Source: an uncultured Bdellovibrionales bacterium (GTDB taxonomy: Bacteria; Bdellovibrionota_C; UBA2361; SZUA-149; DAOLCO01). From it: a DNA stretch of 64,000 bases. Where the stretch lies: the NCBI GenBank assembly GCA_964612555.1, contig CAZTBW010000004.1, positions 123,713 through 187,712 of the forward strand, written 5' to 3'. Shown one piece after another: positions 1 through 64,000 of this stretch (the first letter of the stretch is position 1; each line of letters starts with the position of its first letter). A model generated the notes under the pieces. That model was given only the letters and a program-made list of their open reading frames with translations, was not told the DNA's origin and made no database searches. The translations under genes and the position numbers were made by a program.

Positions 1-753
1 ATAGAGCTTATTCATATGGCTACTCTTCTCCACGATGATATCATTGATCAGTCTCCACTTAGAAGAAGTAAACCATCGGCATATTCTCAATTTGGACTTA
101 CCTCAACTCTTCTCACCGGGGATTTTCTACTGGTAAAAGCTTTTGGACTCTGTGCCCTTCTTGATGATTTCGTTATTAAGGAAACCGAAAAAGCATGTAT
201 TGCACTCACTGAGGGGGAAGTAACAGAGGGCTTACTCACAGGTGCTGCGATTCCGACTCTGGATGCCTATCTTAACGTAGTTGAAAAGAAGACTGCCTCA
301 TTATTTGCGCTTTCTACGGTTGTTGGAGCTTATTTGGCAGGAGCATCTCAGGAGGATATTTTAAAACTACGTGTATTTGGTAAATATGCGGGCATCGCTT
401 TTCAAATGATAGATGATATTCTCGATATTACCGCAGATGAAGACCTGCTCGGAAAGCCTGCGGGAACAGATCTTAGACAGAAGACTCCTACCCTGGTTAA
501 CCTTATCTGGATTGAAGAAGAGCCTGAAAAAGCAAAAGATTTTTTCAGACGAGATTCTTCAGAAAAGGAGATTAAGGACACTCTGATATATATCTCCCGC
601 TCACCTGTGATTGATAAAGCAAGACTCCTTGCAAAAGATTATGCGGGAAGAGCCACCAATGCCTTGTTATCCATACCCGAGGAAAGTATTAACACCAAAG
701 TAAGGGCGCAGTTGTTTTCACTTCTTGATTACACTCTTGAGCGTTGCCTTTAG
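1..753 (+). CDS. polyprenyl diphosphate synthase (trans-isoprenyl diphosphate synthase), 5' end truncated by window edge
   Basis: First Asp-rich motif HDDIID and second motif FQMIDDILD typical of trans-IPPS (IspB/heptaprenyl/octaprenyl synthase family); ORF open to window start. Confidence 0.85.
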   Translation: MELIHMATLLHDDIIDQSPLRRSKPSAYSQFGLTSTLLTGDFLLVKAFGLCALLDDFVIKETEKACIALTEGEVTEGLLTGAAIPTLDAYLNVVEKKTASLFALSTVVGAYLAGASQEDILKLRVFGKYAGIAFQMIDDILDITADEDLLGKPAGTDLRQKTPTLVNLIWIEEEPEKAKDFFRRDSSEKEIKDTLIYISRSPVIDKARLLAKDYAGRATNALLSIPEESINTKVRAQLFSLLDYTLERCL

Positions 754-769
754 TCCTGTATGTAATGTA

Positions 770-1150
770 ATGGAAGTTAAAAAGATCAGCAGAATAAAAT
801 CTGAAAATGACGAGCAACAGATCGGAAAGGGTATTTCCATAACATTTGAAAATTCCGATGGCTCCCTCCGGAGCTTTGAGCTTAAAAGTGAAATCCTCAG
901 GCGAGAATGTCCCTGCGCTTCCTGTCAGCAGCAAAGAGGGGACACCAGCCATAACACTCCACTTTCCGGTAAATCAAGCCTTCTCAAAGTGATCAAAGCA
1001 ACTTCTGAGGAAGAATGTAATCTTGAAAAAATCTGGCTCTTGGGCAATTACGCCATTGGCATGAAATGGGCAGACGGACACGACTCAGGGATATATACAT
1101 TTTCATTTTTAAAAGAACTTGCCCAAAAAACCGGAACTCACGGTGCCTGA
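770..1150 (+). CDS. DUF971-family protein (gamma-butyrobetaine hydroxylase-like N-terminal domain)
   Basis: CPCASC Cys motif plus W-x-DGH-x-S-G-I-Y-x-F-x-x-L segment characteristic of DUF971; start chosen at internal Met (ORF track starts 725). Confidence 0.5.
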   Translation: MEVKKISRIKSENDEQQIGKGISITFENSDGSLRSFELKSEILRRECPCASCQQQRGDTSHNTPLSGKSSLLKVIKATSEEECNLEKIWLLGNYAIGMKWADGHDSGIYTFSFLKELAQKTGTHGA

Positions 1151-1299
1151 TTTGACAATGCCTGACTTGTGGTCATTTTTATTATTTATCGCTATTCTTT
1201 TTTCTGGAATAGCAATTGGTTTTGTCTTAAGATCGTACGTAAGTAAATTCTCAAGATGTTAACACGCAAAATCTTCAATACATAAGGTAGTAAAACAAC

Positions 1300-2457
1300 A
1301 TGAAACATAAAAGCAGGAACCTCCAGACGCTTGCCATCCACGCAGGAACATCCCCAAATGAAATCACGGGTGCCATTGTTGAGCCTATTGCGCAGTGTTC
1401 TGTCTATGCCCAAAAGTCTCCGGGTGAATTCTCCTATGACTATGGACGTTCCATGAACCCGAATTACTACCCTCTGGAAGACGCACTTGCCGCCCTTGAA
1501 GATGCCAAATACGCAACAGTAGCATCATCAGGGGTCGGAGCAATCACCTTGATTACCACACTGGTAAAAGCGGGAGACACCGTAATCATACCTACTGATT
1601 TATACGGCGGTACATATCGTATTTTTGTTCAATTGTTTGGAACCTATGGGGTAAACTTCACTCAGGTAGACATGAGTGATCTAGGCAAAGTGGAAGAAGC
1701 ACTAAAACAAGGCGCTGCCATGCTTTATGCAGAGTCGCCAACAAATCCGCTACTTCAAATATACGACCTTGAAGCACTCAGCTCACTTGCTAAAAAGTAC
1801 AATGCGCTTAGCATTATGGATAACACCTTTGCGACTCCCGTTTTCCAAAATCCCATTGCACTTGGATTTGATGCGGTGTTGCACAGTGCATCAAAATATC
1901 TTGGTGGTCATTCCGACATTGTTGGTGGTGTCGTCATGACAAACAACCTTGCAATAAGGGAAAGGACGGATTTTGCAAGAAAATCAATCGGGGTACATCC
2001 CGATCCACTCAGTATGTTTCTTCTCAGAAGAGGTTTAAAAACATTACCACTTCGTATGGAGCGACATCAGGAAAACGCCTTTGCCTTTGCCCGTTATCTT
2101 GAGACTCATCCTCTGATTTCAAAAGTTTTATATCCCGGACTGGAAAGCCACCCTCAGCATGAAATTGCTAAAAAACAAATGAAAGGATTCAGTGGGATGG
2201 TCAGTGCGGAGTTTAACTTGTCTGAGTCTGACACCCATAAAGTTGTTTCACGATTTAATGTTATCACTTTAGCTGAAAGCCTTGGAGCGGTTGAGTCGCT
2301 CGTGCAAATACCTGCTGCCATGAGTAATCAAAAAATCCCGGCTGAAGTGCGAAGAGCAAACGGTCTTGCGGATGGACTGGTCCGTTTCTCTATCGGGATA
2401 GAGCACATTGATGACATACTTGAGGACATTGATCAGGCGCTTAAGTCAGTAAAGTAG
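1300..2457 (+). CDS. Cys/Met-metabolism PLP-dependent enzyme (cystathionine gamma-synthase / O-succinylhomoserine sulfhydrylase-like)
   Basis: 385 aa; PLP-lysine motif HSASKYLGGHSD; overall MetB/MetC/MetZ family architecture. Confidence 0.85.
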   Translation: MKHKSRNLQTLAIHAGTSPNEITGAIVEPIAQCSVYAQKSPGEFSYDYGRSMNPNYYPLEDALAALEDAKYATVASSGVGAITLITTLVKAGDTVIIPTDLYGGTYRIFVQLFGTYGVNFTQVDMSDLGKVEEALKQGAAMLYAESPTNPLLQIYDLEALSSLAKKYNALSIMDNTFATPVFQNPIALGFDAVLHSASKYLGGHSDIVGGVVMTNNLAIRERTDFARKSIGVHPDPLSMFLLRRGLKTLPLRMERHQENAFAFARYLETHPLISKVLYPGLESHPQHEIAKKQMKGFSGMVSAEFNLSESDTHKVVSRFNVITLAESLGAVESLVQIPAAMSNQKIPAEVRRANGLADGLVRFSIGIEHIDDILEDIDQALKSVK

Positions 2458-2473
2458 GCAGACACTTTACCTG

Positions 2474-3160
2474 CTACTTCCAATCGACCTTGAATATCCT
2501 CTCTGCGGTGCACTTTGCGAGCTTATCAATCCGTTCTTCAAACTCGAACAGGTCATCTCGTGCGGGGTAAGAGCCGCGGGTTGCCGCCCGCATAAAGCCT
2601 CGGGCTGAACGAGCATTGGATTTAACATCGGTAGTACCATACCACACGGTTATACTATCATTGACATCAATCACTTTAGTGTGAACTCTGATTTTTAGAT
2701 CATTAACAATGTCCTCGGCAAAACCAACCACTACAAAATCATACCCCGCATCTCTGGCATAATTTATTGCCTGAAAATTTCCGGCAGTAAAATCGAGACG
2801 CTTTCCCGGCCAGTCTCTGAGAAAGACTTCAGCTATAATATTCTCATTTCTTGCAAGAAACTGCTGCTGAAACCCTTGTGCAAGCCTGTTACCAAACCTG
2901 AGCGTGGGATTCATGGGAGGGGAAAAATTTTCCTGAGCATCAAATGGAATTATTGCCACTCTTGGAGTGCCTCCCTTTTGATATCGGGTACTTACGTAAT
3001 CAATGAATGATTGATCTACATAGGCTTGGATTTTGCATGACTCGGACTGGACGGGAAGCTTCCTAAGGGGGCAACCAGAGAGGAACAACGTAAATATTAC
3101 AAAAAAAGCTAATAAATTTAAGGTTCTGAACCATGAAAAACTGGAGTAGCTCATATTCAT
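2474..3160 (-). CDS. lipoprotein, unknown function
   Basis: Signal peptide ending in lipobox-like LSGC; 228 aa; no recognisable catalytic motif. Confidence 0.45.
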   Translation of the reverse strand: MNMSYSSFSWFRTLNLLAFFVIFTLFLSGCPLRKLPVQSESCKIQAYVDQSFIDYVSTRYQKGGTPRVAIIPFDAQENFSPPMNPTLRFGNRLAQGFQQQFLARNENIIAEVFLRDWPGKRLDFTAGNFQAINYARDAGYDFVVVGFAEDIVNDLKIRVHTKVIDVNDSITVWYGTTDVKSNARSARGFMRAATRGSYPARDDLFEFEERIDKLAKCTAERIFKVDWK

Positions 3161-3936
3161 TTTCTCACTTGTTTCGCATTCTGTTAATTTCAGTAAGTCT
3201 ATTCTGCACAGCCAGCTGTAGTAAACGATACCAGAATCTTCCTGTTTTTACGAATTTTTCTATTCCTGATTCAGAAAATGGTTCCGTTGGTAGGTTTAAG
3301 ACGAGTTATCTGGCTGATCAGATTCACGCTTATTTTAGAGGTAATATGGCTGGTCCAATTGCAGTGACCACCTTTGTTGAAATAGATAATCTGTATCAGT
3401 CCTCTACATTTGGGAGAATCCTTGCTGAACAGCTCATCAGTGAACTAAGCATGAAGGGCTACAACGTAACTGAAATCAGACTCTCTGATGCAGTACAGAT
3501 CATGGAAAGCGAAGGGGAGCTGGGACTCTCAAGGCAAATTGACGTACTAAGACCTCAACAAAGTTTAAGTGGGCTGGTTGTGGGAACCTATGCGGTATCT
3601 AATGAGCGGGTCTATATTAATGCAAGACTTATCGACCCAAGAAGCTCAAACATAATTTCAGTAGGCTCGGTTGAAATGAGTAAAAGTAAGGAGATCTCTC
3701 AACTTCTACGAGGTAACTCATTTCCCTCAAGCCTGGAAAGAATCCCGGTACGACATTTGAGCTATCAAAAAGCTCCTACGCCCTACTACTTGTCCGGAAA
3801 TCCTTTTTTTAACACATCCCATGATATGAAAAGTGAAGAGTTCGCAAAAAAACTGATGCAGGAACCCCCAAAAGAAGATGCAAATTCTCTAAATGCAACC
3901 CCGGAAGAAGCAAAACTTCCTCCTGCACAAAAATAG
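3133..3936 (+). CDS. secreted (lipo)protein, possibly LPP20/FlgO-like
   Basis: N-terminal signal peptide with Cys (TASC); 267 aa; weak resemblance to FlgO/LPP20-type lipoproteins; divergent from preceding lipoprotein gene. Confidence 0.35.
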   Translation: MKNWSSSYSFSHLFRILLISVSLFCTASCSKRYQNLPVFTNFSIPDSENGSVGRFKTSYLADQIHAYFRGNMAGPIAVTTFVEIDNLYQSSTFGRILAEQLISELSMKGYNVTEIRLSDAVQIMESEGELGLSRQIDVLRPQQSLSGLVVGTYAVSNERVYINARLIDPRSSNIISVGSVEMSKSKEISQLLRGNSFPSSLERIPVRHLSYQKAPTPYYLSGNPFFNTSHDMKSEEFAKKLMQEPPKEDANSLNATPEEAKLPPAQK

Positions 3937-3975
3937 TCTTCTACATATACGCATACCATAGTAAAGTTTCATGGT

Positions 3976-5250
3976 ATGCGTAATATCAAAACCATTAACA
4001 CATTTCTGTTCACGTTCCTGGTAGCTCTCTCACTACTGAATATTTCATTTATCAGCAACGAGTTCTACAAAAACTATACTGGCTTGGATGGATTAGTGTT
4101 TCCTAACACCAAGGTCATCGGGGGAGATTATCTTGCATTTTTCACTGGAGGTACTCTCTTTAAAACCGAAAAAGAAAATCTGTATTCACACAAAACCCAA
4201 TTCAAATTCCAGGAAAACACGGTAAATAATCATTCTCATACAAGCGGATTTCTGCCATTTGTTTATCCACCTCTGGTTGCTGCTTTTTTCTCCTTTATTA
4301 CCATAAATTCATTTATTGATTCTTATCTGATCTGGTCAGCGATTTCGTTTATCATGTATATAACGGGTATCTTCATATGTCTCAAAACTCTGCGCCCAGA
4401 AACAATCACGGATAAAGTTATATTTATATCTGCACTCATCATATCAATTGGATATCCTTGTTTCTTCTTAAGAACACTTATGGGAGGGCAAACAGGAGCT
4501 ATCGGGGTTTTATTATGCTCAGTTTTATTTTTATTTTTACGAAAGGGATGGAATTTTTCCAGTGGTATAATTGTTTCACTATTCTATTATAAACCACCGA
4601 TGTTTTTCATACTGTTAGTATGGTCTTTATTCACCAGATCATCAAAATTCATTCTTGGATTTATTATTACAGGATTTATTTTATTACTGGCATCAATACT
4701 AATCATCCCACTTGAAACAACAATTGAATATTTCCAAGCTTCTTTAAACTATTCTTATGGCAGCTTCCATTATGAAGAGAAACTATCCGTCCCTCATAAA
4801 GGGGCTGGAATATATGCAATACTCACGAGTATATCCGGGATATCAGTTTTTTATTTAAGATTTTTTTTAGTACTAAGTGTTTTTATGACCATATACTCTC
4901 TCTCTAAATTCCTGAAACACACTCCCACTGAAAACCAGGATTTATTCACTTTTTCATTTTGCATCTCTCTGGTAGCCTCACTTTTTTTCTCAATTCACAT
5001 TTTAGATTATGATCTCAGTATTCTTGCCCCACCCCTCATCCTCTCAATGCTTACTCTTTATAAACACAACAGACACTTTGAACTTATGCCTGGAATGATT
5101 ATCATCCTCATATTCCAGCTTGATCTTCCCCTTCCAGATATTCACTTTCAGACACATACACTCAGTAAATACAGTTTCATCCATGGATGTTTACTTTTAT
5201 ATCTAATATGGGGATACCATAGAGTAAAAAAGGAGATTTATAATTTCTAG
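3976..5250 (+). CDS. polytopic membrane protein, GT-C-like (polyprenol-phosphate-sugar dependent) glycosyltransferase candidate
   Basis: 424 aa, >10 predicted TM helices, Phe/Leu-rich; immediately upstream of and co-directional with a GT2 polyprenol-phosphate glycosyltransferase. Confidence 0.45.
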   Translation: MRNIKTINTFLFTFLVALSLLNISFISNEFYKNYTGLDGLVFPNTKVIGGDYLAFFTGGTLFKTEKENLYSHKTQFKFQENTVNNHSHTSGFLPFVYPPLVAAFFSFITINSFIDSYLIWSAISFIMYITGIFICLKTLRPETITDKVIFISALIISIGYPCFFLRTLMGGQTGAIGVLLCSVLFLFLRKGWNFSSGIIVSLFYYKPPMFFILLVWSLFTRSSKFILGFIITGFILLLASILIIPLETTIEYFQASLNYSYGSFHYEEKLSVPHKGAGIYAILTSISGISVFYLRFFLVLSVFMTIYSLSKFLKHTPTENQDLFTFSFCISLVASLFFSIHILDYDLSILAPPLILSMLTLYKHNRHFELMPGMIIILIFQLDLPLPDIHFQTHTLSKYSFIHGCLLLYLIWGYHRVKKEIYNF

Positions 5251-5254
5251 ATTT

Positions 5255-5959
5255 ATGCACGTTCCTGAATTAAGTGTTATACTACCTGTATATAACGCTC
5301 AACATTTTATTCTTAAATCAGTACGGGAAAAGCTTGATCTTCTTTACAAGTTGGAGGGGGAACTGAGCTTTGAACTGATTGTCGTTGCTGATGGGGATTT
5401 CAGCTCCTTAAAGAATACCCTTTCTGAATTATCAGACCCGCATCTAATCATTACAGGATATGACATCCACAAAGGCAAAGGTCATGCAGTACGACACGGA
5501 TGGAAAATCGCCAAGGGTATATTTATCAGTTATGTTGATGCGGATTTTGACATTGATTTTGGCGTCATCCAATCTATGTTAAACACCGCAAAAAACACAG
5601 GCGCAGATATTATATATGCAAACAAATATCACAAAAACTCCCATCTCTCGACCAGATTTTCAAGAAGAACAATGAGCATCCTGTACACATCTCTCATATC
5701 ACTTCTTTTTCAAATAAACGTCAAAGACACCCAAACCGGTGCCAAGCTTTATAAAAATGAAGTAATAAAAAAAATACTCCCCAAGTGTTCAATAGATGGC
5801 TTCGGATTTGAAATCGAAACCTTCATAGAAGCCAAACGAGCGGGACACATTCACTTTGAAGAGGTACCCGTCACTATTAAGAAATCAGGACAATCCAAAA
5901 AAAGCCTGGATATGGTACTGGGAATTATAATGGATACGTACAAGGTGCTTTTCAGATAA
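5255..5959 (+). CDS. family 2 glycosyltransferase (dolichol/undecaprenyl-phosphate sugar synthase-like)
   Basis: N-terminal LSVILPVYNA motif and DAD-like acidic motif (YVDADFDID) typical of GT2 DPM1/ArnC-like enzymes; 4-nt gap after upstream membrane protein. Confidence 0.75.
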   Translation: MHVPELSVILPVYNAQHFILKSVREKLDLLYKLEGELSFELIVVADGDFSSLKNTLSELSDPHLIITGYDIHKGKGHAVRHGWKIAKGIFISYVDADFDIDFGVIQSMLNTAKNTGADIIYANKYHKNSHLSTRFSRRTMSILYTSLISLLFQINVKDTQTGAKLYKNEVIKKILPKCSIDGFGFEIETFIEAKRAGHIHFEEVPVTIKKSGQSKKSLDMVLGIIMDTYKVLFR

Positions 5960-5963
5960 TATT

Positions 5964-7016
5964 CTATTTAAGCTCTCCAACTCTCACCGGAAAAGTAAAC
6001 CCACTCTCACCATCATAAGAGATATCACCAGAAACTCCTTTAAAATCCTTAAGAGATCGAAGATGAGAAAGCAGATCACCAGAGTCAATCCCACTATTAA
6101 AAATCATAAAACTATCATATGCATAAATAGCAAGTCTTGAAAAATCACGTGCATCAGTTCCAAATCTCTTTTGATATTCAGCATAGAAATTTTCAGCTCG
6201 CGAATCGTCTCCGGAAACAAACCAGGCATTCGACAATGCACCTTGAGAGTTTATCAAGCCCTCTTTTCTATACTCCTGAATACCACCAAAAAAATCACCT
6301 TTATAACCGATTTCCCTTAATCTTCTGGCAAGATTTGCACCTTGTGGGGGTATGGTCGATAAAAACACTGCATCGGGATTTAATTGCTTGATACGAATAG
6401 CAACATCCTTCATCTGAACATCTTCAGGAGGAAGTTCAAAAGATTTTAAAATAGAAAACTTTCCTGAGGCATCAAAAACCTCTTGCTGAAGCAAACAAGA
6501 ATCTTGAAGTGTAGAAACACTAACAATTTTCTCATACCCTCGCCTTACAGATTCCTCAATATTCAGCTGAGTCAAGGCACGGATATTTGGAAACACAATA
6601 AAGGTTTGATTTTTCCCTTTTGCAACAGAAGGATTAATATTCAGTGAGAAAAAAGGTATCCCGGCTTTTTCAATAATGTCAGTAACCGCAGCTCCCTGAT
6701 TTGTCCCAAATACAAAAATGAACTTAACCCTATCAAAAGTAATTAGTTTCCTTACCGCAGAAACAGTCTTTACAGGTTTCCATTCATCATCTTCAAAAAC
6801 AAGCCTGTACTTCCTACCTTGATCTATTTTCTCATTTGCCAATACAAACGCATTCCGTAACGCCACCCCTACAAGACTCTGATCACCAGTAAGCGCAACA
6901 ACCACACCAACTGGAATACTATCTCCCTTCTCTACCTCAGCATGAACTGAAAATGGAGCACACACTATACAGAAAATAAATTTCAAAAAAATGGACAAAT
7001 AACTGATAACTTTCAA
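5964..7016 (-). CDS. periplasmic substrate-binding protein, type 1 PBP (Liv/ANF-receptor-like), orphan
   Basis: Signal peptide; LivJ/LivK-like fold-level similarity; TTG start; no cognate permease/ATPase genes nearby. Confidence 0.55.
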   Translation of the reverse strand: MKVISYLSIFLKFIFCIVCAPFSVHAEVEKGDSIPVGVVVALTGDQSLVGVALRNAFVLANEKIDQGRKYRLVFEDDEWKPVKTVSAVRKLITFDRVKFIFVFGTNQGAAVTDIIEKAGIPFFSLNINPSVAKGKNQTFIVFPNIRALTQLNIEESVRRGYEKIVSVSTLQDSCLLQQEVFDASGKFSILKSFELPPEDVQMKDVAIRIKQLNPDAVFLSTIPPQGANLARRLREIGYKGDFFGGIQEYRKEGLINSQGALSNAWFVSGDDSRAENFYAEYQKRFGTDARDFSRLAIYAYDSFMIFNSGIDSGDLLSHLRSLKDFKGVSGDISYDGESGFTFPVRVGELK

Positions 7017-7156
7017 AATTTCTATTATGATTTAGTAATTCTCGTTTACACTCGAACAGATATTACATACGGTAAAGTTATTGTCTATTACCATTCCAAT
7101 ACACTCGCGGGGATACATTTGAAAAACATTTCCACACATCAAATACCATCGGGGGT

Positions 7157-7310
7157 AAGCCTGTTTGGGGTGAGCTGTGTTTTGTTGCGGATCTAAAACA
7201 ATTTTTATTCCTTAGATAAATATATATGTAAAAATTGTTTTACCTCGGACGACGAGCGTTTAGCGAGGAGGAGAATGAGCAACAAAACACAGCTCGCCCC
7301 GAACAGGCTT
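7157..7310. repeat. long imperfect inverted repeat (32-bp arms, 2 mismatches) with nested hairpins
   Basis: Arm 7157..7188 aagcctgtttggggtgagctgtgttttgttgc pairs with 7279..7310; inner hairpin aaaacaattttta(7195..7207)/taaaaattgtttt(7229..7241); lies in leader of the PBP gene. Confidence 0.6.
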
Positions 7311-7387
7311 TGGATTAAACAATTACTTGAGTTTGGTTAGTCACTGAGAGAAGGTTGATAAGGCACAGTAAAAGAATAAATGTAAAT

Positions 7388-8062
7388 TTATTCATAGTCT
7401 TTAACAACAACAAGGCTCCCTGCTTCACGTGCCAGTAATACCGGACAAGCGTTTTCTGATTCTTCATTTTTAACAAATCTGTCATACGCATCCTTTTTAT
7501 TTTCTCCAAAGAATAACAGAACAACGGTCTTTGCGGTTTTAATTACGTGCGGAGCTCCGCTCATACGTATAGGTGGTGGTTTTGGTGAGTTTGAGAAAGT
7601 AAAGAAAAGTTTATCGGGATTTTCTTCCCAAGATAAGCCAGGGAAAAGCCCCGCAACATGCGCATCCTCACCTACTCCAAGAAATATAACATCAAACACT
7701 CCACCCAGAGACTGCAAAAGAGAAGTATATTCTACTATCCCTTTTTCTGGTTCATTTGTGTTAAATTCATGTAACTTCAGAGGGAGATCCCTTGTAGCCA
7801 AACCAAGACCTTCTCTCACTATTCTGATATTACTATCAGCATGATCTGAGGGAACAAGCCGTTCATCAATCATAAAAAGGTTGGAATCTCTAAATACACT
7901 CTCTTCCTTAAGCACATCCAGTCGTAATGCTTCAAGTACAGGAGCAATGCTGGTTCCCCCACACACACCAATGAGCGGAGGATGAGCTCGCAAGTTCGAA
8001 GAAAGATATTCAAGAACCGAAGAGAGTCCATCGGCAGATTTTGGGACAATAAAATTTTTCAT
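7388..8062 (-). CDS. 6-phosphogluconolactonase / glucosamine-6-P deaminase family
   Basis: 224 aa; DER-containing motif (LFMIDERLVP) and overall Pgl/NagB family pattern. Confidence 0.7.
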   Translation of the reverse strand: MKNFIVPKSADGLSSVLEYLSSNLRAHPPLIGVCGGTSIAPVLEALRLDVLKEESVFRDSNLFMIDERLVPSDHADSNIRIVREGLGLATRDLPLKLHEFNTNEPEKGIVEYTSLLQSLGGVFDVIFLGVGEDAHVAGLFPGLSWEENPDKLFFTFSNSPKPPPIRMSGAPHVIKTAKTVVLLFFGENKKDAYDRFVKNEESENACPVLLAREAGSLVVVKDYE

Positions 8063-8095
8063 TTTTAAAAACTGTTTAAAAGATTATTTCAGGGA

Positions 8096-8320
8096 TTAAT
8101 TGGAATGTACTGCTATTTCTTTCAAGAACTCTTCTATGAAATTATCCTTAAAGAGATGTGGCACCAGAGAAGGATTATCCACCACCTCATCAATTAAAAA
8201 ATTTCTTAACGCCGGGTGAAGAGACACCGTCCCATCAAAACAGAGACCCACAGTAGCAGCATCAACAAGTGCTTCCGCTGCTCTTCTATATTCATCCTGA
8301 ATAGACATAAAATATTTCAC
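8096..8320 (-). CDS. small hypothetical protein
   Basis: 74-aa ORF, no recognisable motif. Confidence 0.3.
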   Translation of the reverse strand: MKYFMSIQDEYRRAAEALVDAATVGLCFDGTVSLHPALRNFLIDEVVDNPSLVPHLFKDNFIEEFLKEIAVHSN

Positions 8321-8432
8321 TACTGATTAGTTCGAACTTAGTATTCTACCTTGCAAAAAAGCATTTCGCATCAAAAAGAAGGATTTCTTGAAGTTTTTTG
8401 TCCTGTTTCGGACTTTTCAGTCAATTAAAAAT

Positions 8433-9029
8433 CTAATGATTTTCGGCGGATAGATTCACATTTCTCTCCACAATATCAGACTGCCCTCCACTTAGTTCAT
8501 GCGCCCGATATATCAGACTTTGAATTTCTTTTTTAACCGCTTCCTCCCGGGGCTTCTGATCTATGAGGATACCTGCCAGATTTGTAAGCCCATGCACTTC
8601 AAATGGATTCACCTCAAGAGCGGTCCTCAGAAATTCATTTGCCTGCTCTTTCTCACCCCGTAACTCTGCAACATATGCCTTATTAACCCAGGCTCTGGCA
8701 TAAGAAGGGTCTATAAGAATTGCCCGATTAAAAAAACTTTCAGAAGCATCCACTCTCCCTTCACGAAGCGCCACACAACCCAAACCATCCTGCACTTCAG
8801 GTAAATCAGAGTTCATCTGTGCCGCTATTTCAAATGCAGCCGCTGCTTTTTTGAGTACATCATAACTACCCGCATCGAACTCACGCAGATACAAAACTCC
8901 TTTTGCAACAAACGCTGCCGGGTTTTCAGGTGAAGACGGAGACACTTCCTTCGCTATGCCACATGACGTTAAAAAAACGAAGCCACATAGCATACAAAAC
9001 AATAACACTTTTTTTCTCTTATGCCGCAT
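8433..9029 (-). CDS. TPR-repeat lipoprotein, last gene of T3SS-like module
   Basis: Signal peptide + lipobox LTSC, then TPR-like helical repeats; 5' end overlaps sctV stop (start ambiguous 9029/9065). Confidence 0.55.
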   Translation of the reverse strand: MRHKRKKVLLFCMLCGFVFLTSCGIAKEVSPSSPENPAAFVAKGVLYLREFDAGSYDVLKKAAAAFEIAAQMNSDLPEVQDGLGCVALREGRVDASESFFNRAILIDPSYARAWVNKAYVAELRGEKEQANEFLRTALEVNPFEVHGLTNLAGILIDQKPREEAVKKEIQSLIYRAHELSGGQSDIVERNVNLSAENH

Positions 9030-17600: not shown

Positions 17601-18683
17601 CTACTTAGGTGTAAAATCAGTACGAGAACTGATTTTCATTATTGTTTCGGCAATCAATCTGGAAGCCATTTCGAGGTCTTTAAGATCAACTACTTCGACA
17701 GAAGTGTGCATATAGCGGTTTGGTATTGAAATCAGTCCGGTTGCCACTCCGGCTCTGGTAACCTGAATGACATTGGCATCTGTACCAGTGCCTCTTGGCG
17801 CTGCATATAACTGAACCGGTATTTTCTTTTTCTTCGCCGTATCCCGCACGATATGTTCAAGAATGGGGTTGATATTGGGTCCACGAGCAATCCCCGGTCC
17901 TTCACCAAGTTTCATCGTTCCTATAGATTTCGCGTCTGCACCCGGATTATCGGTTGCATGAGTAACATCGACTGCTATCCCCACATGAGGGTCTATGCCA
18001 AAAGCCGAGGTCTGCGCCCCACGAAGCCCGATCTCTTCCTGCACCGTGCTGACAGAAAATACCCCTACAGGGAATTTCTTCTTCTCCTTACCTTTTACTT
18101 TAGATGCAAGAAGACGAAGCGCCTCCATTACCACAAATGCACCCACCTTATTATCACAACCCGGTGCGGCAATAAGGGATGAACCCAACTTTCTAACCTG
18201 AAGATCAAAAGTGACCGCATCACCATTTGAAATACGTTTCCTTACCTCAGCCCCGTTTTTTGCACCTATATCAATCCATACTTTTGAAAAATCAACCGGC
18301 TTTCCCCGCTCGGCTGCCGTGGTGAGGTGCACAGGCTTATGTCCGATTACTCCCGTAACAGGACCATCCGAGGAATGAACCACCACAGGGCTTCCGGGAA
18401 GCACTACCGGGTCAATACCACCGATCTGATTAACGTAGATATATCCACTATCATCAATATGATGCACCATCATACCAATCTGATCACAATGCCCCGCAAG
18501 CATAACCCTGACCCGAGCCTCAGGGTTAAACGAGGCAACAAGGTTCCCGTGCACATCAATCCTGATATCATCCGCAAACGGAGCCATTCTCTTTTTTATC
18601 TTCTTTTGAATTTTTTGTTCAAACCCCGAAGGTGAAGGGGTTTCAAGTAGCTCTTCTAAAAATCGATATGACTCTTTCTGCAT
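17601..18683 (-). CDS. M42 family metallopeptidase (glutamyl aminopeptidase / FrvX-like)
   Basis: 360 aa; M42 family pattern incl. metal-binding His/Asp blocks (HCDQIG, GAQT...). Confidence 0.8.
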   Translation of the reverse strand: MQKESYRFLEELLETPSPSGFEQKIQKKIKKRMAPFADDIRIDVHGNLVASFNPEARVRVMLAGHCDQIGMMVHHIDDSGYIYVNQIGGIDPVVLPGSPVVVHSSDGPVTGVIGHKPVHLTTAAERGKPVDFSKVWIDIGAKNGAEVRKRISNGDAVTFDLQVRKLGSSLIAAPGCDNKVGAFVVMEALRLLASKVKGKEKKKFPVGVFSVSTVQEEIGLRGAQTSAFGIDPHVGIAVDVTHATDNPGADAKSIGTMKLGEGPGIARGPNINPILEHIVRDTAKKKKIPVQLYAAPRGTGTDANVIQVTRAGVATGLISIPNRYMHTSVEVVDLKDLEMASRLIAETIMKISSRTDFTPK

Positions 18684-18689
18684 AATTTC

Positions 18690-20153
18690 CTATTCCAGAT
18701 TTTCAGTAATAACATCAACCCATTTAAATGAAGCCGGATACTGGCTCGTCCCAATCTCACTGATTCCTATTGGAGGTTCTCCATTCTTTTCCTGCGGCTT
18801 TTGCATACCCAGACTTGAGATATGGATGAAAATATCAGACGTAATCTCAGTTTTTGCAAGATTTTTCTTTTGACTTCCTTTTTGACTCTTTAAACTCTGT
18901 CCCGCAGAGGACTTCCCGGTGGATGTTTTTGAGGCAAAATCATATACTATCCCGAACAGGGTTTGTGGTTTTCGTTCAAGTTTATCATTATCACAGGTAA
19001 AAACTCCTTCCTCTTCTTTCATCTCATCACTGGTATAAAACCTGCACGCAGCATCAGAAAGAAAATCTTCCATTTGCAGTTGCCCGGAAAATACCTGGTA
19101 CGCCGGAGAATTTCTGGATTCCCAGATCGAACCAAAAAGGAGGATACGCTCATCCGGTTCATTCTTTGATCTCTTAGCTGAAAGTTCGTTCAGTGCCGAT
19201 GTCATTTGAAGAAGGTAAGGATGGGAAGGTAAAGAAGCAAGCTTCCTGAAATTTCTGAAATCAAATATAAAAAATCGCATCTGCTGAGGAGTGGTGGCTC
19301 TCAAATCTTCAAAAACCATCTCAATCGGGGCATTTACAAGATGCTGCTCTTCAAAAATGCCGCCTCTTCGTAAAATCACCGACTGCATTTCTTCCACTTC
19401 TTTAAGTTGGAACACTGCGGGGTTATACATGTAAGCAAAAAACCCCATACCCTCTGAAGTACTGACCCCGTACTTCCAGTTTTTTTCATCAAAGCGTTTT
19501 ATGAGAGACGCCGTCTTGGTCATAAATTCATGCGCCTTTGTTTTGGTTCTCGAAACCAGACCGGTCATTGCCACAAAATCACAATTCACCACCCCGACTT
19601 CACGCACAAAATTTTTCCATACTCTGCTTACAGAATCTCCGGGCTCCTTTGAAACCCTTGCCACATCCGAGGGAAATCCCAGGCTGCTAAAAGACCCCAT
19701 ACAGAGACGCGCAGTAATTGGCACACGCTCTTTTGTCCCAATCATTCTTCTTGCTTTTTCATCCTGCTCACGACGTACCCGTTTTTGTACAATCCTGGCT
19801 TTTTCTATTCTTTTCAGCTCTATCCTTGAAAGTACCGATTTTTTAAACACTCTGCCCGCAGTCGATACTCTTTTCTCAACCGCACTCTCATCACTATCAT
19901 CAAAATCCTCAAGAAGCGCTTTATACACCTCCCGTTCCTCTTCAATCAGCTCCCTCCTCCGTAACTCTCTTTGCTCTCTTTCTTCGTTTGAAAGATCATC
20001 CGATTCCAAATCCTGTTCAGATTCTGTTGCCGATTGTTCCTGCTTAAGGGGTTTCTTTACAATCCAGGCATCAAGGGGAACTTCCTCTTCAGCACCAGCC
20101 GGGAAGACAAAAAGAAGAAATATACAGAAAAATATGACTCGTATCTTAAGCAT
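18690..20153 (-). CDS. secreted hypothetical protein with charged coiled-coil N-terminal region
   Basis: Signal peptide MLKIRVIFFCIFLLFVFPAGA; Glu/Arg-rich repeat region; start overlaps coaD stop. Confidence 0.45.
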   Translation of the reverse strand: MLKIRVIFFCIFLLFVFPAGAEEEVPLDAWIVKKPLKQEQSATESEQDLESDDLSNEEREQRELRRRELIEEEREVYKALLEDFDDSDESAVEKRVSTAGRVFKKSVLSRIELKRIEKARIVQKRVRREQDEKARRMIGTKERVPITARLCMGSFSSLGFPSDVARVSKEPGDSVSRVWKNFVREVGVVNCDFVAMTGLVSRTKTKAHEFMTKTASLIKRFDEKNWKYGVSTSEGMGFFAYMYNPAVFQLKEVEEMQSVILRRGGIFEEQHLVNAPIEMVFEDLRATTPQQMRFFIFDFRNFRKLASLPSHPYLLQMTSALNELSAKRSKNEPDERILLFGSIWESRNSPAYQVFSGQLQMEDFLSDAACRFYTSDEMKEEEGVFTCDNDKLERKPQTLFGIVYDFASKTSTGKSSAGQSLKSQKGSQKKNLAKTEITSDIFIHISSLGMQKPQEKNGEPPIGISEIGTSQYPASFKWVDVITENLE

Positions 20154-20679
20154 CCTGCATCCTGATTTTCTCTGAAAACCGTCTTGCAACAACAGGTGGC
20201 ACCATACCGGAAATATCACCGCCATTAAGGGCGACATTTCTCACCACGCTTGAACTGATGAATGAGGTTTTTTCTGAAGTAACAAGGAAAATCGTTTCCA
20301 CATCAGACGAGAGCATTCGGTTAGTATGCGCAAGCTGAGTCTCATATTCATAATCCGATACCGCACGAAGCCCCCTGATTATGACCTTGCTGCCACAGTG
20401 CCGCACAAAGTCCACCAACATCCCCGAAAACGATTCAACCGCCACTTGCGAAATTACGGCAGGATTGGATACTTCATGGAGCGCTTCTTTTATCAGATCA
20501 ACTCTCTCTTCAGTTGAGAAGTAGGGATTTTTCATACTCGTTCTCGGACCACCCGTGGCAACCGCAACACACACACTTTCAAACACCCTGCACGCTCGTT
20601 CTATCACGTCGATATGACCATTGGTGACCGGGTCAAAAGTCCCCGCATATATCGCTTCGAATTTATTTTTCTTATTCAT
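20146..20679 (-). CDS. coaD: phosphopantetheine adenylyltransferase
   Basis: GTFDPVTNGH nucleotidyltransferase motif at N-terminus; 177 aa. Confidence 0.9.
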   Translation of the reverse strand: MNKKNKFEAIYAGTFDPVTNGHIDVIERACRVFESVCVAVATGGPRTSMKNPYFSTEERVDLIKEALHEVSNPAVISQVAVESFSGMLVDFVRHCGSKVIIRGLRAVSDYEYETQLAHTNRMLSSDVETIFLVTSEKTSFISSSVVRNVALNGGDISGMVPPVVARRFSEKIRMQDA

Positions 20680-21247
20680 TTTTAAGTATCACTATAGCGG
20701 TTTGAGAATAATTTCTGATTGTATGAAGGGACATACCCTTTTGATTTATTTCACCCATGTCCCGAGATATCAATTCAGACTCCTTTATATCACACTCATA
20801 GACCAGCATTCCAGAGGCAGCCAATATACAAGAATCAACTATCGAAGATACCAGCCTGGATAAACTAACCGTAGTATAGGGGGGATCTGCAAATATAATA
20901 TCAAATTTTTTCTCATTTTTCCCCAGAAACGACTCTACCGTACCATGAACAGCCAGAACCAGATCACTTATATCCAGATCTTGCGAAGTAGCATTGATTA
21001 CGTCAATACAATTTTTACGCTTTTCCACAAAACATACCGAAGAGGCACCTCTTGAAACAGATTCAAAACCATATGAACCGGAACCTGAATACAGATCAAG
21101 AACCGCAAGTCCTTCAAAATCTGTCTGACTCTGCAAGATAGAAAAAACGGCTTCACGCACCATATCCATACTGGGTCGAAGACCGGGAATGCCTTTGGGG
21201 GGAGGAGTAATTTTCCTTCCTTTAAATACACCACCTGTTATTCTCAT
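20672..21247 (-). CDS. rsmD: 16S rRNA (guanine966-N2)-methyltransferase RsmD family
   Basis: SAM-MTase with ADPPY motif; conserved rsmD-coaD gene order. Confidence 0.8.
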   Translation of the reverse strand: MRITGGVFKGRKITPPPKGIPGLRPSMDMVREAVFSILQSQTDFEGLAVLDLYSGSGSYGFESVSRGASSVCFVEKRKNCIDVINATSQDLDISDLVLAVHGTVESFLGKNEKKFDIIFADPPYTTVSLSRLVSSIVDSCILAASGMLVYECDIKESELISRDMGEINQKGMSLHTIRNYSQTAIVILKNE

Positions 21248-21362
21248 AGTCTCTCAAGGCTCAAGAAATACGCTCCTGCATACTGATTAATTTGTTTGCC
21301 ATATATCAGCACTTCATGTAGATAATTCTCCATAAATCCAATCTTCAGTCATCATAATAACT

Positions 21363-21677
21363 ATGTCAAAAAAAACCTCTGATCTTTCACTTTCACTTGC
21401 CAGAAGAGAAAAACGTCTTCGGTACTGGTACGACTGCTTACTGAAAAATGGAACATCCCTTGATAGTACTATCAAAGAAAGGCTCGGAAAACTCCTAAAG
21501 GATTTCAGAAGCACCCTGGCAAAATATGCAACCTCTGAGGATACCGATCACAGTAATACTAATCACAGTAATGAATATGAGAACACTCTTTCCAATATCG
21601 AAAGAGAACTGGACAGCACCTTTGAGTCCAGGCGCTTAATGACTTCCAAAATTGGGGTTCCAGCCGTAGGAGATTAG
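21363..21677 (+). CDS. hypothetical small protein (uncertain)
   Basis: 104-aa ORF in 580-bp gap upstream of tRNA-Lys; competing minus-strand ORFs; no motif. Confidence 0.2.
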   Translation: MSKKTSDLSLSLARREKRLRYWYDCLLKNGTSLDSTIKERLGKLLKDFRSTLAKYATSEDTDHSNTNHSNEYENTLSNIERELDSTFESRRLMTSKIGVPAVGD

Positions 21678-21832
21678 CAGATACCCTCTGAAGCCTCTCC
21701 CCGAATATAGGGGTTTTTAATAAATTTTTATAAAAATTCCAGTAGCTAACTGGACACAGGGTCAAAAAATCAATATAAAGGAACCTCTTCAGGTCTTTTT
21801 TGATCGTAAATGATTGATTTTTTTACTTTTTT

Positions 21833-21905
21833 GGGGCGTTAGCTCAGTCGGTAGAGCAGCAGCCTTTTAAGTTGCGGGTCACTGGTTCGAATCCAGTACG
21901 CCTCA
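21833..21905 (+). tRNA. tRNA-Lys (anticodon TTT)
   Basis: GGGGCGTTAGCTCAGTCGGTAGAGCAGCAGCCTTTTAAGTTGCGGGTCACTGGTTCGAATCCAGTACGCCTCA; cloverleaf with GTTCGAATC T-loop, anticodon loop CTTTTAA. Confidence 0.9.
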
Positions 21906-22009
21906 CTCATCAAAGTAATCGTCTGTTTTTGGCTATCTTTGTCTCACATCTCATTACCCTATATAAATTATCATTTTATATAAACTTCCCACCTGACGAT
22001 CAATAACTC

Positions 22010-23452
22010 ATGGGGAAATATAATTCTTTTGACTTATTGGTTATCGGGAGTGGTCCCGGGGGACAGAAAGCAGCGATACAGGCTTTAAAGCTTGGAAAAC
22101 GTGTTGCCGTTATCGATAAAAATCCCGCACTTGGTGGAAACTGTCTTCATGATGGTACCATTCCAAGCAAGTCTTTCAGAGAAGCGATCATGCACCTTTC
22201 GGGATATCGGGAGAGAAGCCATTACGGACAGGCGTATCGGGTAAAACAAAATATAGAAATGAAAGACCTTACTGACAGAACTGAATCCATCAGTAAGGAC
22301 ATAGAACAAACTATCAGATCTCAATTACTCAGAAACAAATCTGAACTCATTACCGGTCTTGCTTCTTTTATTGATCCAAACACCGTGCGTGTAGCACATG
22401 AGAATACCGAAAGAATAGTTGAAAGTGAAAAAATAGTAATCGCTACCGGCACAAGTCCATGGAGACCCGACTCTTTTGAATTTGATGGAAAAATAATACT
22501 CGACAGTAACGATATTCTCAGGATGAAAAGGATACCGGGCTCACTCACCGTAGTTGGTGGTGGAGTTATTGGGTGCGAATATGGCTCCATGTTTTCAGCA
22601 CTTGGGGTAAAGGTTTCCATTCTTGAACAACGCGATTCCATTCTAAGTTTCCTCGATAAAGAGATCGTAGATTCACTGACCTATACCCTGCGACAGCAAA
22701 AGGCAGTAATCATAACCGGAGATAAAGTGCTTAAGTGCTGTATCTCTCCTGATGGTCGGGCGGTAACGTATCTTGAGAGTGGCAGAAGAATAGTAAGCCA
22801 GGTATTACTGGTTTCAGCAGGTCGTATAGGTAATGTGGAAGGCTTAAACCTCGATGCTATTGGCGTCGAAGCAAACGCACGGGGGCTTATTTCCGTAAAT
22901 ACCCACTTCCAGACTTCCCAACCTCATATCTATGCCGTGGGTGACGTTATCGGAGTTCCGGCACTTGCATCAACCAGCATGGAGCAAGGAAGAAAAGCAG
23001 CGTGCCATGCATTTGATCTTAACGAACACTATTTTAATATTCCGTTACCATATGGAATATATTCCATTCCGGAAATCGGGATGGTAGGCTCTACTGAAGA
23101 CGAATTAAAAGCTAAAAAGATACCCTACGAAATCGGGATTGCCCGTTTCAATGAGCTCGAAAGAGGAAAGATCATAGGTGACAGGCAGGGGGTTCTAAAA
23201 CTCCTGTTCCACAGAAATACGCTTCAGCTCCTTGGCGTCCATATCATTGGCGATGGTGCAACAGAAATGATTCACATTGGTCAAACCATTATGGGATTTC
23301 AAGGGGGAATCGATTATCTGGTAAATGCCGTATTTAACTACCCAACTTTAAGCCAGGTATATAAAACCGCCGCACTGGACGGGTGGAATAAAGTCGTTGC
23401 GAGCGATGGGCTTCCTGATGAAATTCCTTATATGGACATCGAGCTACACTAA
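22010..23452 (+). CDS. pyridine nucleotide-disulfide oxidoreductase, SthA-like (soluble transhydrogenase / Lpd family, single active-site Cys)
   Basis: VIGSGPGG FAD motif; GGNCLHDGTIPSK (second redox Cys replaced by Thr, as in SthA/UdhA); 480 aa. Confidence 0.7.
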   Translation: MGKYNSFDLLVIGSGPGGQKAAIQALKLGKRVAVIDKNPALGGNCLHDGTIPSKSFREAIMHLSGYRERSHYGQAYRVKQNIEMKDLTDRTESISKDIEQTIRSQLLRNKSELITGLASFIDPNTVRVAHENTERIVESEKIVIATGTSPWRPDSFEFDGKIILDSNDILRMKRIPGSLTVVGGGVIGCEYGSMFSALGVKVSILEQRDSILSFLDKEIVDSLTYTLRQQKAVIITGDKVLKCCISPDGRAVTYLESGRRIVSQVLLVSAGRIGNVEGLNLDAIGVEANARGLISVNTHFQTSQPHIYAVGDVIGVPALASTSMEQGRKAACHAFDLNEHYFNIPLPYGIYSIPEIGMVGSTEDELKAKKIPYEIGIARFNELERGKIIGDRQGVLKLLFHRNTLQLLGVHIIGDGATEMIHIGQTIMGFQGGIDYLVNAVFNYPTLSQVYKTAALDGWNKVVASDGLPDEIPYMDIELH

Positions 23453-23453
23453 T

Positions 23454-23807
23454 CTAAAACATCCCCACACTTCCAAATCCCGCACTGCGACTCCTTCGCT
23501 TGGGCTGGAACTGCTTGGAGATTGACTTTGATGGGGGACGACCTATTGAATATCCAACATTACCCATCGGGGTATCATACTTCTTCACATACTTACCCCG
23601 AACCCTCATACCCTGCCACGAAGGATCGTGTCTGGGCATATAGGAAGGAAGATCATTCTGATACCTCTCCTGACGATACTCTCTGGGAAGAAGCCGTTTA
23701 TCAACAGGACCACCATGAAAAGCTTCCTGACCCACCGCCACAGGAACAGAAATCCCAAAAAAGACAAAAGAAAATATAAATCCTGTTAATCTCACGTAGT
23801 CCATCAC
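23454..23807 (-). CDS. small secreted protein, unknown
   Basis: Signal peptide; Pro/Arg/Tyr-rich 117 aa. Confidence 0.35.
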   Translation of the reverse strand: MMDYVRLTGFIFSFVFFGISVPVAVGQEAFHGGPVDKRLLPREYRQERYQNDLPSYMPRHDPSWQGMRVRGKYVKKYDTPMGNVGYSIGRPPSKSISKQFQPKRRSRSAGFGSVGMF

Positions 23808-23907
23808 GTAATTTATATATACGATACCTTAACACCGTTATGGTTCAATCTCCCGCAAATATATCAAAAATTCTCCAGAAAATAAATTCAATACAGCTAA
23901 CTAACGA

Positions 23908-24058
23908 AAATTATTTAGTTAACCGCAGATGGACGCAGATAAATGCGGATAAGAATAAAAGAATATCTAACAAGCTGCACACCCCTGCAAACACGCACAT
24001 TAAATCAATCCCCCCTTTTTTTCCCATCTGCGTTTATCTGCGTCCATCTGCGGTTAAT
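23908..24058. repeat. inverted repeat with triple 10-bp-spaced GCAGAT iterons in each arm (MITE-like or regulatory)
   Basis: TTAACCGCAGATGGACGCAGATAAATGCGGAT (23908..) and its reverse complement CCCATCTGCGTTTATCTGCGTCCATCTGCGGTTAA (..24058); 26 bp perfect, ~100-bp spacer. Confidence 0.6.
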
Positions 24059-24163
24059 AACAAAAATTACATTTATAGCTGTAATTTTTCCGTCATATAT
24101 TACAATAATATCTATAACTACTTGAATTCAATAAAGATTTTGTTTATAGAAAATCGTCTTGTG

Positions 24164-24227
24164 CAATTAGGCGATTTAGGCGATTATTTTATAATCGATA
24201 ATAAAAATTGCATAAATCGCCTAATTG
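24164..24227. promoter_or_regulatory. perfect 15-bp inverted repeat in leader of AlbA_2 gene (candidate operator/attenuator)
   Basis: CAATTAGGCGATTTA (24164..24178) ... TAAATCGCCTAATTG (24213..24227), 34-bp AT-rich spacer with central ATCGAT; ends 15 nt before ATG. Confidence 0.45.
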
Positions 24228-24242
24228 ATTAGGGGTAAAAAT

Positions 24243-25580
24243 ATGAAATATCCAGGAAGAGAGGGTCGCCAGCTTGAATTTAAGGAAACACTGGAATCGT
24301 ATTCTAACCTTATAAAAACAGTTGTTGCGTTTTCTAATGACATTGGTGGAAAGATACTTATTAGGATTGAAAATAAGACAAATGAGGTTATTGGTCTAAG
24401 CGAGGCTGAAATAGATATTTATCTTGAGCGGATTCCCCAAGCTATTTTTGATGCCATCACTCCGACGTGCAGACCTTTAGTCAGAGTCTTTTCTTATCTT
24501 GGTAAACAGTTGGTCGAAATAGTTGTTTCTCAAGGGTATTCCAGACCTTTTTATGTCAACTCTTTGGGATTACAGAAGGGTACTTATATTAGAGTTGGTG
24601 CTCATACAAAACTCGCTGATAGCAGCTTTATTGAGGAGCTGGCAAGACAAGGTCTTGGCAGGTCTTATGATGAAGAACCTGTAGCCCCCTCAGAGCAGGT
24701 AGAATTTGATGTAGAGCTTTTAAAAGAACTATATCATACGACTTCGCCCAAGAACGAACAGCTATTAGCAGATAAAGTCTTAGTCGTAGATAGAATTACT
24801 TCGGAGCTAAAGGTTTCTGTTTCCGGGGTGCTGTTCTTTGCAAAAAATCCTCTTTTTTATATTCCACATTCTGAAATTTTACTTACCGTTCATTCGGGTA
24901 ATGAGATTGGAACTAAATTCAAGACGAAAGATTTTTCAGGCACTCTTGAGGCAATGCTTGAGTTTACAATGACTGAAATAGAGAAAGAACTTGTTGTTGA
25001 GCAAAGTGTTAAAGGGCTTACGCTTGAAACGCAAAAACTTGAAATTCCGGGCAATGCCCTAAGAGAGGTTTTGCTGAATGCTCTTATTCACCGAAGTTAT
25101 GACATAAAAGACAATATAAAAGTTAATATATTTTCCGATCGAATAGTCGTGTTCAGTCCTGGTAACTTCCCTGGACCTATCACGGACTTTCTCTCAGGTG
25201 TTTCCTACGCAAGAAACCCTCATTTACGGCAACTTGCAAGAAGAAAAGGTCTTGTAGAAAAAAGAGGATTAGGATTTCAGATTCTTTTCAGTAGCCTGAA
25301 AGCAAATGGTAACCCCGCCCCCTTAATTGAAGAAAAAGGCTTAGGTGTGTACGTAACTTTGTTCAGAAACAGGGTAACAAAAGAACAAATTCTACCAGAT
25401 CATTTACAAGCTCTTGAGTCCCTACGGGAGCAAAAGCTCAGCTTCCAGACTGGCGAAGTAGCAGAACTGCTCAAGGTAAACAGGAACACCGCAAGAAAAT
25501 GGTTAGAAGAGGCTTATGAAAAGAAAATAGTCAGAAAAACAGGAAAAGGTCGAGGAGCGAAATGGGAATGGAATGTATAG
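24243..25580 (+). CDS. AlbA_2 (Schlafen-like divergent AAA) + HATPase_c_4 + C-terminal HTH protein (so-called RecG-C-terminal-like transcriptional regulator)
   Basis: N-terminus REGRQLEFKETLES...VVAFSNDIGGKILIRIEN (AlbA_2/PF04326-like); C-region with HATPase-like NALIHRSY motif; ATG at 24243 with AGGGG RBS (ORF track uses TTG 24225). Confidence 0.65.
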   Translation: MKYPGREGRQLEFKETLESYSNLIKTVVAFSNDIGGKILIRIENKTNEVIGLSEAEIDIYLERIPQAIFDAITPTCRPLVRVFSYLGKQLVEIVVSQGYSRPFYVNSLGLQKGTYIRVGAHTKLADSSFIEELARQGLGRSYDEEPVAPSEQVEFDVELLKELYHTTSPKNEQLLADKVLVVDRITSELKVSVSGVLFFAKNPLFYIPHSEILLTVHSGNEIGTKFKTKDFSGTLEAMLEFTMTEIEKELVVEQSVKGLTLETQKLEIPGNALREVLLNALIHRSYDIKDNIKVNIFSDRIVVFSPGNFPGPITDFLSGVSYARNPHLRQLARRKGLVEKRGLGFQILFSSLKANGNPAPLIEEKGLGVYVTLFRNRVTKEQILPDHLQALESLREQKLSFQTGEVAELLKVNRNTARKWLEEAYEKKIVRKTGKGRGAKWEWNV

Positions 25581-25670
25581 CGATAGTAAGGTGGAAAGTA
25601 TCAAGGGTGCACCTCGGGTATAATTTCTCCCCTGCGCCCCTTTAGTTGCTTAGTGGAACTTGTCCTTATT

Positions 25671-35001: not shown

Positions 35002-37515
35002 ATGAAATCCTTTATCCTGAAACTATCCCTAAAGGATGGAATTAGACAGAAAGTCTCACTCTCAATTCTTTCTTCCTGCTGCATCCTCGCCACCGCCGCT
35101 CTGCTTGCGATCCTTTCTCTGAAGGCAAACATCAGCAGTGCCATTGAAGAAAACTCCAAATCTCTTCTGGGGGCAGACTTTGTTATATCCAGCAGACATG
35201 CACCTCTGCCTGAAACCGAAGTGTTCTTATCGGAGATTGAAAAACATACAAACTCAAAACCGCTTCTATCAAAAGAAATAGCCTTTGCTTCAATGGCACT
35301 ATTCAAGGAAAGCATGCGCAGTCGTCTGGTTCAGATCAGCGCTATCTCAGCTCCCTTTCCCTTGTATGGCACTCTTAAGATTGAACCGCCGGAGAGTACC
35401 TTCCTTGAAAGCGAAAACCGACATGCCCTTGTTGATCTTTCACTAAAAAGTCAGTTCAACCTGAGCACCGGACAGACTATTCAACTTGGAAACACAGAAT
35501 TTATCATCAGCGGTTTTATCGCTCAACTCCCGGGAGGCACCGAAGCAGGGGCGACACTGGCACCACGAATATTGATTCCATTATCACAGCTGGAATCAAC
35601 AAATTTGATACAAAAAGGGAGTATCGTACGTTATAAATATTTATATAAACTTCCCGTACACACCCCAATCAGCCGGGTCAAGAATCAACTACAGGAAAAA
35701 ATCACAGCACTAAATCTTTCTCTTGAAACGTACGAAGATCGGGCTGAAAGCCTGGAACGAAATATATCAATAGTGTACCGTTTTTTTGATAGCAGCACCA
35801 TTCTCAGCTTTCTCCTTGGTGGGATTGGAATATGGAGCGGAGCCCTTGTATATTTAAGGAAAAAAAGAAATTTTCTTGAGACACTATATCTCCTTGGTCT
35901 TAACAGAAAACAAATTCTGACAATACTCGGTTTTCAAATTTTCACCTTTGGCGCAGTAAGTACCATTATCGGGTGCGGGCTCGGCATACTTGTTCAGTAT
36001 ATTCTCCCAAAAATTATCTCAAACTTCACCCCGGTAGAGATTCCTTTCTTTATTTCCTGGAGTTCTCTCTTGTTGACCGTAACAAGCAGTATCTGGATTC
36101 TATTGATCTCCTCCTACCTTGCATTCTATACTCTTCAGCAGAGATCACATACTAATAGACATAAATTCCTCATTCCTGTACTGCTGCTTGCAGGCACTAC
36201 CTTACTCTGGCTTTTACTTATAACCGGGAGTGTTCTTACTTCGATCATATATACCGGATTTAGTATCATATTTTTTGGAATTCTATTCGGGATTTCATAT
36301 GTACTCAGAAAACTTGCCCGAAAAGTATCTTCTCACTTGCTTCACTTCCCCCTTTCACAGGGCATTAAAAATCTCTATCGTCCTTATAACCAGACCCTAA
36401 CATTACTGATTTCGATAGGCATAGTCTCTTTTTCTGCACTATTTATACTTATCACTCAAAGTAGTGCCATAAAAAAACTTGAATTACTCGAGACAGAAGG
36501 TATTTCTAACCTTCTGCTGTTCGATATTCAGGATGATCAGGTTGAGGAGCTATTTTCATTCCTGAAAGAGCACAAGCTCCCGGCAGTTTCACACGTACCC
36601 GTCATTACCATGCGAATGACAGAGGTAAAAGGAAATCGCATAGAAGAAATCAGAAAGAAAAATGAAATAGAAAAGAAAATCCCCACCTGGGTTCTCACAA
36701 GAGAATATCGCTCCAGTTACAAACCCCAACTTGATGAAAGCGAAATAGTCACAGAAGGAAATTATATTGGACGCTGGGATACTTCAGAAACAAACCCCAT
36801 ACCAATTTCCGTTGAAAAAGGGATTGTTGACAAACTCGAACTATCTTTAGGTGATAAAATACGTTTCTCCGTCCAGGGAGTTGAAATAGAAACTTTTGTT
36901 TCCAGCATACGAAAAGTAAACTGGCAACAGTTTAAACCAAACTTTTTCATACTGTTTCCCGAAGGAGCTCTCGAAGGAGCGCCTCAGACAAGCATCATAT
37001 CCACAAGATATGATTCCCAGGAACAGAATGCGATTTTTCAAAATGAACTCGTACAAAAATTTGGTAACATCTCGGCAATAGATCTTGAACTTGTAATAGC
37101 CACTGCCCGATCTATTTCATCCCAGTTGAAAAACACCGTTTTATTTCTGAGCCTGATCATTATCTCAAGTGCCCTGGTAATTCTTTCCGGTATTATCTGG
37201 GCAAGCAGAGCAAGCAGAACTGAAGAGAGCGTACTCCTGAGAACCCTTGGTGCTCAAAGAAACACTCTCATCTCAATGCTCTTTTACGAATATTTCGCAC
37301 TGGGAGTACTTGGCAGCTTTGCCGGTGCCATAATAGCTTTTGGTGCGGGAGCTGTTTTTTCCACGTATTTTCTTGAAACGCCTTTATTTATTCCCTTTAT
37401 ACCCAGTTTTCTAACTTTTTTAACGATAATTCTGGTGGTTATCATCCTTGGCTCACTTGGTGCGATTGGTACCCTGAGAAAAGGTACAATAGAGTCATAC
37501 AGAGCCCTTGAATAA
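35002..37515 (+). CDS. ABC transporter permease, FtsX-like with two FtsX domains (YbbP-like)
   Basis: 837 aa; duplicated 4-TM FtsX-type modules separated by large periplasmic domains; adjacent to ATPase. Confidence 0.75.
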   Translation: MKSFILKLSLKDGIRQKVSLSILSSCCILATAALLAILSLKANISSAIEENSKSLLGADFVISSRHAPLPETEVFLSEIEKHTNSKPLLSKEIAFASMALFKESMRSRLVQISAISAPFPLYGTLKIEPPESTFLESENRHALVDLSLKSQFNLSTGQTIQLGNTEFIISGFIAQLPGGTEAGATLAPRILIPLSQLESTNLIQKGSIVRYKYLYKLPVHTPISRVKNQLQEKITALNLSLETYEDRAESLERNISIVYRFFDSSTILSFLLGGIGIWSGALVYLRKKRNFLETLYLLGLNRKQILTILGFQIFTFGAVSTIIGCGLGILVQYILPKIISNFTPVEIPFFISWSSLLLTVTSSIWILLISSYLAFYTLQQRSHTNRHKFLIPVLLLAGTTLLWLLLITGSVLTSIIYTGFSIIFFGILFGISYVLRKLARKVSSHLLHFPLSQGIKNLYRPYNQTLTLLISIGIVSFSALFILITQSSAIKKLELLETEGISNLLLFDIQDDQVEELFSFLKEHKLPAVSHVPVITMRMTEVKGNRIEEIRKKNEIEKKIPTWVLTREYRSSYKPQLDESEIVTEGNYIGRWDTSETNPIPISVEKGIVDKLELSLGDKIRFSVQGVEIETFVSSIRKVNWQQFKPNFFILFPEGALEGAPQTSIISTRYDSQEQNAIFQNELVQKFGNISAIDLELVIATARSISSQLKNTVLFLSLIIISSALVILSGIIWASRASRTEESVLLRTLGAQRNTLISMLFYEYFALGVLGSFAGAIIAFGAGAVFSTYFLETPLFIPFIPSFLTFLTIILVVIILGSLGAIGTLRKGTIESYRALE

Positions 37516-37578
37516 CTAAATTACCTCTTTTTCCTCTTTGTTCTTAACACCGGGGAACAAACGTGGCATAATAATGGT

Positions 37579-38007
37579 ATGAGAGAATTGACGAACAAAG
37601 TTTTCACCTCGCTTCTTAGCTTTATGCTTGTTCCTGCAATAAGCTGTGTTTGTTGTGAGGTCTCTCATGCTGAAAGCAGTAAAGATCACTGCTGCCATGA
37701 TGAAGTAGAAACTCACGGCGCTTCATCTGATTCCGGATCTTCCTGTTACGGAGACTGCCTGCTTCAAGGTATCTCAAGAGAGACAAATGCCCTCCTTACC
37801 TCGTCCAAAACAAAAAATGAGTCTCTTCTCCTCCAGTCAGGAGATTCAAGTGATGGAAACAAGTTTTTAGCTCTTTCGGTTACTATACCTACCGAACTTG
37901 AAATACTTGCCGGGTATTTCCACTTCAGTGATTTTAAAATCAGCTCTGGAAACCCTGTTAAATCATCGCCTCAGCAGGGAAGATCTCCTCCACTGACTGT
38001 TCTCTAA
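37579..38007 (+). CDS. secreted Cys/His-rich small protein (metal-binding candidate)
   Basis: Signal peptide; CVCCEVSHAESSKDHCCHDEVETH...CYGDC cluster; 142 aa. Confidence 0.4.
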   Translation: MRELTNKVFTSLLSFMLVPAISCVCCEVSHAESSKDHCCHDEVETHGASSDSGSSCYGDCLLQGISRETNALLTSSKTKNESLLLQSGDSSDGNKFLALSVTIPTELEILAGYFHFSDFKISSGNPVKSSPQQGRSPPLTVL

Positions 38008-38067
38008 AGATTTCTTGAGAATAGTTATGGTTATAATTAAATTAATAGTTAGTTAGGAGATATATTT

Positions 38068-38277
38068 ATGAAACGTGCAATATTACTATCACTTGCTTTC
38101 CTTTTTGGAGCACCTTCGGCATTTGCGGGCTCTCATTGTGAAAAAAGCTGTCACAATGAGAAATGTACCTGCGAAAGCAGTTGCGAGAAGAAGGAAGAAG
38201 GTGGTGAATGTACTTGTGAAAATTGTCAGTGTGAGTGCTGTAACCATGAAAAAAAGGATAACGATTCTGCTGAATAA
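38068..38277 (+). CDS. secreted Cys-rich (metallothionein-like) small protein
   Basis: AGGAGA RBS; signal peptide then 14 Cys in 50 aa (HCEKSCHNEKCTCESSCEKK..ECTCENCQCECCNHE); followed by strong terminator. Confidence 0.55.
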   Translation: MKRAILLSLAFLFGAPSAFAGSHCEKSCHNEKCTCESSCEKKEEGGECTCENCQCECCNHEKKDNDSAE

Positions 38278-38317
38278 TTTTTACACTGAATATTTTTTCT
38301 CTGTGTGAAAATTTAAG

Positions 38318-38348
38318 GGTGACACCCTCCGGTGTCACCTTTTTTTTA
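38318..38348 (+). terminator. rho-independent terminator
   Basis: GGTGACACC-ctcc-GGTGTCACC followed by TTTTTTTTATT. Confidence 0.8.
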
Positions 38349-38383
38349 TTGCCTAATTTTTTACGGCGTTCTAGTTTGGGGAC

Positions 38384-38980
38384 ATGAATTCCTTTAATAC
38401 AAAAAAAATAACATCACTGCTCGCTCTTCTTGTCTTGTTTATTTTCGCTTACAATTCCGAGTCTCATGCCGAGGAATCTCATGCTGGAGAAAAGGGAGTA
38501 GAACTGGGTCATCATTATGAAGACCACAGCAAAACCAAAGCCCCTGAAGAAAAAAAGAAAAAGAAATCCTCATCAATCCTCTCAAAAGTAGTATTATATG
38601 TACCAAATCGAATTTTCGATTTTCTGGACATTTTCAGGTTACGGGTTCGGGTGGGTCCAGGGATTGGTCTTGGAGTTCGGGCGACTGAGCCCCTGAGCTT
38701 CTATGCCGGGTCTCATGCCACGATCTATGCAGGGCTTCCCGGTCCAAGACAGAGTCCGAGTATTCCTCTTCCAATAGGCGCAGAAACGGTTGCGGGGGGT
38801 CGGCTTAGTCTCATTGATGGAGTTATTGCTGCGGACACTTCAGCCAGACATTCTTTTAGTGAAATAGGGGTGGAAACCCAATTATTGTTAGTAGGGGTAG
38901 ATGTTGGTGTTGACCCTGTGGAGATTCTTGACTTCTTCACGGGCTTCTTTTTCATACAAATCCGGGATGATGATTTATAG
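38384..38980 (+). CDS. secreted protein with His-rich N-terminal region and Gly-rich beta-rich C-terminal domain
   Basis: Signal peptide; ESHAEESHAGEKGVELGHHYEDHSK; 198 aa. Confidence 0.4.
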   Translation: MNSFNTKKITSLLALLVLFIFAYNSESHAEESHAGEKGVELGHHYEDHSKTKAPEEKKKKKSSSILSKVVLYVPNRIFDFLDIFRLRVRVGPGIGLGVRATEPLSFYAGSHATIYAGLPGPRQSPSIPLPIGAETVAGGRLSLIDGVIAADTSARHSFSEIGVETQLLLVGVDVGVDPVEILDFFTGFFFIQIRDDDL

Positions 38981-39094
38981 GAAAGCCGCCCCTTCCTGTT
39001 GCAGTTGCTATTGCAGTTGAAAGAACTACGCTGTAAAAGAGTATCATCAAAAACCCTGTTATAATCTAAAACAATTTAAATAATAATTTCAACA

Positions 39095-40381
39095 ATGAAC
39101 GAAGTGCAGCTCCCTCAGGAAACTCTAAAAAACCTGGAGAAAAAATATTCTCTTCAATTTGAAGAATTAAAAAAAAGAAACCTCTCTCTTGACATGACAA
39201 GGGGTAAACCCGGCACCGAACAACTTAATCTTACGAATGAACTTGATGGAATTCTCCGAGGTGAGTACTTCAGTTCTTCAAACATGGACACGAGAAATTA
39301 TGGGGGACTGGACGGGCTTCCTGAAGCAAAGGAACTTTTTGCTCCTGTTCTTGGGGTTGATAAGGAAGAAATGATAGTAGCCGGTAACAGCAGTCTTACC
39401 TTGATGTACCAATATATCGACTGTGTTTTTAATCATGGGGCTTTTAATCATGGGACATCAGGAAAGGAATCTGCCTGGAAAAATATTCCTGAAGCAAGCT
39501 TCCTCTGTCCTGTTCCCGGTTATGATCGTCACTTTTCCATTTGCGAATTTCTTGGAATAAAAATGATTCCCGTTCCTTTGCTTGAGGATGGTGTAGATCT
39601 TGGCGTTATTCAGTCACTTTTGAAGTCTGATAAATCAATTTGCGGTATGTGGTCGGTACCAAAATATTCCAATCCCGGTGGAGTAGTGTACAGCCATGAA
39701 AACATTGAAGGACTTTGTGAAATCCTGAAACTTGCCCGTCCCGAGTTCAGACTGATGTGGGACAACGCCTATGCGGTTCACGATCTCCCGGAACATCCAA
39801 AGGAGCTTTCCCCGGTCTTAGCACTCGCAAAGAAATATGGTGTTGAAGACAAAGTAGTTCTCTTTGGGTCAACTTCTAAAATTACCTTTGCAGGTGCGGG
39901 AGTGGCTTTCTGTGCCATGAGCATGAAAAATCGCTCTACCTTTACCAACTACATCTCCTACCAAACCATTGGACCTGACAAAATAAATCAGCTTCGGCAC
40001 GTCGCTTTTTTCAAAAATTTTGAGAATCTGAAGCAGCATATGAAAAAGCATTCAGAAATTCTTAAACCAAAATTTGAAGCGGTACTGTCCGCACTGGAAT
40101 CTGAGTTTTCTGAATACCCCTTCCTGAAATGGACTACTCCTGAGGGGGGATATTTTATTTCTGTAGACACCCTCCCCGGACTTGCAAGTGAAGTGGTGTC
40201 TCTTTGTGATGAGATGGGGGTCAAAATTACTCCGGCGGGAGCAACGTATCCTTACAGAAAAGACCCGCACAATACGAATATCCGTCTTGCTCCCAGTTTT
40301 CCGGAAATTAAGCAAATCAGGATGGCTATGGAAGCTTTTACAACCGCAGTAGGGCTTGCAAGCACAAGAAAGCTTCTTTAA
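39095..40381 (+). CDS. PLP-dependent aminotransferase, class I/II fold
   Basis: 428 aa; fold-type I pattern with candidate PLP Lys in GSTSKITFAGAG. Confidence 0.55.
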   Translation: MNEVQLPQETLKNLEKKYSLQFEELKKRNLSLDMTRGKPGTEQLNLTNELDGILRGEYFSSSNMDTRNYGGLDGLPEAKELFAPVLGVDKEEMIVAGNSSLTLMYQYIDCVFNHGAFNHGTSGKESAWKNIPEASFLCPVPGYDRHFSICEFLGIKMIPVPLLEDGVDLGVIQSLLKSDKSICGMWSVPKYSNPGGVVYSHENIEGLCEILKLARPEFRLMWDNAYAVHDLPEHPKELSPVLALAKKYGVEDKVVLFGSTSKITFAGAGVAFCAMSMKNRSTFTNYISYQTIGPDKINQLRHVAFFKNFENLKQHMKKHSEILKPKFEAVLSALESEFSEYPFLKWTTPEGGYFISVDTLPGLASEVVSLCDEMGVKITPAGATYPYRKDPHNTNIRLAPSFPEIKQIRMAMEAFTTAVGLASTRKLL

Positions 40382-40445
40382 CTTGCCTCCATGTACGTGT
40401 AAGGATTATAATAACCGTGGGTAAAAACAAAGGGAGAGAGGATTT

Positions 40446-40850
40446 ATGAGCATAATTAAGCATTTATTTTTAGTGCTGTTATTGGCTTCGGCAGTTGCTT
40501 GTGGTGGTGGGGGCGGTGGTAGTTCTTTTTCCGGGGATTATATTTTCAAAACAAATCTTGAGTGGGATGGTTGCCGACTCAATGTTGGAATATACAGAGA
40601 AGTGCTGATCAGGGTAGATCAGGACGGAGACCGAATAGTGGTTACTAATCTTGTATCCGGAGCTGTTCTTGAAGGAACAACCGTGGGAAATGGCTGGATT
40701 GCTTCATCCAATGAATCAGAAGAAGGCTGCATATCCTCAGTCCAGATGGCGTACAATGGCGATGACAAAGGTTCACTGACTGCTTCCGTAAACTGCTCAG
40801 GAGGCGGCTCTTGCGTTACAGAATATTCTGCAATTGTAGACAGGCTTTAA
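40446..40850 (+). CDS. lipoprotein with Gly-rich linker, unknown
   Basis: Signal peptide ...SAVAC followed by GGGGGGSS; 134 aa. Confidence 0.4.
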   Translation: MSIIKHLFLVLLLASAVACGGGGGGSSFSGDYIFKTNLEWDGCRLNVGIYREVLIRVDQDGDRIVVTNLVSGAVLEGTTVGNGWIASSNESEEGCISSVQMAYNGDDKGSLTASVNCSGGGSCVTEYSAIVDRL

Positions 40851-40884
40851 TTACTGCACACGCCTTTTAGTTAACAAAAGAATT

Positions 40885-40912
40885 GCGGACGCATCTTCAC
40901 AGATGCATCCGC
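40885..40912. terminator. hairpin between convergent genes (possible bidirectional terminator)
   Basis: GCGGACGCATCT-tcac-AGATGCATCCGC; A-run on + side, T-rich on - side. Confidence 0.4.
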
Positions 40913-40982
40913 AAAAAACCCCGGAATGGAAAAACAGAAGGGGAAGACTCTCAGCAAGAGCAATTCTTGATTTGCATATTGT

Positions 40983-41876
40983 TTATCTCTTGCTCGCACT
41001 TGCAACGTGGAGCTTCACGTTTTCTTCTTTCTGGGTATCCCCATCATGGGTATTCCCAGTGGAAGAAAAGCCTTTTAAATAAGCACTCACAGTGCCGACA
41101 AATACTTCGGTTTCAATTTTAAGAACGTCCCTGCTCTCATCAGCAGCTATCCATATTTCTGCTTTCCTGAAGCGTTTTTCTCCTTCAGTGTCAGTAAGTT
41201 TTTTAAGTGAGGGAATCACTTTATATGCTTTTCTCTTCAGTTTTTGACCAGGGAGGGAAATATCCTCTATAGACGTCACTTCAAACGAAATAAGATAGCG
41301 GTTTTTTGCATTATAGACATCAAACGAAGCCTTCTGCCCAATCTTTATGGGAATACTTCTGGCAAGAAACGCTGCTGAGATAGGGTCCAGAGTTTGATTA
41401 TTGGTAACAAACTCCCTCTCTTCTTCGAGCTTGCCATTTTTCTCAAGAACAGAACGTATATGACCATCATCGCCAAAAGTGATTTCACTGCTTTTCTTTC
41501 TTGAGTTCTCGGTCTGGTTAAAGGAAAAGCGAATTGGCTTAAGATTGTCTTTATAAAACAAGCTGTGACTTGTATGACGAAGCTTGTAAAATATCCCGAT
41601 AACCTTATTTGTTTTGGCGTTTGCTTCTACAAAATAGGCATCTGCCGAATCGACTTCTTTATCCTGAACATTAATTGAAGCCGACGCAACCGGGATACCT
41701 TGCCAGCTTACTTCATACTCAAAAACACCCTTGTTAAATTCAGTGGTGTGAGGTGTGTAGTGTTCTGTTTGAACACGGACAGAGGCTGGATCAATATATT
41801 CAGAACTGACTGCACCACTGATACAAAAAATCAGAGCACCTGTTAGCAACACAAGAATGAATAATTTTTTCGACAT
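40983..41876 (-). CDS. secreted protein, possibly DUF3108-like
   Basis: Signal peptide; beta-rich 297 aa; motif YEVSWQGIPVASASI. Confidence 0.35.
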   Translation of the reverse strand: MSKKLFILVLLTGALIFCISGAVSSEYIDPASVRVQTEHYTPHTTEFNKGVFEYEVSWQGIPVASASINVQDKEVDSADAYFVEANAKTNKVIGIFYKLRHTSHSLFYKDNLKPIRFSFNQTENSRKKSSEITFGDDGHIRSVLEKNGKLEEEREFVTNNQTLDPISAAFLARSIPIKIGQKASFDVYNAKNRYLISFEVTSIEDISLPGQKLKRKAYKVIPSLKKLTDTEGEKRFRKAEIWIAADESRDVLKIETEVFVGTVSAYLKGFSSTGNTHDGDTQKEENVKLHVASASKR

Positions 41877-42173
41877 AGGTTCCGCTCAGTTCCGGTTAAG
41901 CATTAAGCAAGGTCTCCCTAATCCTAGCATAAATCGCGAATCATTAAAAACATTGAGTAAGGGCAGTTGCGGGCGATTTTAAATCTGTTTTTTTGATAAA
42001 AATAAAAAAAAACGTATTTGTAACAACAAGTTAAGAAATCACTATCAGAAATGGGAAAAATCAGAAAAGGGTGGTGCTTGTGTTTTAAGGTAGGGGCTCT
42101 TTATGATATAGGGCTTTCTTAAAGGATCTTTATTTCTTTTAAAATAGATTAGCTGCTAATCAAGGGGTCTCTC

Positions 42174-44540
42174 ATGTATCTTCTTCGTTATTTCCTTCTT
42201 TTCTTTCTATCCCTCTTTATCCTGTCAGACGCCGCAGTAGCAGCTCCTTTTGATTGCAACAATAATGGCATTGATGACGCCACCGATATCGAACTTGGCA
42301 CAAGTGAAGACTGTAATGGAAACGGCATTCCCGATGAATGTGACGTAAGTGCTTCCGGTTTTACTTTTAGAGAGTTCAAGGAACTTGAATTAAAAAGTGT
42401 TATGCTTAGCGGGTTTCCAAATCAACTGGTGCCGACAAAAGTTGCGGACTTTAATGGAGATGGACATCCTGATCTTTGGGGGATGTTCAGTTATACTACC
42501 TTTGGAGGACATTACATAATATTTATTTATCTGAATCAAGGTGATAACACCTTTACTGCACCAATTGAGATTCCATTTACAGGCACCACCGGTTTTATAA
42601 ATATATCGATATCCGACCCTGTCGCTATAGACATTGATTCGGATGGTGATCTGGATATCGTATTTCGTCATGATACCGTGGCATGGAGACATAACCCGCC
42701 ATCTGCGGGGTTTCTTGTTTCAGTATTGGAAAATGATGGTGAAGGAAATTTCACACGTAAAGAAACCAATATTCCATCACTACTCCCTCCCCGATCAGCA
42801 ACTTCAACACTGCCATCAAAACTTGTGGCGACAAGTTTTGCACACGTTAATTCAAAAGACCTTGCAATGATACATGAAGGCAGGGTGTATGCATTGTATA
42901 ACATCGGAAATCTGGAATTTGTTCATTTTGACATGGGTGCAAGTGGTCAGGCTGATAATCTGGGGTTTTTTCCCGAACGCTTTCCGGGGAGTGTTAATAT
43001 GTCTCAGACAAGAATTTTTAGCTCAACTTCCGATGAAGGGTTTCTTATGGGTCCGGGTGATGGCTCTCTACAGAGATTCACTCATGGAGAGGATATTGGT
43101 TTTAGTGATATTAAACAAGTAGTATCTCCTGAAAACTATACAGCAGCACACCTGATGAAAGGAACGCCGGCAAATCCCGGTAACAAGGGATACAGCACCA
43201 TTATGACTCAGCCATTTTCCGGAGGAGGAAGAAAAACATTTCCGGCAGGTGTTGGCAGTGTTCAAGAGCTTTTCATAGCGGATTTCAATGGTGACGGGGC
43301 TTCTGATGTAGTGTTTTTTGGTGCGGGAGATATTCATTCAAAAAGCGGAATACAAATACTCCTGAATGAAGAGCCTAATGATTTTTCAAATCGCCTGAAC
43401 ATTTTTATGCCGCCATCAGCAAAGCAGGCAATCACAGTGTTTGATTTCGATAATGACGGAAAACCTGATATTCTTTTTAAAGCAAAAGAAGAAGGAAAAA
43501 TGCTTATTGGTTTTAATGGAACAACATATCCTCTTACTCCGGCACTGGAAGCTGATCTTGATGCAAACTATATTCCGGATATTTGTGAACGGACGGTTCC
43601 GGGTGACTTTAATGGAGATAGAAAAGGTGATCGGGTAGTTGTTAGAAACTATTCAGGGCAGCTTTTATGGTTAATCTCACCTGATTCATTTACATATGTC
43701 ACTTCTCCGACCACCAACATTCCATTTGGGCTTGCCGGTGATACACTTCTTGCCGGAGATTTTAATGGTCAGGGAAAAATCAGTCCGGGGGTGATACGTA
43801 AAAATGGTGATTATCTGGACTGGTACTGGCTGAAATCTGATGATTCTACCGCTGTGATTTCTTATGGCTTGAGAAATGATACGCCCCTTAGCGGGTACTT
43901 CAATGCTGATAAAACTCTTGATCGTGTTGTAGTGAGAGATCATCTGGGAGGTTTATTGTGGTTGATCAACACGGATGGGGAAAGTCATTCGGTACATTCG
44001 ATGTATCAGTTTGGGCTCACTGGTGATACTCCTTTTACTGCGGATATGGATGGGGATGGAATATCCGAACTGATAGTTTCGAGAACACTGAGTAGTGGAC
44101 AGGTTGTCTGGTATGCACTTTTTATAAACAGTCAGGAAGTGCTCGGTCCCTACCCCTGGGGACTACGAGGAGACCTTCTTATGCCTCCGACTGATTTTGA
44201 TGGAAGTGGCAGGGCGCAATATCTTGTGGCAAGACCAATTAATGGTTTCCTGAATACATTCCATAACTCACCACTTAGAGAAAATTATAATGTCTATACC
44301 GATGTTCAGAAACTTTTTGGTCTTCCGGGGGATCATCTCCATGTAGCGTACCGATTGGGGCTTCCGTATGGACATCTAAGTGTCTGGCGACCAAGCAATT
44401 ATTTTTGGAATGACGGTTTACAATTTTCTCAGTTCTGGGATTCAATAGGAGAAAGCCTCTTCCCAAGTACTTATGGCTTTACCGGTGATGTACTGATCGG
44501 CATTGATGGAAAAGCCGTCGGGAGATACGACGGAAGGTAA
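42174..44540 (+). CDS. secreted FG-GAP/VCBS repeat protein with N-terminal dockerin/EF-hand-like Ca-binding motifs
   Basis: Signal peptide; DCNNNGIDDATD / DCNGNGIPDECD motifs; repeated DFNGDG..D, DFDNDGKPD, DMDGDG FG-GAP signatures; 788 aa. Confidence 0.6.
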   Translation: MYLLRYFLLFFLSLFILSDAAVAAPFDCNNNGIDDATDIELGTSEDCNGNGIPDECDVSASGFTFREFKELELKSVMLSGFPNQLVPTKVADFNGDGHPDLWGMFSYTTFGGHYIIFIYLNQGDNTFTAPIEIPFTGTTGFINISISDPVAIDIDSDGDLDIVFRHDTVAWRHNPPSAGFLVSVLENDGEGNFTRKETNIPSLLPPRSATSTLPSKLVATSFAHVNSKDLAMIHEGRVYALYNIGNLEFVHFDMGASGQADNLGFFPERFPGSVNMSQTRIFSSTSDEGFLMGPGDGSLQRFTHGEDIGFSDIKQVVSPENYTAAHLMKGTPANPGNKGYSTIMTQPFSGGGRKTFPAGVGSVQELFIADFNGDGASDVVFFGAGDIHSKSGIQILLNEEPNDFSNRLNIFMPPSAKQAITVFDFDNDGKPDILFKAKEEGKMLIGFNGTTYPLTPALEADLDANYIPDICERTVPGDFNGDRKGDRVVVRNYSGQLLWLISPDSFTYVTSPTTNIPFGLAGDTLLAGDFNGQGKISPGVIRKNGDYLDWYWLKSDDSTAVISYGLRNDTPLSGYFNADKTLDRVVVRDHLGGLLWLINTDGESHSVHSMYQFGLTGDTPFTADMDGDGISELIVSRTLSSGQVVWYALFINSQEVLGPYPWGLRGDLLMPPTDFDGSGRAQYLVARPINGFLNTFHNSPLRENYNVYTDVQKLFGLPGDHLHVAYRLGLPYGHLSVWRPSNYFWNDGLQFSQFWDSIGESLFPSTYGFTGDVLIGIDGKAVGRYDGR

Positions 44541-44551
44541 AGATAAAGTTT

Positions 44552-45172
44552 TTGACGACTTCAATAGACACTTCACTACTAAAAAAAGAATCTCCGAATC
44601 TTTACGGAAAGATTTTGCGTATGTATGGATCCGTACCCGAACCTTGTAAAATTGCCTATGACTTTGCAAGAGAACATGGTGGGAATAGTGAAATCTGGTT
44701 TACGAGGGAAGAAGGGGTGTCGTTTAATCCCAGGGCTGCAAGGGTAGGGGTTATTTTGATTGAAGGTGTGGGTAGTTCTGAGGCTGTGGCAATTGAAACA
44801 CTGTATCTTGGTATCCTCTCAAGTATCCTCATATATCCTGATTCTCTTAAAAGAATGGAAGACACTATAGATAGTAAAGAAATATCTTTTGAGAAATTCA
44901 GAGATATGCACTCTGAATATACACAGTTAGCAGGTCATCCTCCGGATATAAAGCCTGAACATGCAAAAATTTTTATTTCACTTTTTATAGATAAAATGAG
45001 ACATATACATTTGTGTGAATCAGATAAAACAAAACTCATAGGTGAAACGTATGGTGAGGCAAAATATTACCATGATCTATCTGAAAAACATTTTCATTAT
45101 TACAAACCATTTATTGCCCACTGGATGAAGAGATATTCAAATCATGAAAGCCACGGTATCAACAGTAAATAA
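44552..45172 (+). CDS. hypothetical protein
   Basis: 206 aa, no motif recognised. Confidence 0.3.
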   Translation: MTTSIDTSLLKKESPNLYGKILRMYGSVPEPCKIAYDFAREHGGNSEIWFTREEGVSFNPRAARVGVILIEGVGSSEAVAIETLYLGILSSILIYPDSLKRMEDTIDSKEISFEKFRDMHSEYTQLAGHPPDIKPEHAKIFISLFIDKMRHIHLCESDKTKLIGETYGEAKYYHDLSEKHFHYYKPFIAHWMKRYSNHESHGINSK

Positions 45173-45947
45173 AGAAAATTCTGAAGAAGTATCAAAAGAT
45201 ACTCAGCTGCCTCCTCCTACTGTGCTTGAATATATCCTCTTCCCTTTTTTCCTTCTCGCTTTTTTTGGGACTCTGGTGTTCTATGATTTCGTCTTGAAAA
45301 CTATCTCCTTCGTTTACCCTAAAGCCAGGGAATGGGGAGCGTACCACTTTAACAAATGGGTTCTCTATTCGCTTAAAGTTGTTGGCACAAAAGTAAAAAT
45401 CAGGGGTCAGGAACATCTGCCGGAATCCGGACCTTGCGTTATTGTATCAAATCATCAATCAATGTTTGATATTCCCAGTATCCATGTTGCCTGCAAAAAA
45501 CTGCTCCCCAGGTTTGTTGCAAAAATAGAACTCGGAAGAGGCATTCCGGGAGTATCGGCTTGTCTCAGAATTTCAAACGCCGCACTGATTGACAGATCAG
45601 ATGCCCCACAAGCGCTTAAAGAACTAAAACGATTTTCTGATTTTATAAAACAATCCAAAACATCCGCCGTAATTTTTCCTGAAGGAACCCGGGCAAGATT
45701 TCATACTCCCAAAGCATTCAAGAAAAAAGGAACTATTACCCTCATAAAAGAAACCGCCCCGGTCTGGATTATTCCTGTCTCAATACAAAATTCATGGAAA
45801 CTACAGGCAAGAAAATATGGTCCCCTGCCTCTCGGGGTGGAAATAGAACTTTATATTCACAAGCCGGTATTTTTCGAAGGCAATGAAAATTCAGAGCAAA
45901 TTCTTGATCAAATTGAACATGAAATCAAAAGTTTGCTGATTAATTGA
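45144..45947 (+). CDS. 1-acyl-sn-glycerol-3-phosphate acyltransferase family (PlsC-like)
   Basis: NHQSMFD (H-X4-D) and FPEGTR motifs; N-terminal TM. Confidence 0.75.
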   Translation: MKATVSTVNKENSEEVSKDTQLPPPTVLEYILFPFFLLAFFGTLVFYDFVLKTISFVYPKAREWGAYHFNKWVLYSLKVVGTKVKIRGQEHLPESGPCVIVSNHQSMFDIPSIHVACKKLLPRFVAKIELGRGIPGVSACLRISNAALIDRSDAPQALKELKRFSDFIKQSKTSAVIFPEGTRARFHTPKAFKKKGTITLIKETAPVWIIPVSIQNSWKLQARKYGPLPLGVEIELYIHKPVFFEGNENSEQILDQIEHEIKSLLIN

Positions 45948-46054
45948 TAGTATATTACATACATCAGAATATTTTACTTTATGAATATGTCTGATTTATA
46001 ATGACTCACTTTTACAAACTATTTTTTTAGTGGATAATTATTAGGGGAATACCT

Positions 46055-46486
46055 ATGAAAATTAATGCGATCTTCGGTGTCTTGGTGATTAGCGTTTTAC
46101 TCACTGCCGGATGTAGTACCGGACCTAAAACACCTCGTTTTTTCCCAAATGACCATTATAGAAGAGTAGGTCCATCTGTTGCAGATGCGGATGCTGCACA
46201 GTGCATGGCTCTTGCTGACCAATATGTGGAGAACCCTTCTGCGTGGCAGGACGCAGCAATAGGTGGAGTTGGTGGTGCCGCAGTTGGTGCGGGTGCGGGT
46301 GCACTTGGAGGAACCATAATGAAAGGTAAAGTTGGTAGAGCTACCGCTGCCGGTGCTGCAATTGGTGGTATTGTTGGAGTTGCGAGCAGTCTTTCAAAAA
46401 TGGGCGAACGAAATCCATCATACGACCGATTTGTTGAACACTGCTTACAGCAAAAGGGATATCAGGTAGTAGGTTGGGGGAATTAA
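46055..46486 (+). CDS. glycine-zipper outer-membrane lipoprotein (17-kDa antigen/YMGG-like)
   Basis: Lipobox LTAGC; GxxxG-rich segment AIGGVGGAAVGAGAGALGG...AIGGIVGVA. Confidence 0.55.
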   Translation: MKINAIFGVLVISVLLTAGCSTGPKTPRFFPNDHYRRVGPSVADADAAQCMALADQYVENPSAWQDAAIGGVGGAAVGAGAGALGGTIMKGKVGRATAAGAAIGGIVGVASSLSKMGERNPSYDRFVEHCLQQKGYQVVGWGN

Positions 46487-46508
46487 GCCCCTGCCTGTTA
46501 CAAGCATC

Positions 46509-47870
46509 TTGCCATTCAGGGATCTTGTGACTCAGATTGTGCCAAATCATGATGAAATATCAAGAGCTTCCTCTCTTGATACACGAACCAAGGCAGTGAC
46601 CTTGAATCAAGATCAAAGGATTTACGGCACGATAGCTGAAATTGGGGCAGGACAGGAAATCGCTGCATGGTTCTTTCGAGTAGGCGGAGCCGCAGGAACC
46701 ATTGCAAAAACCATGTCCGCCTACGACATGAAAGTAAGTGATGACATATATGGAAAGGCGACTCGATATGTGTCTGAAGCGAGACTTATTTCCATGCTCG
46801 ATCACGAATACTCATTACTGAACGAACGTCTCGGAAAATCTCAGGAAAACGATCGAACATTTTTTGCACTCGCAAACACGATGGCAGCAAAAAGTTATGC
46901 GGGTACAAACGAATGGCATGGATGGCTTGGGGTTCGATTCCAGAATCAACCCGACGATGAGCCCTCTGACATTATCCTGCATGTGAACATGCATGACCCG
47001 GATAATTTTCTTCAACAACAAGCCATAGGAATCCTTGGAGTTAACCTTCTGTACGCCGCTTTTTTTCTCAAAGATAATCTTGAGGTCTTTTGTACTTCCC
47101 TGATGGATGATCTTGCACCCGGAAGAATCGAAGTTGATGTTGCCTACTTTCGAGGTTCCTGTTTTGAGGGATGGGACGATCCTCTGGTTGGAGTTCACTT
47201 GATTGAAGATGGTCTTTCCGATGCAGTACTGTTTTCTCCCGATGGAAGATTAATTCAACCATCCAGCGAAATCAGAAAAAGACCGGTACTTGTAGAGCGG
47301 GGAACATACCGCGTAATAAATGAACTGCTTCCCGACGCCTACTCCAATACCCTGAAAGTTTTTACCGAGGGACTTAAAGATTCAGATAAAACACCAATTA
47401 TCATCAATGAAGTCTCAATCCGTTCAGTACACCATCAACAGATACTTTCAACCAAAGAAATCGCAGAACTCCTCCCCAAACTCCTGAATAACAATTGCCA
47501 CGTTATGATATCAAATTTTTCATGGTACTATTCCGTATCCCAATACCTCAGAAGACATACTGAGGAAAAAATCGCTTTTATTATGGGGGTCAGCACTTTA
47601 ATGAAATTATTCAGCGATGAAGTTTACGATGCCGAGTCCGGGAATCTCCTGGAGGCACTGGGAAGGCTGCTTGCAATTGGAGTAAATGTCATTTCATATC
47701 CCATGGACGCTGCAAGCGTAAAAACACACCTTGCATGCACGGACGAAGACCTTGCACGATGGAAACTCCCCAAAGATAAACTCTTAAGCGCAAATGACAT
47801 CGAACCCCTTGGAGCCGAAAAGCATTTATATCGATATCTACTCGAATCGAAATCCCTGCTCTCGATTTAA
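46509..47870 (+). CDS. conserved hypothetical protein (453 aa) immediately upstream of nadA
   Basis: No motif recognised; co-directional, 21-nt gap to nadA. Confidence 0.35.
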   Translation: MPFRDLVTQIVPNHDEISRASSLDTRTKAVTLNQDQRIYGTIAEIGAGQEIAAWFFRVGGAAGTIAKTMSAYDMKVSDDIYGKATRYVSEARLISMLDHEYSLLNERLGKSQENDRTFFALANTMAAKSYAGTNEWHGWLGVRFQNQPDDEPSDIILHVNMHDPDNFLQQQAIGILGVNLLYAAFFLKDNLEVFCTSLMDDLAPGRIEVDVAYFRGSCFEGWDDPLVGVHLIEDGLSDAVLFSPDGRLIQPSSEIRKRPVLVERGTYRVINELLPDAYSNTLKVFTEGLKDSDKTPIIINEVSIRSVHHQQILSTKEIAELLPKLLNNNCHVMISNFSWYYSVSQYLRRHTEEKIAFIMGVSTLMKLFSDEVYDAESGNLLEALGRLLAIGVNVISYPMDAASVKTHLACTDEDLARWKLPKDKLLSANDIEPLGAEKHLYRYLLESKSLLSI

Positions 47871-47891
47871 TAGTACCGTATAAGTAGTGCC

Positions 47892-48824
47892 ATGAAAAAT
47901 AACTTGATAGAAGAAATAAACGAATTAAAAAAAGAGAGAAAGGCTTCTATCCTTGCGCATTATTATCAAGAGGCTGTGATTCAGGATATTGCCGATCACA
48001 TCGCGGACAGTCTTGGCATGGCGTACTACGGAAGGGACTCTGATGCGGAGGTCTTACTTGTTGCAGGAGTACTCTTCATGGGAGAAACCGCAAAGATTCT
48101 TTCACCTGAAAAAACGGTACTTGTTCCCGATCTTGATGCGGGATGTTCACTTGCAGATAACTGCCCTGCTGAAGAATTTAAAAAATTTAAAGCGCAATAT
48201 CCCAACCACATCGTAGTAACGTATGTCAATTGCAGTGCTGAAGTAAAAGCACTCACCGACATCCTCTGCACTTCTTCCAATGCATTAAAAATAATAAACT
48301 CCATCCCCAAAGATACACCAATTCTCTTTGCACCGGATAAACATCTTGGCGCATATCTCAAGAAACAATCCGGAAGGGAAGATATGATACTCTGGGACGG
48401 GGCGTGCATAGTGCATGAAAATTTTAAAGCAGAAACGCTTACCAGACTGAAGATGCAGCACCCTGATGCCCTGGTACTTGCCCACCCCGAGTGCCCTGAA
48501 CCGGTGCTTGACCTGGCTGACCACATAGGGTCAACAAGTGCGCTGTTAAACTTCAGTATCAGCTCTGAGGCTAAAGAGTTCATTGTTGCAACCGAGTCCG
48601 GCATCATCCATCAAATGGAGAAAAAATCGCCTCACAAAAAATTCTTTGCGGTTCCCAATGCCGCACATTGCAACTGTGCCGAGTGCCCTCATATGAGAAA
48701 AAATACACTTGAAAAGATCAGAGACGCACTACGAGACCTCACACCACAGATTCATATAGACGAAGACATACGTAAGCGAGCGGTGCTTCCACTTGAAAGG
48801 ATGTTTGAAATCAGCGCCTCTTGA
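47892..48824 (+). CDS. nadA: quinolinate synthase
   Basis: 310 aa; NadA N-terminal pattern (ILAHYYQ, three conserved Cys for 4Fe-4S). Confidence 0.9.
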   Translation: MKNNLIEEINELKKERKASILAHYYQEAVIQDIADHIADSLGMAYYGRDSDAEVLLVAGVLFMGETAKILSPEKTVLVPDLDAGCSLADNCPAEEFKKFKAQYPNHIVVTYVNCSAEVKALTDILCTSSNALKIINSIPKDTPILFAPDKHLGAYLKKQSGREDMILWDGACIVHENFKAETLTRLKMQHPDALVLAHPECPEPVLDLADHIGSTSALLNFSISSEAKEFIVATESGIIHQMEKKSPHKKFFAVPNAAHCNCAECPHMRKNTLEKIRDALRDLTPQIHIDEDIRKRAVLPLERMFEISAS

Positions 48825-48842
48825 TCAAGTAAAAAACTTATT

Positions 48843-50024
48843 ATGAAACACATGATATATCTTGATAACAATTCAACCACTCCCATCGCTCCGGAAGTAA
48901 TAAGCTACACCACAGAAGTCCTTTCAAAATGCTTTGGGAACCCCTCTTCCCCACATTTTTACGGCTGGCAGGCAAAAGAAGTTCTGGAAAAAGCACGAGA
49001 AGAGCTTGCTGAACTGTTGGGTACGAGCACCCCTTGTATCATCTTCACTTCAGGAGCAACGGAGGCTAACAACATTATTCTCCAGGGCTTCTGCACAAAA
49101 TCTCGCACACTTCATCCAGAGCAGACTCCTCATATAGTAAGTTCAAAAATAGAACACAGTTCCATACTCAGAACTGTTTTTGCGATAGAAGAGAGAGGAG
49201 ACGGTAACTACACCTTACTTGATAATGATAAAGAAGGGATAATTGCCCCACAAACCCTTTCTTCCGGTATCAGTTCAATTAAGGCTCCTCTCCTTATCAG
49301 CATACAACTTGCAAATAATGAAATTGGAACACTTCAGGATATTTCAGCACTCTCTGAAGCTGCCCGCCACACACCACACTTTTTCCACAGTGACATTACT
49401 CAAATGATTGGAAAAACTTCTTTTTCATTTAAAGATACCAATATTCATGCAGTAAGCCTCTCCGGACACAAATTTCATGCACCAAAGGGTATCGGTGTTC
49501 TTGCGTTCAGGGATGAAGAGGCAATGGATAAAGTTACTTCTGTCTATTTCGGAGGTCTGCATGAAAAAGGACTTCGACCGGGGACGCTTGCAGTCCCAAT
49601 GATTGCAAGTATAGGAGCTGCGGCAAAGCTCGCACGAACAGAAACAGATACCATGCGCTCATATCTTCAAAAACTTTCTCATAACATGCTCACTTCTCTT
49701 CTAAGCTTTGACCCGAATATTCGACTCCTGGGACCTTCTCTTGATTCCGGAAAGAGACTTCCCGGAAATCTTAATATGTACATTCCCGGAATAAACGGCG
49801 GCAAACTTTGTAATGATCTTTCAGCCTCAGTCGCATTTTCTACAAGTTCTGCCTGCCTCAGCTCATCATCACAAAGCTCTCATGTTCTTGCTGCAATCGG
49901 GCTTTCTGAGTCTGAAGCAAAATCAGTAATAAGAATCGGTATAAGCACCATGAATACGGAAGCTGAAATTACCACCGCTTCTGAAAAAATAATTTCAAAA
50001 ATAAAAAAATTAAGAGGACAATAA
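48843..50024 (+). CDS. cysteine desulfurase, class V aminotransferase (NifS/IscS-like)
   Basis: PLP Lys in SLSGHKFHAPKG; C-terminal active-site Cys loop STSSACLS. Confidence 0.8.
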   Translation: MKHMIYLDNNSTTPIAPEVISYTTEVLSKCFGNPSSPHFYGWQAKEVLEKAREELAELLGTSTPCIIFTSGATEANNIILQGFCTKSRTLHPEQTPHIVSSKIEHSSILRTVFAIEERGDGNYTLLDNDKEGIIAPQTLSSGISSIKAPLLISIQLANNEIGTLQDISALSEAARHTPHFFHSDITQMIGKTSFSFKDTNIHAVSLSGHKFHAPKGIGVLAFRDEEAMDKVTSVYFGGLHEKGLRPGTLAVPMIASIGAAAKLARTETDTMRSYLQKLSHNMLTSLLSFDPNIRLLGPSLDSGKRLPGNLNMYIPGINGGKLCNDLSASVAFSTSSACLSSSSQSSHVLAAIGLSESEAKSVIRIGISTMNTEAEITTASEKIISKIKKLRGQ

Positions 50025-50025
50025 A

Positions 50026-50829
50026 ATGAAACCTCCTCTCGCAAAACGGGAACTTCTTTTAAGCTCATATGATGGATTCATTTTCGATATGGACGGGGTC
50101 ATCTGGCGAGGAAAAGAAATCATTCCCGGTGCAAAAGAAGCTATCTCACTTCTTCGATCGGAAGGAAAAAAAATCCTTTTCGTTACCAACAACGCAAGTG
50201 AATCCAGAGCTAATCAGCACAAGAAACTGCAACACTTAGGCATTGAAGCTGAGGTTGAAGAGTTTCTTACTGCCGGATACGGCACTGCACAATATCTTGG
50301 AGCGCACAAACCCGGATCTCAGGTATATGTCATGGGCACCGAGGAACTTGCACAGGAAATGCGGGAAGCGGGACTTCTCCTTGTTGAAAAAGATGCGGAA
50401 ATTGTAGCGGTTGGTTTTGACAGGGGTTTTAACTATCAAAAACTCGATTGTGCTTTTCAGAATCTATATAACAGACAGTGCCTCTTTGTAGCCTGTAACG
50501 AAAACCCCATATACCCCGCATCCTCGTCCTTTCACCCGGGAGTGGGACCCAGCGTAGCTGCTCTTTCCTATGCAATAGGAAGAACACCAGACCTCGTAAT
50601 CGGGAAACCCCATACCCCACTCCTGGACATAGCACTCTCCAAACTCAATCTTCCTCCCGAAAAAGCAGTAGTCTTTGGTGACATCCTCGACATGGACATC
50701 CTCTGGGGGCAACAAAGAAACCTGGGCTCAGTGTACGTACTATCCGGAGTAGGCACAGAAGAAGACATTACACGCCTTGGAATACACCCCACTTTTATTG
50801 CCAACGACGTACTTACTGCCTTAACATAA
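50026..50829 (+). CDS. HAD-IIA family sugar phosphatase (NagD-like)
   Basis: FDMDGV (DxDG), VTNN, C-terminal GD motif; start overlaps previous stop. Confidence 0.8.
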   Translation: MKPPLAKRELLLSSYDGFIFDMDGVIWRGKEIIPGAKEAISLLRSEGKKILFVTNNASESRANQHKKLQHLGIEAEVEEFLTAGYGTAQYLGAHKPGSQVYVMGTEELAQEMREAGLLLVEKDAEIVAVGFDRGFNYQKLDCAFQNLYNRQCLFVACNENPIYPASSSFHPGVGPSVAALSYAIGRTPDLVIGKPHTPLLDIALSKLNLPPEKAVVFGDILDMDILWGQQRNLGSVYVLSGVGTEEDITRLGIHPTFIANDVLTALT

Positions 50830-50831
50830 GC

Positions 50832-51203
50832 TCAAAGAAATCTTCGATAATCAATCTTGAACTCCTTTTCAATCTTTTTTGCAAGTGCTTTTCCAATAGT
50901 ACGCTTACCTCTTTCTATCTTTGAAACATCTGTCTGAGAAATACCAAGCTTTTGTGCCAGTGCTTCCTGAGTAAGACCTGTCTTTGCCCGAATCCCTCGA
51001 AATGTAATGAAAGGACGTTTTTCGGGATTTCGAAGATCAGGAAAAACCTCACTTGCATCAATAAGAGTATCCTCATCTTGAAGAGAATTCTTAATCAAAA
51101 CTTCAATTGCTTTTGCTTTATCGAGTGGCACCAGAAAACTTTTTCTTTTCGCTCCATCCCGAATAACAATCTCAATAAGGGGCATCTTCGCGACTACCGA
51201 CAT
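50832..51203 (-). CDS. XRE-family HTH antitoxin (HigA-like)
   Basis: HTH TGLTQEALAQKLGISQTDVSKIERGKRTI; overlaps upstream toxin gene. Confidence 0.6.
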   Translation of the reverse strand: MSVVAKMPLIEIVIRDGAKRKSFLVPLDKAKAIEVLIKNSLQDEDTLIDASEVFPDLRNPEKRPFITFRGIRAKTGLTQEALAQKLGISQTDVSKIERGKRTIGKALAKKIEKEFKIDYRRFL

Positions 51204-51441
51204 ATGTTATCTCCACAATTTTAATTTTCTTGTCCACTACACACCATACAGCAACATAACTATAACTCAGATGGCAATGATGACTCCCGTCACTAAGCTT
51301 TGAATAATTCTGCCAATCCCCTCGCACAGGTCCATTCACTTCAATATCATCAATCAATGCTTCAAGATTACTCTGAATAGAAGAAGGTAACTTCTTAATC
51401 TTTTTCAGTAGGCGTTTTGATAAATGCACAGTCCAGCTCAT
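51172..51441 (-). CDS. RelE/ParE-superfamily toxin (HigB-like)
   Basis: 89 aa; RelE-like pattern W.V.....KKLKKLP.......l......NP...g....y....LR.GDYR-like C-terminus ITYVGSREDAPY; toxin-first order with XRE antitoxin. Confidence 0.55.
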   Translation of the reverse strand: MSWTVHLSKRLLKKIKKLPSSIQSNLEALIDDIEVNGPVRGDWQNYSKLSDGSHHCHLSYSYVAVWCVVDKKIKIVEITYVGSREDAPY

Positions 51442-51692
51442 ATCGCCTGTATAGAAAGTATATGATATTTTTTAGCATAAAACAAGTTATTTTTTATCAT
51501 ATTTACGACACCCTCACTTCTCACAAATCTGTTTTAAAAATAGCAACTTATAAGTATTGACCCCTAACAGAATTATTCAGAAAAACGACAACAGTAGGGT
51601 CTCTACCAATAGTTATCGCAAAAAATCACATGTAGGAACAAACAGGACACACAGAAAAGAAGGAGTGCTACAAAATCTTTGAATTAACTCCC

Positions 51693-52577
51693 CTAAAAAG
51701 AAAACTGCCCAAGAAAGGTTTCTCCTAATTTATAGAGATCGTTGTGCAGCATCTTTTTGATTCGTTCACGGGACTTGGTGTCGGAATTAAGTGTTTGTTT
51801 AATAAATTCAGGATTTGAAGTTATAAATGAACGCATGGTTGAAAATGGGTCTTTTATAAAGTCCAGAATCTGATACAGCTGCTCTTTTGTTAAAATTCCT
51901 TTTTCAAACGCTTCGGTAAAAAGCTCTTCATTAATCGTACAAAGCGCTTTTACTTCCGGGATACCCCCTTCAAGAAGATTATCTATTCCACCCTGATTTC
52001 TATCAACACAATTTAATGACGCTGCAATACTGACATCAACAGATTCCAGAGCCGGTATCCATTTAGAAAGATAGCTTGAGCCTACTGAAAGAAGATCAGC
52101 TACGTGAAGAGATTTTTTAAGTCCCGTGTTGCTGAAAACCTCTCCCTGATCGTCATATGCTGATAGATCGTTATATAAATATATGTGAGGAAGTTTAAGC
52201 GCTTCTGCCAGTGGAACCGAAAAAAACCAATCCCTTCTTTGCCCACCACTGATGTAGGAGATACCATGAGCTGACACCAGTAAACGCGCCACTTCACTCA
52301 GACGATCCATTATCTCCCCGTAGACAGGAAATTCTTTTATCGTTTCTGCAAACAGTATGGGCAATTCACGAGAAACTCTATCCGGAGCATCTCCCAGTTC
52401 GGTAATTTTCTTTAGCAAGTCTTCCGCTTTTTTAGCCCCACCACACAGATAATGAGTATTAACGTAGTATGGTCCAATCAAACCGGAGGTATATAAAAAA
52501 GGAGTATCCGCAGGAGCCACCTTGATGGCTTCGCAGGCAAAAAGCATTTCAGCCAGGGTGGCTTCCTTCATATTCAT
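51693..52577 (-). CDS. phosphoribosyltransferase-like (PyrE/OPRTase-like) protein, divergent
   Basis: TSGLIGPYYVNTH resembles OPRTase N-terminal PRPP loop; LHVADLLSVGSS resembles type I PRTase PRPP motif; atypical length 294 aa. Confidence 0.35.
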   Translation of the reverse strand: MNMKEATLAEMLFACEAIKVAPADTPFLYTSGLIGPYYVNTHYLCGGAKKAEDLLKKITELGDAPDRVSRELPILFAETIKEFPVYGEIMDRLSEVARLLVSAHGISYISGGQRRDWFFSVPLAEALKLPHIYLYNDLSAYDDQGEVFSNTGLKKSLHVADLLSVGSSYLSKWIPALESVDVSIAASLNCVDRNQGGIDNLLEGGIPEVKALCTINEELFTEAFEKGILTKEQLYQILDFIKDPFSTMRSFITSNPEFIKQTLNSDTKSRERIKKMLHNDLYKLGETFLGQFSF

Positions 52578-52579
52578 AA

Positions 52580-53974
52580 CTATACTCCCGGTTTTGTCAT
52601 ACTCATCAAATCCAATACCTGATCAAGCTCTTCTTTAGGAAGTACTTCTGCCTCTTCTGCAACCTGTCGAAGAGGTTTTCCACTGGTAAATGCTTTTTTT
52701 GCAAGCTCTGCTGCCTTGTCATACCCGATTTTCGGCGCAAGCGCAGTACAAGTCGCAATGCTTGCTTCTGCCAGATCGTGCAGCCTTTCCTTCTCAGGTT
52801 CAATACCTTCCACACACTTTCGACTAAAATTCCTACTTGCACTCGAAAGCAGCTTTACAGATTCAATCATAGAATGTGCCATTACTGGCATCATAACATT
52901 CAGTTCAAAAGTACTACCCATGAGGCTCCCGATAGTCATCACCCCATCATTTGCAATCACCCGTGCACACACCATCAATGTGGACTCTGCAATAACAGGA
53001 TTTACTTTCCCGGGCATAATGGATGAACCCGGCTGCACGGAAGGTAAAGCAAGCTCTCCGATTCCACAACGAGGACCTGAGGCAAGCCACCTGATATCAT
53101 TAGCCACCTTGGAAAGACTACACGCAACCGCTTTTAATTGCCCGCTCATCTCCACATACCCATCCTTTGAAGCCTGTGCTTCAAAATGGTTAATTGCTTC
53201 AAAAAAAGGCAACCCGGTTCTCCTTGAAATTTCCGCTATCGCCAGACGAGGAAAATCAGGATGAGTATTCAAACCCGTTCCAACTGCCGTACCCCCAAGA
53301 GGAAGTTCAAAAATGGAAGTAAGTGAGCGTTGAATTCTCCATATACTTTGTTCTATTTGTCTTTCATACCCGCTAAACTCCTGCCCGAGCGTCATGGGAG
53401 TGGCATCCTGTAGATGGGTTCTTCCGGTCTTGATAAGACCATTAAAGGCGTCCCTCTTGTCTGCAAGTGCTGCTCGAAGTTCCTCTAACGAAGGAATCAA
53501 TTCTGAGGCGAGCGCCTGAGCCAGGGCAATGTGCATGGCAGTGGGAAATACATCGTTTGAAGACTGTCCCATGTTGACATGGTCATTAGGGTGAATATCA
53601 AGTCCTCCCTGAGCGATCTGTCTTGCCCGGGTTGCAATGACCTCATTTGCATTCATATTAGAAGATGTTCCGGAACCCGTTTGATATACATCAACTACAA
53701 ACTGCGAGAGGAGTGCGCCTGAGATTACCTCCTCGGCAGCATCCTGAATTGCCTTTGTGCGTGCATCATCAAGAAGTCCCAGTTGATTATTCGCTTTTGC
53801 CGCAGCAGACTTTACAAGACCAAGCGCTTTCACCATTCCTTCAGGAATGCCCGACCCGCTTATGGTAAAATTTTCCACCGCACGTTGTGTCTGGGCAGCA
53901 TAAAGAGCATCCTTCGGTACCTTCATCTCCCCCATAGAATCTTTTTCTATTCTGTAATCAACAGTGCCCATCAA
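52580..53974 (-). CDS. fumC: fumarate hydratase class II (aspartase/fumarase superfamily)
   Basis: GSSIMPGKVNP signature, N-terminal KDSMGE..AQTQRA. Confidence 0.8.
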   Translation of the reverse strand: MMGTVDYRIEKDSMGEMKVPKDALYAAQTQRAVENFTISGSGIPEGMVKALGLVKSAAAKANNQLGLLDDARTKAIQDAAEEVISGALLSQFVVDVYQTGSGTSSNMNANEVIATRARQIAQGGLDIHPNDHVNMGQSSNDVFPTAMHIALAQALASELIPSLEELRAALADKRDAFNGLIKTGRTHLQDATPMTLGQEFSGYERQIEQSIWRIQRSLTSIFELPLGGTAVGTGLNTHPDFPRLAIAEISRRTGLPFFEAINHFEAQASKDGYVEMSGQLKAVACSLSKVANDIRWLASGPRCGIGELALPSVQPGSSIMPGKVNPVIAESTLMVCARVIANDGVMTIGSLMGSTFELNVMMPVMAHSMIESVKLLSSASRNFSRKCVEGIEPEKERLHDLAEASIATCTALAPKIGYDKAAELAKKAFTSGKPLRQVAEEAEVLPKEELDQVLDLMSMTKPGV

Positions 53975-54207
53975 GATACCTCCATTAAAAATTTACGAAT
54001 ATTGCTTAGCTATTACTCAGTACTTAAATAGTTGATTATACAAACAAATTCAAGAAGTTATAGTGCATACTATAATTACCCTCTTATTCTGTATAAAATC
54101 AAGATATTACTAAAGATACCCACAAAGACGGTCGACTTTTATAGGGACAAAGCCCGAACATGGCTTACTACAAACATTTGTAGCGGTATATTTATTCGAG
54201 AGCATCT

Positions 54208-55953
54208 ATGAGTAAAATGGTTGACGAAAATTCAAATCAGGAAGCCGGGCAGGAAGATTACTCTTTGGGTGAAAACTCAACACCTCAGAACCTTGAAAAT
54301 GTCTCTAAAGATCACGTGACATCAAAAGCAAGATTATCACGATTGATGAATCTTAAACTTCAACCTGATGAAGAAATACTTGATGCCGCTTTGTCCCTTG
54401 CCTCTGATAAAAACATCAGAATATCAAAGCTTTCAGAAATGGTTCTCAAAGACCCCGTGATTACCCTGGAAATACTGGCACATGCAAATTCCCTTTCAAA
54501 TGAAAAGGCGAGCATTGCCGCAGTTCAAACAGGAGTAATCAGAATTGGTTCTACCCAACTTCTCTCAATGCTAAAAGAACTCAAGACCCGAATCAATAAA
54601 AACTCAGACCCGGATGTAGCGGTAGAGTATGCATCACTTAGAAGACTGAGCGAACGGGCAAGCATCGTTTCAGAGATTTTAAGTTCTCACATACAAAGAG
54701 ATATAATAGAGATTACCCAAACCTGTGCACTTCTCAGCTATCTTGGACCAATGATACTTTGTCAATATCTTGATAGAGAATATCTGGAACTTGCACACTT
54801 AAGAAAAAGAAATGCCCTTGCCTATCGTCTTCAATCCAAATACGGCATCAACTACAATGAAATGTTTCTTCGCTATCTTAAGGATAGAAATCTTCCAAAA
54901 GATATTTTCTATGCATTTGATAAAGAGCTTAAATGTATCACCAGTGCACAATCATCACTTCGGTTTATTATAGAATCCGCTATCGAGCTGGTAGAAGCAC
55001 TGGAAGATGGCAAATGGATGAGATACGGTCCGGGAGCAACGCTTCCGCCTAAAAGCAATATCAGACTCCTGAAAATATCTGACACACAATATGCCACCAT
55101 CTTTGAAGAAATAGAATACAGCCTTGGCATATCCAAGCCCAAAGTTGAAATTGGAGAGACCAACTACTCAACCACTGAAGCAAGAAGCGATGAAGAGGAT
55201 GAAACCTCTGACTCTGAAAGTAAGACAAAACACCTCATTGCATCAAAACTCGCCTCACTCAATAATGACCTTGGTGAAGAGGCTCCAATTTCGACTCTCA
55301 GCCTTTCCCTTGATGAAGAAGAGCTTAAGGCACCTACTGTTATAGTTGATCGTGATGAGTTAATGGATCTTATCGCTTCAAGTGGCTCCGCCGTATTCAT
55401 TGAAAAAACCAGCGATAATCTCGAACTGGAAAAAAGAAATCTCAGTTCCCGTTCACTTGAAGTACTGGAAATGATTGAGTTCATTTGTAAAGGCGCAGAA
55501 TCCAGCAAATCCCTGCTGGATGAATTAATGTCTACCATAACAGATCAGGGACCTTTTAATCGCGCAGCCCTGATACAAATCAATAATTCGAATGAAAATG
55601 TCTTGATTCAAAAAGCGATTGGGGAAGAGTTTTCAAACATCTCTCCTCCGACAGAATTATTCGTTGAAGATCCTTTGAGTCCTCTCTCTACATTTGCAAC
55701 TCGTGTAAGCTCTTTTAATTCATACACCACAAGAGGTATAAAAGATATTGTCGCCCCATTTGGAATATCATCCTACGCCATATCTCCTATCAAGCTCAGC
55801 TCAAACAATACTTTTGTTCTTTATGTAGACTGCGGGGAACACAAGCCCCTCCCTCTTGAGGCAAGAAAAATGTTCAGGCTGGTAGTTGCCCTCTTAAATA
55901 AATCTCTTCCTGAATTTGACAGTGACGGACACAGAGCAATTCCCCTCAACTGA
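54208..55953 (+). CDS. HDOD-domain signalling protein with long C-terminal region
   Basis: Residues ~60-230 fit HDOD pattern (VLKDPVITLEILAHANSLS...VQTGVIRIGSTQLLSML); 581 aa. Confidence 0.5.
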   Translation: MSKMVDENSNQEAGQEDYSLGENSTPQNLENVSKDHVTSKARLSRLMNLKLQPDEEILDAALSLASDKNIRISKLSEMVLKDPVITLEILAHANSLSNEKASIAAVQTGVIRIGSTQLLSMLKELKTRINKNSDPDVAVEYASLRRLSERASIVSEILSSHIQRDIIEITQTCALLSYLGPMILCQYLDREYLELAHLRKRNALAYRLQSKYGINYNEMFLRYLKDRNLPKDIFYAFDKELKCITSAQSSLRFIIESAIELVEALEDGKWMRYGPGATLPPKSNIRLLKISDTQYATIFEEIEYSLGISKPKVEIGETNYSTTEARSDEEDETSDSESKTKHLIASKLASLNNDLGEEAPISTLSLSLDEEELKAPTVIVDRDELMDLIASSGSAVFIEKTSDNLELEKRNLSSRSLEVLEMIEFICKGAESSKSLLDELMSTITDQGPFNRAALIQINNSNENVLIQKAIGEEFSNISPPTELFVEDPLSPLSTFATRVSSFNSYTTRGIKDIVAPFGISSYAISPIKLSSNNTFVLYVDCGEHKPLPLEARKMFRLVVALLNKSLPEFDSDGHRAIPLN

Positions 55954-56367
55954 TTATTCTTTTTGACTATTCTTTTGCACCTGCACTACTGCCGTCTCCG
56001 GTAAGGAGGCGAATATTCCGGCTTTTAGAGTACGAGCGATATTTGTGCTTCGCAACTTGAAGAGTTCAGAAATCTCAGGTTCAAAAATGGAATCTGAAGT
56101 TTCATAGAATATGCGTAACCAGGTATCAAACAACTCCGGTTCGAAATATGGCAGACGACGATGCTTCTCCATAGGGTTACCATGGAACCTCCGTGTCCGG
56201 AGCATTATGGAAGACCAAAAATCATACATCTTTTGCAAATGCTCCGACCAGTGGGCACCTATCGCGTTATCAAAAACGGGTCCCAATTGTTCATCCCGGC
56301 GAACCTCGTCGTAAAAAGTATCTACCAAAGTTTTTATATTTTCTTCTGTAATTGAGTGTTCTTTCAT
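55954..56367 (-). CDS. truncated hemoglobin (group 2/3 2-on-2 globin)
   Basis: TLVDTFYDEVRRDEQLGPVF...HWSEHLQKMYDFWSSIML...FHGNPMEKH pattern typical of trHb. Confidence 0.6.
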   Translation of the reverse strand: MKEHSITEENIKTLVDTFYDEVRRDEQLGPVFDNAIGAHWSEHLQKMYDFWSSIMLRTRRFHGNPMEKHRRLPYFEPELFDTWLRIFYETSDSIFEPEISELFKLRSTNIARTLKAGIFASLPETAVVQVQKNSQKE

Positions 56368-56939
56368 ACTTTCTCACCCTCCCCATGTTCTCTACACAAC
56401 AAGGTACTATCTTCTACATCAAGAGGCTCTTTGGTAAGACCGCACTGATGAGATTTTCCCAATCCGTTTTTTATAAAATACGTGCACGTGTGGCACACCC
56501 CGAATGTTTTTGAATTATTTTCCCTTTGCAAAACGATCAGGAAATTTCTAAGATTTTCTTCAAGCAGGTCACCCGCTTCCGGGTTATTGTGTATAGACCT
56601 GTGAAGTAAAGATTTTTTTTCGAATGAGTTAAGAATATTTTTTGCTTTGGGAAGGAGATGAATATGGACAACCCGCTTATCATGCTCATGCCCGGTTTTC
56701 CTGATAAGTTTTTTTCTTTCAAGAGATATCAGAGTCTGGGACACGGTACCTTTGGTAAGTTTAAGGTACTCGGTCAAACCCAAAGGAGTATTACTGTAAC
56801 GGTTACATCTTGCCAGATACAACAAACATTCCAGTTGGCGCACATTAAGACCCTGAGAATAGGCAAATTCACGCATCTGGGATTTGAGTAAATGATCCAG
56901 CGCCTGAACCAGCCGCAAAATATTAGACACTTGTTTCAT
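56364..56939 (-). CDS. MarR-family winged-helix regulator with C-terminal 4-Cys cluster
   Basis: MarR-like wHTH (LECLLYLARC..TPLGLTEYLKLTKGTVSQTLISLERKKLIRK...DKRVVHIHLLPKA); C-terminal CHTCTYF...HQCG...LLCREH; stop overlaps trHb start (ATGA). Confidence 0.55.
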   Translation of the reverse strand: MKQVSNILRLVQALDHLLKSQMREFAYSQGLNVRQLECLLYLARCNRYSNTPLGLTEYLKLTKGTVSQTLISLERKKLIRKTGHEHDKRVVHIHLLPKAKNILNSFEKKSLLHRSIHNNPEAGDLLEENLRNFLIVLQRENNSKTFGVCHTCTYFIKNGLGKSHQCGLTKEPLDVEDSTLLCREHGEGEKV

Positions 56940-56949
56940 ATCTATATTA

Positions 56950-57016
56950 TATCGACTCGATACTGATTTGACAAACCCGATCTGTCTTGCTACCTTAATG
57001 GTATCGACTCGATACT
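56950..57016. promoter_or_regulatory. divergent promoter with two copies of 13-bp palindrome TATCGAcTCGATA (candidate operator)
   Basis: Copies at 56950..56964 and 57002..57016 (52 bp apart) bracket TTGACA (56967) -35 and a -10-like TACCTTAAT; RBS AAGGAG before trx-like ATG. Confidence 0.55.
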
Positions 57017-57044
57017 ATTAAACTTCATATAAGGAGAAAACATT

Positions 57045-57278
57045 ATGAAAAATGCAGTATTTTATCATGCCGGATGCCCTGTATGCGTTGATGCCGAACA
57101 GAACGTGGCGCATGCCATTGACCAGAACAACTATAAGGTCGAGATAATTCATCTTGGAGAACAAAAAGAGCTACTTGCCAATGCAAAAAAACAAGGTGTT
57201 AAGTCAGTACCGGCACTGGTACTTGATGATAAGGTGTTCCATATCAATTTTGGAGCATCACTTTCAGACCTGGAATAG
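57045..57278 (+). CDS. small thioredoxin-fold protein (glutaredoxin-like, CPVC active site)
   Basis: 77 aa; FYHAGCPVC N-terminal CxxC; AAGGAG RBS. Confidence 0.6.
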   Translation: MKNAVFYHAGCPVCVDAEQNVAHAIDQNNYKVEIIHLGEQKELLANAKKQGVKSVPALVLDDKVFHINFGASLSDLE

Positions 57279-57290
57279 ACGTTTCCAGCT

Positions 57291-57369
57291 TCGGGAGTGT
57301 TAAAAAACACTCCCGAATACAAATTTCTTAAAAAATCCCGAAAATCTTCGGGTCAAAACTTTCTTTTAC
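57291..57369 (+). terminator. two tandem rho-independent terminators
   Basis: TCGGGAGTG-ttaaaaaa-CACTCCCGA then CCCGAA-aatc-TTCGGG followed by TCAAAACTTTCTTTT. Confidence 0.65.
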
Positions 57370-57426
57370 GCGATAACAACATGCCACCTGAGATACCTCC
57401 GCATATAACGTATTGTTTACAAAACC

Positions 57427-57861
57427 GTGAAAGGAAGTTCTCTTTTGGAATTACTGTTTTTACTGATGCTGAGCGGTATTTTAGTTACCGGCTCACACCT
57501 CTATTTCAAGGAAGTGCTTGAAAGGCGCACCCTCTACCATCTTGCAAGCTCTGTCGAGACACTCCTCCAGGGCACCTATGAGACAAGCCAGTACTACGGC
57601 AGTATCTTCTCATTCAATAAAGATATACACGGCAATTTTCAGATAAGAAATCCTCAGCGCCTGTGGTATCAAATCCCCATTAATCAAAAACATGTTATTC
57701 AACACTCTGTCCATTCCTCAGTACAAAACCTTGAATCCATTCAATTCTATCCAAACGGATACAGCTCTCCGGGTAGAATAGAGCTTCACTCAAAACAGTA
57801 TCTTTGCACCTTAAAAATTTCCATGCGAGGGAGAGTTCGTAAAGAATGTTCAAAAAAATAA
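57427..57861 (+). CDS. pseudopilin / type IV pilin-like protein (GspH/FimT-like)
   Basis: GTG start; N-terminus KG|SSLLELLFLLMLSGILV with Gly(-1) and Glu(+5) = class III (prepilin peptidase) signal. Confidence 0.5.
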   Translation: MKGSSLLELLFLLMLSGILVTGSHLYFKEVLERRTLYHLASSVETLLQGTYETSQYYGSIFSFNKDIHGNFQIRNPQRLWYQIPINQKHVIQHSVHSSVQNLESIQFYPNGYSSPGRIELHSKQYLCTLKISMRGRVRKECSKK

Positions 57862-58208
57862 CTGTAAAAATCAAAAACACAAAAACAAGAGAGCATGCGG
57901 GGTTTGCTTCAATCCATATCATCTCTGCACTGATGTTTTCCATGATTCTTTTAACTTCAAGCATGTCATTCTGGAATATCGTAAAAGCAAAAAAACACCT
58001 TGTAAAAAGCATCCACAAAACTCACATTCCATGGTTTCTGGAAGAAGAGGCGAAGAAATACCAATTGCATGCCTTGAAAAATATCCCGTCCGATTCCAGT
58101 GAGTGTAAAATCACAAATACATCCGGTGAGTACATAAAAGAGCTTTTATGTACCGATCAAACAGGGCACCTGAAAAAGAAATTTGCTCTCATCACAGACC
58201 ATGAATAA
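57846..58208 (+). CDS. pseudopilin-like protein (non-canonical, no Glu+5)
   Basis: Basic 19-aa leader ending HAG then FASIHIISALMFSMILL hydrophobic helix; overlaps previous gene. Confidence 0.35.
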   Translation: MFKKITVKIKNTKTREHAGFASIHIISALMFSMILLTSSMSFWNIVKAKKHLVKSIHKTHIPWFLEEEAKKYQLHALKNIPSDSSECKITNTSGEYIKELLCTDQTGHLKKKFALITDHE

Positions 58209-59031
58209 CGATAAAGGTGCACTAATTGCGGGAGCTCTTTTTGAGCTTTTACTGTTTGCCATTGTAGCGTCTCTCACTCTACGTCTTATCCACTCGGTTT
58301 CAAAAGAAACTCTATTTCATATCACTCAGCAAAAAGTGGAAAATAATATTTCAAAAACACTTGCGACGTTCTACTCCATGAACCATAGACCCTCAAACAT
58401 TTGGGGACTGCCGATGTATCAATGGCGAAATGAGCACGAGACTCACCCAAACTACTTGCAAGAAGGAATTGAAAGACTCAAAAACAATAACCGCATAAAA
58501 ACAGGCAGCATATTTCTTGAAACAATAGACTCCTCACCTGTTTTCCTCTCAAGGCATCATTCAGACACTGAAAAAGTCTTTCTGGGGGATATTCCACCTA
58601 AATATGTACAACTCATACGAGAAGACAGATGGATTCTTTTCTCAGCTTCGGGGCTCTATCGAATACGGCAAAAATCAAACAATACATTTCTGCCCACAGA
58701 AAACATCTGGAAAATCAGCTTACCCTCAAGTAGTACACTGACTCCCCTACTGGATGCGACAAAAGAAATTCCCGATAGTGAAAACTTCATACTGCTTAAC
58801 CCGATACAAGATCATGTAATCCTTTATCTCAATCTTCAAAACGAGTTAAGACGCTACTCTCTTTTTACTTATGACAATCAACCCGTGTCTGAACATATAT
58901 CCGGCATTTATCGTACTGCCACACATTGTATCATCAAAGGCTCACTGCGCAGCGTACAAATAGAACACAAATTCCCCTGCAAAAATACCAGCTTTGAGCC
59001 TTTTCTTTATTTTGATTTTCTGGATTTGTAA
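58183..59031 (+). CDS. pseudopilin-like protein (non-canonical)
   Basis: N-terminus NDKGALIAGALFELLLFAIVASL (Gly then hydrophobic helix with Glu); 282 aa. Confidence 0.35.
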   Translation: MLSSQTMNNDKGALIAGALFELLLFAIVASLTLRLIHSVSKETLFHITQQKVENNISKTLATFYSMNHRPSNIWGLPMYQWRNEHETHPNYLQEGIERLKNNNRIKTGSIFLETIDSSPVFLSRHHSDTEKVFLGDIPPKYVQLIREDRWILFSASGLYRIRQKSNNTFLPTENIWKISLPSSSTLTPLLDATKEIPDSENFILLNPIQDHVILYLNLQNELRRYSLFTYDNQPVSEHISGIYRTATHCIIKGSLRSVQIEHKFPCKNTSFEPFLYFDFLDL

Positions 59032-59037
59032 TACCTC

Positions 59038-59910
59038 ATGGGAAAAGAAATATCACCTTACGCTTCCAGTTCTGGAACTGCAAATATAATATTCATATTT
59101 GCTATATTCTTACTTACAAGCCTTCATACACAAATTGGGAATTTGCTTATCGAATCTTCACGTATATTGCATTTTAAAAATATATTCTTAAAAGAAAACG
59201 AAAGGGAAAATATAAAAATCATAAGCTCACTTACAGAATATGGAGAGAATATACCCACAAGAAACATTACTCATCGGAATAGCTCTTTAGTGCACTTTGA
59301 AAGCGACACCTTTATCCAAACATTTCAACCCTTGATGGTATATTCTAAAACCCCTTACACTCCGATACTCTGGAGAAAATTCTTAAAACACACTGAAGAA
59401 ATTTCACCCTGCTCTAATACAGAGTGCATACAGAATGAAACTGTTATCAACAAAAACTCAAGGTTCATTCATAAAAAACTCAGCACCGATTCACTCCATC
59501 TTATCCTTGATGACACCTCAAGGTATCTTGCATTTACTGGCTCACTTGAAGTTAAAAAACATTTGTTCCTTAAAAAAGCCCCAACACTTCCCGAAGATTC
59601 TGCAATCACCATACTTTTTGCAGTATTTGATGAACTCATGATAGAAGAAATAATACTTGATGAAACACTAAGCCAGAATACAATCCAATTTATCTTTTAC
59701 TCCAGCACCTCTATTAACATTAACAAAACACCTAAACATGGAGACTGTCTGAATAAATATAATACCTTATCTTTTTTTATCTCTGCTCCATTTGTTCAGA
59801 TTAACGGTAAAAACGCCGATGTATCCCAGTATGGTGCGTGCATCAGAAATATCTTGCCTCTTTGGTTCCCGGAGAGGAAGATAATTGGATATTTAAGAAT
59901 AGAACCATAG
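59038..59910 (+). CDS. N-terminally membrane-anchored protein, last gene of pseudopilin cluster (GspK/PilX-like?)
   Basis: Hydrophobic N-terminal helix ANIIFIFAIFLLTSL; 290 aa; 7-nt gap to previous gene. Confidence 0.3.
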   Translation: MGKEISPYASSSGTANIIFIFAIFLLTSLHTQIGNLLIESSRILHFKNIFLKENERENIKIISSLTEYGENIPTRNITHRNSSLVHFESDTFIQTFQPLMVYSKTPYTPILWRKFLKHTEEISPCSNTECIQNETVINKNSRFIHKKLSTDSLHLILDDTSRYLAFTGSLEVKKHLFLKKAPTLPEDSAITILFAVFDELMIEEIILDETLSQNTIQFIFYSSTSININKTPKHGDCLNKYNTLSFFISAPFVQINGKNADVSQYGACIRNILPLWFPERKIIGYLRIEP

Positions 59911-60015
59911 ATAGTATCTGATTTTTGATTTATATCTGTAGGGGCAGCCCTTGCGGCTGCCCGCTATGTTCTGTCATAATATCGTGATTATTCTAATTTA
60001 TAATTTTGACCCAAT

Positions 60016-60405
60016 ATGAGTAATAAAACTATCCTGATCGTAGATGATGACAAAGACACCCGCACCATCATCAAAACCATCCTCGCTGCAAAAGGCTACA
60101 CCACACAGGAAGCTGCCAGTGGCAAGGAGGCTCTTTTTTATATTGCATCATTTAAACCGGGACTTATCCTTCTTGACATCATGATGCCTGAAATGTCCGG
60201 ATATGATGTTATGGCACGACTGAAGATGAAACCTGACACGCAGGACATTCCGGTAATCATGCTTTCTGCAAAAGCTGAAAGTGAAGATATCCTGACCGGA
60301 TATCAGGACTATGCGGTGGAATATTACATCACAAAACCTTTCACCCCCAAAGAGTTGATTAACGGAGTGGAACTTGTATTAAGTAGCACTTCTGATAATA
60401 GCTAA
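60016..60405 (+). CDS. single-domain response regulator (CheY-like receiver)
   Basis: ILIVDDD, LILLDIMMP (phospho-Asp), SAK..., ITKP conserved Lys. Confidence 0.9.
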   Translation: MSNKTILIVDDDKDTRTIIKTILAAKGYTTQEAASGKEALFYIASFKPGLILLDIMMPEMSGYDVMARLKMKPDTQDIPVIMLSAKAESEDILTGYQDYAVEYYITKPFTPKELINGVELVLSSTSDNS

Positions 60406-60418
60406 GAAATCTATTCCC

Positions 60419-61078
60419 ATGATCTCAGAAAAATCTTCATTAAAACAGACCGGTGCTTTTTTTTGTTTTGAAGGGATAGAGGGAGCCGGGAAAAGTACTC
60501 TTATTTCTCTTGTCGCAAACCTGTTAAGAGATTCCAATATTCCAAGTATCCTGACCCGCGAACCCGGGGGAACCGAACTTGGTAAGAAAATCAGGGAAAT
60601 TCTGCTGCAAAGTACGGACACTCACATTGCACCCATAACCGAGTTATTATTGTTTTTTGCAGACCGTGCGCAGCATCTCAATGAAAAAATCCTTCCTGCT
60701 GTTCAAGAAAAACAGGTAGTACTTTCAGATCGTTTTTACTACTCTACAATTGCATATCAGTGCTTTGGAAGAGGACTTTCAAGAAACGTCGTAGACTCTT
60801 TGATTGAAATTTCCCTGGATTCTTTCAAACCGGATGGCATAATCCTTGTCGACCTTCCGGTGATGACAGGACTTGAACGTGCATCAAAACGCTCTGCTTT
60901 AGATCGATTTGAAAAGGAAGATACCCAATTTCACGAACGAATCAGAAAAGGTTTTCTTGACCTCGCCAAAGAAAACAAGGAAAGATTCCTTGTCCTTGAT
61001 GGCACCAAATCTCCTAAGACTCTGGCTAACCTCAGTTTTCAGTTTATTACCCATAAACTTTCAAATCCCGAAGGATAA
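60419..61078 (+). CDS. tmk: thymidylate kinase
   Basis: P-loop FEGIEGAGKST, TREPGGT, DRF/lid region. Confidence 0.9.
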   Translation: MISEKSSLKQTGAFFCFEGIEGAGKSTLISLVANLLRDSNIPSILTREPGGTELGKKIREILLQSTDTHIAPITELLLFFADRAQHLNEKILPAVQEKQVVLSDRFYYSTIAYQCFGRGLSRNVVDSLIEISLDSFKPDGIILVDLPVMTGLERASKRSALDRFEKEDTQFHERIRKGFLDLAKENKERFLVLDGTKSPKTLANLSFQFITHKLSNPEG

Positions 61079-61081
61079 TAC

Positions 61082-62059
61082 ATGTCTACAGTTCTCTATG
61101 GGCACTCCCAGACTCTGGAAATATTTGACACTCTGTTTCTAAAAAAGACAGTCCCTCATGGAATACTTTTAAGCGGCAAAAAATCTATTGGAAAAAGGAA
61201 GCTTGCAAGGGAGCTCGCAAAACGATTACTCAGCAGTTCAATCAGTGATGAAGCTACAAGAAATAAACAAGCTGCATTAATAGATATGGGACAGCACCCG
61301 GATATGCTTCTCCTGAATCGGGAAGAAGGCAGCAAGCAAATCAAGGTTGAACAGATTCGTTCACTTAAAGAGAGCTTATCCCTTAGCCCATACTATAACA
61401 CCGGCATGGTGGCTGTTATTGACGACGCCCACACCATGAACATATCTGCGGCAAATTCGCTCCTGAAAACTCTTGAAGAGCCTGAAGCAAATAAATATAT
61501 TATCCTGATAAGCGACCGCCCTCACCTTCTTCCGGATACTATTCTTTCAAGATGTCATCACTTTTCCTCAGCTCCTCTTAGTAAAGAAGACATTTCTTTA
61601 ATTTTAAAGCAGCTCTTTAATGACCATATAGACTCATCAAAACTCCACGAGCTTTCCAGACACACCCAGGGTTCACTTGCTCTTTTAGACTTGTCTGCTC
61701 TCATAAACGAAAGAACTCTCACTTTATCTGACCCGGATAAAGGTAAAGAGACGGTGCTTAACCTTTTAAACACTTTATCCGAGCTTAGTTCAAAGATTGA
61801 TTTTGTTTTTGAAGCAGAAACGGGTTCTTTAGAATCCTCCTCCAGGCTCATTCAGCTAGTAAATTCTCTGGAAAAAGAACCTGCACTTCCTTTATTTTGG
61901 GACATGTTCATGGAAAAAATCAGATTTCAAGCCATCCACTCAGAGCAGGCAACAAGCAAATCCTACTGGGCAAATAAACTCATAGAACTTTCACTACTGA
62001 AAACAGAAATTGATAAACGAAACCTGGTACCAAGTATTCAGAGCCCGGCTGCCTTTTAG
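61082..62059 (+). CDS. holB: DNA polymerase III delta-prime subunit
   Basis: Degenerate P-loop GILLSGKKSIGKRKLA, SRC motif (LSRCHHF); conserved tmk-holB order. Confidence 0.8.
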   Translation: MSTVLYGHSQTLEIFDTLFLKKTVPHGILLSGKKSIGKRKLARELAKRLLSSSISDEATRNKQAALIDMGQHPDMLLLNREEGSKQIKVEQIRSLKESLSLSPYYNTGMVAVIDDAHTMNISAANSLLKTLEEPEANKYIILISDRPHLLPDTILSRCHHFSSAPLSKEDISLILKQLFNDHIDSSKLHELSRHTQGSLALLDLSALINERTLTLSDPDKGKETVLNLLNTLSELSSKIDFVFEAETGSLESSSRLIQLVNSLEKEPALPLFWDMFMEKIRFQAIHSEQATSKSYWANKLIELSLLKTEIDKRNLVPSIQSPAAF

Positions 62060-62400
62060 CTATAAAAAAGCCTGAACGCTATTATCACCAGTAAAAACGC
62101 AAGTCCCTTTTTAAGCATCTCTACCGGCAGCACTCCTCCAAGATAAGTACCAACCAAAGCCCCAAGGCAGCCCCCTACAGTCATAAGAACATATACGTTT
62201 ACAGGAACGGTAAGTGTTGCAGGGTTACGAAAAATAGAAATCAGAAAAGGCACTAATAAAGAACCCAAACATATAGTAACCGCCTGCTTATAAGAAAAGC
62301 CCGTACAAAAGAGTATCAGAGGCACCATAAGCGCTCCCCCTCCAACGCCCAACATACTGGACAGACCAGCAGAAAGGAAACCTATAGCGAAAAGTAACAT
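62056..62400 (-). CDS. TauE/SafE (DUF81) family membrane protein, half-length (single 4-TM repeat; possibly truncated)
   Basis: LGVGGGALMVPLILF motif of TauE/SafE; only 114 aa vs ~250 typical. Confidence 0.45.
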   Translation of the reverse strand: MLLFAIGFLSAGLSSMLGVGGGALMVPLILFCTGFSYKQAVTICLGSLLVPFLISIFRNPATLTVPVNVYVLMTVGGCLGALVGTYLGGVLPVEMLKKGLAFLLVIIAFRLFYS

Positions 62401-62643
62401 AATAGCTTGAGAAGATTAAAAACTGAAAAATTTGTGCTGGTTATTACATAAAATTCAGAATAACACAATAAAGCAGAGACAATTCAAAGCGGTACCCTTG
62501 ACAATTTTCTGCTTTTTTACTAGAAAGCGCAGCAAAATTGAATCAAGGGTAGATGAGTCAGGCATTACGCTAAGTAGTTATGGTTATTAACTAACTATTG
62601 AGTGTAAGCGTTACAAGGTTTTTTTAACACGAAAGGTTTTTAG

Positions 62644-62970
62644 ATGGACAAAATTCTAAGTAAAAAAAGCGATAAGAAAGGTGGCTCGCGAGAAGCTGAA
62701 AAGCCTGCTGCGAAAATCTCAAAAGAAAATCTCTCTGAGCATTTAAAAAGAGATTTGACCAAAACTCTACAGAGCGAACAAGTAGGTTACAACTTCGCGA
62801 ATTCTATCGGAATAACGGTAGAACATGGTGAGGAGATGATCACTGTGATCCTATTTGGAACGCTAAATCTCTTCTTCCATAAACAGCTGGTTCAGAGTAT
62901 TGCTCAAAAATGGCAAAAGAGCCACAGAAATCTCCCACTCAGAATTGAAAATGAGATAGCTGTGCTATAG
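62644..62970 (+). CDS. hypothetical small protein
   Basis: 108 aa, basic N-terminus; weak RBS AAAGG. Confidence 0.3.
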   Translation: MDKILSKKSDKKGGSREAEKPAAKISKENLSEHLKRDLTKTLQSEQVGYNFANSIGITVEHGEEMITVILFGTLNLFFHKQLVQSIAQKWQKSHRNLPLRIENEIAVL

Positions 62971-63058
62971 TCCTTCTTGTTAGGGAATAACACATACGTA
63001 CTAAATCGTGGTGTCCGGTTTCAATCGCTTACACCACATTTTTTATATCTAACTTTCC

Positions 63059-63919
63059 CTATTCCTCTCTGCTCGAATGATCTTCTTCCACCACATATAC
63101 CTTAAAACCATCAGGAGGTCTGAAGGAAAAGAGGGTTTGGAAATCTCCTGTAAGTTCCGGATTAAACTTTTTGAGAGTATAATGAATACGAATTGATTGC
63201 TTTTTGATCTCCAGAGTAATTTTTTGAGGTATGTTCTTAAATTCATCAGAGTACTCATACGTTATCTCCAGAACATCTTTTGAATCATCCGGACGAAATA
63301 GCGTGCGCTCTAATCTAATCCCCGGGATATCTGTTAAAACGTCTTTCAAAAGTGCCTCATATTTTCCACCTGTGCTCCTACCCTTAATCATATATTCATA
63401 AGGGGGTTCTGAACCGTTTGAGATACTTCTTAACATCACAGGTTCCTCTCTGGCACTCCAAATGGCTGCGGGAAGATATCCGAAGATAATCGCTTTGTAA
63501 TTTTCCATGGAGAGTAAAGAAGATGGTAATTCAGGAAGATATATTTTATCAGGAACGTACTCTATTACGGCTTCTCTTCGCCCCATGTCAGAGGAAATAC
63601 TGCTGACCGGTCCACTTACGGCATAAAAAAGGAGTTTGCTGAAATTGGGAGTGTAGAGAGAGATTCTTGTAAATTCATCTGTAAAAATCATTGCATGTTC
63701 AAAACTGGTAGTTTTAAGTGTCGTTCGAAATTCTACCGAATGAACACTCGTCCCTTGAGTCCTTCCTTCATCTATCTTAATTTTTTTTTGCACTTCATCA
63801 CTTTGTTCAGATGGCAAGAGAGAGAACTTGCTTTCATCCGGCACGAGAGAATAGCGATGAGTAGTACATGAAGTGGAAAAGAGAAAAAAAGGTACAATAA
63901 AAAGGATTAGTGTTCTCAT
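63059..63919 (-). CDS. lipoprotein, unknown
   Basis: Signal peptide with FSTSC lipobox; 286 aa. Confidence 0.4.
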   Translation of the reverse strand: MRTLILFIVPFFLFSTSCTTHRYSLVPDESKFSLLPSEQSDEVQKKIKIDEGRTQGTSVHSVEFRTTLKTTSFEHAMIFTDEFTRISLYTPNFSKLLFYAVSGPVSSISSDMGRREAVIEYVPDKIYLPELPSSLLSMENYKAIIFGYLPAAIWSAREEPVMLRSISNGSEPPYEYMIKGRSTGGKYEALLKDVLTDIPGIRLERTLFRPDDSKDVLEITYEYSDEFKNIPQKITLEIKKQSIRIHYTLKKFNPELTGDFQTLFSFRPPDGFKVYVVEEDHSSREE

Positions 63920-63930
63920 AACAGAGACGC

Positions 63931-64000
63931 GTTACTCCAAACCCTTAAGAATCTCCCTGATCTCATTTTGCAGATCTTTCTGTGACGTATCTCCCTCAAG
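63931..64000 (-). CDS. 3' end of a gene running off the window (C-terminus ...EIREILKGLE)
   Basis: Open frame on minus strand ending TAA at 63931..63933. Confidence 0.3.

Follow-up and report, generated by a model that had tools for sequence, protein, structure and literature searches.

A palindromic repeat of phased heptamers in a Bdellovibrionales genome, probably a gene-less relative of GxxExxY gene cassettes

The integron attC site is bounded by R'' and R' boxes of the form RYYYAAC and GTTRRRY, in which AAC/GTT is invariant, and it typically contains an unpaired spacer and extrahelical bases. REP sequences are palindromes of 20-40 nt, one end of which bears a conserved GTAG or CGTC tag (PMC3733652), and the gene-less copies among REPINs are interpreted as non-autonomous (PMC3337134). 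The IVS of the Coxiella burnetii 23S rRNA is 428-444 nt long, has a 28-bp terminal stem and carries an ORF whose predicted product is 14.2 kDa in size; RNase III cuts it out, and such sequences have long been suspected of being selfish or mobile (PMC4990558).

Here we describe a hairpin from an uncultured Bdellovibrionales bacterium that we regard, with a probability of roughly 0.6, as a gene-less (solo), REPIN- or MITE-like copy of a widespread family of hairpins belonging to GxxExxY cassettes. The family appears to be previously undescribed, and we take the hairpin for a probable selfish repeat, not for a switch of the adjoining gene.

The window, i.e. the whole 64,000-nt stretch of DNA that was analysed, contains at positions 23919-24057 a hairpin-forming inverted repeat of 139 nt with the following parts:

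23919-23950, + strand: left arm, 32 nt, composed of TTAAC, CGCAGAT, GGA, CGCAGAT, AAA and TGCGGAT
23924-23930, 23934-23940 and 23944-23950, + strand: left-arm heptamers CGCAGAT, CGCAGAT and TGCGGAT, with spacers GGA and AAA
23951-24025, + strand: loop of 75 nt, without an ORF
24026-24057, - strand: right arm, 32 nt, whose reverse complement is composed of TTAAC, CGCAGAT, GGA, CGCAGAT, AAA and CGCAGAT
24046-24052, 24036-24042 and 24026-24032, - strand: right-arm heptamers, all CGCAGAT

A preliminary description of this locus had recognised an inverted repeat with units spaced by one helical turn, and both features are real: the heptamers (3 + 3 units over both arms) are phased at exactly 10 nt in each arm. 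The dimensions given there had to be adjusted. Complementarity is perfect over 25 bp (23919-23943 with 24033-24057) and not 26, and the arms, placed about 100 bp apart, are separated by 89 nt if the perfect parts are considered and by 75 nt between the full three-unit arms. The three copies of GCAGAT attributed to each arm are present in the right one, whereas the left arm contains two copies and GCGGAT, the latter within TGCGGAT. Altogether 30 of the 32 arm positions form Watson-Crick pairs, and the two remaining ones, which are the left/right differences of the innermost heptamer, give G.U/U.G pairs on the + strand. The loop is purine-rich at its 5' end (AAGAATAAAAG) and pyrimidine-rich at its 3' end (CTTTTTTTCCC), which adds a few imperfect pairs to the stem; an inverted-repeat scan delimited a repeat (I1) with 59-nt arms, 80% complementary. 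The same purine-then-pyrimidine trend is found in gene-less hairpins elsewhere, in loops that are otherwise unrelated.

Folding of the window element yielded -64.7 kcal/mol for the + strand (z = -12.0) and -73.8 kcal/mol for the - strand (z = -8.2). The sequence CGCAGATNNNCGCAGAT, with up to two mismatches allowed, occurs four times in the 64-kb window, every time within the element, against 0.16 matches expected from shuffles, none of which (0/100) reached four. Strict and relaxed searches alike recovered a single copy of the repeat in the window. Since the 75-nt loop has no ORF and no GxxExxY ORF is present anywhere in the 64 kb, this copy was filed as a solo form.

The element lies in an AT-rich intergenic gap upstream of an AlbA_2 gene, as had been described, the size of the gap being 435 nt (23808-24242) instead of 420 bp. 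It is flanked by divergent genes: on the - strand a 117-aa ORF without a Pfam match starts 111 nt from the element, and on the + strand an AlbA_2/HATPase_c_4 gene has its ATG at 24243, 185 nt downstream. Pfam was searched with four nearby ORFs, namely a Sth-like one, the 117-aa ORF, AlbA_2/HATPase_c_4 and a flagellin; RNase P RNA and two tRNA genes are also present in the window. The best named relatives of the Sth protein come from Oligoflexia/Bdellovibrionota MAGs. In the closest relative found (L206), whose Sth protein is 90% identical, Sth and a 118-aa ORF are followed directly by a wzt-type ABC gene corresponding to window positions 28109-29405, and the equivalent of 23808-28108, comprising the hairpin, AlbA_2 and the flagellin gene with a PD40 insert, is missing. 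Three further relatives have other gene content at the same point, and the triple-heptamer motif described below was not found in 36 kb of sequence from the four relatives. The orthologous locus thus does not share the hairpin, which is located at one edge of a lineage-specific segment of 4.3 kb, whose G+C content is not clearly atypical in a composition profile.

We scanned one representative genome per prokaryotic species with the motif CGCAGATN3CGCAGATN3YGCRGAT, for which we calculate about one chance match in 596 Gb. It matched at least 120 genome loci in at least 12 phyla, archaea and isolate genomes included. The bacterial matches are from Cyanobacteriota, Planctomycetota, Verrucomicrobiota, Acidobacteriota, Chloroflexota, Nitrospirota, NC10, Latescibacterota, Pseudomonadota (several classes), Desulfobacterota, Bacteroidota, Spirochaetota and Bacillota, and the archaeal ones from Methanoperedens, Methanosarcinales and Methanobacteriota; in IMG/VR the same motif is present in 38 viral contigs, some of them with at least three hairpins. 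The right arm of the window element is identical over 32 nt to arms in Stigonema (L013) and Chloracidobacterium (L072). It had been proposed that an element present in a single copy and not conserved at orthologous loci should be considered fortuitous. The window copy is indeed single within 64 kb and missing at the orthologous locus, and it is nonetheless not fortuitous, because the family to which it belongs is conserved across phyla.

In the canonical arm (T)TA[A/G]C precedes three heptamers of the form C-R-C-N-G-A-T with 3-nt spacers that are usually purine-rich (GAA, AAA, GGA); the other 10-nt-phased triplets seen in the motif loci are the heptamer variants CACAGAT, CGCCGAT and CGCTGAT. 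A facing partner arm within 1.2 kb accompanies 73 of 139 arms, the remaining half or so being unpartnered, and the loops of paired arms are mostly 10-200 nt long. Gene-less hairpins are commoner than the gene-carrying form among the motif matches listed. Copies from one genome can have extra flanking sequence in common, as at locus L080 with its several hairpins 1-1.5 kb apart; their loops usually differ. In the viral contig L212 single arms stand before nearly every gene and are followed by CGGAAGGAT and the start codon, so that the heptamer array can occur, and perhaps function, where there is no hairpin and no GxxExxY gene.

Searches of existing resources did not lead to a named repeat. No Rfam family matched the window or 13 related loci at the gathering and E-value thresholds, below which only generic hairpin matches to miRNA and snoRNA models were returned. 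BLAST with a consensus hairpin gave no match among cultured phages and five records among plasmids, none of which has a feature annotated for the repeat (a cupin CDS overlaps one match). The literature searched contains neither the arm sequences nor a description of the repeats, whether in work on REP-type sequences or in work on GxxExxY, PDDEXK_3 and S23p, and a paper naming GxxExxY mentions it only in passing.

The two arms pair and covary. In an alignment of paired arms from 75 elements, one of them the window copy, standard pairs made up 88.4% of cells, against 82.5% after shuffling of the partners (n = 500), and cells in which both bases had changed numbered 177 against 76; neither value was reached in any shuffle (0/500 in both cases). 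Sliding the partner by 1-3 columns reduced pairing to 25-43%. The outer triplet covaries too, with AAC opposite GTT in 36 elements and AGC opposite GCT in 29, and the outer ends occur in the variants TTAAC/GTTAA, TTAGC/GCTAA and GGAAC/GTTCC. In 63 elements the three arm-adjacent positions are 84-97% complementary; beyond about 8 nt outside the first heptamer complementarity is random, and no direct repeats flanking the arms of these 63 elements were visible by eye. The preliminary description had read TTAA at both ends of the window element as a possible target-site duplication. As the ends covary and no direct repeats flank the arms, TTAAC/GTTAA is instead a part of the inverted repeat. The least constrained sites are heptamer position 4 and the spacers, and the mismatches on the sense strand comprise 19 G.U against 13 A.C.

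For the identification of genes that accompany the repeat, all ORFs within 2.5 kb of the 120 listed loci (about 0.9 Mb of flanking DNA) were clustered. No gene family is generally associated with these loci; the largest clusters comprise 4-6 loci and represent ubiquitous families (ABC transporters, Lon, DUF1501, SDR, GT2, kinases). AlbA_2, transposase, integrase and tyrosine recombinase genes do not recur near the 120 loci, which speaks against an operator of AlbA_2, against a MITE from a DDE transposon and against attC. PDDEXK_3/GxxExxY alone is found repeatedly between the arms: each of the three elements whose loop measures 369-398 nt (L066, L072 and L105) encloses a protein of about 125 aa that matches Pfam PDDEXK_3 and NCBIfam TIGR04256 ("GxxExxY protein"). 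Other ORFs, in loops of 190-800 nt without GxxExxY, have short or low-complexity translations, and those directly downstream of arms, inspected by eye, are mostly of low complexity, with some viral-contig proteins in addition.

The association is two-way. Among 80 GxxExxY loci collected from metagenomes, 74 were testable, and 38 of these have strong inverted flanks of 10-nt-phased heptamers, most of the others having weaker versions; with the three genome loci included, phased heptamers lie within 140 nt of the gene in 76 of 83 cases. Moreover, the heptamer type co-varies with the protein clade, since CGCAGAC, ACAGGAT, CACGGAT and the CGCAGAT/CACAGAT/CGCCGAT/CGCTGAT group follow the GxxExxY protein tree. 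The full form, arms plus a gene of about 125 codons, measures about 430-550 bp and is co-oriented with neighbouring genes. Its left arm often reaches or overlaps the start codon (...CGCAG ATG AAC GCA GAT GAA, i.e. MNADE). In our own reading about 25 of 69 ORFs, around a third, can be read in frame from an ATG that lies within the array (13 of 69 by a strict script criterion), and where the spacer is GAA, three units place TGA in all three frames, each overlapping an ATG.

The GxxExxY protein models as a PD-(D/E)XK nuclease and is predicted to be active. Four residues, namely D68, E78, K80 and E29 (the glutamate of the GxxExxY motif), show no variation among 30 homologues, which fits an active D...ExK site; a PDB sequence search with the GxxExxY profile returned no match. 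Cas4, Dna2 and an alkaline exonuclease are named alongside the GxxExxY protein. Database curators have reportedly noted large paralogous families of GxxExxY and of the four-helix-bundle "23S IVS" proteins, which we take as a lead only.

Cassettes of this kind are distributed as discrete units. In cassette pairs from different contigs the DNA is 73-79% identical over the arms and the gene only, and the flanks are unrelated. Hairpins may also be nested: at locus L062 a CACAGAG-type hairpin resides inside the loop of a CGCAGAT-type hairpin, and similar nesting is seen at L002 and L066. At L170 three solo hairpins in tandem come after a GxxExxY gene and share its heptamer type. Comparison of orthologous loci (L111/L117, L170/L190, L105/L126 and others) produced no pair of filled and empty sites with exact junctions; the differences consist of swapped toxin-antitoxin-like genes or extra genes, with no clean hairpin insertion. 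Counts of gene context, which rest on ORF heuristics, show that GxxExxY genes tend to point the same way as the genes next to them (37:10 upstream, 32:10 downstream) and that a solo hairpin is separated from its flanking ORFs by 10-40 nt, usually following a 3' end. Among the 23 solo hairpins whose arrangement could be classified, 12 are in tandem, 10 in convergent and 1 in divergent settings, the last being also the setting of the window copy. Single arms in sense orientation follow a co-oriented upstream gene in a ratio of 50:31, often 1-35 nt past the stop codon.

From these features we infer a selfish origin of the repeat. The gene together with its arms may form a selfish cassette capable of spreading within a genome and from one genome to another, and the phased heptamers may be an array that the nuclease of the cassette recognises, either on DNA or on a single strand that has folded. 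Solo hairpins, such as the window element, would then be non-autonomous or decayed copies, in the same relation to the cassette as REPINs are to the RAYT gene. Any transcript running through the window copy would form a stem of about 33 bp there, of the kind that RNase III cuts in 23S IVSs, and the local effect of the hairpin, if any, would therefore be that of a structural barrier or processing site and not of a specific AlbA_2 switch.

A more elaborate version of this proposal, which we put forward tentatively and consider possible but not probable, is an undescribed cross-domain selfish cassette built from the PD-(D/E)XK nuclease of about 125 aa (GxxExxY) and three-heptamer arms with three jobs. 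The arms would provide the nuclease recognition array needed for spread; as an RNase III-type stem they would let the cassette sit inside host operons; and where the spacers are GAA they would create ATGA stop/start overlaps in all three frames, by which the GxxExxY gene could be translated through coupling to any upstream ORF. The gene-less hairpins would be non-autonomous progeny, moved between phyla partly by phages.

Several other explanations of the window element deserve consideration. A chance palindrome, or the iterons of a plasmid or phage origin, would agree with the single copy in the window and with the AT-rich spacer, and is barely conceivable: chance is refuted by the shuffle statistics, and the spread of the family over many phyla fits neither. 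The iterons listed in the preliminary description have no initiator among the four neighbouring ORFs (the checked neighbours being Sth, a hypothetical protein, AlbA_2 and flagellin, with RNase P RNA and two tRNA genes in the wider window) and no family recurring near the 120 listed loci. That description had also offered cooperative binding sites of a regulator, and an array serving a divergent-promoter regulator, e.g. in autoregulation of AlbA_2/HATPase_c_4, is in our opinion improbable. Six phased half-sites on one helix face, 185 nt upstream of the AlbA_2 start, would suit such a function, as would a weak sigma-70-like match at 24072-24101, just past the right arm. The promoter scan around the locus, however, gave fewer sites than shuffles did, no AlbA_2 or other regulator family recurs near the 120 listed loci (the largest cluster, of six loci, is generic), and the same 32-nt arm stands beside unrelated genes in unrelated phyla. 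We thus see no evidence that the window hairpin regulates AlbA_2, for which a second, different inverted repeat at 24164-24227, immediately before the start codon, is a better operator candidate. The suggestion of MITE or transposon termini came closest to the evidence, in that the family is dispersed and its arms are the terminal inverted repeats of GxxExxY cassettes. A classical MITE, derived from an insertion sequence with a DDE transposase and generating a TTAA target-site duplication, is nevertheless very improbable. The element resembles one in its terminal inverted repeats, small size, lack of an ORF and TTAA at both ends, but TTAAC/GTTAA covaries within the inverted repeat, the sequence beyond about 8 nt is random and free of direct repeats, no transposase family is found in about 0.9 Mb flanking the listed loci, and loops are unlike even between copies of one genome. 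We attach an equally small probability to an origin in an integron, either as an attC site or as what is left of an array of gene cassettes, judged here by the general description of attC given above. The imperfect palindromic form, with a length of 60-140 nt and ends in ...AAC / GTT... (the outer boxes in the window are AGTTAAC and GTTAATA), the spacing of several hairpins by 1-1.5 kb in some loci (L080) and the small toxin-antitoxin-type genes adjoining some arms are reminiscent of attC arrays. Against this, about a third of the copies have AGC/GCT in place of AAC/GTT, pairing of the arms is uninterrupted in the alignment of paired arms as well as in the fold of the window element, with none of the unpaired spacer or extrahelical bases of attC, tyrosine recombinases do not recur near the 120 listed loci, and elements are nested one inside another.

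A stronger competitor, although still an unlikely one, is that the hairpin itself is the functional module at the RNA or DNA level, such as a stem for transcript ends or processing, an insulator or a device for translational stop and restart, which GxxExxY and other small genes insert into or exploit; the arms would then be the target or host and no part of a mobile cassette. The positions of solo hairpins and of sense single arms shortly after the ends of genes speak for such a module, as do the arrays placed before nearly every gene of L212, the units with GAA spacers that carry TGA in three frames with overlapping ATG, and the nesting of hairpins in hairpin loops, which is expected if loops are preferred insertion sites. 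On the other hand, a host element of purely structural function would not readily account for sequence conservation across phyla, the heptamer type tracks the GxxExxY clade, and DNA similarity between cassettes stops at the arms. Stop-forming spacers are not universal either, the window arms having GGA and AAA, and a scan of 23400-24400 detected no intrinsic terminator, with no terminator-like T run after the right arm on the + strand. The solo copy of a GxxExxY-cassette hairpin is therefore the reading that we prefer.

If this reading is correct, a short sequence ignored by annotation marks one of the most widely distributed repeat families of prokaryotes, spanning cyanobacteria, planctomycetes, methanogen-related archaea and viral contigs. 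It would also give the large GxxExxY/PDDEXK_3 family its first functional context, that of a nuclease tied to flanking repeats, as RAYT is to REP. The arms have practical consequences as well. They break short-read assemblies: many GxxExxY genes are found on contigs of 0.5-1.5 kb, and one Logan contig of the source sample (SRR16797977) begins inside the loop of the window hairpin. They generate spurious small ORFs, such as the one with ...ICVHLR... in the ORF list of the window, and they could be mistaken for operators, as happened with the window element.

Among the known systems, REPIN/RAYT and the ORF-bearing 23S IVS are functionally the nearest analogies to the hairpins. These are an enzyme-associated palindromic repeat that belongs neither to REPIN/RAYT nor to the 23S IVS, because the enzyme class differs, the GTAG/CGTC tag is absent and there is no rRNA context. 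With attC they have in common imperfect palindromes bounding small, promoter-less, co-oriented cassettes, in many of the same phyla, but they differ in the variable outer triplet, the continuous stems of tandem heptamers, the lack of a linked integrase and the nesting. Like MITEs, they are small, ORF-less and dispersed, have terminal inverted repeats and are related to a longer gene-carrying form, whereas they have no target-site duplication and no DDE transposase, and only the arms, not the interior, are conserved. The full cassette recalls the 23S IVS in its length of about 430-450 nt, its terminal inverted repeats, its ORF of about 120-125 codons and its transcription within a host transcript. 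The IVS protein, however, is the S23p four-helix bundle and not GxxExxY, the conserved repeated heptamer is particular to the hairpins, which lie between protein genes (no rRNA-like conserved DNA is common to 200 loci checked for this context), and RNase III cleavage is in their case putative. From the REP/REPIN-RAYT systems they are distinguished by a PD-(D/E)XK nuclease (GxxExxY) in place of the HUH/Y1 transposase, by untagged arms that start with (T)TARC-CGCAGAT and carry three 10-nt-phased heptamers instead of GTAG/CGTC, and by an enzyme gene that can occur many times and inside operons; we also know of no REP family with near-identical arms across phyla and archaea, unlike the hairpins described here. 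What they share with the REP/REPIN-RAYT systems are short extragenic palindromes, often in the form of hairpin-forming inverted doublets dispersed between genes and tending to follow their 3' ends, a cognate enzyme gene flanked by the repeats, and many hairpins without a gene.

The stretch around the CGCAGAT hairpin (window 23919-24057; two facing arms, each of three 10-nt-phased heptamers) has an ordinary chromosomal context, represented by an RNase P RNA and two tRNA genes, listed here together with two further features of the neighbourhood.

14526-14871, minus strand: RNase P RNA (class A)
21833-21906, plus strand: tRNA-Lys(UUU)
24164-24227: second inverted repeat, arms 24164-24188 and 24203-24227 (25 nt, 88% complementary)
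25671-27707, minus strand: flagellin of 678 aa, with PD40/beta-propeller repeats between the Flagellin_N and Flagellin_C domains
29506-29581, minus strand: tRNA-Glu(UUC)

A relative whose Sth is 90% identical (L206) lacks the 4.3-kb segment 23808-28108, comprising the hairpin, the AlbA_2 gene and the PD40 flagellin gene, and its wzt-type ABC gene directly follows the 118-aa ORF. In three further relatives, different genes (NUDIX and others) are found after sth. Within the second inverted repeat lies the direct repeat TTAGGCGATT-TAGGCGATT; the inverted repeat stops 16 nt short of the ATG of AlbA_2. Compared with the CGCAGAT hairpin, it is the stronger candidate for an operator or a 5'-UTR structure specific to AlbA_2.

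A short-read Logan contig carrying the AlbA_2 gene (L001, SRR16797977) starts at the nucleotide corresponding to window 23960, i.e. inside the hairpin loop, and many GxxExxY proteins (predicted PD-(D/E)XK nucleases) of the protein database are borne on contigs of only 0.5-1.5 kb. Both observations are compatible with arms of this type breaking assemblies.

The loops of CGCAGAT-type hairpins can themselves hold hairpins built of other short repeats, namely CACAGAG at period 9 and CGCAAAG at period 8. Such nested elements were found in three of the compared loci, in one of which (L066) a single GxxExxY gene has several different left arms stacked upstream.

L062, 3304-3480: nested element
L002, 1369-1543: nested element
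L066, 1800-2348: nested element

Single arms also adjoin small genes of putative toxin-antitoxin type (HigB/RelE-like, PIN/VapC-like and nucleotidyltransferase, as judged by eye from the translations), and in two Latescibacterota relatives the same spot is occupied by different small genes.

L110, ~3420-3700: putative toxin-antitoxin-type gene beside a single arm
L115, near 1335: the same
L005: the same
L111, 1660-2040, versus L117, 2500-2720: different small genes at one spot in the two Latescibacterota relatives

The unit with the GAA spacer, CGCAGATGAA, includes ATGA, an overlapping start and stop (e.g. L140 1905-1931 and L105 1168-1194). Following the frames through the sequence, three such units at period 10 supply each of the three frames with a TGA; a reading frame begun at the first ATG of the array is closed by the ATGA of the third unit. 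We read about one third of the GxxExxY ORFs as running on in frame from an ATG that lies within the arm.

The viral contig IMGVR_UViG_3300031999_000479 (L212) contains eight single arrays of (GAA-CGCRGAT) x3-4, all in one orientation (arm ends at 2148, 3261, 3739, 4569, 4996, 5679, 6941 and 8379), most of which lead, in front of successive genes, into CGGAAGGAT and a start codon after it. Arrays of the heptamer are therefore also met without a partner arm and co-oriented with genes. Seven or eight tandem CGCAGATGAA units, with the partner arm absent, are present in the chromosome of Alicyclobacillus mengziensis (L088 7227-7293), which shows the 10-nt unit to be capable of simple tandem expansion.

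Follow-up and report, generated by a model that had tools for sequence, protein, structure and literature searches.

Two adjacent genes, here called P1 and P2, form a rare, conserved and self-contained two-gene operon within the 64,000-nucleotide stretch of DNA analysed here (the window), and we assign a probability of roughly one half to the reading that their products are an exported, thiolate-based pair of soft-metal binding proteins, with copper as the first guess at the metal. The initial annotation had described three consecutive secreted Cys/His-rich small proteins as a possible metal-handling islet. All three plus-strand ORFs are present in the ORF listing (Table 1), and the flagged region consists of two independent things, the P1-P2 operon (37544-38350) and the unrelated gene P3. 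The metal-handling reading is partly supported as a whole: it is supported for P1 and P2, with P2 having the sequence characteristics of a metallothionein-like peptide, and is not sustained for P3.

Table 1. Positions of genes, predicted protein segments and expression signals in the window
Feature	Coordinates	Strand	Description and basis
Promoter-like site of P1-P2	37544..37572	+	TTAACA, 17 nt, (TG)gCATAAT; consensus scan
P1	37579..38007	+	ORF of 142 aa with Cys cluster; conserved partner of P2
P1 hydrophobic segment	37600..37656	+	Residues 8-26; signal peptide or membrane anchor; ends C23-x-C25-C26
P1 Cys/His cluster	37645..37758	+	Residues 23-60; CxCC-x3-HA ... CC[HK][DE]E ... C-x3-C-LLQ
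P1 C-terminal motif QGRSPP	37975..37992	+	Residues 133-138; conserved in alignments A3, A5 and A7
GGAG Shine-Dalgarno of P2	38056..38059	+	8 nt before ATG; sequence reading
P2	38068..38277	+	ORF of 69 aa; precursor of a predicted secreted, metallothionein-like peptide
P2 signal peptide	38068..38127	+	Residues 1-20, MKRAILLSLAFLFGAPSAFA; sequence reading, cleavage inferred
P2 mature peptide	38128..38274	+	49 aa, 11 Cys (22%); composition
Intrinsic terminator of P1-P2	38315..38350	+	12-pair stem, 4-nt loop, T run; terminator scan
P3	38384..38980	+	ORF of 198 aa; predicted exported, widespread uncharacterised family; neighbour of the P1-P2 unit
P3 His-rich linker	38456..38527	+	Residues 25-48, SESHAEESHAGEKGVELGHHYEDH; lineage-specific

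The Cys enrichment of P1 and P2 is far beyond chance. Cys accounts for 0.99% of residues in the long ORFs of the window, a very low background against which the binomial probability is 2e-12 for at least 11 Cys in 49 residues (P2) and 9e-8 for at least 7 Cys in the 38-residue P1 cluster. Both genes are real and under selective constraint: compared with two syntenic relatives, at saturated synonymous sites, dN/dS is 0.05-0.14 for P2 (amino-acid identity 63-79%, a conservation about that of the neighbouring aminotransferase) and about 0.25 for P1. The two nearest syntenic relatives keep every one of the 11 Cys of P2, and all 7 Cys of P1 together with H30 and H46 are invariant in its three closest versions. 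The initial annotation had named two outcomes that would count against it, loss of the Cys clusters from orthologues and a match to known non-metal families. The clusters are kept in the syntenic relatives and as a family-wide core, and searches of Pfam, NCBIfam and PDB matched neither protein to a non-metal family; P1 in particular has no match of any kind in these three collections.

The length first given for P2 (69 residues) stands, and its Cys count is corrected from 14 to 11, all located in the 49 residues following a signal-peptidase-type site predicted to fall between AFA and G. In all 8 P2-type sequences the leader begins with KR in the n-region and continues through a hydrophobic core to A-x-A; it is classed as Sec-type because it has no twin arginine, so that P2 would work outside the cytoplasm. 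The mature peptide of the window follows the pattern GSH-C-x3-C-x4-C-x-C-x3-C-linker-C-x-C-x2-C-x-C-x-CC and has a pI of 4.8, no aromatic residue and a single hydrophobic one. Across the family the predicted mature peptides are 44-51 residues long with 8-12 Cys (16-25%), no aromatic and at most 3 hydrophobic residues, and are E/K-rich and acidic (pI 4.4-4.9 in 7 of the 8). Their Cys are arranged in C-x-C, C-x2-C and CC arrays that form two groups joined by a charged linker. Eight Cys are invariant in an alignment of 7 sequences, and the total per member is 8, 9, 11 or 12. In 6 of 8 sequences it is odd, which does not allow a closed intramolecular disulfide framework, and plasticity of this kind is typical of thiolate clusters. 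With the cleavage site placed by eye, the mature form would begin with X-X-His in 7 of 8 members and with His in the eighth; the forms observed (GSH, DSH, DNH and DHH) would be of the ATCUN type if cleavage occurs as predicted.

No known family accommodates this peptide in the searches performed: with the limit relaxed to E 10, Pfam gives no match to mature P2 and PDB no chain to the family profile; the full-length protein has no Pfam hit at E 0.1, and the best PDB match of P2 itself is a disulfide-rich scorpion toxin at a non-significant E of 0.48. An exhaustive HMMER search through 1.84 billion proteins (50%-identity clusters) returned four P2-type cluster representatives, all annotated as hypothetical, with one Oligoflexia MAG as the named carrier. 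The P2 gene of the window is seemingly uncalled in the deposited genome, and together with the uniformly hypothetical status of the family this suggests that small Cys-rich genes get missed.

In P1, the motifs CVCCEVSHA...HCCHDEVETH...CYGDC reported initially are all found, and the protein contains 7 Cys and 5 His. A hydrophobic run of 17-23 residues is present in all members; in alignment A5 all 8 sequences share C23, C25, C26 and A31 as well as C56 and C60 (C-x3-C), and near the C-terminus the family has R-[S/G]-P-P, with 3-5 further residues before the stop. The AF2 model (7 sequences) is uninformative with a pLDDT of 43.6 and predicts an N-terminal helix alone; outside the N-terminal segment, the Cys motifs and the C-terminal motif the chain is predicted to be disordered. 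Were P1 cleaved after the conserved small-x-Ala (S-H-A31), the signal peptide would take the CxCC with it. Three other interpretations were rejected. A lipoprotein assignment was dropped as the lipobox [LVI][ASTVI][GAS]C is not conserved, because the residue preceding the first invariant Cys is S/G in five sequences and T/N/Y in three; a heme CxxCH reading of the CCH was ruled out by inspection; and an origin of P1 and P2 by duplication was rejected on an hhalign profile comparison, which shows no relation between them.

The pair carries its own putative expression signals. The promoter-like site agrees with the consensus at 10 of 12 positions and has the TG extension, and in the window 6 nt separate the end of its -10 box from the P1 ATG, which suggests a leaderless P1 mRNA; all seven aligned loci have a TAnAAT box 5-7 nt ahead of the P1 start codon and no Shine-Dalgarno sequence. 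Besides this -10 box, the alignment of the P1-P2 promoters contains no shared operator or dyad, and the promoter looks constitutive. A TTGTTC...GAACAA dyad around the -35 of the window is not conserved. GGAG or AGGA is present 7-9 nt upstream of P2 in all loci. The hairpin noted initially 3' of P2 was recovered by the terminator scan, its 12 pairs spanning 38315-38342 ahead of the T run; a comparable hairpin with a U run occurs about 20 nt past the P2 stop at 5 of 7 loci, and locus L089 has a strong hairpin after P2 with a weaker U tract.

The pair is kept in at least seven lineages while both of its flanks change. A P1 homologue lies directly upstream of the P2 homologue in the window and at L001, L003/L004, L091/L092, L093/L095, L089 and L088/L094, a count that covers every locus with upstream DNA (L090 begins too near the P2 homologue to tell). 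Upstream, the neighbour is a ybbP, NUDIX or GDSL gene; downstream it is P3 with an aminotransferase gene, rpsI-rplM or flagellin. Across these three contexts no metal-related gene, regulator or operator is linked to the pair. The carriers are a few uncultured Oligoflexia/Bdellovibrionota-like bacteria. Scanning metagenomes, first with the alignment of P2 and later with that of P1, gave pattern matches, none of which was confirmed by tblastn, and word-index searches for P1 and P2 found the query itself and one relative, nothing more. No anti-phage defence profile of PADLOC matched, and the sole match among the phage protein families of PHROGs was P3 at a non-significant E of 0.066. Covariation and context statistics are weak because the family is tiny.

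From these features we infer a scheme for the pair in which both proteins would be exported. P2, made with a Sec-type signal peptide, would leave the cytoplasm and be set free as a peptide some 49 residues long, whose Cys (8-12 across the family) would fold around soft metal ions to form metal-thiolate clusters as in metallothioneins. To this the predicted X-X-His N-terminus would contribute a Cu(II)/Ni(II) site of the ATCUN type, and it is because of this site that copper is our first guess: Cu(II) might be captured at the N-terminus, reduced by the thiols and stored as Cu(I)-thiolate, with Zn, Cd or Ni as alternative metals. P1 may be held at, or released from, the inner membrane via the hydrophobic segment that ends in the invariant CxCC, its further CC and C-x3-C groups being carried on a disordered periplasmic chain, and its most likely role would be that of a membrane-proximal donor, acceptor or chaperone for the metal of P2. 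CxCC serves as a metal site in the Cu4 cluster of periplasmic CopG (PMC7558416) and in the Zn site of COG0523 proteins (PMC11672702). In its fullest form, which we put forward tentatively and with less than even confidence, the pair may combine a natively exported metallothionein (ATCUN capture passing to a thiolate cluster) with a dedicated membrane-tethered CxCC protein; it would be the first periplasmic metallothionein pair, and Oligoflexia-like bacteria would express it from an operon that is leaderless and apparently constitutive.

P2 could also simply be disulfide-bonded, because the periplasm is oxidising. It would then be a secreted mini-protein stabilised by disulfides and serving a purpose other than metal binding (signal, antimicrobial, anti-prey, adhesive or structural), with P1 as its maturation, anchoring or immunity partner. 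The Sec-type signal peptide would deliver P2 to an oxidising compartment, and the 8 invariant Cys are even in number and could form 4 disulfides, whereas the Cys total ranges from 8 to 12 and is mostly odd, and thiolate clusters typically show such dense, alternating CxCxxCxCxCC arrays. Hepcidin-type disulfide-rich secreted peptides also bear an ATCUN-type N-terminus, which hepcidin pairs with 4 disulfides; the scorpion toxin heads the PDB matches, if not significantly, and no metal gene accompanies P1-P2 in any context. The acidic, E/K-rich P2, nearly without hydrophobic residues, is nevertheless unlike membrane-active peptides, and the locus has no double-glycine leader, C39 peptidase exporter or immunity-like membrane protein, so that we consider a mini-protein of this kind unlikely. 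The bacteriocin alternative offered initially finds no support on these same points, with neither a dedicated exporter nor an immunity gene present and P2 being acidic and hydrophilic. The very high thiol density of both proteins and their vicinal CC pairs would likewise suit a periplasmic thiol/redox device, either a sacrificial buffer for oxidants or electrophiles or a carrier of sulfane sulfur or of a metalloid such as As(III), in place of a transition-metal buffer. Metallothioneins are also known as radical scavengers, and the seemingly constitutive promoter lacks a metal operator. However, no reductase or Dsb/Ccd-type partner is linked that might recycle the thiols, and the conserved, predicted X-X-His N-terminus points to Cu(II)/Ni(II); a thiol/redox device is in our view quite improbable.

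Two further readings draw the flanking genes into the system. The initial annotation saw no transporter attached, yet a gene for a YbbP-like MacB-type ABC permease ends 63 nt upstream of the P1 start with no intervening terminator, an arrangement present in 5 of 7 lineages (window, L001, L003/L004, L091/L092 and L093/L095). P1 and P2 might be substrates or accessories of this transporter, for which there is precedent, as E. coli MacAB-TolC exports the Cys-rich enterotoxin STII from the periplasm. The permease gene nonetheless belongs to the conserved tesA/ybbA/ybbP cluster, and tesA(-)/ybbA/ybbP is a widely conserved housekeeping arrangement; it is absent from some P1-P2 loci, the pair occurring without the transporter in L089 and L094, and the pair has a promoter-like site of its own. 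We give a functional link to the permease very little credence.

That P1, P2 and P3 form one metal-handling islet, as first proposed, is scarcely more probable. Four lineages (window, L001, L003/L004 and L091/L092) have the three genes side by side in one orientation, but a strong terminator separates P2 from P3, and P3 is missing beside P1-P2 in three lineages (L089, L095 and L088). The P3 stretch ESHAEESHAGE...GHHYEDH does exist, with 5 His in residues 23-50; the metal role given to it is not supported by comparison, as it lies in a low-confidence, variable linker, and almost all of the 26 relatives aligned lack it (alignment A1). It is missing from most of the family, including L003, which is itself a P1-P2 carrier. 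LGHHYE[ED][HY]SK alone recurs, in the nearest P3 relatives. At an unrelated locus (L052, Lentisphaeraceae) a secreted 16-Cys protein is encoded just upstream of a P3 homologue, whereas neighbourhood clustering found no recurrent partner of the family across 88 loci. The family is widespread, with 82 homologues and 169 genome loci in Bdellovibrionota, Desulfobacterota, PVC phyla and Myxococcota. The AF2 model of P3 has an overall pLDDT of 75.8, which falls below 50 for residues 28-43, and a PDB fold search with it gave no match. The LIC13411_adhesin model is weakly matched by 20 of 26 P3-family members (best E 7.5e-6), and the window P3 scores 18.3 bits (E 0.002) against NF047817, over the C-terminal 35 residues only and below the curated cutoff of 150 bits. 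P3 resembles these Leptospira LIC13411 family adhesins in length, predicted export and a weakly matching C-terminal DPxE...DDL end, whereas VE-cadherin binding is a pathogen-specific trait of LIC13411; the comparison suggests at most a distant superfamily relation, not membership. LIC13411 fractionates with the outer membrane (PMC9354625). P3 is probably an unrelated exported, outer-membrane associated protein and a chance neighbour of P1-P2 in one clade.

The preferred reading of P1-P2 as an exported metal-binding pair bears on how metals are handled in the bacterial envelope. Few bacterial metallothioneins have been described, and those are cytoplasmic; periplasmic metal buffering is credited to folded proteins such as CusF, CopC, CopG and Csp1. 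If the reading is correct, P2, a peptide under strong purifying selection, would show that the oxidising envelope, too, makes use of sequestration in thiolate clusters, which raises the question of how the P2 thiols stay reduced or metal-loaded, and of which metal is bound. At about 49 residues, P2 would in addition offer biotechnology a natural metal-binding module of very small size. Members of the family are very rare, and all come from uncultured bacteria.

Among known systems, the closest likeness is to the metallothioneins (SmtA/BmtA, MymT). P2 is small (mature form about 5 kDa) with 16-25% Cys in arrays and no aromatic residues, its Cys form two groups with a linker between them, and their total is plastic among relatives; by sequence P2 has the compositional features of the operational metallothionein class (low mass, high Cys, few or no aromatics, CxC/CxxC/CC), a class whose members also carry much metal bound in metal-thiolate clusters. 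In contrast to the known bacterial metallothioneins, described as cytoplasmic, it bears a predicted Sec-type signal peptide, and it is always accompanied by the partner gene P1. P2 has no sequence relation to PF02069 (SmtA/BmtA) or to solved metallothioneins, nor, in Pfam and PDB searches, to any known copper protein, and the phrase 'periplasmic metallothionein' was not found in the literature searched. Csp1 is likewise an exported thiolate-rich protein, proposed to hold periplasmic Cu(I); it is Tat-exported as a pre-folded four-helix bundle, forms tetramers and binds 13 Cu(I) per monomer (PMC7558416). P2 differs: its leader is Sec-type, the mature peptide (44-51 residues across the family) shows no helix-bundle pattern, and Pfam has no match for it; the Tat signal and the Cys-lined four-helix bundle of Csp1 are both absent.

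P1 shares its invariant CxCC with CopG (DUF411), in which the motif together with two Met binds a periplasmic tetranuclear Cu cluster (PMC7558416). In CopG, however, the CxCC lies within a thioredoxin-like domain, whereas in P1 it closes the N-terminal hydrophobic segment, and neither the Pfam search nor the low-confidence AF2 model places a thioredoxin-like DUF411 domain around it. MerP/MerT-type pairs consist of a periplasmic Cys protein and a membrane protein with vicinal Cys. As a functional analogy only, P1-P2 similarly sets a soluble, predicted exported Cys protein beside a putatively membrane-associated protein with vicinal Cys at the membrane face; the two systems share no homology, MerA and MerR have no counterpart at P1-P2, and P1 is not a transporter because it has one hydrophobic segment. 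If P1-P2 is a metal system, it may be a previously undescribed kind of envelope metal system.

All three adjacent plus-strand ORFs described in the initial annotation (P1, P2 and P3) are present in the sequence, and the terminator it had placed after P2 was found as a 12-pair hairpin followed by a T run; the 14 Cys ascribed to P2 come to 11 on counting. Cys/His counts are 7/5 for P1, 11/3 for P2 and 0/7 for P3. Against a Cys share of 0.99% in the window's long ORFs, the 11 Cys per 49 residues of mature P2 have a binomial P of 2e-12 and the 7 Cys per 38 residues of P1 a P of 9e-8. None of the three proteins has a Pfam family match, a search of Pfam with mature P2 and P1 at E up to 10 returned nothing except one chance match, and no homology was found between P1 and P2. 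The upstream GDSL lipase, ABC ATPase and permease genes form a tesA/ybbA/ybbP arrangement, and between ~25.6 and 45 kb of the window metal transporters, metal sensors and redox enzymes are all absent. The P1-P3 region is without an RNA element in an Rfam scan, the RNase P RNA and two tRNA genes being the window's only matches. The exact P2 sequence of the window was matched only in a Logan read assembly, whereas P1 and P3 also occur in an NCBI record (246,747-base contig), so that the 69 aa gene was probably missed by gene calling in the deposited genome.

Coordinates of P1-P3 and other features of the window
Feature	Position	Strand	Remarks
RNase P RNA (class A)	14526-14871	-	Rfam
tRNA gene	21833-21905	+	Rfam
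Flagellin, 678 aa	25671-27707	-	PD40/WD40-like beta-propeller repeat region between Flagellin_N and Flagellin_C
tRNA gene	29509-29581	-	Rfam
GDSL lipase gene	33572-34261	-	upstream of P1
ABC ATPase	34310-34993	+	upstream of P1
FtsX/MacB-type permease, 837 aa	35002-37515	+	upstream of P1; matches YbbP
Promoter-like site TTAACA-17-(TG)gCATAAT	37544-37572	+	5' of P1
P1	37579-38007	+	ORF, 142 aa
S-H-A-E in P1	37654-37674		likely signal peptidase site, EVSHA/E
P2	38068-38277	+	ORF, 69 aa
Hairpin and T run	38315-38342		after P2
P3	38384-38980	+	ORF, 198 aa
S-H-A-E in P3	38456-38485		likely signal peptidase site, SESHA/EESHA/GE
Type Ic aspartate aminotransferase	39095-40381		downstream of P3
Small lipoprotein-like ORF	40446-40850	+	CGGGGGGSS start after lipobox; no family match
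DUF3108 protein	40983-41876	-	adjoins lipoprotein-like ORF; syntenic in L001 and L005 (relatives)

P1 and P2 are real genes under constraint. Between the window and the syntenic metagenome contigs that carry P1, P2 and P3 (L001 and L003/L004) synonymous sites are saturated (pS 0.62-0.85), while P2 retains 63-79% identity with a dN/dS of 0.05-0.14, comparable to the adjoining aminotransferase, and P1 has a dN/dS of ~0.25 with conservation mostly in its motifs. The Cys clusters to which attention had been drawn are kept in these orthologues, 11/11 Cys of P2 and 7/7 of P1 being invariant across the three versions. Relatives are few: an exhaustive HMMER search of 1.84 billion cluster representatives with the P2 profile returned only four proteins (63-73 aa, each a signal peptide plus a Cys-rich mature part), word-index searches with P1 and P2 gave almost no matches and two metagenome scans for relatives found none. 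P1-P2 is a well-conserved, chemically suggestive pair, very rare and confined to uncultured bacteria.

At every locus with upstream DNA a P1-like gene lies directly 5' of the P2-type gene (L090, whose sequence starts too near its P2-type gene, was left out of this count), and the flanks of the pair change. On the 5' side stands ybbP in the window, L001, L003, L091/L092 and L093/L095; L089 has a NUDIX gene there and L094 a GDSL gene. On the 3' side P3 and the aminotransferase follow in L001, L003, L091 and the window, L089 and L095 have rpsI-rplM on the opposite strand, and L088 has a flagellin gene. The unit is P1-P2 with P3 outside it, and the earlier grouping of all three genes in one islet does not hold, since P3 is missing from some loci at which P1 and P2 are kept together. 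L089 belongs to an Oligoflexia MAG (GCA_035324615.1) in which both genes of the pair are annotated as hypothetical proteins. At L088 (666-1080) and L094 (7001-7571) the N-terminal Cys part of the P1-like gene and its ARSPPWHAI-stop motif lie in different frames, with an indel difference between the two assemblies within the split gene, which might come from a frameshift, gene decay or faulty assembly.

Operon-type signals accompany the pair. In the seven aligned loci (window, L001, L003, L091, L093, L089 and L088) a TAnAAT box ends 5-7 nt 5' of the P1 ATG and no Shine-Dalgarno sequence precedes P1 in any of them (7/7 for both), so that P1 appears to be translated from a leaderless mRNA. P2 is preceded by GGAG or AGGA 7-9 nt upstream (canonical GGAG in the window), and a strong hairpin with a U run lies ~20 nt past its stop in 5/7 loci; in L089 the hairpin is strong and the U tract weaker. 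No conserved operator is visible near the promoters of the aligned loci.

The P2 leader comprises a KR n-region, a hydrophobic core and an A-x-A site and lacks a twin arginine, which points to the Sec type. Predicted mature P2 has 44-51 residues, 16-25% Cys, no aromatic and at most three hydrophobic residues, and a pI of 4.4-4.9 in 7/8 members. The family has eight invariant Cys (C-x4-C-x-C ... C-x-C-E-x-C-x-C-x2-C), and the total is 8, 9, 11 or 12 and odd in six of the eight sequences. An odd, variable count of this kind speaks against a fixed intramolecular disulfide framework and is in keeping with the plasticity of metal-thiolate clusters. Seven of eight predicted mature proteins begin with X-X-His (GSH, DSH, DNH or DHH) and the eighth with His, and the X-X-His end resembles the amino-terminal Cu(II)/Ni(II) (ATCUN) pattern.

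In P1 a K/R n-region precedes a hydrophobic run of 17-23 residues, and this run ends in an invariant C-x-C-C. The small-x-Ala found five residues further on, likewise invariant (SHA, AHA or VEA), resembles a signal peptidase I site; the CxCC would be either retained, as a membrane anchor, or lost with the signal peptide. Most members then have CC[HK][DE]E; the C-x3-C that follows is invariant (CxxDCLLQ among near relatives) and leads into a variable, Ser-rich stretch, and the C-terminus carries R-[S/G]-P-P plus 3-5 residues. A lipobox was considered and rejected, as none is conserved across the family. AF2 gives P1 an N-terminal helix alone (pLDDT 43.6), a low value that could reflect disorder or a shallow alignment. 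The S-H-A-E found in both P1 and P3 of the window, duplicated in P3 and unconserved among P3 relatives, is probably a coincidence.

P3 has 82 homologues and 169 confirmed genome loci in Bdellovibrionota, Desulfobacterota, Verrucomicrobiota/Kiritimatiellia/Lentisphaerota, Planctomycetota and Myxococcota, the nearest named ones being Bdellovibrionales MAGs (45-48% identity). Its conservation lies in the last 140 residues (YxPNRxxDxxDxxR...GPG...GLPGPR...DPxE...DDL, with DD[LF] at the C-terminus across the family), and in some members a lipobox replaces the A-x-A site. The His-rich N-terminus noted earlier exists in the window, but almost none of the relatives have it, and the copy adjoining P1-P2 in L003 lacks it too. 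All-against-all clustering of neighbours at 88 loci found no recurrent partner. The AF2 model (pLDDT 75.8) shows a signal peptide, a low-confidence linker (pLDDT below 50 for residues 28-43) and then eight strands with a helix on either side, with no match among PDB folds. The family, which is without a Pfam model, is weakly linked to the LIC13411 adhesin, an outer-membrane protein of Leptospira (PMC9354625): P3, alone of the three window proteins in matching any NCBIfam model, matches this one weakly at its C-terminus (E 0.002, 18 bits, cutoff 150), and 20/26 family members also match it weakly. On these results P3 is best described as an uncharacterised exported protein, probably outer-membrane-associated and unrelated to the Cys proteins. 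Directly 5' of a P3 homologue in a Lentisphaeraceae MAG (CAYZQL010000074.1; L052, 5196-5621) lies an unrelated secreted 141 aa protein with 16 Cys in three repeats of C..C...GKC.CGKE type, without a Pfam match.

For the P1-P2 pair we infer a metal-handling mechanism from these sequences. P2 would be exported via Sec and cleaved after A-x-A, and its thiolates would bind soft metal ions outside the cytoplasm; the X-X-His N-terminus may capture Cu(II) (or Ni(II)), and the thiols may reduce captured Cu(II) and store it as Cu(I)-thiolate. On the composition of P2 alone, M3-4Cys8-11 clusters with Zn or Cd would be equally possible. Against a metal role stand the absence of any metal gene or regulator linked to P1-P2, the oxidising compartment of P2 and the ATCUN-type ends that disulfide-rich peptides such as hepcidin also bear. 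In the metal-handling scheme P1, whose CxCC would lie at the membrane face and which has CC and C-x3-C groups besides, would pass metal to P2 or take it over from P2. For both periplasmic CopG (PMC7558416) and COG0523 chaperones (PMC11672702), CxCC has been documented as a metal site.

Membership of P1 in CopG and of P2 in Csp1 was considered and rejected. The literature searched contained neither the phrase 'periplasmic metallothionein' nor a native exported bacterial metallothionein, and a 2024 review places bacterial metallothionein solely among cytoplasmic devices. The P2 profile has no relatives among PDB sequences, solved metallothioneins included. P2, rejected as a member of the SmtA/BmtA family, to which it has no profile or PDB match and from which it differs by its export signal, conforms to the compositional definition of a metallothionein.

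Follow-up and report, generated by a model that had tools for sequence, protein, structure and literature searches.

The question raised by this locus is whether four consecutive genes, whose products all appear to begin like prepilins, form a minor-pilin set and, if so, which filament machine they serve. Minor pilins are small proteins that initiate a bacterial pilus fibre and sit at its tip as a cap. We refer to the genes as P1 to P4, and to the whole 64-kb stretch of DNA that was analysed as the window. The reading that we favour, and consider probable, is that P1–P4 constitute a highly diverged core minor-pilin operon of a type IV filament machine in an Oligoflexia-like (Bdellovibrionota) lineage, and that this machine is a type IVa pilus rather than a T2SS. 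The genes and the hairpins around them are as follows.

57290–57317, + strand: hairpin 1, a 12-bp stem 3′ of a thioredoxin-like gene, with no strong T-tract after it
57337–57352, strand unassigned: hairpin 2, a 6-bp GC-rich stem (CCCGAA..TTCGGG) with U/A-rich flanks on both strands
57427–57861, + strand: P1, GTG start, 144 aa, putative GspH/FimT-superfamily minor pilin in the 'FimU/GspH' adapter position
57846–58208, + strand: P2, 120 aa, small pilin-like protein in the 'PilV/GspI/ComGE' position
58201–59031, + strand: P3, ATG start, 276 aa (alternative TTG start at 58183, 282 aa), large pilin-like protein in the 'PilW/GspJ' position
59038–59910, + strand: P4, 290 aa, candidate tip or cap subunit
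59942–59962, + strand: terminator-like hairpin, an 8-bp stem with 7 GC pairs and a T-rich tail, 3′ of P4

All four open reading frames are confirmed at these places, co-oriented on the + strand and either overlapping or adjacent. The original prediction described them as overlapping or less than 10 nt apart, and the measured values agree: the overlap is 16 nt between P1 and P2 and, with the ATG start of P3, 8 nt between P2 and P3 (26 nt with the TTG start), and 6 nt separate P3 from P4. The ATG at 58201 is the P3 start chosen by the gene callers and by the orthologs, and in an exact look-up the ATG-start protein is on record and the TTG-start version is not. At present the P1–P4 families carry the annotation 'hypothetical', and no record exists for P1 or P2 with the starts used here. 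An ORF antisense to the cluster (57695–58018), picked by one gene caller on a short contig, is not conserved in the orthologous loci.

Upstream of P1, two tandem terminators had been proposed to isolate the cluster. Two stable hairpins are indeed present, the segment that contains both (57276–57430) folding as RNA with a minimum free energy of −34.7 kcal/mol (z = −3.5), but a consensus terminator scan flags only hairpin 2, and on the minus strand. Hairpin 2 is probably a bidirectional terminator that separates the cluster from the upstream genes, and the hairpin 3′ of P4 closes the four-gene unit ahead of a gene for a CheY-like response regulator. P1–P4 most likely form one operon. A sigma-70 promoter scan upstream of P1 gives no convincing promoter on the + strand. 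As read from the sequence, the GTG start of P1 is not preceded by a Shine-Dalgarno sequence, and its leader is just 'MKG'.

The N-termini of the four window proteins share a glycine followed by a hydrophobic helix, and several patterns emerge. First, in a computed test for leader, glycine and hydrophobic helix, P1, P2 and P3 pass and P4 falls just short (hydropathy 1.64, cutoff 1.7); a glycine with about 20 hydrophobic residues after it is present in all four. Only one of the 61 other window ORFs, TatC, passes the same test, and the clustering of such N-termini is therefore not due to chance. Secondly, only P1 has Glu at +5, its N-terminus being MKG|SSLLE, and the GTG start and canonical signal attributed to it are confirmed in the sequence. 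P2 (...EHAG|FASIH) has a basic leader of 19 aa, an invariant Gly19 and His at +5; P3 (MNNDKG|ALIAGALFE) has Gly at +5 and Glu at +9; and P4 (...SSSG|TANIIFIF) has a conserved Gly13 and no Glu5. Thirdly, the proposal that the Glu is shifted or missing outside P1 stands, but the P3 signal has to be redrawn, as the 'G|ALFEL' originally proposed would put the Glu at +4 and the conserved glycine is that of 'KG|', invariant in seven orthologs, so that the Glu lies at +9. More broadly, the glycine at −1 is invariant in the P2 and P3 alignments; every P4 sequence with an N-terminus has it, as do five of the six P1 sequences.

At the C-terminus, the P1 family alignment has the motif F.PNGY..PGRIEL...C..ISMRGRV..C with a conserved Cys pair, a motif common to P1 and GspH/FimT. 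The window P1 scores 16.9 bits against the GspH/FimT family (PF12019, TIGR01708), for which the cutoff is 80 bits; its sub-threshold matches are to GspH, XpsH, PpdA-like and ComGD models and to no other kind of family, and for the last three of these the weak matches of P1 and its orthologs span the whole length. The P1 family profile reaches a protein named 'FimT' (E 1.8e-4) and a PF12019-positive 'GspH' protein (E 1.4e-3), both values scaled to 5.8 billion sequences. The search for the N_methyl and TIGR02532 signatures gave no match for the window proteins, but the P1 ortholog of locus L004, 50% identical, lies above both cutoffs, with 25.9 bits for Pfam N_methyl (PF07963; cutoff 21.2) and 22.2 bits for TIGR02532 (cutoff 16.3); the P1 ortholog of L008 is sub-threshold in the same test, at 16 bits. 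On these profile and motif comparisons we place P1 in the GspH/FimT superfamily, an assignment at the superfamily level and not as an equivalog.

The other members are further removed from curated families, and all four window proteins stay below the curated family cutoffs. P2 has a Cys pair (C87/C102) conserved in its family alignment; the window protein has no curated family match, and its orthologs have weak N-terminal matches to ComGE and PpdA-like models. P3 contains the conserved motif NELRR.SL...NQP and a Cys pair (C243/C260) in an alignment of seven sequences, and neither P3 nor its orthologs match any family. Because a homolog search with P3 returns only two or three indexed relatives, the alignment is too shallow for a usable AF2 model (pLDDT 42), in which helix 4–60 alone is modelled. 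The best PDB profile matches of P1, P2 and P3 are the N-termini of full-length type IV pilins, confined to the region of the pilin helix, and for P3 a pilin N-terminus is the sole near-significant match. A profile comparison of P3 with P4 detects no paralogy. Beyond the N-terminal helix, no resemblance in sequence to GspI/J/K, PilV/W/X or ComZ is detectable for P2, P3 or P4; the GspI, GspJ and GspK models (PF02501, PF11612, PF03934; TIGR01707, TIGR01711) are not matched at E≤1 by P2–P4 or their orthologs, and the PilV, PilW and PilX models are not matched by any protein of the cluster.

P4 is represented by eight sequences among 1.84 billion, and its family has two conserved Cys pairs and a C-terminal motif, WFPE.K..GF.R. 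The AF2 model (pLDDT 76, pTM 0.60) has a 58-residue N-terminal α1 helix followed by a β-helix domain (approximately residues 120–260). It has no significant match in the PDB by Foldseek, the P4 profile finds nothing among PDB sequences, even at E up to 10, and P4 matches no family model. Strands before (74–103) and after (280–287) the solenoid would fit the ComZ topology, in which the solenoid sits between the penultimate and last β-strands of a GspK-like pilin sheet, with a pLDDT of only 42–68, and residues 67–115, where a pilin-type β-sheet flanking the solenoid is expected, have a pLDDT of 42–57. The model of P4 places a β-helix after a pilin-type helix, an arrangement like that of ComZ and cyanobacterial PilX and unlike the GspK type, a pilin fold with an inserted α-helical domain. 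For P4, the suggested check for GspI/J/K-like folds fails in the strict sense.

No PilD, GspD, GspE or GspF domain is found among the 44 window ORFs scanned, as originally noted, and genes for a peptidase, ATPase, platform or secretin are absent from the 64-kb window and from every related locus of about 20 kb. Because the window contains none of these, the partner machine is inferred, and the evidence leans towards a type IVa pilus, with a T2SS pseudopilus less likely. We judge it unlikely that P1–P4 are GspH-I-J-K minor pseudopilins, with the T2SS core genes elsewhere, that prime a periplasmic pseudopilus pushing folded proteins through a secretin. The gspHIJK genes normally lie inside a gspC-M operon beside gspG, yet no gsp gene occurs within 10 kb of the cluster in any of nine loci. 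The I, J and K models are matched by no member, and the predicted P4 β-helix departs from the GspK pilin fold with its α-helical insertion. All four proteins keep C-terminal Cys pairs, a feature characteristic of type IV pilins and not of pseudopilins, which is mild evidence in the same direction, and in two relatives (L008 and L010) a type IVa-like pilin (G|FSLVE, a C-terminal disulfide loop, N_methyl 31–33 bits) is encoded a few kb from the cluster. The T2SS assignment does agree with the gene order and approximate sizes and with only the last subunit universally lacking Glu5; the best weak matches of P1 include TIGR01708 GspH and XpsH, and the pilin domain of ComZ has been called GspK-like (PMC6561018). 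The likeness in order and size to GspH-I-J-K or PilV-W-X sets that was seen at the outset holds for these features and for the Glu5 pattern, but does not extend to a GspK fold in P4.

A second alternative dispenses with pilins altogether: P1–P4 would be four periplasmic proteins peculiar to the lineage, held by a signal anchor or exported by Sec (a membrane-bound adhesin or β-helix complex, say), whose N-termini only mimic class III signals. Glu5 is missing from three of the four window proteins, and none rises above a curated pilin model cutoff; the globular domain of P4 has no pilin relatives; and a TatA N-terminus in the window mimics the motif as well, a regex scan for class III signals elsewhere in the window matching only TatA/B, a false positive confirmed by Pfam. 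We nevertheless regard this explanation as distinctly unlikely. Plain signal anchors do not have a conserved glycine directly before the hydrophobic helix, as all four families do; P1 has the C-terminal GspH/FimT motif and the profile link to PF12019; and canonical G|xxxxE signals are present in orthologs of P1 (L004 MKG|VTLVE, L007 G|YSAIE), P2 (L006 G|FMLLE, L010 G|VILIE, L013 G|AMTLE) and P3 (L006 G|MILQE, L010 G|SAIGE, with Asp in L013 G|VVLFD), one of which passes both N_methyl and TIGR02532. With the superfamily placement of P1, these ortholog signals and the window scan, the central claim of the original prediction, a set of minor-pilin or pseudopilin type with non-canonical class III signals away from the machine genes, is upheld.

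The same four genes occur in the same order in about nine other metagenomic contigs, one of them labelled Oligoflexia, and intact four-gene loci (L003–L008, L010/L012, L013 and L014) span 22–50% identity. Comparison of the +5 residues among them is informative. Acidic residues at +5 are absent from all seven N-termini of the P4 family and from the fourth gene of L013, a locus in which the +5 residues from P1 to P4 are E, E, D and none. Within the clade of the window, P2 has His, Asn or Gln at +5, and in a sister clade P1 is the subunit that has lost the acidic residue. From these alignments we take canonical G|xxxxE to be ancestral for P1, P2 and P3, and find no Glu5 in any P4, which is the pattern of H-I-J-K and FimU-V-W-X sets. 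The drift of Glu5 in different subunits in different clades suggests that the Glu5 rule is relaxed within the complex. This drift, the very short P1 leader and its missing Shine-Dalgarno sequence would also suit a decaying relic of a minor-pilin operon that is no longer built into a fibre, but we consider that highly improbable, as the four ORFs are intact in every locus, the invariant glycines, Cys pairs and C-terminal motifs are retained, and in the window's clade the P3 Glu has moved to +9 in each of the four members instead of disappearing at random. Retention of the invariant glycines, the Cys pairs and the long C-terminal motifs points to purifying selection, and the C-terminal Cys pairs kept in all four families are consistent with periplasmic or extracellular proteins having pilin-like disulfide loops. 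We conclude that the cluster is a real, lineage-restricted form of a known minor-pilin type whose signal sequences have drifted unusually far.

In the surrounding DNA, the genes from fumarase to holB form a block that is syntenic as a whole across the lineage. Three genes are inserted between the HDOD gene and P1 in the window, and the cluster of L013 has other neighbours, so that a functional tie to the flanking HDOD and CheY-like genes is unsupported. Searches of genome contigs with a four-sequence P4 alignment found nothing, and with the P3 clade-II alignment only the already known Oligoflexia MAG. Scans of metagenome contigs gave no match, in a collection from which even JGI contigs that an exact look-up retrieves are evidently missing. 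We found nothing specific in the literature on minor pilins of Bdellovibrionota or Oligoflexia.

As core minor pilins, each of P1–P4 would enter the inner membrane by its N-terminal hydrophobic helix and be cut after the conserved glycine by a prepilin peptidase encoded elsewhere. P2, P3 and P4 may then pack by their α1 helices into a staggered assembly topped by P4, which lacks Glu5 and has the predicted β-helix, and P1, a member of the GspH/FimT superfamily, could act as the adapter of that type that joins this complex to the major pilin. The complex would prime polymerisation of the fibre and remain at its tip, where, in line with proposals for ComZ of Thermus and PilX of cyanobacteria, the P4 β-helix may serve as plug and as adhesin or receptor. 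In the window's clade the acidic +5 residue has drifted, with His in its place in P2 and the Glu one helical turn away, at +9, in P3.

Several known systems resemble this arrangement. In the Pseudomonas and Myxococcus type IVa systems the FimU-PilV-PilW-PilX operon (with PilY1) is separate from pilBCD and pilMNOPQ. The cluster is likewise a stand-alone operon with a GspH/FimT-family protein first, a third protein of about 275 aa as in PilW, and a terminal subunit without Glu5 as in PilX; unlike those sets it has no PilY1 or PilE gene, and its P4 exceeds PilX in size and has a predicted β-helix fold. With GspH-I-J-K it shares gene order, a GspH-like first member, a GspI-sized P2 (120 aa), a terminal subunit without Glu5 and, as we propose, the quaternary logic of an assembly-priming tip complex; it differs in lying outside a gsp operon, in a P3 longer than GspJ, and in the P4 model, which lacks the α-domain architecture of GspK.

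Closer in architecture is the Thermus thermophilus pilA1-pilA2-pilA3-comZ minor-pilin locus for competence, whose ComZ (PDB 6QVI) is a tip pilin bearing a β-solenoid (PMC6561018). There, too, a larger gene, whose product lacks typical pilin sequence features, comes after three pilin-like ones, and ComZ resembles P4, on the P4 side by prediction, in having an N-terminal hydrophobic helix and a β-solenoid similar to ice-binding proteins, in its proposed tip position and in the absence of PilY1. However, ComZ has no detectable sequence similarity to P4, which at 290 aa is about half its length (554 aa) and has a much shorter solenoid; the GspK-like pilin β-sheet round the solenoid is not confidently modelled in P4, and a major pilin gene is not adjacent in the 64-kb window. 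In cyanobacterial FimU/PilV/PilW/PilX sets, PilX has no Glu5 and an ice-binding-like β-solenoid, and there is no PilY1 (bioRxiv 10.64898/2026.02.12.705559). These too are four-component priming sets with a terminal subunit lacking Glu5, and the triangular β-solenoid of PilX, proposed as a replacement for PilY1 and a tip plug, is similar to the one predicted in P4. They belong to a different phylum, the likeness to P1–P4 being architectural rather than at the sequence level, and in the window non-terminal subunits have also lost or shifted Glu5 (P2 with His at +5, P3 with Glu at +9).

We speculate, as a doubtful extension of the favoured minor-pilin reading, that the Glu5 rule has been rewired: the P3 Glu sits one helical turn on, on the same face of the helix, P2 has His, Asn or Gln, and sister clades have exchanged the subunits in which Glu5 is retained (P1 in one clade, P2 with P3 in the other), which might reflect a co-evolved, shifted register of the contacts between N-termini and carboxylates of neighbouring subunits, with the compact new β-helix pilin cap as the adhesin by which a predatory Bdellovibrionota relative binds prey or surfaces.

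The cluster does not overturn current understanding. If the minor-pilin interpretation is correct, it would add Bdellovibrionota-like bacteria to Thermus and cyanobacteria as bearers of a recently recognised minor-pilin architecture that has a β-solenoid cap and no PilY1, and would contribute four protein families that lie outside all curated models, each with about a dozen known sequences or fewer. The clade-specific redistribution of Glu5 would provide a natural experiment on which α1 salt bridges the assembly of the priming complex needs. Predatory bacteria of a related group depend on type IV pili for prey entry, and a new tip adhesin in their relatives would be a reasonable target for study.

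The four consecutive genes P1–P4 (57427–59910) were all confirmed as open reading frames on the + strand at the positions where the original prediction had placed them, and their coordinates and surroundings are as follows.

Features of the window around the P1–P4 genes
54208–55953 (+): HDOD-domain protein, 581 aa
55954–57278: three genes, encoding a globin (−), a MarR regulator (−) and a thioredoxin-like protein (+)
57290–57317: upstream hairpin 1, stable by RNA folding (region z = -3.5)
57337–57352: upstream hairpin 2, stable by RNA folding (region z = -3.5)
57427–57861 (+): P1, GTG start, 144 aa
57846–58208 (+): P2, 120 aa
58183–59031 (+): P3, 282 aa from a TTG start
59038–59910 (+): P4, 290 aa
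59942–59962: terminator-like hairpin 3′ of P4
60016–60405 (+): stand-alone CheY-like receiver, 129 aa

An alternative ATG start for P3 at 58201 gives a 276-aa protein, which is the version on record and aligns with the orthologs. P1 and P2 overlap by 16 nt, P2 and P3 by 8 or 26 nt depending on the P3 start, and P3 and P4 are separated by 6 nt. Because hairpins lie on both sides of the cluster, the four genes look like a self-contained unit, in agreement with the independent transcription unit originally proposed; a sigma-70 promoter scan revealed nothing convincing for the cluster. On a short Logan contig one gene caller replaced P1 and P2 with an antisense ORF spanning their junction (57695–58018); it is not kept in the orthologous loci, and the + strand genes are. 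P1 (GTG start) and P2, with the starts used in the window, are absent from a 15-billion-protein collection that contains P3 and P4 of the same NCBI contig; public records probably give the two genes wrong starts or leave them without annotation.

Each of the four proteins begins with a polar or basic leader, followed by a Gly and a hydrophobic segment, the N-termini being MKG|SSLLELLFLLMLSGILV in P1, ...TREHAG|FASIHIISALMFSMILL in P2, MNNDKG|ALIAGALFELLLFAIVASL in P3 and ...ASSSG|TANIIFIFAIFLLTSL in P4, where '|' marks the putative cleavage site. When 65 roughly called ORFs of the window were tested for this arrangement with a hydropathy cutoff of 1.7, P1, P2 and P3 passed, P4 fell just below (1.64), and TatC was the sole other ORF to pass; four consecutive N-termini of this type are not a chance occurrence. 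The TatA/B protein of the TatA/B-TatC pair (15833–16986, +) has an N-terminus, MFG|LGFSEILVI, that fits a naive class III signal regular expression, and is a false positive of that expression as a pilin. The Gly at -1 never varies among the aligned P2 or P3 proteins, is found in every P4 sequence having an N-terminus, and is present in five of the six P1 sequences, with Ala in contig L006. The residue at +5, counted after this Gly, varies by clade among the metagenomic contigs (L003–L014) that carry relatives of these genes.

Residue at +5 in the window's clade (window, L004, L007, L003), in a second clade (L006, L008, L010) and in L013
P1: Glu in the window's clade (the L003 copy is cut by the contig end); Gly in L006, L008 and L010; Glu in L013
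P2: His, Asn, Gln and His in the window, L004, L007 and L003; Glu, Pro and Glu in L006, L008 and L010; Glu in L013
P3: Gly, Gly, Ser and Ala in the window, L004, L007 and L003; Glu, Gln and Glu in L006, L008 and L010; Asp in L013
P4: no acidic residue in the window's clade, the second clade or L013

All four P3 proteins of the window's clade have a Glu at +9, with no indel relative to the second clade. Across the clades these residues point to a canonical class III signal as the ancestral state for P1–P3, and the non-canonical signals of the original prediction are real, reflecting lineage-specific drift. From the work of Strom and Lory on PilD substrates, cleavage reportedly needs the Gly at -1, and Glu at +5 (Glu5) matters for methylation and assembly; drift alone is thus no argument against processing. 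Absence of an acidic +5 residue, seen throughout the P4 family, is a hallmark of the terminal GspK subunit. The terminal subunit in the PilX position also lacks Glu5 (10.64898/2026.02.12.705559).

Matches to P1 of the window are all sub-threshold and are all to GspH, XpsH, PpdA-like and ComGD minor-pilin models, several of them spanning its whole length, and its L004 ortholog (50% identical) scores above the curated cutoffs of both Pfam N_methyl and TIGR02532. In a 5.8-billion-sequence search the P1 family profile retrieved, at E 1.8e-4, a FimT-named protein and, at E 1.4e-3, a 'general secretion pathway protein H' that is positive for PF12019, and the C-terminal motif F.P.G...PGRIEL....C.I.IS.RGRV is common to P1 and the FimT/GspH proteins retrieved; these matches place P1 among the minor pilins of the GspH/FimT superfamily. 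P2 has a conserved Cys pair, and its orthologs have weak N-terminal matches to ComGE and PpdA-like models; only its size, its place in the gene order and its signal suggest the small PilV/GspI/ComGE-like position for it. Family searches with P3 gave no match anywhere, its profile had a single near-significant match in the PDB, to a pilin N-terminus, and its AF2 model (three-sequence alignment), with a pLDDT of 42, is too poor to use; its putative PilW/GspJ position likewise follows only from order, size and signal. The AF2 model of P4 (8-sequence alignment; pLDDT 76, pTM 0.60) contains a helix at 11–68, low-confidence strands at 74–103, a confident β-helix at about 120–260 and a last strand at 280–287, and a Foldseek search with it returned no significant match. 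The predicted architecture of an α1 helix plus a β-helix does not have the GspK fold, and in the strict sense the structural check suggested originally, for GspI/J/K-like folds, fails for P4.

The P1–P4 families are extremely rare, with two to three P3 relatives among 5.8 billion clusters and eight P4 representatives among 1.84 billion. Exact look-up of relatives led to contigs L003–L008, L010, L011 and L014 (L010 is identical to DAOLCO010000001.1, an 'Oligoflexia bacterium' MAG contig), which carry the block (fumarase)-HDOD protein-P1-P2-P3-P4-CheY-like response regulator-tmk-holB. On the basis of this synteny, not of a marker gene, the window's organism is probably an Oligoflexia-like member of Bdellovibrionota. 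A remoter version of the four-gene set (L013, 8041–11114; 150, 86, 265 and 244 aa) has more canonical signals (E, E, D and none at +5) and a different neighbourhood, directly 3′ of a 267-aa flagellin gene and adjoining hslU, with no HDOD...tmk context. In nearly all relatives the cluster lies between HDOD and CheY-like genes, and in L004, L007, L008, L010 and L014 the HDOD gene is directly upstream of P1; the three extra genes between HDOD gene and P1 occur in this genome only. A functional or regulatory link to these neighbours is not inferable from context, because the insertion parts the HDOD gene from P1 and because the whole fumarase-to-holB block is syntenic. Two of the contigs also encode a canonical pilin.

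Type IVa-like pilin genes a few kb 3′ of holB
L008, 8405–8896 (−)
L010, 15426–15923 (−)

These pilins are 163–165 aa long, with G|FSLVE signals, N_methyl scores of 31–33 bits and four conserved Cys including a C-terminal disulfide loop; the final 2 kb of the window show nothing comparable.

Elsewhere in the window, an unusually large, domain-bearing flagellin (25671–27707, −; 678 aa) has normal Flagellin_N and Flagellin_C ends and PD40/WD40-like β-propeller repeats in its central variable region. A four-gene cluster (9019–13549, −) encodes a 650-aa FHIPEP (FlhA/SctV-type) protein, a 173-aa FliN-like protein, a FliA-like sigma factor and a short YscJ/FliF-family protein (262 aa, SctJ-sized not FliF-sized), and could either be flagellar or be what is left of an injectisome-like T3SS. 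The 788-aa FG-GAP/VCBS-repeat protein (42174–44540, +), adjoined by a DUF3108 protein (40983–41876, −), is a possible surface adhesin.

The Thermus locus has the order pilA1-pilA2-pilA3-comZ-pilA4, and ComZ, for which a pilus-tip location has been argued, combines a hydrophobic helix at the N-terminus with a pilin domain resembling GspK, and between the last two strands carries an inserted β-solenoid nearest to an ice-binding protein (PMC6561018). In a 2026 preprint all cyanobacterial PilX homologs, in FimU/PilV/PilW/PilX core sets, have a ComZ-like architecture, the solenoid being proposed as a tip plug in place of PilY1 (10.64898/2026.02.12.705559). P1–P4 follow the same logic: the first gene is of GspH/FimT type, the middle two are pilin-like, the last encodes a protein without Glu5 and with a solenoid (predicted in P4), and PilY1 is absent. 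Solenoid-capped priming sets of core minor pilins are of a kind already known. There are, however, four differences. First, none of the four window proteins reaches any curated model's cutoff. Secondly, the set is confined to a barely sampled lineage. Thirdly, the predicted P4 solenoid pilin is unusually compact, and lastly, Glu5 is redistributed among the non-terminal subunits clade by clade (His at +5 in P2 and Glu at +9 in P3 of the window, and an exchange between clades of the subunits that retain Glu5).

As the original prediction had it, machine genes are lacking nearby, with no peptidase, ATPase, platform or secretin domains in the 44 window ORFs scanned, and none among the genes tabulated for the related loci. 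As the partner machine we lean towards a type IVa pilus rather than a T2SS, because the minor-pilin operons of type IVa pili as a rule stand alone and gspHIJK normally lie inside gsp operons, because P4 is predicted to be ComZ/PilX-like and not GspK-like, because C-terminal Cys pairs are kept in all four families, and because L008 and L010 encode the canonical pilin within a few kb of the cluster; that P1–P4 are a T2SS GspHIJK set seems unlikely. It is more doubtful still that they are signal-anchored proteins other than pilins, the strongest evidence against this being the canonical signals in orthologs and the intact, motif-rich ORFs maintained over 22–50% identity. The same two observations make a decaying relic very improbable.

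In the proposed mechanism, P1–P4 would be cleaved by a peptidase after the conserved Gly, and P2, P3 and P4 would form a staggered tip complex that primes fibre assembly. P1 would be the adapter between this complex and the major pilin, and the P4 solenoid may act as a tip plug or adhesin.
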